From Escherichia coli (lineage in GTDB: Bacteria > Pseudomonadota > Gammaproteobacteria > Enterobacterales > Enterobacteriaceae), in NCBI RefSeq assembly GCF_003334815.1, contig NZ_QOWO01000020.1: 64,000 nt of DNA. The stretch is one strand, 5' to 3'. This document shows, in pieces, positions 1 to 64,000 of the stretch. Position numbers and translations under genes: made by a program. The notes under the pieces were generated by a model that made no database searches, was not told the origin of the DNA, and was given only the letters and a program-made list of their open reading frames with translations. Within the stretch, counting starts at the first letter, position 1. The number at the start of each line of letters is the position of its first letter.

Positions 1-1855
1 GGTCGACAAAGTCGTCGTGTTTCTTCTGCTCGTCGGTTGACGTTTTGGCGTTAAACGAGATAACCGGCAACAGCTCCTCGGTATTGGAGAACATTTTCTT
101 CTCGATGACCGTGCGCAGTTTTTCATAGCTGGTCCAGTTCGGATTGCGTCCGCTGTTATTCGCTCTGGCGCGCAGTACGAAGTTAACAATCTCGTTGCGG
201 AAATCTTTTGGATTACTGATCCCCGCCGGTTTCTCGATTTTCTCCAGCTCGGCGTTAAGAGACTCGCGGTCAAACAGCTGCCCGGTATCCGGATCGCGAT
301 ACTCCTGATCCTGAATCCAGAAATCCGCGTAGGTAACATAACGGTCGAAAATGTTTTGCCCATATTCGGAATAGGATTCAAGGTAGGCCGTCTGGATCTC
401 TTTGCCGATAAACTCGGCATATTTCGGGATCAGATAACCTTTCAGGAACTCCAGATAGCGTTCTGCCTGCTCTTGTGGGAACTGCTCGCGCTCAATCTGC
501 TGTTCCAGGACGTAGAACAGATGGACCGGGTTTGCTGCCACTTCTACATGATCGAAGTTGAACACGCGGGAGAGGATCTTAAACGCAAAACGCGTCGACA
601 GACCGTTCATCCCTTCATCGACACCGGCGTAGTCACGATATTCCTGATACGACTTGGCTTTGGGATCGGTGTCTTTCAGACTTTCGCCATCATAAACCCG
701 CATCTTTGAATAAATGCTGGAGTTTTCTGGCTCTTTCAGGCGCGAAAGAATGGAAAAACGTGACAGTGTTTCGAGCGTGCCAGGGGCGCATGGGGCGTGA
801 GTCAATTCACTGTGATTAAGCAATTTCTCGTAGATTTTGATCTCTTCGGAAATGCGCAAGCAATACGGCACCTTCACGATGTAAACACGATCGAGGAAGG
901 CTTCGTTGTTTTTGTTATTACGGAAAGTGACCCATTCGGACTCGTTCGAGTGTGCGAGAATAATCCCGTTGAACGGCAGGGCGGAGATACCTTCCGTCCC
1001 GTTGTAGTTACCTTCCTGAGTGGCGGTTAACAAGGGATGCAGCACTTTAATCGGTGCTTTAAACATCTCAACGAATTCCATGATCCCCTGATTGGCGCGG
1101 CACAGCGCACCGGAATAGCCGTAGGCGTCCGGGTCATTCTGCGCGTAGTGTTCGAGTTTACGAATATCGACTTTCCCAACCAGCGCGGAGATGTCCTGGT
1201 TGTTCTCATCGCCGGGTTCCGTTTTGGCGATAGCAATTTGTTGCAGAATTGACGGCCAGACCTTCACTACCCGGAACTTAGTGATATCGCCACCAAATTC
1301 ATGCAGGCGTTTTGCCGCCCACGGCGACATGATGGTGCCGAGATAACGGCGAGGAATGCCATACTCTTTTTCCAGAATCTGCGCATCTTCCTGCGGATTG
1401 AAAAGACAGAACGGATGATCGTTGACCGGGCTACGCTCACCGTTCGCGCTCAATACATAAATCGGTACGAGCTGCATTAATGATTTCAGTCGCTCAGCAA
1501 GCGATGATTTACCCCCACCCACAGGCCCCAGCAGATACAGGATTTGTTTCTTCTCTTCCAGCCCCTGAGCCGCGTGTTTCAGATAAGAGACAATCTGTTC
1601 AATCGCGTCTTCCATGCCGTAAAACTCTTCAAACGCCGGATAACGTGCAATGACCCGGTTAGAAAAGAGTCGAGAAAGTCTGGGTTCCTGGGCTGTATCG
1701 ACCATGACAGGCTCACCGATAGCCATCAATAGCCGCTCAGCCGCGTTGGCATAAGCACTGCGATCTTGCCGACAAGTGGTAAGAAACTCCTGCAGTGTGA
1801 ACTCTTCGTCCTTGGCAGCTTCATATCGCTGGCGATAGTGATCGAATATATTCAT
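1..1855 (-). CDS. yeaG: PrkA-family serine protein kinase YeaG, truncated at window edge (C-terminal ~26 codons missing)
   Basis: Minus-strand frame translates to MNIFDHYRQRYEAAKDEEF at 1855 and to ...SFNAKTSTDEQKKHDDFVD at the window start, matching YeaG. Not in the ORF track because it has no stop inside the window. Confidence 0.9.
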   Translation of the reverse strand, partial: MNIFDHYRQRYEAAKDEEFTLQEFLTTCRQDRSAYANAAERLLMAIGEPVMVDTAQEPRLSRLFSNRVIARYPAFEEFYGMEDAIEQIVSYLKHAAQGLEEKKQILYLLGPVGGGKSSLAERLKSLMQLVPIYVLSANGERSPVNDHPFCLFNPQEDAQILEKEYGIPRRYLGTIMSPWAAKRLHEFGGDITKFRVVKVWPSILQQIAIAKTEPGDENNQDISALVGKVDIRKLEHYAQNDPDAYGYSGALCRANQGIMEFVEMFKAPIKVLHPLLTATQEGNYNGTEGISALPFNGIILAHSNESEWVTFRNNKNNEAFLDRVYIVKVPYCLRISEEIKIYEKLLNHSELTHAPCAPGTLETLSRFSILSRLKEPENSSIYSKMRVYDGESLKDTDPKAKSYQEYRDYAGVDEGMNGLSTRFAFKILSRVFNFDHVEVAANPVHLFYVLEQQIEREQFPQEQAERYLEFLKGYLIPKYAEFIGKEIQTAYLESYSEYGQNIFDRYVTYADFWIQDQEYRDPDTGQLFDRESLNAELEKIEKPAGISNPKDFRNEIVNFVLRARANNSGRNPNWTSYEKLRTVIEKKMFSNTEELLPVISFNAKTSTDEQKKHDDFVD

Positions 1856-2290
1856 GGTATGCCGTCCTTTCGTTTTTTAGCACAGGTTAAGAGCCGTTCA
1901 TATGAATAGTAGAGGCTCCCGGAAGAGGTAAACTGAACGACGTCTCTTGCTAAAACACAGCAACTCTCATGCCATTTTATCGACGATGAGAACAACGTGC
2001 CCGGTGATACACCTTCAAAATTAAGCGTAGATGGCAAATGGAAAACTTGCCTGCACGGCTTTCTTAATTTCAATGGCATATCAACAACTCATCCATAAAT
2101 TTTGCATAATTAATGTAAAGACCAGGCTCGCCAGTAACGCTAAATTCATTTGGCTGTAAGCGCGGTGTCATCCGCGTCAGGAAAATTAAACAGTTACTTT
2201 AAAAAATGAAAACGTAAAAAGGTTGGGTTTCGATGTATTGACGGGTAAACTTTGTCGCCCGCTAAACATTTGTTTAAGGAATGATTAATT

Positions 2291-3037
2291 GTGACCAAAC
2301 TCAAACTTCTGGCACTTGGAGTGCTTATCGCAACGTCTGCAGGCGTAGCGCACGCTGAAGGTAAATTTTCCCTGGGCGCAGGCGTAGGTGTCGTTGAACA
2401 CCCATATAAAGATTACGATACCGATGTTTACCCAGTACCGGTAATCAACTATGAAGGCGATAACTTCTGGTTCCGTGGCTTAGGTGGTGGTTACTACCTG
2501 TGGAATGACGCAACGGATAAACTTTCAATTACCGCTTACTGGTCGCCGCTTTACTTCAAAGCGAAAGACAGTGGCGATCACCAAATGCGTCACCTGGATG
2601 ACCGTAAGAGCACCATGATGGCTGGTCTGTCTTATGCTCACTTTACCCAGTACGGTTACCTGCGTACCACCCTGGCTGGCGATACCCTGGATAACAGCAA
2701 CGGCATCGTCTGGGATATGGCCTGGTTGTATCGTTACACCAACGGTGGCCTGACCGTGACTCCGGGTATTGGTGTGCAGTGGAACAGCGAAAACCAGAAC
2801 GAATACTATTATGGCGTATCGCGCAAAGAGTCCGCTCGCAGCGGTCTGCGTGGCTATAACCCGAACGACAGCTGGAGCCCTTACCTGGAGCTGAGCGCCA
2901 GCTACAACTTCCTCGGCGACTGGAGTGTTTACGGTACCGCACGCTACACCCGTCTGTCTGATGAAGTTACTGACAGCCCGATGGTGGATAAATCCTGGAC
3001 TGGCCTGATTTCTACCGGGATCACCTACAAATTCTGA
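2291..3037 (+). CDS. mipA: MltA-interacting outer membrane protein MipA (248 aa)
   Basis: ORF track 2291..3037. GTG start with AAGGA Shine-Dalgarno at 2275-2279. N-terminal signal peptide MTKLKLLALGVLIATSAGVAHA. Confidence 0.93.
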   Translation: MTKLKLLALGVLIATSAGVAHAEGKFSLGAGVGVVEHPYKDYDTDVYPVPVINYEGDNFWFRGLGGGYYLWNDATDKLSITAYWSPLYFKAKDSGDHQMRHLDDRKSTMMAGLSYAHFTQYGYLRTTLAGDTLDNSNGIVWDMAWLYRYTNGGLTVTPGIGVQWNSENQNEYYYGVSRKESARSGLRGYNPNDSWSPYLELSASYNFLGDWSVYGTARYTRLSDEVTDSPMVDKSWTGLISTGITYKF

Positions 3038-3067
3038 TAATGCATCTTTCCAGGGCATTTTGTGCAT

Positions 3068-3094
3068 AAAAACAGGGCGTCACGCCCTGTTTTG
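3068..3094 (+). terminator. intrinsic terminator downstream of mipA (palindromic, bidirectional-type)
   Basis: AAAACAGGGCG-TCA-CGCCCTGTTTT: 8-bp GC-rich stem at 3072-3079 / 3083-3090, followed by a T-tract. Confidence 0.8.
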
Positions 3095-3126
3095 CATTAC
3101 GGTGGTGCAATACCTGGGAGGAAACA

Positions 3127-3981
3127 ATGCAACAAAAAATGATTCAATTTAGTGGCGATGTCTCACTGCCAGCCGTAGGGCAGGGAACATGGTATATGGG
3201 CGAAGATGCCAGTCAGCGCAAAACAGAAGTTGCTGCACTACGCGCGGGCATTGAACTCGGTTTAACCCTCATTGATACCGCCGAAATGTATGCCGATGGC
3301 GGTGCCGAAAAGGTGGTTGGGGAAGCATTAACCGGTCTGCGAGAGAAGGTCTTTCTCGTCTCTAAAGTCTATCCGTGGAATGCTGGCGGGCAAAAAGCGA
3401 TAAATGCATGCGAAGCCAGTTTACGCCGTCTCAATACTGATTATCTCGATCTTTACTTATTACACTGGTCTGGCAGTTTCGCTTTTGAAGAGACTGTCGC
3501 AGCGATGGAAAAATTGATCGCCCAGGGAAAAATCCGCCGCTGGGGCGTTTCTAACCTTGATTATGCTGATATGCAGGAACTCTGGCAGCTGCCGGGGGGA
3601 AATCAGTGTGCCACTAATCAGGTGCTTTACCATCTCGGTTCACGAGGAATTGAGTACGATCTACTCCCCTGGTGCCAGCAACAGCAGATGCCGGTGATGG
3701 CTTACAGTCCGTTAGCCCAGGCCGGGCGGTTGCGCAATGGACTGTTAAAAAACGCGGTAGTCAACGAAATTGCACATGCTCACAATATCAGCGCGGCACA
3801 AGTATTGTTGGCGTGGGTGATCAGTCATCAGGGTGTGATGGCGATTCCAAAAGCGGCCACGATTGCCCATGTCCAACAAAATGCGGCTGTGCTTGAGGTC
3901 GAACTTTCTTCGGCGGAATTAGCTATGCTGGATAAGGCATATCCGGCACCAAAAGGAAAAACTGCGCTGGATATGGTGTGA
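3127..3981 (+). CDS. yeaE: aldo-keto reductase YeaE (284 aa)
   Basis: ORF track. ATG at 3127 preceded by GGGAGG. AKR family sequence. Confidence 0.92.
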   Translation: MQQKMIQFSGDVSLPAVGQGTWYMGEDASQRKTEVAALRAGIELGLTLIDTAEMYADGGAEKVVGEALTGLREKVFLVSKVYPWNAGGQKAINACEASLRRLNTDYLDLYLLHWSGSFAFEETVAAMEKLIAQGKIRRWGVSNLDYADMQELWQLPGGNQCATNQVLYHLGSRGIEYDLLPWCQQQQMPVMAYSPLAQAGRLRNGLLKNAVVNEIAHAHNISAAQVLLAWVISHQGVMAIPKAATIAHVQQNAAVLEVELSSAELAMLDKAYPAPKGKTALDMV

Positions 3982-4028
3982 TGTTGTGTGCCGGATGCAT
4001 TGCACCCGGCACACAACATTAACGTAAA

Positions 4029-4913
4029 TTAACGTTTCGCAACGCGAATGGATTGCGCCAGATGTGCAGGTTTCTCTTTGGTCACTTTTTGCGTTTCTGA
4101 AGCGTAAGCCGTTTCTACACAAACAAATGTTTTGTAGCCATCATCCGGCATATCGCCCATGCTAATTGAAAGCGCCGGTCCCGGGTTCCAGCCGACAACG
4201 TTCAGATGATGCTGGTGGCCTACGGCGATAATACGATTCAGCGCTTCATCATTAATCACGCTGCAATCTTGTGGATTCAGATACACGCGATCGGTACGGT
4301 CAGGGAAGGTCTGAATACCATCGGTCAGTACATTTTCTTTCGCGTCATTCACTTTATCAATGAAGCGATCGCCCAGCCCACTGACGCTTACCTTAGCGAT
4401 ATCACCCACGTTAAAGTAGGTATGCAGGGCAGAGGTGGTTTCAAATTCGCCATGTGATTCAAGATCGATTTCACAAGTTTTACCCACGCGGAAATGCGCT
4501 AACAGCGTAAAGTCGTGCGGCCAGAATTTTTTCGTCTCTTCGCTTTGCGTCAATTCAAAAGTCAGCGCTACGCCATCAGCATCTTCATGATGTGATTTCA
4601 GCGTCCACGGCAGGTTGCGGGCAAAACCGTGCGCAGGCAGACCTTGTTGTGCCGCCGGACCAAACCACGGCCAGCAAACCGGTACGCCACCGCGAATAGC
4701 GACGCCATTTTTGAACGGTGTGTTGTTGCTCAACCACAGAACTTCTTCTTCACCCGCAGGTTTCCACGAGAGAAGGTGTGCGCCCTGTAATGCAAAAGAG
4801 GCTTTTACCTGGGGATGATCGACCACAATGAGGTCCAGTTCATCCAGTTTACGACGGGAGAGGACAGGGGAGATTTGTTCGATGACCGGAAGGGCAAAAA
4901 TTTTCTTAATCAT
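4029..4913 (-). CDS. yeaD: putative glucose-6-phosphate 1-epimerase YeaD (294 aa)
   Basis: ORF track 4029..4934 trimmed to the internal ATG at 4913 (MIKKIFALPV...), which has an AAGGA Shine-Dalgarno 5-8 nt upstream. Aldose 1-epimerase-like sequence. Confidence 0.88.
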   Translation of the reverse strand: MIKKIFALPVIEQISPVLSRRKLDELDLIVVDHPQVKASFALQGAHLLSWKPAGEEEVLWLSNNTPFKNGVAIRGGVPVCWPWFGPAAQQGLPAHGFARNLPWTLKSHHEDADGVALTFELTQSEETKKFWPHDFTLLAHFRVGKTCEIDLESHGEFETTSALHTYFNVGDIAKVSVSGLGDRFIDKVNDAKENVLTDGIQTFPDRTDRVYLNPQDCSVINDEALNRIIAVGHQHHLNVVGWNPGPALSISMGDMPDDGYKTFVCVETAYASETQKVTKEKPAHLAQSIRVAKR

Positions 4914-4943
4914 GACGCAGTCCTTTAACTTCATTTTATCAGG

Positions 4944-4976
4944 TAAAAAAAAGAGCGACCGAAGTCGCTCTTTTTA
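4944..4976 (-). terminator. intrinsic terminator downstream of gapA
   Basis: A-tract, then stem AGAGCGAC (4952-4959), loop CGAA, stem GTCGCTCT (4964-4971), then T-tract. Lies between the gapA stop (4997) and the yeaD start (4913). Confidence 0.8.
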
Positions 4977-4996
4977 GATCACAGTGTCATCTCAAC

Positions 4997-6004
<1,008 letters not shown>

Positions 6005-6333
6005 CTATTTGTTAGTGAATAAAAGGTTGCCTGTAAAATTACAAAAACCTTACGCAGCGTCAAGCGGAATCGTGTCAATCATTGCGACAAATCAATCCTG
6101 TGCCTAAGCATTACGCGACTGACTCGCCTCACTCTTCCTTTGGGCTTGAGACCACATGGGGTCGGCGCCCCGAATTTTAAAGGGCAATTACGATAAAAAT
6201 GTGATTTTCATCACGATTTAGGTGCAGCCATTTCGTCGAGATCAAGTTTAGGACAAAATTTTGCCAGTTGGTGTTAATGTTTTGTTAGAATCAGTCACGT
6301 AATGTGAGCACGATTAAAGTGAGATGTGAGCAA

Positions 6334-6747
6334 ATGGCTAATAAACCTTCGGCAGAAGAACTGAAAAAAAATTTGTCCGAGATGCAGTTTTACGTGACGC
6401 AGAATCATGGGACAGAGCCGCCATTTACGGGTCGTTTACTGCATAACAAGCGTGACGGCGTATATCACTGTTTGATCTGCGATGCCCCGCTGTTTCATTC
6501 CCAAACCAAGTATGATTCCGGCTGTGGCTGGCCCAGTTTCTACGAACCGGTAAGTGAAGAATCCATTCGTTATATCAAAGACTTGTCACATGGAATGCAG
6601 CGCATAGAAATTCGTTGCGGTAACTGTGATGCCCATCTGGGGCATGTCTTCCCCGACGGGCCGCAGCCAACGGGCGAACGTTATTGTGTTAACTCTGCCT
6701 CTTTACGCTTTACCGATGGCGAAAACGGCGAAGAAATCAACGGTTGA
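6334..6747 (+). CDS. msrB: peptide methionine-(R)-sulfoxide reductase MsrB (137 aa)
   Basis: ORF track 6304..6747 trimmed to ATG 6334 ([12 protein letters not shown]...). Contains CxxC zinc motifs and the SelR domain. Confidence 0.93.
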
Positions 6748-6788
6748 AAAAACGATTCAGCAACTTATTCCACAGGAGCGGAAAAATT

Positions 6789-7061
6789 ATGAATCTTGAT
6801 GACATTATCAACAGCATGATGCCTGAGGTATACCAGCGTTTGTCGACCGCCGTTGAACTGGGGAAATGGCCTGATGGCGTTGCGTTGACCGAGGAACAAA
6901 AAGAGAACTGCCTGCAACTGGTGATGCTGTGGCAAGCCCGCCATAATATCGAAGCACAGCATATGACAATTGACACAAATGGTCAGATGGTCATGAAGAG
7001 CAAACAGCAGTTAAAAGAAGATTTTGGTATCTCAGCAAAGCCTATTGCCATGTTTAAGTAA
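6789..7061 (+). CDS. yeaC: DUF1315 family protein YeaC (90 aa)
   Basis: ORF track 6744..7061 trimmed to ATG 6789 (MNLDDIINSMMPEV...) with GGAG 8 nt upstream. Begins after the msrB stop. Confidence 0.88.
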   Translation: MNLDDIINSMMPEVYQRLSTAVELGKWPDGVALTEEQKENCLQLVMLWQARHNIEAQHMTIDTNGQMVMKSKQQLKEDFGISAKPIAMFK

Positions 7062-7320
7062 GTGGTTCATCCCCTTTTTGCCTCGGCTATGAAGGGGATA
7101 GCCAACAATGACCCCACGACTCATCTCAATTATCTCGCCATGACCTGGCTAAGTCCCAGTCCGATCTCTTGCCGTCCCGTTCACACCTGAATGACTTCTC
7201 CTGAACTTAAGTCTCAGACCTATTTGGCCGGTAATCCCTCTCGAATTTGCTCTTTTTGCGCCCCGCCTTCCATCAACCTGTAACAGACCCAGCCATTTTC
7301 TGCGTAATTGTGATCTGAGT

Positions 7321-7352
7321 TGTAAAACGCAGATTATTATCTGTGTTTTACA
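7321..7352. promoter_or_regulatory. imperfect inverted repeat, candidate operator upstream of ydjL
   Basis: TGTAAAACGCAG (7321-7332), spacer ATTATTAT, CTGTGTTTTACA (7341-7352). The arms are reverse complements with one mismatch. Lies about 80-110 bp upstream of the ydjL ATG. Confidence 0.3.
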
Positions 7353-7430
7353 GATTTAATGTTGACCTCAAAAATCATGTGGGTAAGTATGATGGCCATC
7401 TAAGCAAAACTAAACACAGAGGATGACGCA

Positions 7431-8507
7431 ATGAAAGCACTGGCTCGGTTTGGCAAGGCCTTTGGCGGCTACAAGATGATTGATGTCCCACAACCCATGT
7501 GTGGCCCGGAAGATGTAGTGATTGAAATTAAAGCCGCGGCAATCTGCGGCGCAGACATGAAGCACTACAATGTCGATAGCGGTTCTGATGAGTTTAACTC
7601 TATCCGCGGCCATGAGTTCGCAGGTTGTATTGCGCAGGTTGGTGAAAAAGTCAAAGACTGGAAAGTGGGGCAACGCGTCGTATCGGATAACAGCGGTCAC
7701 GTTTGCGGTGTTTGTCCGGCCTGTGAACAAGGTGATTTTCTGTGTTGTACAGAAAAAGTAAACCTTGGTCTGGATAATAATACCTGGGGCGGTGGTTTTT
7801 CCAAATATTGTCTGGTTCCTGGTGAAATTCTCAAAATTCATCGTCATGCGTTGTGGGAAATCCCTGATGGTGTTGATTATGAGGACGCAGCCGTACTTGA
7901 CCCTATCTGTAATGCCTACAAATCCATCGCGCAGCAATCGAAATTCCTTCCTGGTCAGGATGTGGTCGTCATCGGCACTGGCCCACTCGGGCTGTTCTCC
8001 GTACAAATGGCGCGAATTATGGGGGCGGTAAATATCGTCGTCGTTGGTCTGCAAGAAGATGTGGCGGTCCGCTTCCCGGTTGCAAAAGAACTGGGTGCGA
8101 CGGCAGTAGTAAATGGTTCTACCGAAGATGTGGTGGCGCGCTGCCAGCAAATTTGTGGCAAAGACAATCTGGGACTGGTGATTGAATGCTCCGGTGCCAA
8201 TATCGCACTGAAACAAGCCATCGAAATGCTCCGCCCGAACGGGGAAGTGGTACGCGTTGGAATGGGCTTCAAACCTCTTGATTTCTCGATTAATGACATT
8301 ACCGCCTGGAACAAAAGCATCATTGGGCATATGGCCTATGACTCCACCTCATGGCGTAACGCTATCAGGCTATTAGCCAGCGGCGCTATCAAAGTCAAAC
8401 CGATGATCACGCATCGTATCGGCCTGTCGCAATGGCGCGAAGGGTTTGATGCGATGGTCGATAAAACCGCAATCAAAGTGATCATGACTTACGACTTTGA
8501 TGAATAA
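7431..8507 (+). CDS. ydjL: Zn-dependent alcohol/polyol dehydrogenase (MDR family) YdjL (358 aa)
   Basis: ORF track. ATG 7431 with AGAGGA Shine-Dalgarno. GHEFAG and Cys zinc-ligand motifs. Confidence 0.92.
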   Translation: MKALARFGKAFGGYKMIDVPQPMCGPEDVVIEIKAAAICGADMKHYNVDSGSDEFNSIRGHEFAGCIAQVGEKVKDWKVGQRVVSDNSGHVCGVCPACEQGDFLCCTEKVNLGLDNNTWGGGFSKYCLVPGEILKIHRHALWEIPDGVDYEDAAVLDPICNAYKSIAQQSKFLPGQDVVVIGTGPLGLFSVQMARIMGAVNIVVVGLQEDVAVRFPVAKELGATAVVNGSTEDVVARCQQICGKDNLGLVIECSGANIALKQAIEMLRPNGEVVRVGMGFKPLDFSINDITAWNKSIIGHMAYDSTSWRNAIRLLASGAIKVKPMITHRIGLSQWREGFDAMVDKTAIKVIMTYDFDE

Positions 8508-8533
8508 CCACTCTCCTGAAGGAACGTTATCGC

Positions 8534-9913
8534 ATGGAACAGATAACAAAACCGCATTGTGGTGCACGGCTGGATCGCTTACCGGATTGCCGCTGGCATT
8601 CATCAATGTTTGCCATCGTCGCGTTTGGCTTGCTTGTCTGCTGGAGTAATGCCGTTGGTGGCTTGATCCTCGCGCAGCTGAAAGCGTTGGGCTGGACAGA
8701 TAATTCCACCACAGCCACATTCTCAGCAATCACGACCGCCGGAATGTTTCTCGGTGCGCTGGTGGGCGGCATCATTGGCGACAAAACCGGTCGCAGAAAT
8801 GCGTTCATCCTCTATGAGGCCATTCATATTGCCTCGATGGTTGTCGGTGCTTTCTCACCGAATATGGATTTCCTTATTGCCTGCCGTTTTGTGATGGGAG
8901 TTGGGCTGGGAGCTTTACTGGTTACGCTGTTTGCTGGTTTCACCGAATATATGCCCGGTAGAAATCGTGGAACGTGGTCAAGTCGGGTTTCCTTTATTGG
9001 CAACTGGTCATATCCGCTCTGTTCATTGATAGCGATGGGACTCACGCCGCTGATTAGTGCAGAGTGGAACTGGCGGGTACAACTGCTTATCCCTGCAATA
9101 TTGTCGCTTATCGCTACGGCGCTGGCCTGGCGCTACTTTCCTGAATCCCCGCGCTGGCTGGAATCGCGCGGACGGTATCAGGAAGCCGAGAAAGTCATGC
9201 GGAGTATAGAAGAAGGCGTCATACGCCAGACGGGTAAACCTTTGCCGCCTGTGGTTATTGCTGATGACGGTAAAGCGCCACAAGCGGTGCCGTATTCAGC
9301 CTTACTGACAGGAGTATTACTGAAACGCGTGATATTAGGCTCTTGTGTGCTGATTGCCATGAACGTTGTGCAGTACACACTAATTAACTGGTTGCCAACA
9401 ATATTCATGACCCAGGGGATTAATTTAAAAGACTCGATTGTTTTAAATACCATGAGTATGTTTGGCGCACCATTTGGTATTTTTATTGCCATGCTGGTGA
9501 TGGATAAAATTCCGCGTAAAACAATGGGTGTGGGGCTATTAATCCTGATTGCGGTGCTCGGATATATCTATTCACTGCAAACCAGTATGTTGCTCATAAC
9601 GTTGATTGGTTTCTTCCTGATTACTTTCGTCTATATGTACGTTTGCTATGCCTCGGCAGTGTATGTCCCTGAAATCTGGCCGACAGAGGCCAAACTCCGT
9701 GGCTCCGGTCTGGCGAATGCGGTAGGGCGAATCAGTGGTATTGCCGCACCTTATGCCGTTGCAGTGCTGCTCAGTAGTTATGGCGTTACGGGAGTCTTTA
9801 TTCTTCTGGGGGCGGTTTCAATTATTGTCGCAATTGCTATCGCCACCATTGGAATCGAAACCAAAGGTGTCTCCGTTGAAAGTTTAAGTATTGATGCAGT
9901 AGCCAATAAATAA
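8534..9913 (+). CDS. ydjK: MFS transporter YdjK (459 aa)
   Basis: ORF track. Multi-pass hydrophobic protein with MFS signature (GxxxDKxGRR). Confidence 0.92.
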   Translation: MEQITKPHCGARLDRLPDCRWHSSMFAIVAFGLLVCWSNAVGGLILAQLKALGWTDNSTTATFSAITTAGMFLGALVGGIIGDKTGRRNAFILYEAIHIASMVVGAFSPNMDFLIACRFVMGVGLGALLVTLFAGFTEYMPGRNRGTWSSRVSFIGNWSYPLCSLIAMGLTPLISAEWNWRVQLLIPAILSLIATALAWRYFPESPRWLESRGRYQEAEKVMRSIEEGVIRQTGKPLPPVVIADDGKAPQAVPYSALLTGVLLKRVILGSCVLIAMNVVQYTLINWLPTIFMTQGINLKDSIVLNTMSMFGAPFGIFIAMLVMDKIPRKTMGVGLLILIAVLGYIYSLQTSMLLITLIGFFLITFVYMYVCYASAVYVPEIWPTEAKLRGSGLANAVGRISGIAAPYAVAVLLSSYGVTGVFILLGAVSIIVAIAIATIGIETKGVSVESLSIDAVANK

Positions 9914-9929
9914 TACGGGTGGATTCAAA

Positions 9930-10973
9930 ATGAAAAATTCAAAAGCAATATTGCAGGTGCCGGGCACAATGAAAATTATTTCAGCAGAAATACCAGTGCC
10001 TAAAGAAGATGAAGTTTTGATTAAAGTAGAATATGTCGGTATTTGTGGTTCAGATGTACATGGTTTTGAATCAGGCCCGTTTATTCCGCCTAAAGACCCA
10101 AATCAAGAAATTGGCCTGGGTCATGAATGCGCCGGGACGGTTGTGGCTGTGGGAAGCCGCGTGCGCAAATTTAAACCGGGGGATCGGGTAAATATCGAAC
10201 CTGGCGTTCCTTGCGGTCACTGTCGTTACTGTCTGGAAGGCAAATATAACATCTGCCCGGACGTTGATTTTATGGCGACACAACCCAACTACCGCGGCGC
10301 ATTAACGCACTATCTGTGTCATCCGGAGAGCTTTACTTACAAACTGCCCGACAATATGGACACGATGGAAGGGGCGCTGGTGGAGCCTGCCGCAGTCGGG
10401 ATGCATGCCGCGATGCTGGCAGATGTTAAACCGGGTAAGAAGATAATTATTCTGGGAGCAGGTTGTATTGGTTTGATGACGTTGCAAGCGTGCAAATGCC
10501 TGGGAGCAACGGAAATTGCCGTCGTTGATGTGCTGGAAAAACGTCTGGCAATGGCGGAACAGCTTGGTGCGACAGTGGTTATTAACGGCGCAAAAGAAGA
10601 CACTATTGCACGCTGTCAGCAATTTACCGAAGACATGGGCGCAGATATTGTTTTCGAAACAGCGGGTTCTGCGGTCACCGTTAAACAGGCACCTTATCTG
10701 GTAATGCGCGGCGGTAAAATTATGATTGTTGGTACTGTACCCGGCGATTCGGCAATCAATTTCCTCAAAATCAATCGCGAAGTCACTATCCAGACGGTAT
10801 TCCGCTATGCCAATCGTTATCCGGTCACGATTGAAGCTATTTCTTCAGGGCGATTCGATGTGAAATCGATGGTGACGCATATTTACGATTATCGGGATGT
10901 ACAACAGGCATTTGAAGAGTCAGTTAACAACAAACGCGACATTATTAAAGGCGTTATTAAAATTAGCGATTAA
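9930..10973 (+). CDS. ydjJ: Zn-dependent alcohol/polyol dehydrogenase YdjJ (347 aa)
   Basis: ORF track. ATG 9930 with GGTGGA Shine-Dalgarno. GHECAG zinc motif. Confidence 0.92.
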   Translation: MKNSKAILQVPGTMKIISAEIPVPKEDEVLIKVEYVGICGSDVHGFESGPFIPPKDPNQEIGLGHECAGTVVAVGSRVRKFKPGDRVNIEPGVPCGHCRYCLEGKYNICPDVDFMATQPNYRGALTHYLCHPESFTYKLPDNMDTMEGALVEPAAVGMHAAMLADVKPGKKIIILGAGCIGLMTLQACKCLGATEIAVVDVLEKRLAMAEQLGATVVINGAKEDTIARCQQFTEDMGADIVFETAGSAVTVKQAPYLVMRGGKIMIVGTVPGDSAINFLKINREVTIQTVFRYANRYPVTIEAISSGRFDVKSMVTHIYDYRDVQQAFEESVNNKRDIIKGVIKISD

Positions 10974-10993
10974 TTAATACGGGAGAACAGAAC

Positions 10994-49315: not shown

Positions 49316-50158
49316 ATGATGCAGCCAGTGATTAACGCGCCGGAAATTGCCACTGCCCGAGAACAGCAGTTGTTTAATGGCAAAAACTTCCATGTGTTTA
49401 TCTATAACAAAACTGAGAGTATCAGCGGACTGCATCAGCACGACTATTATGAATTTACTCTGGTATTAACCGGGCGTTATTTCCAGGAGATTAACGGTAA
49501 GCGCGTGTTACTGGAACGGGGCGATTTTGTTTTTATTCCGTTAGGTTCGCACCATCAAAGTTTTTATGAGTTTGGTGCCACGCGCATATTGAACGTTGGG
49601 ATCAGTAAACGCTTTTTTGAGCAGCATTACCTGCCATTGTTGCCTTATTGCTTTGTCGCTTCGCAGGTATACCGGACCAATAACGCTTTTCTCACCTATG
49701 TGGAAACAGTGATTTCTTCATTGAATTTCCGCGAAACAGGGCTGGAAGAGTTTGTTGAGATGGTTACTTTTTATGTCATTAACCGTTTACGTCATTACCG
49801 CGAAGAACAGGTGATTGATGATGTACCGCAGTGGCTGAAAAGTACGGTAGAAAAGATGCATGATAAAGAGCAGTTTAGTGAATCGGCGCTGGAGAATATG
49901 GTGGCGTTGTCAGCCAAATTACAGGAATATTTGACGCGAGCGACTCAACGATATTATGGCAAAACGCCAATGCAGATTATTAATGAAATCCGTATTAATT
50001 TTGCCAAAAAACAACTGGAAATGACCAACTATTCAGTGACGGATATTGCGTTTGAGGCCGGTTATAGTAGCCCGAGTTTGTTTATTAAAACGTTTAAGAA
50101 ATTAACGTCCTTTACGCCTAAGAGCTATCGTAAGAAATTGACTGAATTTAATCAGTAA
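49316..50158 (+). CDS. chbR: AraC-family dual regulator of the chb operon (280 aa)
   Basis: ORF track. C-terminal AraC-type HTH. Confidence 0.95.
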
Positions 50159-50262
50159 GTCGTTATACCTGACAATTCACATATCTGTCCTGTTGCTGGA
50201 TTATTTATGTCCGGGGGGGCAGATATGCCAGATATCAGTATTCTGTACTGAAGGGAGAAATT

Positions 50263-51615
50263 ATGAGCCAGAAATTAAAAGTCGTCACTATTGGTGGCGG
50301 GAGCAGCTATACCCCGGAGTTACTGGAAGGATTTATTAAGCGTTATCACGAATTGCCGGTCAGCGAATTATGGCTGGTGGATGTCGAAGGTGGTAAAGCG
50401 AAACTGGATATTATTTTCGATCTCTGCCAACGGATGATTGATAACGCTGGCGTCCCGATGAAGCTTTATAAAACGCTGGATCGCCGCGAAGCATTGAAAG
50501 ATGCTGATTTCGTTACTACCCAACTGCGCGTTGGCCAATTACCGGCGCGTGAACTGGATGAACGTATTCCATTAAGTCATGGTTATCTTGGTCAGGAAAC
50601 CAACGGCGCGGGCGGTTTGTTTAAAGGTCTGCGTACCATTCCGGTGATTTTTGACATCGTAAAAGATGTCGAAGAACTTTGTCCGAATGCATGGGTGATT
50701 AACTTCACTAACCCGGCGGGAATGGTCACTGAAGCCGTTTATCGTCATACCGGATTTAAACGCTTTATCGGCGTGTGTAATATTCCGATCGGCATGAAGA
50801 TGTTTATTCGCGATGTTCTGATGCTGAAAGACAGCGATGATTTATCTATCGATTTGTTCGGCCTCAACCATATGGTGTTCATTAAGGATGTGCTGGTAAA
50901 TGGCAAGTCGCGCTTTGCCGAATTGCTTGATGGTGTGGCGTCAGGGCAGTTAAAAGCGTCCTCTGTAAAAAATATTTTCGATCTGCCATTTAGTGAGGGC
51001 TTAATTCGTTCGTTGAATCTGCTGCCATGTTCTTATCTGCTGTATTACTTCAAGCAGAAAGAGATGCTGGCTATTGAAATGGGCGAATACTACAAAGGCG
51101 GCGCACGAGCGCAGGTAGTACAGAAAGTCGAGAAACAACTTTTTGAGCTGTATAAAAATCCTGAGCTGAAAGTTAAGCCGAAAGAACTGGAACAGCGCGG
51201 TGGGGCTTATTACTCTGATGCAGCATGCGAAGTGATCAACGCTATCTACAACGACAAGCAAGCAGAACATTACGTTAATATCCCGCATCATGGGCAGATT
51301 GATAATATTCCGGCAGACTGGGCAGTAGAAATGACCTGTAAGCTGGGGCGCGATGGCGCGACGCCACATCCGCGCATTACGCATTTCGATGATAAAGTAA
51401 TGGGGCTGATTCACACCATTAAAGGCTTCGAGATTGCTGCCAGTAACGCCGCACTTAGCGGAGAATTTAACGATGTGTTACTGGCGCTAAACCTTAGTCC
51501 GTTGGTGCATTCCGATCGCGATGCTGAGCTGCTGGCACGCGAGATGATTCTGGCGCACGAGAAATGGCTGCCAAACTTTGCCGACTGCATCGCAGAGCTT
51601 AAAAAAGCACATTAA
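50263..51615 (+). CDS. chbF: 6-phospho-beta-glucosidase, glycoside hydrolase family 4 (450 aa)
   Basis: ORF track. N-terminal NAD-binding GGGSSYTPE motif typical of GH4. Confidence 0.96.
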   Translation: MSQKLKVVTIGGGSSYTPELLEGFIKRYHELPVSELWLVDVEGGKAKLDIIFDLCQRMIDNAGVPMKLYKTLDRREALKDADFVTTQLRVGQLPARELDERIPLSHGYLGQETNGAGGLFKGLRTIPVIFDIVKDVEELCPNAWVINFTNPAGMVTEAVYRHTGFKRFIGVCNIPIGMKMFIRDVLMLKDSDDLSIDLFGLNHMVFIKDVLVNGKSRFAELLDGVASGQLKASSVKNIFDLPFSEGLIRSLNLLPCSYLLYYFKQKEMLAIEMGEYYKGGARAQVVQKVEKQLFELYKNPELKVKPKELEQRGGAYYSDAACEVINAIYNDKQAEHYVNIPHHGQIDNIPADWAVEMTCKLGRDGATPHPRITHFDDKVMGLIHTIKGFEIAASNAALSGEFNDVLLALNLSPLVHSDRDAELLAREMILAHEKWLPNFADCIAELKKAH

Positions 51616-52377
<762 letters not shown>

Positions 52378-52389
52378 GTGAGGATGTTT

Positions 52390-52420
52390 GCCAGATGCGG
52401 CGTGAACCTTGCATCCGGCG
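52390..52420. repeat. REP element downstream of chbG
   Basis: GCCAGATGCGGCGTGAACCTTGCATCCGGCG palindrome. Confidence 0.7.
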
Positions 52421-52480
52421 ATTAATTCCTACAAAGGCGGCGTAACTGCGCCGCTTGAGACTGCTGACAAACGCAAAACT

Positions 52481-52587
52481 GCCTGATGCGCTTCGCTTAT
52501 CAGGCCTACGTGTTTCCTGCAATATATTGAATTTGCACAGTTTTGTAGGCCGGATAAGGCGTTCACGCCGCATCCGGCATAAACAAA
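52481..52587. repeat. REP - IHF-motif - REP element (RIP/BIME) between chbG and katE
   Basis: GCCTGATGCGCTTCGCTTATCAGGCCTAC, then CCTGCAATATATTGAATTTGCACAG core, then GTAGGCCGGATAAGGCGTTCACGCCGCATCCGGC. Confidence 0.8.
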
Positions 52588-52607
52588 GCGCACTATGTAA
52601 ATCATTT

Positions 52608-52631
52608 GAGGCGGCGCAATTGCGCCGCCTC
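52608..52631 (-). other. GC-rich stem-loop immediately 3' of the katE stop codon (no clear U-tract)
   Basis: GAGGCGGCGC (52608-52617), loop AATT, GCGCCGCCTC (52622-52631). The katE stop is at 52635-52637. Confidence 0.5.
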
Positions 52632-52634
52632 CCA

Positions 52635-54896
52635 TCAGGCAGGAATTTTGTCAATCTTAGGAATGCGTGACCACACGCGGTGTGCTGCCATCAGCGTTAG
52701 CAGTTCATCCATAAAACTACCGTCAGCGCTGTCAGCTTCCACAATCCCTTCTTCACCCTGGTCAGCGACCTTGATTGTTGCTTTAAACTTGCGCGCGTCA
52801 CCCGCCAGCGCAATCGGTTTAAGGTGTTTGTAGGCTTCCATCAGGTAGTAGTTGGCATCGCCGTTGTCAGCGATATCCGCGATATTGCCGCAAGGGACAA
52901 TGACCGCATCGACCGTCAGCGAAGGTGCACCGGCAAAGGTAGCGGCTATAGGCAACACCGTACCGTCATCCGCAGTCACTTCACCCATTCGGGAGTAGAG
53001 CAGTTTGGCATGAACGCCTTTGGCCTTCAGCGCCTTGAGAATGGCCAGAAGGTCTGCCGATCTCACTTCATCATTAAGTAAAATCGCTACCACGCGACCT
53101 TTCACATCACCGTCAGGAATGGCGTACAAACTTAAGGATGGATCCTTTTTCAGACCGTTGACGTCCGGAGGTGGGGTGATATTCAGCTGGTCGTCAGTCA
53201 GTTCGATACCGAGATTTTTCGCCACCGCCTGGGCCAGAGTGAGATCAATATGCGCCAGCTGGTCAACAACGCGCTCACGAATATACGGACGAACGACTTT
53301 GCTTAACTCAAAACTGAAACCATCGACAATATGGCGCTGCTCAAATGGCGTCTGACTTAGCCAGAACAGACGCGGATGGGAATAATATTCGCCAAACGAT
53401 GGGCTGCGCTCGCGAACTTTATTGCCTTCCACGCGCTCCTGGTATGATTCAAAACCGCCGCGTTTCGGCCCCGGCGGTGTTTCGCGCGGCCAGTTATCGT
53501 TAATCGAGTTCGGTTCGTAATTCGCCGGGTTAGTGTCGATCCCCATGCGATGCATGCCGTCACGCTGGAAATTATGGTAAGGGCAGGTCGGACGGTTAAT
53601 CGGAATCTCATGGAAATTCGGCCCACCAAGACGACTGATTTGTGTATCGGTATAGGAGAACAAACGTCCCTGCAACAGCGGATCGTTGGTGAAGTCCAGT
53701 CCCGGCACGATATGCCCAGGATGGAAAGCCGCCTGTTCGTTTTCAGCAAAGAAGTTATCCGGGTTGCGATTGAGCACCATTTTGCCGACACGCTGAACGG
53801 GCACCAGTTCTTCCGGGATAAGTTTGGTTGGATCGAGAAGATCGAAGTCGAACTTGAATTCATCTTCTTCAGGAATCAACTGGAAGCCCAGTTCGTATTC
53901 CGGAAAATCGCCTGCTTCAATGGCTTCCCACAACTCGCGGCGGTGGAAGTCCGGGTCACGTCCGGTGAGTTTTTGTGCTTCATCCCAAACGAGTGAGGCT
54001 TTACCTGCCAGTGGTTTCCAGTGGAAACGTACAAACGTTGCCTTCCCTTCGGCATTAATCAGGCGGAAGGTGTGAATACCGAAGCCTTCCATGGTGCGGT
54101 AACTGCGGGGGATGCCGCGATCCGACATCGCCCACATCACGTTGTGCAGAGTTTCAGGTTGCAGAGAAACATAATCCCAGAAAGTATCGTGGGCACTTTG
54201 CCCTTGTGGAATTGCCCAGTGCGGTTCTGGTTTTACCGCATGAACAAAATCGGGGAATTTATGCGCATCCTGGATAAAGAAGATTGGCGTGTTATTGCCA
54301 ACGAGGTCAAAAATACCCTCTTCGGTATAGAACTTGGTGGCAAAGCCACGGATATCACGCACGGTATCAGCAGAGCCAGCACCACCCTGAACGGTAGAGA
54401 AACGTACAAATACTGGGGTGATTTTGTTCGGATCTGAGAGGAAATCCGCTTTGGTAATATCGCTTAAGCTTTTATATGGCTGGAAATAACCGTGAGCGGC
54501 TGATCCGCGTGCATGAACAATACGTTCCGGAATGCGCTCATGGTCAAAGTGGGTGATTTTCTCGCGCAGAATAAAATCTTCCAGCAGCGTTGGACCACGG
54601 CTACCGGCACGCAGTGAGTTTTGATCGTCGGCGATGCGCACGCCCTGATTAGTGGTCAGCGCATAATTTTCACTGCCTTTGCGTACGTCTTCCAGAGAAT
54701 TAAGTTTTTCGTTACGCGTATCAGGGGCTTTCAGGCTCCCTGGGGCGGTAGGTTGTGCACCTGGCGGTGTTGGTTCAGCCGCTGGACGATGAGAGCCGTC
54801 CTCAGGTGCCAGTGAGTCCATCCCCGGTTTCGCTTCGCTGGAATCGTGTAGTGGTGACTGGTGCTGATGTGGGTTCTTTTCGTTATGTTGCGACAT
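52635..54896 (-). CDS. katE: catalase HPII (753 aa)
   Basis: ORF track. Large-subunit catalase sequence. Confidence 0.97.
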
Positions 54897-55099
54897 TGAA
54901 CTCGTCTCCTTAATTTATTACTGAAAGGGCCGCTGTTTTGGTCAAAAAACTCTCTAACTATAGACCACCAGCCAGATCCCGCTTCGGAGACTATTCTGGA
55001 AACGGTGTTATGAAATACACGCAAAGCGGGACGTACAGGGGCTAAATCGGCTAAACTACAGTTTTTCTGATTTTTAATATGCGTTTAGTGAAGCCAGTA

Positions 55100-55342
55100 A
55101 TGAAGAAACCGCTCCGCCAGCAAAACCGCCAGATTATTAGCTATGTCCCACGCACGGAACCCGCGCCGCCAGAACATGCGATAAAGATGGATTCGTTTCG
55201 TGATGTCTGGATGCTGCGTGGCAAATATGTTGCGTTTGTACTGATGGGAGAGTCATTTCTGCGCTCACCGGCGTTTACTGTGCCTGAATCTGCCCAACGT
55301 TGGGCAAATCAGATCCGCCAGGAAGGGGAAGTGACTGAGTAA
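55100..55342 (+). CDS. cedA: cell division modulator CedA (80 aa)
   Basis: ORF track 55079..55342 trimmed to the internal ATG at 55100 (MKKPLRQQNRQ...). The longer 87-aa form from 55079 is possible. Confidence 0.82.
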   Translation: MKKPLRQQNRQIISYVPRTEPAPPEHAIKMDSFRDVWMLRGKYVAFVLMGESFLRSPAFTVPESAQRWANQIRQEGEVTE

Positions 55343-55630
55343 GGATTACATACCTCCCGGTTTTGCCGGGAGTTACATGACCTGAAATTCTGTATTTCGT
55401 TGCTACATTCATTCAAACCACCTGTAACAAAAAGCTGCCTTTGACGATCTATTGCTATAAATAAGTGATCTTTTTTCTTTAATTGTTTATTTATTTTAAA
55501 ATGGTTAAGTTTTGCTAATCATGATGAGCTATTTTTGATAGTTCATCCTGTGGCGTCGCTCTTAAACTTATATTGTAAATGACTTAGATTTAAATGAGAT
55601 AATAATTTTGTTAACAATATGAGGCGGGAG

Positions 55631-56434
55631 ATGTTTTCTACAAACTTAATACAGAGTAATTATGGTGATTTAAATATTAAAAGCCTGGCTTTCGACTCTT
55701 TTAAAGAAAGGCTGCAGTCTACTATGACAGCACTCACTTTCTTTATATCAACGGGTCAATGTGACTGCGATGAAATAGCAGAATCAAACTTTAATTATAT
55801 GATTGCCTATATGTCTAACATTAACTATGATGCCTCAAAGCCAGGAGCGCCAGCACTTAGTTTTGATACATATCTGCAGGACAATGTTAAATATAGAGTA
55901 ATAATTAATAATCTTTATGGTAGTGAAATTCGGATAAGAGGTATAAATAAAGATTTTATTGGAATGGATGTCACTTCTGTATTTCGCCCAGAAAAAATGA
56001 CCAATTTGATCAGTATAAAAAACAGGTTGGTTATTCACTATTTAAGGACTATATACTATGAACAAAATTATATACATCCTGTCGGGAGCATTTTTGCTGC
56101 GATTCAAAAAAATGAGAGTCTCCTAAAGTTTCCTTCGATAATATCAATGCTTAATATCAATCTTCTTTTTAATCCACTAAATCTTCCGGGAATGGGAAGT
56201 GGTGTGCTTGAAGATATTATGAGTATTCCAGATAGTTCACTTAGAAAACGTCTCGGGTATGAGGTTTTAAGCTTCTCGCTACAGGCACATTCATTGAGCC
56301 AGGAATGTATTGATAAGTTGGACATTTTTTTCGCTGACGATCTGTTTAAATATGAGTCAGTATGCATCGCCGCGATGGAACATTTAAAAAGTAAGGCAAC
56401 GGCCCCTATACAAAACGGACCGTTGCCAGCATAA
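55631..56434 (+). CDS. ydjO: uncharacterized protein YdjO (267 aa)
   Basis: ORF track 55619..56434 trimmed to ATG 55631 (MFSTNLIQSNYG...). Very AT-rich gene with an AT-rich upstream region. Confidence 0.82.
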   Translation: MFSTNLIQSNYGDLNIKSLAFDSFKERLQSTMTALTFFISTGQCDCDEIAESNFNYMIAYMSNINYDASKPGAPALSFDTYLQDNVKYRVIINNLYGSEIRIRGINKDFIGMDVTSVFRPEKMTNLISIKNRLVIHYLRTIYYEQNYIHPVGSIFAAIQKNESLLKFPSIISMLNINLLFNPLNLPGMGSGVLEDIMSIPDSSLRKRLGYEVLSFSLQAHSLSQECIDKLDIFFADDLFKYESVCIAAMEHLKSKATAPIQNGPLPA

Positions 56435-56437
56435 GAA

Positions 56438-57829
56438 TTAATGGTGTGCCAGTTCGGCGTCGTCTTCGCTATCCAGAATGGCTTTATCGGTTTGCTTCAG
56501 CCACTGGCTGGTCAGCGTGCCAGCTGTCATCGAGCCACTAACGTTTAACGCCGTACGGCCCATGTCGATAAGCGGTTCAACGGAGATTAACAGCGCCACC
56601 AGGGTTACTGGCAGGCCCATCGCAGGCAGTACAATCAGTGCGGCGAAAGTTGCACCACCACCGACACCGGCAACGCCTGCGGAACTAACGGTAACAATAC
56701 CGACCAGCGTCGCAATCCACATCGGGTCCAGCGGGTTAATGCCAACCGTAGGCGCAACCATCACCGCCAGCATTGCCGGATACAAACCGGCGCAGCCGTT
56801 CTGACCAATGGTTGCACCGAAAGAGGCGGCGAAACTGGCGATGGATTCAGGAACGCTCAGACGACGCGTTTGTGCTTCCACATTCAGTGGGATAGACGCA
56901 GCACTGGAACGGCTGGTAAAGGCAAACGTCAGCACAGGCCATACCTTACGGAAGTACTTCAGCGGACTCACGCCATTAATGCCCAGCAGAATGCCATGCA
57001 CTGCAAACATAATCAGCAGACCGAGGTAGGACGCGACAACGAAACTTCCCAGTTTGATGATGTCTTGCAAGTTAGAACCTGCAACCACTTTGGTCATTAG
57101 AGCCAGAACGCCGTAAGGGGTCAACTGCATGACCAGGCGAACCAGTTTCATCACCCAGCTTTGTAGGGTATCGATAGCGGCTAAGACGCGTTCACCTTTC
57201 GGCGCATCATCCTTCAGCAGTTTCAATGCAGCTACGCCGAGGAATGCGGCAAAAATTACCACGCTGATAATTGACGTCGGATTGGCTCCGGTAAGATCGG
57301 CAAACGGGTTTTTCGGGATAAAGGACAAGACCAGCTGCGGAACGCTCAGATCAGAGACTTTACCAACATAGTTACTTTCAATGGCGTTCAGACGTGCAGT
57401 TTCTGCACCACCCTGAACCAGACCTTCAGCCGTCAAACCAAACAGGTTGGTGACCAGCACACCGACCAGCGCCGCAATCAGCGTGGTAAACAAAAGCGTA
57501 CCGATGGTCAGAAAACTGATTTTGCCTAACTGAGATGCGTTATGCAGACGGGCAACCGCGCTCAGAATAGAGGCGAAGACTAACGGCATAACGATCATTT
57601 GCAGCAGTTGAACATAGCCGTTACCAACGATGTTAAACCACTGTACAGAATCTTTAAGTACCTGGCTGTCAGAACCATAAATGGTATGCAGGGCAAGGCC
57701 AAAAACCACACCCATCACCAGACCCACCAGCACTTTTTTCGCCAGACTCCACTGTTTATGGCGGGTCTGAGCCAGCGCAAACAGCAGTACAACGAACACC
57801 ACGATGTTCGCAATTAATGGAAAGTTCAT
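56438..57829 (-). CDS. tcyP: L-cystine transporter, dicarboxylate/amino acid:cation symporter family (463 aa)
   Basis: ORF track. Multi-pass membrane protein. Formerly ydjN. Confidence 0.93.
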
Positions 57830-57961
57830 CCCCGTTCTCCTGATCTTATTATTTCTATCACTGCGTAGCAGTCATAGTGTTGGCGCAAGATTAACAGAAC
57901 TGTGAGCTGGCTCTTATATTCAAATGGAATTGCTTATTCCAGAAAGGTGATTTTTGCCTTT

Positions 57962-58552
57962 TTAGTATTCAACCTGATGCTTAATAAGCCGATGAAACTG
58001 GATCTGCAAGGTATTGATCATTTGCGATGACCAACGAACAGCGCTGTTCTCGGGTAATGAATGGGGCATCCATACCGACCAGACAAATAATGCCATGCAG
58101 ATAAAACGTTCCAGTTGGTTGCCCTTTTGGGGAACCAGGATAGGCAAGCGGAAACGCCAGCGGCATGGCCAGAGCAGGGGAACACCGGCGGGTGTCAGCA
58201 TATCGGCAAGTATGTGGCTCAAATAACCCAGCACCATTCCTTGTAGCGCATCAGCCGGAATGAACCAGCCTTCCGGAACCTTAAGGTAAAAGGTTGCCAG
58301 CAGCGCAAATACCGCCAGCAGACTGTGGGTAAAACCACGATGCCCAAAAGCGCGGGCGATCGGTTTTGATATCCATTTTAATCGCTGCCCAAGAAACGAC
58401 TTTGGGTGATCGATGTCCGGTAACAAACACGTCAGGATTGCGGAAGGGACAATATGCCACCAGTCACCCTGTGCCAGCACGGGCGTCAGCTCGGCATTTT
58501 TGGCAAATACCGCACAAGCAATAGAAAAGAGAAGGTGACCTTCCGCCGTCAT
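57962..58552 (-). CDS. ydjM: SOS-regulated inner membrane protein YdjM (196 aa)
   Basis: ORF track 57962..58564 trimmed to ATG 58552 (MTAEGHLLFSIA...). Two LexA boxes lie immediately upstream. Confidence 0.88.
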   Translation of the reverse strand: MTAEGHLLFSIACAVFAKNAELTPVLAQGDWWHIVPSAILTCLLPDIDHPKSFLGQRLKWISKPIARAFGHRGFTHSLLAVFALLATFYLKVPEGWFIPADALQGMVLGYLSHILADMLTPAGVPLLWPCRWRFRLPILVPQKGNQLERFICMALFVWSVWMPHSLPENSAVRWSSQMINTLQIQFHRLIKHQVEY

Positions 58553-58566
58553 GATAAAACTCACTA

Positions 58567-58604
58567 AACTGTCGATACGTACAGTATAGGATTTTTATAC
58601 AGTG
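58567..58604 (-). promoter_or_regulatory. tandem LexA (SOS) boxes overlapping the ydjM promoter
   Basis: Minus strand reads CACTGTATAAAAATCCTATA then TACTGTACGTATCGACAGTT. The second is a perfect CTGT-N8-ACAG. Lies 15-50 bp upstream of the ydjM ATG. Confidence 0.8.
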
Positions 58605-58671
58605 CACGGAAGTGGTGACGGTGTAACTCTTTCTCTTAAATTGACGATTAATCCGTCAGTTGAATGCAATT

Positions 58672-58710
58672 TCAGATAAAGAACCAGGGGCAGCGAGATC
58701 ACTGCCCCTG
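58672..58710 (-). terminator. intrinsic terminator downstream of hxpB (yniC)
   Basis: Stem CCAGGGGCAG (58683-58692) / CTGCCCCTGG (58701-58710). On the minus strand this is followed by TTCTTTATCTG. Confidence 0.7.
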
Positions 58711-58714
58711 GTCA

Positions 58715-59383
58715 TTAACCGAGAAGGTCTTTTGCGGTGAGTTCTGTCAGCGATGAGAGTTTGACGTCTGCTAATACAAAACGTGGATCATTTTGCGCTT
58801 CTGGCGCAGGAACGACGATGGAACGCATGCGGGCTGCTTTAGAGGCGATCATGCCATTTACCGAATCTTCCAGCGCTACGCAGGTCAGAGGGTCAACGCC
58901 CAGTTTTGCTGCGCAGTCGAGATATACTTGCGGATGCGGCTTGCTGTAAGGCAGTTTTTCGGCCGAGGCGAGGGCATCGAAACTGTCGCGTAAGTCAAAC
59001 ATGGTCAACACTTTTTCCAGCATATGTAGTGGTGACGCGGAGGCCAGTCCCACCAATAAACCTTGTTCTTTGCATAACGCAACGGCTTCGCGCACGCCTG
59101 GTAATAATGGACGTGTCTCTTCAACCAGTGAAATGGCACGGGCAATAACCCGTTCTACTACTTCCTGACGGCTTGGCCCATTCCACGGTTGCCGGGCGTA
59201 CCAAAGATCGACCACCATATCGATGCGTAAACCTAAGGTGTCCGGCAGCTCGTTACGACGGGAGATATCCACCCCCAGGCTTGCCATCACATCCAGTTCG
59301 GCTCGATCCCATAAAGGTTCTGAGTCGATAAGTAATCCATCCATATCAAAAATTGCAGCAAGAATCTGACGCGGGGTTGACAT
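58715..59383 (-). CDS. hxpB: HAD-family sugar phosphatase (hexitol phosphatase B / 2-deoxyglucose-6-phosphatase, 222 aa)
   Basis: ORF track. HAD motif I DMDGLLIDSE near the N-terminus. Formerly yniC. Confidence 0.93.
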   Translation of the reverse strand: MSTPRQILAAIFDMDGLLIDSEPLWDRAELDVMASLGVDISRRNELPDTLGLRIDMVVDLWYARQPWNGPSRQEVVERVIARAISLVEETRPLLPGVREAVALCKEQGLLVGLASASPLHMLEKVLTMFDLRDSFDALASAEKLPYSKPHPQVYLDCAAKLGVDPLTCVALEDSVNGMIASKAARMRSIVVPAPEAQNDPRFVLADVKLSSLTELTAKDLLG

Positions 59384-59529
59384 TACAACCTCTCCTTTAG
59401 AGCATTATGTGTAAGGTATTAAGCCGTGCTTATGATTAAGCGCCTATCATATCGCCTTTAAAGAATGGGCGAAAACAGATATCTACAGGTAAACTAAGTG
59501 AAACGACGCGTCTTAATCAAGGAGAACTC

Positions 59530-60066
59530 ATGACGTATCAACAAGCTGGACGCATTGCTGTTTTGAAAAGGATTTTGGGTTGGGTGATTTTTATACCTGC
59601 ATTGATCTCTACATTGATTTCTTTGCTGAAATTTATGAATACCCGGCAGGAAAACAAGGAAGGCATTAATGCGGTCATGCTCGACTTTACTCATGTCATG
59701 ATCGATATGATGCAGGCGAATACGCCTTTTTTGAATCTATTCTGGTATAACTCCCCGACGCCCAATTTTAATGGTGGCGTGAACGTTATGTTCTGGGTGA
59801 TTTTCATCCTGATTTTTGTCGGACTGGCGTTGCAGGATTCCGGTGCCCGGATGAGTCGCCAGGCGCGCTTCTTGCGGGAAGGTGTTGAAGATCAACTCAT
59901 TCTGGAAAAAGCCAAAGGGGAAGAGGGGCTAACGCGTGAACAAATTGAGTCCCGTATTGTTGTTCCGCACCATACTATTTTCCTGCAGTTTTTCTCACTG
60001 TATATCCTGCCGGTTATTTGTATTGCTGCAGGTTATGTGTTCTTTTCTCTGCTTGGGTTTATTTAA
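59530..60066 (+). CDS. yniB: inner membrane protein YniB (178 aa)
   Basis: ORF track. GGAG Shine-Dalgarno. Hydrophobic segments. Confidence 0.88.
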   Translation: MTYQQAGRIAVLKRILGWVIFIPALISTLISLLKFMNTRQENKEGINAVMLDFTHVMIDMMQANTPFLNLFWYNSPTPNFNGGVNVMFWVIFILIFVGLALQDSGARMSRQARFLREGVEDQLILEKAKGEEGLTREQIESRIVVPHHTIFLQFFSLYILPVICIAAGYVFFSLLGFI

Positions 60067-60106
60067 TCAAAAGGCCGCACGGAGCGGCCATTATCCTCAA
60101 CCCATA

Positions 60107-60967
60107 TCATGCTGCTAATAATCTATCCAATGACTGCTGAGCAATAACCAAATGCTGACCGCCAAATAACCTTGCACGATTTAACAGCGTGTAGAGTTGG
60201 TAAACCGGTTGACGTTCAAGGAAATCGGCAGGTAGCGGGGATACTGACTGATAGCCGTCATAGATTTGTGGCGGCTGTTCAGTATGCAGCGGTAACATCG
60301 CCAGGTCGCACTCTCGGTCACCCCAGTAGCAGGCCGGGTCGAAAATGTACGGGCCATCCGGACCCAGTGCACAGTTGCCGGACCATAAATCGCCGTGCAA
60401 CAGAGAAGGCTGCGGTTGATGTGAGGCCAGACGCTGCTGAATATGCTCGACGATGGCGTCGATATTGCCGAAAGCGATCCCTTTTTCTGCAGCCAGTTCC
60501 AACTGCCAGCCAATCCGTTGTTCAGCAAAAAACGTTGACCAGCGACGTTGCCAGGTGTTGGGCTGTGGAGTTGTGGAGAGCGCGTTATCGAAATCAAGGC
60601 CAAATTGTGGTTGGTCGCTCCATTGATGTAAACGCGCAATTTGCTGACCAAGAATAAATGCGCTATGCGCATCCAGCGGACGAGGTGGGAGATAATCCAT
60701 CACCAGAAAACTGTAGTCACGGTCAGCGCCAACTGCCCAAACCTTAGGCACGGTGACGGTTTTACTACGCGACAGTAACTCCAGTTGGTCGGCTTCGGCG
60801 GTAAAACCGGGAAGCAGTTCCCTTTCATCACATTTGACGAAAAAATCATGTCCTGCATAGCGCAAATGCCATGCGGCATGGACTTCTCCGCCAGGCAGTT
60901 CATTACGCAGTTCGATTTCGCCTTCACCTAACTGCTCGCTCAAAAGACGACTGATTGCCTGCCACAT
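60107..60967 (-). CDS. yniA: fructosamine kinase family protein YniA (286 aa)
   Basis: ORF track. Kinase-like motifs (HGDLWSGN). Confidence 0.9.
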   Translation of the reverse strand: MWQAISRLLSEQLGEGEIELRNELPGGEVHAAWHLRYAGHDFFVKCDERELLPGFTAEADQLELLSRSKTVTVPKVWAVGADRDYSFLVMDYLPPRPLDAHSAFILGQQIARLHQWSDQPQFGLDFDNALSTTPQPNTWQRRWSTFFAEQRIGWQLELAAEKGIAFGNIDAIVEHIQQRLASHQPQPSLLHGDLWSGNCALGPDGPYIFDPACYWGDRECDLAMLPLHTEQPPQIYDGYQSVSPLPADFLERQPVYQLYTLLNRARLFGGQHLVIAQQSLDRLLAA

Positions 60968-61072
60968 GATGTCTCTCCCATGTTGTCTGCCAGATCATAA
61001 GGTTAGCGCAAGAATGCGGTGTAAAAACACGAGCTAACGCACACCACAGACTGATTATTGCCCAAAAACCAT

Positions 61073-64000: not shown

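Follow-up and report, generated by a model that had tools for sequence, protein, structure and literature searches.

Does the inverted repeat that lies in front of ydjL in Escherichia coli serve as an operator for the DeoR-type regulator of the same gene cluster, as a first-pass annotation had proposed, and if so, which part of it is the unit that is recognised? The answer argued for here is that this unit is a 17-bp palindrome resembling ATCTGTG-N3-CACAGAT rather than the 32-bp dyad; one copy of the palindrome contains the right arm of the repeat.

The window, that is, the whole 64,000-nt stretch of DNA analyzed, is E. coli chromosome, and its yeaC–ydjL spacer is 100% identical to that of strain FORC 064. 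After gapA, on the minus strand, come msrB, yeaC, ydjL (7431–8507), ydjK, ydjJ, ydjI, ydjH, ydjG, ydjF (13909–14667), and ydjE, all on the plus strand. The features discussed below are collected in Table 1.

Table 1. Sequence features of the ydjL and ydjF promoter regions, in window coordinates; scores in bits are matches to the 17-bp motif.
Feature	Position	Strand	Remarks
Candidate CRP site AATTGTGATCTGAGTTGTAAAA	7306–7327		Left half TGTGATC, poor right half; overlaps O2 by 10 bp
O2, weaker auxiliary operator-like site AGTTGTAAAACGCAGAT	7318–7334		Contains left arm; 5.3 bits; exactly 21 bp 5′ of O1
Dyad	7321–7352		Apparent composite of inner and outer halves of the adjacent operator-like sites O2 and O1
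O1, main predicted YdjF operator ATCTGTGTTTTACAGAT	7339–7355		Contains right arm; top motif match in window, 19.6 bits; invariant columns
O0, weak operator-like site ATGTTGACCTCAAAAAT	7359–7375		5.2 bits; 20 bp 3′ of O1, covers −35
Inferred ydjL promoter	7362–7390	+	−35 TTGACC 7362–7367, 17-nt spacer, −10 AAGTAT 7385–7390
ydjLKJIHG operon	7431–13772	+	Presumed regulated target; annotation of identical strain, gene order across taxa
Intragenic palindrome TTCTGTGTTGTACAGAA, candidate remote operator	7738–7754		ydjL codons 103–108; 399 bp from O1
Upstream half-site of ydjF promoter (TTCTGTG...)	13797–13813		22 bp 5′ of OF; block CCTCTGTTTCTGTGTAAAA conserved
OF, predicted YdjF operator 5′ of ydjF ATCTGTGATTCAAACAG	13819–13835		Second-best motif match, 17.1–17.7 bits
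Second ydjF-promoter site ATTTTGAAAGTAAACAT	13839–13855		20 bp 3′ of OF, covers −35; 10.4 bits, 12.1 in most genera
ydjF, DeoR/GlpR-family regulator, presumed binder	13909–14667	+	HTH_DeoR E 7e-17, DeoRC E 3e-49 (Pfam)

The Dyad Upstream of ydjL

The dyad is found exactly where the annotation had placed it. Its arms, TGTAAAACGCAG (7321–7332) and CTGTGTTTTACA (7341–7352), flank an 8-nt spacer and differ from perfect complementarity by one mismatch. The annotation had located it roughly 80–110 bp before the ydjL start in a 369-bp spacer; it lies 79–110 nt 5′ of the ydjL ATG (7431), inside the 369-bp yeaC–ydjL intergenic region (7062–7430). The symmetry can be extended to 14-nt arms, 7321–7334 and 7339–7352, which are 93% complementary (13/14) across a 4-nt spacer.

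The dyad is real, and not a chance feature of the sequence. When inverted repeats with 12-nt arms, no more than one mismatch, and a spacer up to 12 nt long are counted, the window holds 29 overlapping matches (~11 loci); random sequences from a first-order Markov model hold 2.0 ± 2.1. With that expectation per 64 kb, a chance match in one 369-bp spacer has a probability of ~1%. The other repeats of this kind in the window are mostly G+C-rich, terminator-type hairpins, whereas the dyad is A+T-rich. Five diverse E. coli strains show no differences in the arms, the sole variable base being position 7335 in the loop (T in the window, C elsewhere). Further copies of the 12-mer arm are no more frequent than chance in the window: eight matches were counted with up to two mismatches, and 7.0 are expected.

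Conservation of the Cluster and of Its Promoter

For comparison, 58 loci encoding YdjL relatives were taken from species-representative genomes, and the cluster genes were mapped in each. The complete ydjLKJIHGF(E) cluster is found in Escherichia, Citrobacter, Klebsiella, Raoultella, Yokenella, Budvicia, Intestinirhabdus, Symbiopectobacterium, and Enterobacillus; the Serratia contig stops inside ydjK. Clusters whose YdjL is 76–85% and whose YdjF is 41–56% identical occur in Lachnospiraceae, Eubacteriaceae, Anaerococcus, Enterococcus, Megamonas, and one Atopobiaceae genome.

In an alignment of 25 enterobacterial upstream regions, similarity between genera sets in abruptly near position 7303 and runs to the ydjL ATG, and the sequence farther 5′ is unrelated. 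That is, a block of ~130 bp (7296–7430), which contains the dyad, accompanies the ydjLKJIHG-ydjF cluster across the Enterobacterales. It does so whatever the 5′ neighbor, which is yeaC in Escherichia and a divergently transcribed gene in Citrobacter. Within E. coli, identity falls below 95% in 14 of 4328 genomes for 7296–7430 versus 2217 of 4334 for 7120–7295. The dyad sits in the best-conserved part of the ydjL promoter region, where the conserved blocks are TTTGTGATCT, GTTGTGAAA (TTGTAAAAC in Escherichia), CAGAT, ATCTGTGTTTTA(A/C)AGATTT, TGTTGACC, and TAAGTAT.

The expectation that an operator at the dyad be conserved upstream of ydjL orthologs is borne out for one part and not for the other. 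The right-arm region is kept, but the 12-N8-12 dyad as a unit is not: Serratia, Enterobacillus, and Symbiopectobacterium have other sequence in place of the left arm, while their right-arm region persists and forms a palindrome of its own, ATCTGTGTTTCACAGAT. The 14-nt arm symmetry is near-perfect only in Escherichia (13/14), and drops to ~9/14 in Citrobacter and Klebsiella.

A 17-bp Motif Shared across Phyla

A palindromic Gibbs sampler was given only the 12 ydjL upstream regions of Firmicutes and Actinobacteria, a restriction made to avoid circularity. It returned the motif ATCTTTGAATCAAAGAT, examples of which are TTCTGTGAAACACAGAA and ATCTTTGAATCAAAGAA, at a score of 122.9; 20 shuffled sets gave 86.6 ± 2.0 (maximum 91.3). 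Scanned over the 64-kb E. coli window, the resulting position weight matrix (PWM) ranks O1 first (7339–7355, 19.6 bits) and OF second (13819–13835, 17.7 bits), and the next match scores 12.3 bits. As background, scores of at least 5 bits are reached at 0.14%, and of at least 10 bits at 0.017%, of the window positions. The two promoter regions amount to ~270 of the 64,000 positions, and the chance that both top matches fall there is ~2e-5.

The reverse scan used a PWM built from the enterobacterial sites. Among the 13 non-enterobacterial loci in which ydjL is the first gene, the top match of the whole locus (11–21 kb) lies no more than 310 nt 5′ of ydjL in 9, and in four loci (L037, L038, L040, and L024) that stretch holds each of the two or three best matches. 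No strong match was found 5′ of ydjL in two Anaerococcus loci and L027 with this PWM. In the Enterobacterales, O1 is present in 23/23 promoters (10.4–21.5 bits). Taken together, the cross-phylum PWM, the reciprocal scan, and the Enterobacterales footprint show that conservation of the motif upstream of orthologous clusters exceeds the shared ancestry of the flanking DNA. The palindrome of the cross-phylum motif is centered at 7347; the center of the dyad is at 7336.5.

Promoter Geometry

How are the motif copies placed relative to the promoters? At ydjL, TTGACC-17-AAGTAT is the best σ70 match 3′ of O1. Across the Enterobacterales its TTGA is invariant, and the next C and the −10 segment TAAGTAT are nearly so. 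The putative start of transcription is at ~7397–7398. In the literature searched, no experimental ydjL start was found, and the sole start used for the region lies in yeaC (window 6954). A promoter called by the scanner, TTTACA-17-AAAAAT (7347–7375), was set aside in favor of TTGACC-17-AAGTAT, as it is unconserved, other genera having TTTAAA and AAAGAT.

The ydjF promoter has a −35 TTGAAA (13842–13847), a 17-nt spacer, and a −10 GATAAT. This TTGAAA-17-GATAAT promoter has been catalogued as a constitutive RpoD promoter and is recognised by RNA polymerase alone (PMC3946193). The motif occurs at the regulator's own promoter too, as OF, and here again its start precedes the −35 by 23 nt. The OF block AAATCTGTGATTCAGACA is near-invariant across 23 species.

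The distance from the start of the 17-mer to the −35 is 23 nt in the Enterobacterales and at both E. coli promoters (7339 to 7362; 13819 to 13842), and 24–25 nt to the best −35 in seven Firmicutes and Actinobacteria loci. The Firmicutes promoters 3′ of the 17-mer are near-consensus, for example TTGACT-17-TAAAAT and TTGAAA-17-TACAAT. With respect to the putative ydjL start at ~7398, the CRP site would be centered at ~−81.5 and O1 at ~−51. The O1 center thus lies 5′ of the core promoter, and the position kept across phyla would suit an activator too.

Both E. coli promoters, and those of most genera, have motif-like sites that flank the main site about two helical turns away (~−21 and +20), and tandem spacing of 20–21 bp recurs in L037, L024, and L040. 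At ydjL the flanking sites are O2 and O0. O2 is conserved within the Enterobacteriaceae and absent in Enterobacillus. Serratia has ATCTGCGAAACAAATAA (12.3 bits) at the identical −21 offset from O1, despite sharing no homology there with the left arm of E. coli. O0 reaches 9.3 bits in other genera (ATGTTGACCTCAAAGAT) and is absent in Serratia. In E. coli, O2 and O0 score only ~5 bits each, which is a weak point of the array. A possible fourth box, TTCTGCGTAATTGTGAT at 7298–7314 (~3–4 bits), lies 20 bp 5′ of O2; it was left out of the array because its left half exists in Escherichia alone and is unconserved. At the ydjF promoter, the half-site 5′ of OF has a negative PWM score in E. coli and scores up to 8.3 bits in other genera.

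Since a motif-like site stands at −21 from O1, the dyad appears to be the junction of two adjacent imperfect palindromes, O2 and O1, with centers 21 bp apart. Its symmetry would be composite, and the 14-nt arms a by-product of this arrangement.

One further copy of the motif lies inside ydjL. The palindrome at 7738–7754 is the third or fourth best PWM match in the window (11.6–12.2 bits). Among 23 Enterobacterales, codons 102–108 of ydjL have the lowest synonymous codon entropy of the gene (0.19 bits, where the gene averages 1.04; first among 339 six-codon windows), and 5 of these 7 codons are invariant, versus 5% of codons gene-wide. The site is not present in the Firmicutes ydjL orthologs. 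Its placement and the constraint on its codons suggest a remote operator that may act with DNA looping. Synonymous constraint at these codons could also have another cause.

YdjF and CRP as Candidate Binders

The claim that the cluster encodes a DeoR-type regulator is well founded. YdjF carries both the HTH_DeoR and the DeoRC domain and is co-inherited with the cluster across three phyla. Every complete locus examined has a ydjF ortholog; such orthologs occur in all Enterobacterales loci long enough to include the gene and in 14 non-enterobacterial ones. Among the cluster genes common to all these taxa, it is the sole regulator recognised. Clusters of the Firmicutes type have an additional gene which, in the case tested (L037), encodes an allulose-6-phosphate-3-epimerase-like enzyme. 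YdjF scores below every NCBIfam equivalog cut-off and so matches no characterised equivalog. From these associations we infer that YdjF is the protein that binds the 17-bp sites. In the literature searched, no binding site has been described here, in line with the annotation's own statement, and no YdjF binding, footprint, ChIP, or genetic data were found.

The proposal that the dyad is the operator of this regulator is thus supported, as far as sequence goes, for the region and not for the unit. The region is conserved, its motif recurs at ydjF, and a YdjF ortholog co-occurs with it; of the dyad, only the right arm belongs to the universal 17-mer.

The left flank has a second candidate binder. 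On the basis of transcriptomics the ydjLKJIHG operon is reported as Crp-activated, and its promoter fragment is shifted by Crp-cAMP in EMSA (PMC8085971); a CRP genomic SELEX study lists ydjF as a predicted target (PMC3105977). The segment 7306–7327 is the best CRP-like site in the spacer, and ranks 10th of ~64,000 positions with a rough CRP PWM that is indicative only. Compared with TGTGA-N6-TCACA, its left half matches at 5/5 and its right half (TTGTA) at 2/5, giving 7/10 for the core. TGTGA (7309–7313) and C7315 are identical in 24/24 species, and T7314 is nearly so. The left arm of the dyad is probably shared with this CRP site, and conservation of the left-arm region could be attributed as much to CRP as to YdjF.

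Alternative Explanations

The reading first proposed, that the 32-bp dyad with its 12–14-nt arms is a single symmetric operator for a YdjF dimer or tetramer, draws on a repeat that is statistically unusual, near-perfect in E. coli, and invariant in its arms among the sampled strains; moreover, a tetramer on two adjoining palindromes would give an identical footprint. Its difficulty is that the symmetry decays to ~9/14 in Citrobacter and Klebsiella and that the left arm is replaced in three other genera while the right-arm region stays. In addition, the cross-phylum palindrome is centered at 7347 and not at 7336.5, and the ydjF and Firmicutes promoters have the 17-mer without a long dyad. We consider this reading improbable. 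A little less improbable, though still unlikely, is that YdjF, or whichever protein recognises the 17-mers, activates transcription or has a dual role, touching RNA polymerase from a fixed spot just 5′ of the −35. Most members of the DeoR family are repressors, and one, FucR, is an activator; YdjF matches the FucR NCBIfam model with E 6e-40, a score under the cut-off. A site-to-(−35) distance held at 23–25 nt across phyla is more typical of activators, and the ydjL −10 (AAGTAT) is weak. Yet the −35 of each E. coli promoter is itself overlapped by a motif-like site, the Firmicutes promoters that follow the 17-mer come close to consensus, the family norm points the other way, and RNA polymerase alone recognises the ydjF promoter (PMC3946193).

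Two other readings we hold to be very unlikely. One makes CRP, and perhaps other global regulators, the chief ligands of the conserved block and leaves the dyad with no regulator of its own. CRP does bind the promoter fragment in vitro and activate the operon (PMC8085971), TGTGA is invariant, and ydjF is among the predicted targets from CRP genomic SELEX (PMC3105977). However, O1 and OF match TGTGA-N6-TCACA poorly, and the 17-bp motif occurs with its geometry in Firmicutes and Actinobacteria as well, where YdjF orthologs are found. In those phyla no cAMP-CRP control of the E. coli type is known, so CRP cannot account for the common 17-mer, and it was rejected as the protein bound to the dyad or to O1. 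A TyrR box (TGTAAA-N6-TTTACA, with conserved G and C) was likewise rejected: the spacing here is N20, and most genera have TGTGAA...TTTAAA, in which the critical C is lost. The other reading, to which we give the least credence, takes the dyad as an RNA hairpin, that is, a terminator, attenuator, or leader structure in yeaC read-through transcripts. The plus strand folds at −19.3 kcal/mol (z = −5.1), a scanner calls it terminator-like, with 15 pairs and the tail ATTTAATGTT, and changes between genera are mostly G-U compatible on that strand. The published ydjL leader construct begins within yeaC (window 6954), so the dyad region can be transcribed. But only 4 of the 15 pairs are G-C and the U-tract is poor. 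The published supplements examined contain no Term-seq 3′ end at the dyad; yeaC ends at window 7118, and the Rho-dependent 3′ end maps to 7585, within ydjL. Covariation does not rise above shuffles (85.4% paired cells versus 85.9% shuffled, with one double-sided change), and an Rfam scan of 6500–8000 matched no family. Citrobacter has a weaker hairpin (z −1.5) and, its 5′ gene being divergent, no read-through into the region; in Serratia and Enterobacillus the hairpin differs. An intrinsic terminator or structured leader was therefore rejected on account of the A+T-rich stem, the lack of a 3′ end and of covariation, and the loss of the hairpin in distant genera.

Proposed Mechanism

We regard it as probable that the ydjL promoter carries a phased O2-O1-O0 array with 20–21 bp spacing, reaching from the candidate CRP site at ~−81 to the −35, for the DeoR-family protein YdjF, most likely a repressor. 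The repressor sign is favored because sites lie over both −35s, the Firmicutes promoters are near-consensus, the ydjF promoter is recognised by RNA polymerase alone, repression is the norm in the DeoR family, and GlpR sets a precedent. The array would work as follows. A dimer of the cluster-encoded YdjF would bind the strong site O1, the consensus being ATCTKTG-N3-CAMAGAT. A YdjF oligomer would then occupy the weaker flanking sites: at O2, which overlaps the candidate CRP site, it would prevent activation through CRP, and at O0, which overlaps the −35, the binding of RNA polymerase. The same arrangement of sites 5′ of ydjF would provide autoregulation. A pathway intermediate, probably a sugar phosphate as with other DeoR-family proteins, would free YdjF from the DNA. 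The palindrome at 7738–7754 may serve as a remote looping operator. In short, we infer negative regulation, cooperativity, looping, and an effector. In the animal host, the ydjL operon, silent in culture, is turned on in the mouse gut (PMC6561318).

A more tentative proposal, possible but doubtful in our estimation, is that the array has held its place with respect to the −35 ever since the cluster passed between Proteobacteria, Firmicutes, and Actinobacteria, and that in the Enterobacterales it includes the intra-ydjL operator, which would constrain synonymous codons and close a repression loop of ~400 bp.

Comparison with Known Systems and Significance

The closest parallel is with GlpR and the glp regulon, where a DeoR-family regulator is likewise encoded with a sugar or polyol catabolic system. 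At E. coli glpFK, four tandem operators (O1–O4) are interleaved with CrpI and CrpII, and glycerol-3-phosphate releases GlpR (PMC4117983). The predicted ydjL array would share with it the tandem sites about two helical turns apart among CRP sites at a CRP-dependent promoter, and release by a phosphorylated intermediate is a GlpR feature proposed here for YdjF. The glpD gene carries operators within its coding region, which parallel the candidate site at 7738–7754 in ydjL. In contrast, the half-site here is ATCTGTG versus the TGTTCGAT type of GlpR, YdjF falls under the GlpR equivalog cut-off, and the strongest predicted site at ydjL lies 5′ of the −35, not over the core promoter.

E. coli DeoR has the 16-bp palindromic operators O1, O2, and OE, hundreds of bp apart, with DNA looping and with CRP co-regulation at deoP2. 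The HTH is of the same family, and the predicted YdjF sites would resemble this system in being several 16–17 bp palindromes hundreds of bp apart, under CRP co-regulation. The DeoR operators, however, overlap the −10 of deoP1 and deoP2 and have the sequence TGTTAGAA.TTCTAACA. With the DeoR model YdjF gives a weak match, 87 bits (E 1e-24) against a cut-off of 244. DeoR loops DNA, whereas at ydjL looping is suggested by the synonymous-site constraint.

In CytR anti-activation, a repressor that adjoins or overlaps a CRP site 5′ of the −35 blocks activation by CRP rather than the core promoter. The predicted repressor site at ydjL similarly overlaps a candidate CRP site 5′ of the −35. CytR differs in being a LacI-family protein that requires contact with the CRP protein; nothing here points to YdjF–CRP contact.

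The approach is standard regulon reconstruction and reveals no new mechanism. The value of the result lies in opening YdjF to direct tests and in the cross-phylum conservation of the predicted operator and its geometry. YdjF is among the E. coli transcription factors that lack an assigned target, site, or signal, and a mouse screen placed the ydjLKJIHG promoter among its most consistently gut-induced ones (PMC6561318). The analysis supplies a predicted operator consensus, sites at both promoters, and an inferred architecture of CRP site and phased array; these make YdjF testable and give a handle on its inducer. The shared motif and its geometry also indicate that a regulator-operator pair can travel intact with its catabolic cluster among gut bacteria.

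Transcription across the silent ydjL promoter

A transcription start site lies within yeaC at position 6954 of the window (MG1655 1861819), and a ydjL leader construct was made to begin at this position (PMC7815308). In the same work, a strong Rho-dependent 3′ end was found at 7585 (MG1655 1861188), 154 nt inside the ydjL ORF (PMC7815308). Therefore, under laboratory conditions, read-through RNA passes the silent ydjL promoter, and the transcripts are then stopped by Rho.

Repeats and motif-like sites

Besides the dyad upstream of ydjL, the 64-kb window contains a single long dyad that is not terminator-like, a near-perfect inverted repeat close to the window's end. Judged by eye, its sequence resembles a Fur-box-type iron-regulator site. 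The palindrome in the ydjL coding sequence overlaps the gene's peak of synonymous-site conservation, as defined by comparison of 23 Enterobacterales; the Firmicutes ydjL orthologs do not have it. The weak site in the yeaC-ydjL spacer has the operator-like site O2 20 bp downstream and extends the 20–21 bp phasing, its left half being found in Escherichia only. The direct repeat is located in the distal, poorly conserved portion of the same spacer.

Repeats and motif-like sites in the window
Feature	Position	Sequence	Remarks
Intragenic palindrome	7738–7754	TTCTGTGTTGTACAGAA	inside ydjL; matches the predicted operator motif
Inverted repeat	63828–63855	CCTAATGATTTTTATCAAAATCATTAAG	near-perfect; A+T-rich
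Direct repeat, 16 nt	7150–7165 and 7208–7223	TAAGTCCCAGTCCGAT / TAAGTCTCAGACCTAT	copies 81% identical
Weak motif-like site	7298–7314	TTCTGCGTAATTGTGAT	3–4 bits

Loss and irregularities of the locus

The yeaC-ydjL spacer (7062–7430) is missing from 1092 of 5426 complete E. coli genomes (~20%). In one of these, strain KTa005 (entry L064), IS1 directly follows yeaC, and the deletion of the ydj cluster reaches a truncated MFS-transporter gene immediately upstream of pncA. Strain FORC 064, the spacer of which is 100% identical to that of the window, has an internal stop in yeaE (methylglyoxal reductase; 3127–3981 in the window), which its annotation lists as a pseudogene. In the Klebsiella michiganensis locus L013, no tblastn match covering at least 60% of YdjK was found at the expected place (11104–12480 of that locus), and the flanking genes are intact; this strain may carry a disrupted ydjK.

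Distribution beyond Enterobacterales

Fragments of ydjL 95–100% identical to E. coli occur on contigs of 241–545 bp (L041, L043, L044, and L045) in assemblies of Terrisporobacter, Prolixibacteraceae, and Limosilactobacillus. Two of these contigs, the only ones with coverage in their names, have a coverage of ~0.7–0.9x. The fragments most likely reflect contamination of these assemblies.

Where a non-enterobacterial cluster includes ydjK, the gap between ydjL and ydjK is in most cases large enough for one additional gene; in L037, the sole locus tested, that gene is allulose-6-phosphate-3-epimerase-like. Among loci L023–L046, the YdjLs of Lachnospiraceae, Eubacteriaceae, Anaerococcus, Enterococcus, Megamonas, and Atopobiaceae are 76–85% identical to E. 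coli YdjL, and the entire ydj cluster, ydjF included, is syntenic between E. coli and these taxa. Such identity and synteny across taxa suggest that the ydj cluster spread horizontally among gut bacteria.

Follow-up and report, generated by a model that had tools for sequence, protein, structure and literature searches.

The E. coli gene ydjO is most probably an acquired, AT-rich accessory insertion that is found only in Escherichia, evolves fast under weak selection, is dispensable and is xenogeneic-like in character. We studied it in a stretch of 64,000 nucleotides of an E. coli contig (NZ_QOWO01000020.1, assembly GCF_003334815.1; hereafter the window), in which the region 55343–56434 is 100% identical to the K-12 MG1655 records. 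The essentials have already been published piecemeal, namely the prediction of a foreign origin, H-NS binding and the promoter island; what we add is the exact make-up of the insertion, the empty site as the ancestral state, the absence of the gene from a fifth of E. coli, an orthologue in E. albertii, a deletion remnant, and weak purifying selection alongside frequent loss. We regard ydjO not as a discovery but as a tidy illustration of a xenogeneic islet made up of one gene, and its behaviour is unsurprising for an H-NS-sheltered accessory gene.

According to our model, about 1.1 kb of AT-rich DNA would have entered an Escherichia lineage at the junction of cedA and tcyP, which are convergent, displacing the short terminator spacer that the two genes shared together with the final cedA codons, and bringing hairpins of its own for both neighbours. 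With a leader and body that the literature describes as H-NS-bound, and a leader that it describes as RNA polymerase-bound, the insert would behave as xenogeneic DNA, probably expressed at a low level and conditionally, and encoding a predicted soluble protein whose family appears confined to Escherichia.

Base composition and codon usage of the ydjO locus

The local gene order is katE (52635–54896, minus strand), cedA (55079–55342, plus strand), a 288-bp spacer, ydjO (55631–56434, plus strand) and tcyP (56438–57829, minus strand; older name ydjN), with three bases between the ydjO stop codon and tcyP. The initial annotation placed ydjO alone between cedA and tcyP with no partner gene, which this order confirms: there is no partner ORF, and no second credible ORF was found in the leader (55343–55630). 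The conserved start codon of ydjO lies at 55631; a longer ORF of 271 aa can be read from 55619, but stop codons close this extension in a divergent allele. Rfam gave zero matches within 55343–56434. The features of the region are as follows:

55322–55342, plus strand: variant cedA 3' end (left breakpoint), encoding a CedA that ends here in ...QEGEVTE
55343–55630, plus strand: AT-rich leader of 288 bp, GC 0.326, a published "promoter island" and H-NS-binding spacer
55354–55372, plus strand: GC-rich hairpin directly 3' of the cedA stop codon, -17.9 kcal/mol, z -4.0, with 0 of 200 shuffles folding equally well
55442–55453, plus strand: left copy of a direct repeat (repeat family D5), TGACGATCT[A/G]TT
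55524–55543, no strand assigned: 20-nt block ATGAGCTATTTTTGATAGTT, conserved without change in E. coli alleles and E. albertii
55579–55606, plus strand: sigma-70 promoter-like site ATGACT-16-AATAAT found by scan, 25 nt upstream of the start codon
55631–56434, plus strand: ydjO coding sequence, 267 aa, predicted soluble, without a hydrophobic segment
56106–56112, plus strand: A7 homopolymer; the A8 frameshift allele cuts the protein at about residue 161
56325–56331, plus strand: T7 homopolymer, shortened to T6 in a frameshift allele typical of O157:H7
56335–56346, plus strand: right copy of the direct repeat, TGACGATCTGTT, partner of 55442–55453
56385–56427, minus strand: tcyP intrinsic terminator, hairpin 56395–56427 followed by a U-rich tail, -22.4 kcal/mol, z -4.45, 0 of 200 shuffles

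GC content is 0.344 over the 1092 bp of 55343–56434, compared to 0.498 for the whole window, making this the GC minimum of the 64 kb at that window size (z = -3.7); nowhere else does a 1092-bp window drop under 0.40. The low value holds for the leader and for ydjO itself (0.351; GC3 0.313), against 0.515 for cedA, 0.521 for katE and 0.524 for tcyP, so that the earlier estimate by eye, of a strongly AT-rich gene and leader at roughly one third GC against about half for the neighbours, was accurate; the long A/T runs that it mentioned could be counted as 17 A/T-only runs of at least 8 nt.

Codon usage was compared among 48 non-overlapping ORFs of at least 150 aa in the window, of which ydjO is the extreme for GC (z -3.8), for GC3 (z -3.8), for a CAI-like index that takes the window's own genes as its reference (0.583 versus a mean of 0.718, z -3.2), and for the rare codons AGA, AGG, ATA, CTA and CGA (8.1% versus 1.6%, z +5). 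Windowed GC and codon adaptation both place ydjO far beyond the local range.

An empty site in relatives and the ends of the insertion

Mapping the neighbouring genes onto cedA loci from 54 species representatives showed that cedA and tcyP are convergent and lie only 50–110 bp apart in most representatives of Citrobacter, Salmonella, Enterobacter, Kluyvera, Leclercia and Atlantibacter, where the spacer at the empty site holds a terminator-like hairpin. A few non-Escherichia representatives have a spacer of 143–911 bp between the two genes, with normal GC and no ydjO. Among the Escherichia representatives returned by the scan, which did not include E. fergusonii, E. marmotae or E. ruysiae, E. 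whittamii and three others also have an empty site, with cedA and tcyP 51–53 bp apart. Within E. coli, an empty site with a 46-bp spacer occurs in 1124 of 5426 complete genomes (21%), and ydjO was found at a query coverage of at least 80% in 4240, a patchy rather than universal distribution. The presence of the empty junction in most other Enterobacteriaceae, in several Escherichia and in 21% of E. coli indicates that the ydjO DNA is an insertion. E. coli strains with the empty site include LF82, 83972, NC101, APEC O18, IMT5155, ZH063 and JCM 5491, which we take to belong to phylogroup B2, a label that covers only these recognised strains among the 1124 genomes.

The C-terminus of CedA delimits the insertion further. 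It reads QEGEV[TA]E in K-12, Escherichia sp. MOD1-EC7003 and E. albertii, and QENE[VIL]xE in B2 E. coli, E. whittamii, other Escherichia, Citrobacter and Salmonella, that is, at all empty sites and in the outgroups, the derived cedA 3' end being common to all ydjO-bearing lineages. The left limit of the insert lies within the final seven cedA codons, and its right limit is the tcyP stop codon.

A test for the mobility signatures of a genomic island was negative at ydjO, with no integrase, transposase, tRNA target or island-end direct repeats found at the locus; the sole repeat that brackets the gene is internal (copies at 55442 and 56335). The case for horizontal acquisition rests on the empty site and on composition. 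With an intact empty site in relatives and outgroups, together with outlying composition and codon usage, the earlier suggestion of a horizontally acquired islet is largely right; neither normal GC and codon usage nor universal presence, the two findings that had been named as speaking against it, was observed.

We set aside the apparent empty site of E. coli HH97 (NZ_CP116409.1, L001 4001–4171), a 171-bp C-rich low-complexity spacer that looks like an assembly or polishing artefact, and used clean empty sites in its place. This spacer is unlike any other empty site and adjoins katE and IS110 genes annotated as broken, and a 664-bp query across it was mostly matched in four genomes only.

Signals in the leader and reported protein binding

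The GC-rich hairpin that follows cedA occupies the position of the ancestral terminator hairpin shared by cedA and tcyP and, having no downstream U-run, may nevertheless serve as the terminator for cedA. At the other end of the insert, the tcyP terminator, which was also picked up by our scan as a terminator-like site, overlaps the final ydjO codons.

Within the leader, the block ATGAGCTATTTTTGATAGTT is identical in K-12, two further E. coli alleles and E. albertii, while the rest of the leader is about 50% identical. Located about 35 nt before the -35 hexamer and imperfectly palindromic (TGAGCTAT-N5-ATAGTTCA), the block is a candidate regulator site; we know of no regulator consensus that fits it. 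The promoter reported for ydjO by genomic SELEX with the RpoD holoenzyme, ATGACT-16-AATAAT, is identical to our promoter-like site at 55579–55606 (PMC3946193).

The same SELEX study marks an H-NS site (HNS mark) in the ydjO-cedA spacer that holds this promoter (PMC3946193). The spacer is also one of 78 "promoter islands" (island 1811053_320, Table 1, PMC3661553); that table gives it as H-NS-bound, with a K in the H column, from the ChIP-chip data of Kahramanoglou and Oshima, and ties it to genes that Nakamura 2004 and Lawrence and Ochman 1998 had predicted to be foreign (PMC3661553). The H-NS binding that the initial annotation had suspected is accordingly on record from both ChIP-chip (PMC3661553) and genomic SELEX (PMC3946193). 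The reported binding of H-NS and RNA polymerase suggests that ydjO expression is probably low and conditional. A search of the literature found no direct test of ydjO derepression in hns mutants, and the locus tag b1730 led to unrelated papers only. Both ydjO and ydjN appear in a list of serum-upregulated genes of an ExPEC strain (PMC4145685).

Compared to the H-NS-bound, acquired AT-rich genes and promoter islands of K-12 (Panyukov and Ozoline 2013), ydjO is alike in its GC of about 34% in a genome of 50% GC, in a leader with reported H-NS and RNA polymerase binding, and in the intact empty site of relatives; it differs in being a single gene without integrase, tRNA or repeats. A further difference is that our scan gave no excess of promoter-like sites over composition-matched shuffles (5 versus 4.9 expected).

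A divergent orthologue in E. albertii and the age of the two states

A tblastn search of the fetched loci revealed a 39%-identical fragment just 3' of cedA in E. albertii, and a profile search recovered the full-length E. albertii YdjO (P0067, 257 aa, a cluster of 125 sequences), which lies between cedA and tcyP on its contigs and is hence syntenic. The description of ydjO as an orphan consequently holds at the level of the genus and fails at the level of the species. The K-12 and E. albertii proteins share 34% identity (dN 0.67, dS about 1.8, dN/dS about 0.37), against 93–97% for five flanking genes (dN 0.014–0.030, dS 0.56–0.74, dN/dS 0.02–0.05), so that ydjO exceeds its neighbours 20- to 50-fold in dN. 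In E. albertii the gene is as AT-rich as in E. coli (GC 0.342). A frame that is open and under selection at 34% identity, beside genes at 93–97%, makes ydjO a good test case for the evolution of H-NS-sheltered genes.

The E. albertii loci (L070, L071) have no katE between the ydjC-family gene and cedA, unlike E. coli and most relatives, and a 50-aa ORF is called in the gap upstream of cedA.

In Escherichia sp. MOD1-EC7003 (L007), only the last 32 ydjO codons are left. The deletion junction lies at the direct repeat TGACGATCT[A/G]TT, whose copies start at 55442 and 56335 in the window, and the gene thus appears to have been lost by recombination between the two copies; the remnant keeps the tcyP terminator.

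The gene is old within the genus Escherichia. Ancestral-type empty sites occur in lineages between E. albertii and E. coli, and a single gain followed by simple deletions therefore does not fit; the distribution requires either that homologous recombination later replaced alleles or that presence and absence have long coexisted as a polymorphism. A more far-reaching reading joins three proposals: that the two states form an old cross-species polymorphism, with E. albertii and most E. coli carrying ydjO while B2 and several sister species keep the empty site; that YdjO founds a new conflict family, fast-evolving and genus-restricted, acting in phage defence, competition or host interaction; and that the 20-nt block is an H-NS-relief switch. 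We consider this combination unlikely as a whole.

The YdjO protein

YdjO has no match in Pfam, NCBIfam, PADLOC, PHROGs or PDB sequences, profile searches included. The earlier statement that it holds no recognisable catalytic motif was borne out by these searches, and no enzymatic motif was seen. No ydjO relative was found in phages by tblastn or in a scan of IMG/VR, and a plasmid donor was rejected, the only tblastn plasmid matches being three mislabelled chromosomes; none of the phage, plasmid and IMG/VR searches yielded a donor of the ydjO DNA. Neither a DNA-level nor a close protein match occurs outside E. coli/Shigella, and across all searches run the relatives are limited to E. coli/Shigella and E. 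albertii; neither 5.8 billion clusters nor 1.84 billion representatives yielded a homologue from beyond Escherichia. These results mean that none is detectable with the searches used rather than that none exists, given that phmmer over the 1.84 billion representatives missed the 34%-identical E. albertii orthologue, which was recovered as P0067 by a word-indexed profile search of the larger library.

The sole distant match in the 1.84-billion search, P0034 (26% identity, E = 1.5e-36), was rejected as an artefact, an A/G-swapped E. coli locus. Compared to positions 55000–57100 of the window, the Logan contig SRR33321306_56313 (L006), from a public read-set assembly, shows A replaced by G in 587 columns and G by A in 447, while C and T are unaffected; such purine-swapped read sets can plant false distant homologues in large protein libraries.

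Several proposed kinships were also discarded. Paralogy with YahL, YjfZ/DUF2686 and YhiS, AT-rich orphans of E. coli that are similar in size, an idea that arose from a published grouping (PMC11057252) and a weak Foldseek match to YhiS, found no support in BLASTP (E at least 0.2) or hhalign (probability below 1%). A GspI-like minor pseudopilin of type II secretion, which would call for a hydrophobic N-terminal helix with a prepilin cleavage motif and for a pilin fold, was rejected; the maximum hydropathy of YdjO over 19 residues is 1.14, with no hydrophobic segment, and the protein contains no tryptophan. A toxin-antitoxin system or known anti-phage defence system was likewise rejected, with no partner ORF and no PADLOC match.

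AlphaFold gave a poor model from the single sequence (pLDDT 36) and, from six sequences including that of E. albertii, a model with a mean pLDDT of 55 and a C-terminal half below 50. The N-terminal domain, about residues 18–140, was modelled at pLDDT 70–82 as two helices, five antiparallel strands and one helix, and in the model of the N-terminal half a pair of helices lies against an antiparallel sheet of five strands. Structure searches gave no convincing fold match, and remote homology searches and structure prediction together pointed to no relative beyond Escherichia. We would tentatively assign YdjO a conditionally useful role, in a niche or in conflict, rather than a housekeeping one; its function, if found, would define a new protein family.

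Selection and loss of function

Among intact E. coli alleles, dN/dS is 0.13–0.27 for ydjO versus 0.01–0.07 for tcyP, while the ratio of ydjO dS to tcyP dS runs from about 0.5 to 6 and is above 1 in nine of ten allele pairs. The alleles are deeply divergent mosaics; a rare one (P0006, 76% identity, none in the complete-genome set) has its divergence confined to the N-terminal two thirds. Judged from these substitution patterns, ydjO appears to be a genuine protein-coding gene under weak purifying selection.

Loss-of-function alleles are nonetheless frequent, the two commonest being one-base length changes in the A7 and T7 tracts. Exact matches to an 80-mer of the A8 haplotype were found in 645 complete genomes and to a 78-mer of the T6 haplotype in 305, so that at least 950 of the 4240 ydjO-bearing genomes (at least 22%) carry a frameshift, counts in which long-read homopolymer error is a possible source of artefact, although the lineage consistency of the alleles runs counter to this. 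In O111 and related strains, the A7-to-A8 frameshift occurs together with a stop codon at R119. ydjO is annotated as a pseudogene in three of six sampled genomes, many YdjO protein clusters are truncated, and IS1 insertions in the gene were seen in two sampled genomes (H1, H21); the literature adds a heat-evolved derivative of K-12 with IS10 in the gene, and an IS interruption in O104:H4. The recurrence of homopolymer frameshifts, a nonsense mutation and IS insertions, along with the absence from B2-type E. coli and the deletion in one sister species, shows that ydjO is dispensable.

Each of the A7 and T7 frameshifts sits on its own haplotype and lineage (O111-type and O157:H7, respectively), which looks like fixed loss rather than phase switching, and there are hints that both tracts are slippage-prone. 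In one genome (H94), 81 nt aligned to the 80-nt A8 query, that is, one extra base, possibly A9.

These losses lend some weight to the view that ydjO is a decaying, non-functional ORF on junk AT-rich DNA, kept only since H-NS renders the DNA harmless, as do the worst codon fit in the window, the lack of homologues and the weak structure model. We nevertheless judge this improbable: the dN/dS among intact alleles is low, the frame of 244 to 267 codons has stayed open at 35% GC although the E. coli and E. albertii proteins differ at 66% of amino-acid positions, pN is 0.44 versus a pS of 0.68 in the same comparison, and the intact allele is still in the majority.

No better placed is the proposal that ydjO is a gene of conflict, for instance a stand-alone factor against phages or in competition, with an arms race behind its fast evolution and patchiness. 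The elevated dN relative to the neighbours, the deep mosaic divergence of alleles with dS mostly above that of tcyP, and the lineage-specific pattern of presence, absence and loss of function would all suit such a gene; against them stand a dN/dS well below 1 in all comparisons, the lack of a partner gene, of defence genes nearby and of any PADLOC or PHROGs match, and a protein without a recognisable enzymatic motif.

It is less probable again that the ORF was born de novo within an inserted AT-rich non-coding fragment, with no donor gene ever involved. A de novo origin would account for the total absence of homologues outside Escherichia in the cluster and representative libraries and of phage or plasmid relatives, and it sits well with the low-confidence C-terminal fold and the very fast protein evolution. 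However, homology can become undetectable through fast divergence alone, six sequences were enough to model the N-terminal 120 residues as a compact alpha+beta domain, and the ancestral spacer was only about 50 bp, so the DNA itself would have come from elsewhere.

Lastly, an ydjO ancestral to Enterobacteriaceae or to Escherichia, with the empty sites as deletions, has almost no probability left and is effectively refuted for Enterobacteriaceae, for although deletion does occur (MOD1-EC7003) and E. albertii has the gene, every non-Escherichia representative sampled is without it, most outgroups share the short hairpin spacer and the QENE..E CedA end with the empty Escherichia sites, a deletion would be unable to rebuild that spacer and cedA end, and the composition is alien. 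The acquired accessory insertion is accordingly the reading that we retain.

ydjO as a marker, and other elements of the window

YahL, YdjO and YjfZ have been described as "conserved signature proteins" of E. coli/Shigella, and ydjO has been proposed as a qPCR marker specific to E. coli/Shigella for water testing (PMC11057252). Our data agree in that YdjO, one of these three markers, has no close match outside E. coli/Shigella, but the gene is neither universal, with 1124 of 5426 complete genomes lacking it and at least 950 frameshifted, nor strictly species-specific. The marker is hence missing from about one fifth of complete E. coli genomes, including recognised, clinically important B2 strains. 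This absence fits the lower detection rate of 93% reported for ydjO (PMC11057252).

Elsewhere in the window, positions 63817–64000 hold the outside end of an IS10 (CTGATGAATCCCCTAATGATTTT...) that runs off the window end, and an Rfam match to RNA-OUT at 63862–63931 (97 bits) lies within it. To our knowledge, the reference strain MG1655 has no IS10, so the window probably stems from an IS10- or Tn10-bearing derivative of K-12. Rfam also matched the sRNA family ES036 (CssrF) twice on the minus strand, at 52502–52544 (55.5 bits), in the spacer between the ORF at 51628–52377 and katE, and at 45356–45398 (42.9 bits); these two 43-nt copies may be repetitive extragenic sequence rather than sRNA genes.

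Follow-up and report, generated by a model that had tools for sequence, protein, structure and literature searches.

How is ydjM, a gene of the Escherichia coli SOS regulon, controlled from the short spacer in front of its start codon, and do both of the LexA boxes that can be distinguished there take part in this control? The question arose from a stretch of 64,000 nucleotides (referred to below as the window), in which two adjacent boxes, one a perfect CTGT-N8-ACAG and the other degenerate, had been noticed in an initial annotation made from the sequence alone. The window is E. coli K-12-type DNA and corresponds to the reverse complement of the MG1655 sequence at ~1.81 Mb. According to the MG1655 annotation the gene order is yniB, hxpB (b1727), ydjM (b1728) and tcyP, all of which are encoded by the minus strand here. 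Of 5426 complete E. coli genomes, 5424 contain a 1551-base piece surrounding the boxes with an identity of at least 95%, and many E. coli genomes are 100% identical to the window across the box region.

The coding sequence of ydjM (b1728 of MG1655; 196 aa) occupies positions 57962-58552 of the minus strand, with an ATG start codon at 58552. The mechanical list of open reading frames contained a longer, 200-aa form that begins with a GTG at 58564, only 2 nt from box 1. This form was rejected: across the 80 orthologous loci described below, position 58564 is G in 37, T in 25, C in 13 and A in 5, whereas the ATG at 58552 is invariant, which indicates that the annotated 196-aa form is the right one. 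An overlapping ORF of 47 aa (58464-58607, minus strand), whose GTG start is unconserved, was assigned as spurious.

The same-strand neighbour located 5′ of ydjM is hxpB (yniC; 58715-59383, minus strand). Folding energy calculations revealed an intrinsic-terminator-like hairpin with a 14-bp stem (58682-58713, minus strand; -33.1 kcal/mol, z = -7.4), which begins 2 bases past the hxpB stop codon. The boxes had been placed immediately after the hxpB terminator. The hairpin is indeed real, but 77 nt separate its end from box 2, which makes this wording loose. Screening of positions 57800-59600 for known RNA families yielded no matches. In T16R and seven further listed strains of E. coli, hxpB is split into two pseudogene pieces by the insertion of IS903B (IS5-like), at a site corresponding to window positions ~59030-59070; the ydjM operator and the gene itself are undamaged in these strains. 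In many other genera, a gene encoding a short-chain dehydrogenase (adh_short), not hxpB, is found 5′ of ydjM, as in Pantoea and in the consensus of the 80 loci, while the gene of the SDF-family transporter (tcyP) is retained on the 3′ side across those genera. Since the upstream neighbour differs and the control region is conserved, the latter travels with ydjM and not with the neighbour.

The two boxes are unequal. Box 1, proximal and strong (TACTGTACGTATCGACAGTT; 58567-58586, minus strand), was recognized by sequence, weight matrix and conservation; its core CTGTCGATACGTACAG (58569-58584) is a perfect CTGT-N8-ACAG and the only one within the 64-kb window. Box 2, distal and weak (CACTGTATAAAAATCCTATA; 58585-58604, minus strand), was recognized by sequence, weight matrix and identity with a published site; it combines a good left half-site, CTGT, with a degenerate right half that has CCTA in place of ACAG. 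Compared with the SOS box core (CTGT-N8-ACAG with an AT-rich centre), box 1 corresponds in full and box 2 by half. The 20-mers of the two boxes overlap by two bases (TA) and their centres are 18 bp apart; with 16-mer cores separated by 2 bp and kept as a pair, they form a tandem in the sense of boxes no more than ~10 bp apart. The minus-strand sequence through both boxes reads ...gtgCACTGTATAAAAATCCTATACTGTACGTATCGACAGTTtagtgagttttatcATG. The distance to the ydjM ATG is 14 nt from the end of box 1 and 52 nt from the far end of box 2, in good agreement with the 15-50 bp that had been given, and the range 58567-58604 proposed for the pair is the exact union of both 20-mers. The description as one perfect and one degenerate box was borne out by the sequence. 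Both boxes occupy a promoter/5′-region position and are conserved in orthologous promoters.

The count of the bare pattern CTGT-N8-ACAG is not significant by itself: one copy was found against 0.67 expected per 64 kb, and at least one match occurred in 47 of 100 shuffled sequences. It was therefore replaced by a test based on a weight matrix and shuffling. A symmetric matrix was constructed from 18 published E. coli LexA sites (table in PMC3009722), with ydjM left out; the training sites span 13.4-28.1 bits. Within the 64 kb, box 1 ranks second with 15.0 bits, which is inside the training range. Box 2 ranks third; its 13.1 bits are slightly less than those of the weakest training site (13.4 bits) and close to those of recN box 3 (13.8 bits). 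The match of rank 4 reaches 11.4 bits. In 300 dinucleotide-preserving shuffles, matches of at least 13 bits appeared 0.32 times per window and those of at least 14.9 bits 0.10 times per window, and none of the 300 contained two matches of 13 bits or more within 40 bp of each other.

The cho (ydjQ) box, at positions 45262-45281, is the best match in the window; it reaches 20.6 bits, or 19.3 bits with a matrix trained without cho. Its minus-strand sequence, CACTGGATAGATAACCAGCA, is identical to the published site, and it is located 13 nt upstream of a GTG (45248) that opens a 295-aa ORF. The window therefore holds a second known SOS gene, 13 kb from ydjM. Two lower-scoring LexA-like matches are probably due to chance: one of 11.4 bits (42884-42903), placed between ORFs of 322 aa and 161 aa (astE and spy by position), and one of 10.8 bits (51146-51165) inside a 450-aa ORF, which has the 15-mer CTGTATAAAAATCCT in common with box 2.

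To follow the boxes across related bacteria, one genome per species was scanned, which gave 80 loci of Enterobacteriaceae encoding YdjM proteins that are 84-99% identical. Box 1 is present in all 80 species, with CTGT or CTGG as the left half and ACAG as the right half; its score is 11.5 bits at one locus (L055) and 14.8-21.3 bits at the other 79. In 77 of the 80 species the CTGT of box 2 is kept at an offset of exactly 18 bp from box 1, the exceptions being two loci in which it has been lost (L012 and L026) and one with a 1-nt insertion (L060). This strict register is held while the distance between box 1 and the ATG varies between 13 and 23 nt. In every species the right half of box 2 reads CCTA. 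Loss of both boxes from most orthologous promoters, which was looked for as a refutation, is contradicted by these data. Both boxes, in unchanged register, could also be distinguished in Erwinia amylovora and Shimwellia blattae, and box 1 also in Pantoea; in one Pantoea, box 2 has lost 1 nt.

Among E. coli genomes, 5423 of 5426 contain the 101-nt operator region, with at least 99% identity in 4279 of them. Only one of the 5423 genomes, that of E. coli NIPH17_0036 (NZ_AP024561.1), is less than 95% identical across the operator. It shows a 7-bp deletion (AAATCCT) in box 2, aligned to positions 58587-58593, which is due either to natural mutation of the operator or to faulty assembly. As the left half of box 2 could double as a promoter hexamer and its right half is under a constraint other than LexA, conservation is in itself no proof of contact of LexA with box 2.

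The feature is already known, ydjM having been a two-box gene of the LexA regulon since 2000. The paper of that year reportedly examined lexA+, lexA(Def) and lexA(Ind-) strains by Northern blotting, and a ChIP-chip study from 2005 is said to have detected LexA at ydjM in vivo. That tandem LexA-binding sites at E. coli ydjM were reported from experiment by Fernandez De Henestrosa et al. (2000) is stated in PMC4951493, and the ydjM LexA site printed in PMC4576408, CACTGTATAAAAATCCTATA, corresponds letter for letter to box 2. In agreement with the initial annotation, which treated the gene as LexA-controlled, ydjM is included in the SOS gene list of a 2019 review (PMC6590174). The experiment it had suggested, i.e. 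comparison of induction in the wild type and in a strain with non-cleavable LexA, has been published: AZT induces ydjM 2.5-fold, and AZT-treated lexA3(Ind-) cells express it at an 8.6-fold lower level (PMC11228462). The transcript rows of a multi-omics time-course table of SOS genes show ydjM mRNA rising to ~2.6 (PMC11002266). Two boxes were also described for Salmonella ydjM, at 14 and 32 nt and with heterology indices of 9.12 and 12.85 (PMC8072944); the distances measured here at two Salmonella loci (L031 and L048) are the same 14 and 32 nt. Fluorescence of a Salmonella ydjM::gfp fusion was undetectable (PMC8072944), which fits the tight repression that, according to the initial annotation, a double box may imply. 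Across studies the induction of ydjM is modest, 2- to 6-fold. LexA binding and SOS inducibility, whose absence had been named as the outcome that would speak against the proposal, are thus both on record, and published evidence likewise contradicts equal ydjM mRNA levels in lexA(Def) and lexA+ cells. The observation is confirmed and its interpretation supported.

No promoter was found by a consensus scan of the region, and the supplementary data of two Cappable-seq studies, searched for a ydjM transcription start, contained nothing for it. Scoring of sigma-70-like hexamer pairs placed TTCCGT-17-TATACT at the top of the region, with 7.7, which barely exceeds the median of 6.2 for random 181-nt genomic pieces. 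The candidate -10 hexamer TATACT (58583-58588, minus strand) lies at the junction of the two boxes, and 17 bp upstream of it is a weak candidate -35 hexamer, TTCCGT (58606-58611, minus strand), which matches the consensus at 2 of 6 positions and whose leading TT is invariant in the 80 species. All 80 species have CCTATACTG without change, even the two without the CTGT of box 2 (L012 and L026), and its conservation is therefore not owed to contact of LexA with box 2; both facts favour TATACT as the -10 hexamer. The degenerate half of box 2 (CCTATA) is invariant, probably because it helps to form this hexamer. With TATACT as the -10 element, the boxes would span ~-28 to +10 and would act by exclusion of RNA polymerase. 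Another arrangement, GTTACA-17-(T/C)ACTGT, was considered for an invariant GTTACA found further upstream, but was downgraded, since the ACTGT is lost in two otherwise conserved species and Pantoea has TACTGG.

The region is almost certainly where LexA represses transcription of E. coli ydjM, which is a standard SOS gene. The present analysis supplies the box sequences, the statistics behind them, the strict 18-bp register and the conservation; LexA binding and LexA-dependent induction are taken from published work. In undamaged cells, LexA dimers would occupy two abutting operators in the spacer that separates the hxpB terminator from the ydjM start codon. Box 1 would serve as a strong full palindrome and box 2 as a single good half-site, the weak box probably being filled with the help of the dimer on box 1, by analogy with other strong-plus-weak tandem LexA sites. 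The boxes would cover ~38 bp, most likely including the -10 hexamer TATACT and the transcription start, so that RNA polymerase would be excluded. Following DNA damage, RecA-stimulated self-cleavage of LexA would free the promoter, and ydjM mRNA would increase several-fold. Within this scheme we infer the exact promoter, the cooperativity of the dimers and the effect of box 2 on the tightness of repression.

The control region extends beyond the boxes. Directly 5′ of box 2 there is a further block (58605-58639, minus strand; core GAGTTACACCGTCACCnCTTCCG), distinguished by its conservation in the 80 species. Within it, GTTACA (58627-58622) is invariant, while CGTCAC (58620-58615) and CTTCC (58612-58608) are invariant or nearly so. 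The sequence GTTACAnCGTCAC is retained in Erwinia and Pantoea, and Shimwellia shows one change (GTTACC). This block is conserved equally to the boxes and LexA gives no explanation for it; it may be a -35 region or the site of another regulator. A composite control region, in which half of box 2 doubles as the -10 hexamer and GTTACAnCGTCACCnCTTCC (58627-58608) is the putative site of a second regulator, seems to us unlikely. If true, it would mean that ydjM receives an input independent of LexA, e.g. from envelope or membrane stress. The presence of ydjM among the genes up-regulated upon expression of the membrane toxin TisB, reported in a 2024 preprint, fits such a composite arrangement.

We consider it unlikely that only box 1 works as a LexA operator and that box 2 is mainly promoter DNA carrying one CTGT, with little or no contribution to repression. 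In favour of this reading, the CCTA right half remains invariant even at the two loci where the left CTGT has been lost, which points to a constraint other than LexA, namely the TATACT -10 hexamer. The register is also shifted by 1 nt in Leclercia and Pantoea, and matches as good as box 2 (13.1 bits) are expected by chance 0.32 times per window. Against this stand the left CTGT, held at exactly 18 bp in 77 of the 80 species, the tandem LexA-binding sites reported from experiment (according to PMC4951493), the heterology index of Salmonella box 2 (12.85), which is inside the range accepted by PMC8072944, and the existence of a box of like design in recN (box 3, 13.8 bits).

LexA could also act as a roadblock downstream of the promoter. 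In that case CTGAAA-17-ATTAAT would direct initiation near 58640, and elongation would be stopped by LexA at ~+35 to +72. These hexamers were predicted for a peak located in the yniC-ydjM spacer by genomic SELEX with the RpoD holoenzyme (Shimada et al.; PMC3946193), and they are present at ~58675-58647, with a score of 3.3 in the hexamer scan. However, the ATTAAT -10 scores below 0 in that scan, and the 58675-58647 stretch is unconserved outside Escherichia, a different gene ending there in most other species. Conserved sequence begins only at ~58639, and the invariant TATACT at the junction of the boxes is part of it. A roadblock seems quite improbable. Finally, the notion that the box matches are chance resemblances with no regulatory role, which the expected 0.67 bare CTGT-N8-ACAG copies per 64 kb might suggest, has a negligible probability and is already refuted by the absence of a pair this strong from 300 shuffles, by the conservation of the boxes in 80 species and by the published LexA-dependent expression (lexA3).

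The LexA-repressed control region precedes a gene whose product is one of the few SOS proteins without a known function. YdjM had been described as a membrane protein whose role in the DNA damage response is unknown, and the 2024 preprint likewise refers to it as a poorly characterised inner membrane protein. It matches Pfam PF04307 (E = 2.4e-35) and the NCBIfam equivalog NF008651, 'metal-dependent hydrolase' (374 bits against a cut-off of 216), i.e. a full-length family match above the curated threshold, and is a putative inner-membrane metal-dependent hydrolase. The residues H6, D46, D48, H49, H71, H76, H113 and D117 are invariant. No sequence relative of YdjM was found in the PDB. The AlphaFold2 model is only moderate (pLDDT 66, pTM 0.60), and a Foldseek search of the PDB with this moderate model returned nothing below E = 1. 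Deletion of ydjM did not significantly affect TisB toxicity (2024 preprint).

LexA also controls a PF04307-type protein of Staphylococcus aureus, encoded in the SAOUHSC_02424 operon (PMC11442139), which means that SOS control of the family recurs in a distant phylum. The S. aureus gene differs from ydjM in having a single Firmicute-type box (CGAAAATATGTTCG) and not a tandem, and in forming part of a three-gene operon with UDPGP and HlyIII genes. LexA control of this family member suggests a membrane-related role in the damage response. As a regulatory finding, the ydjM operator offers nothing new; what is added here is the invariant CCTATA half with its probable -10 role and the equally conserved block 5′ of box 2.

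The locus and the sequences are those of E. coli K-12, in which Fernandez De Henestrosa et al. (2000; cited in PMC4951493) described the ydjM boxes, and no difference was noted. Double LexA operators had been called uncommon, and this holds among the chromosomal genes that were checked, where lexA and recN are also tandem. The operators of lexA resemble those of ydjM in that a conserved pair of close boxes lies just 5′ of the start codon (PMC4951493). Unlike ydjM, lexA has two strong boxes (20.7 and 18.2 bits), spaced by 21 bp (~two helical turns) instead of 18. The double SOS boxes of colicin genes differ in belonging to plasmid-borne toxin promoters; at colicin promoters, cooperative filling of a weak site beside a strong one is described (PMC4951493). 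The gene recN of MG1655 carries three boxes, with offsets of 22 and 18 bp and scores of 25.2, 17.7 and 13.8 bits. Its boxes 2 and 3 are like those of ydjM in their 18-bp offset, their strong-plus-weak composition (17.7 and 13.8 bits against 15.0 and 13.1 bits) and the terminal TA common to both 20-mers. In both genes the degenerate half abuts the strong box, but the weak box is upstream in ydjM and downstream in recN, and recN differs further in its third, very strong box (25.2 bits) situated 22 bp further upstream. The 18-bp register may be a recurring geometry of tandem LexA sites, and the conserved strong-plus-weak layout that ydjM has in common with recN provides a clean natural case for studies of cooperative LexA binding.
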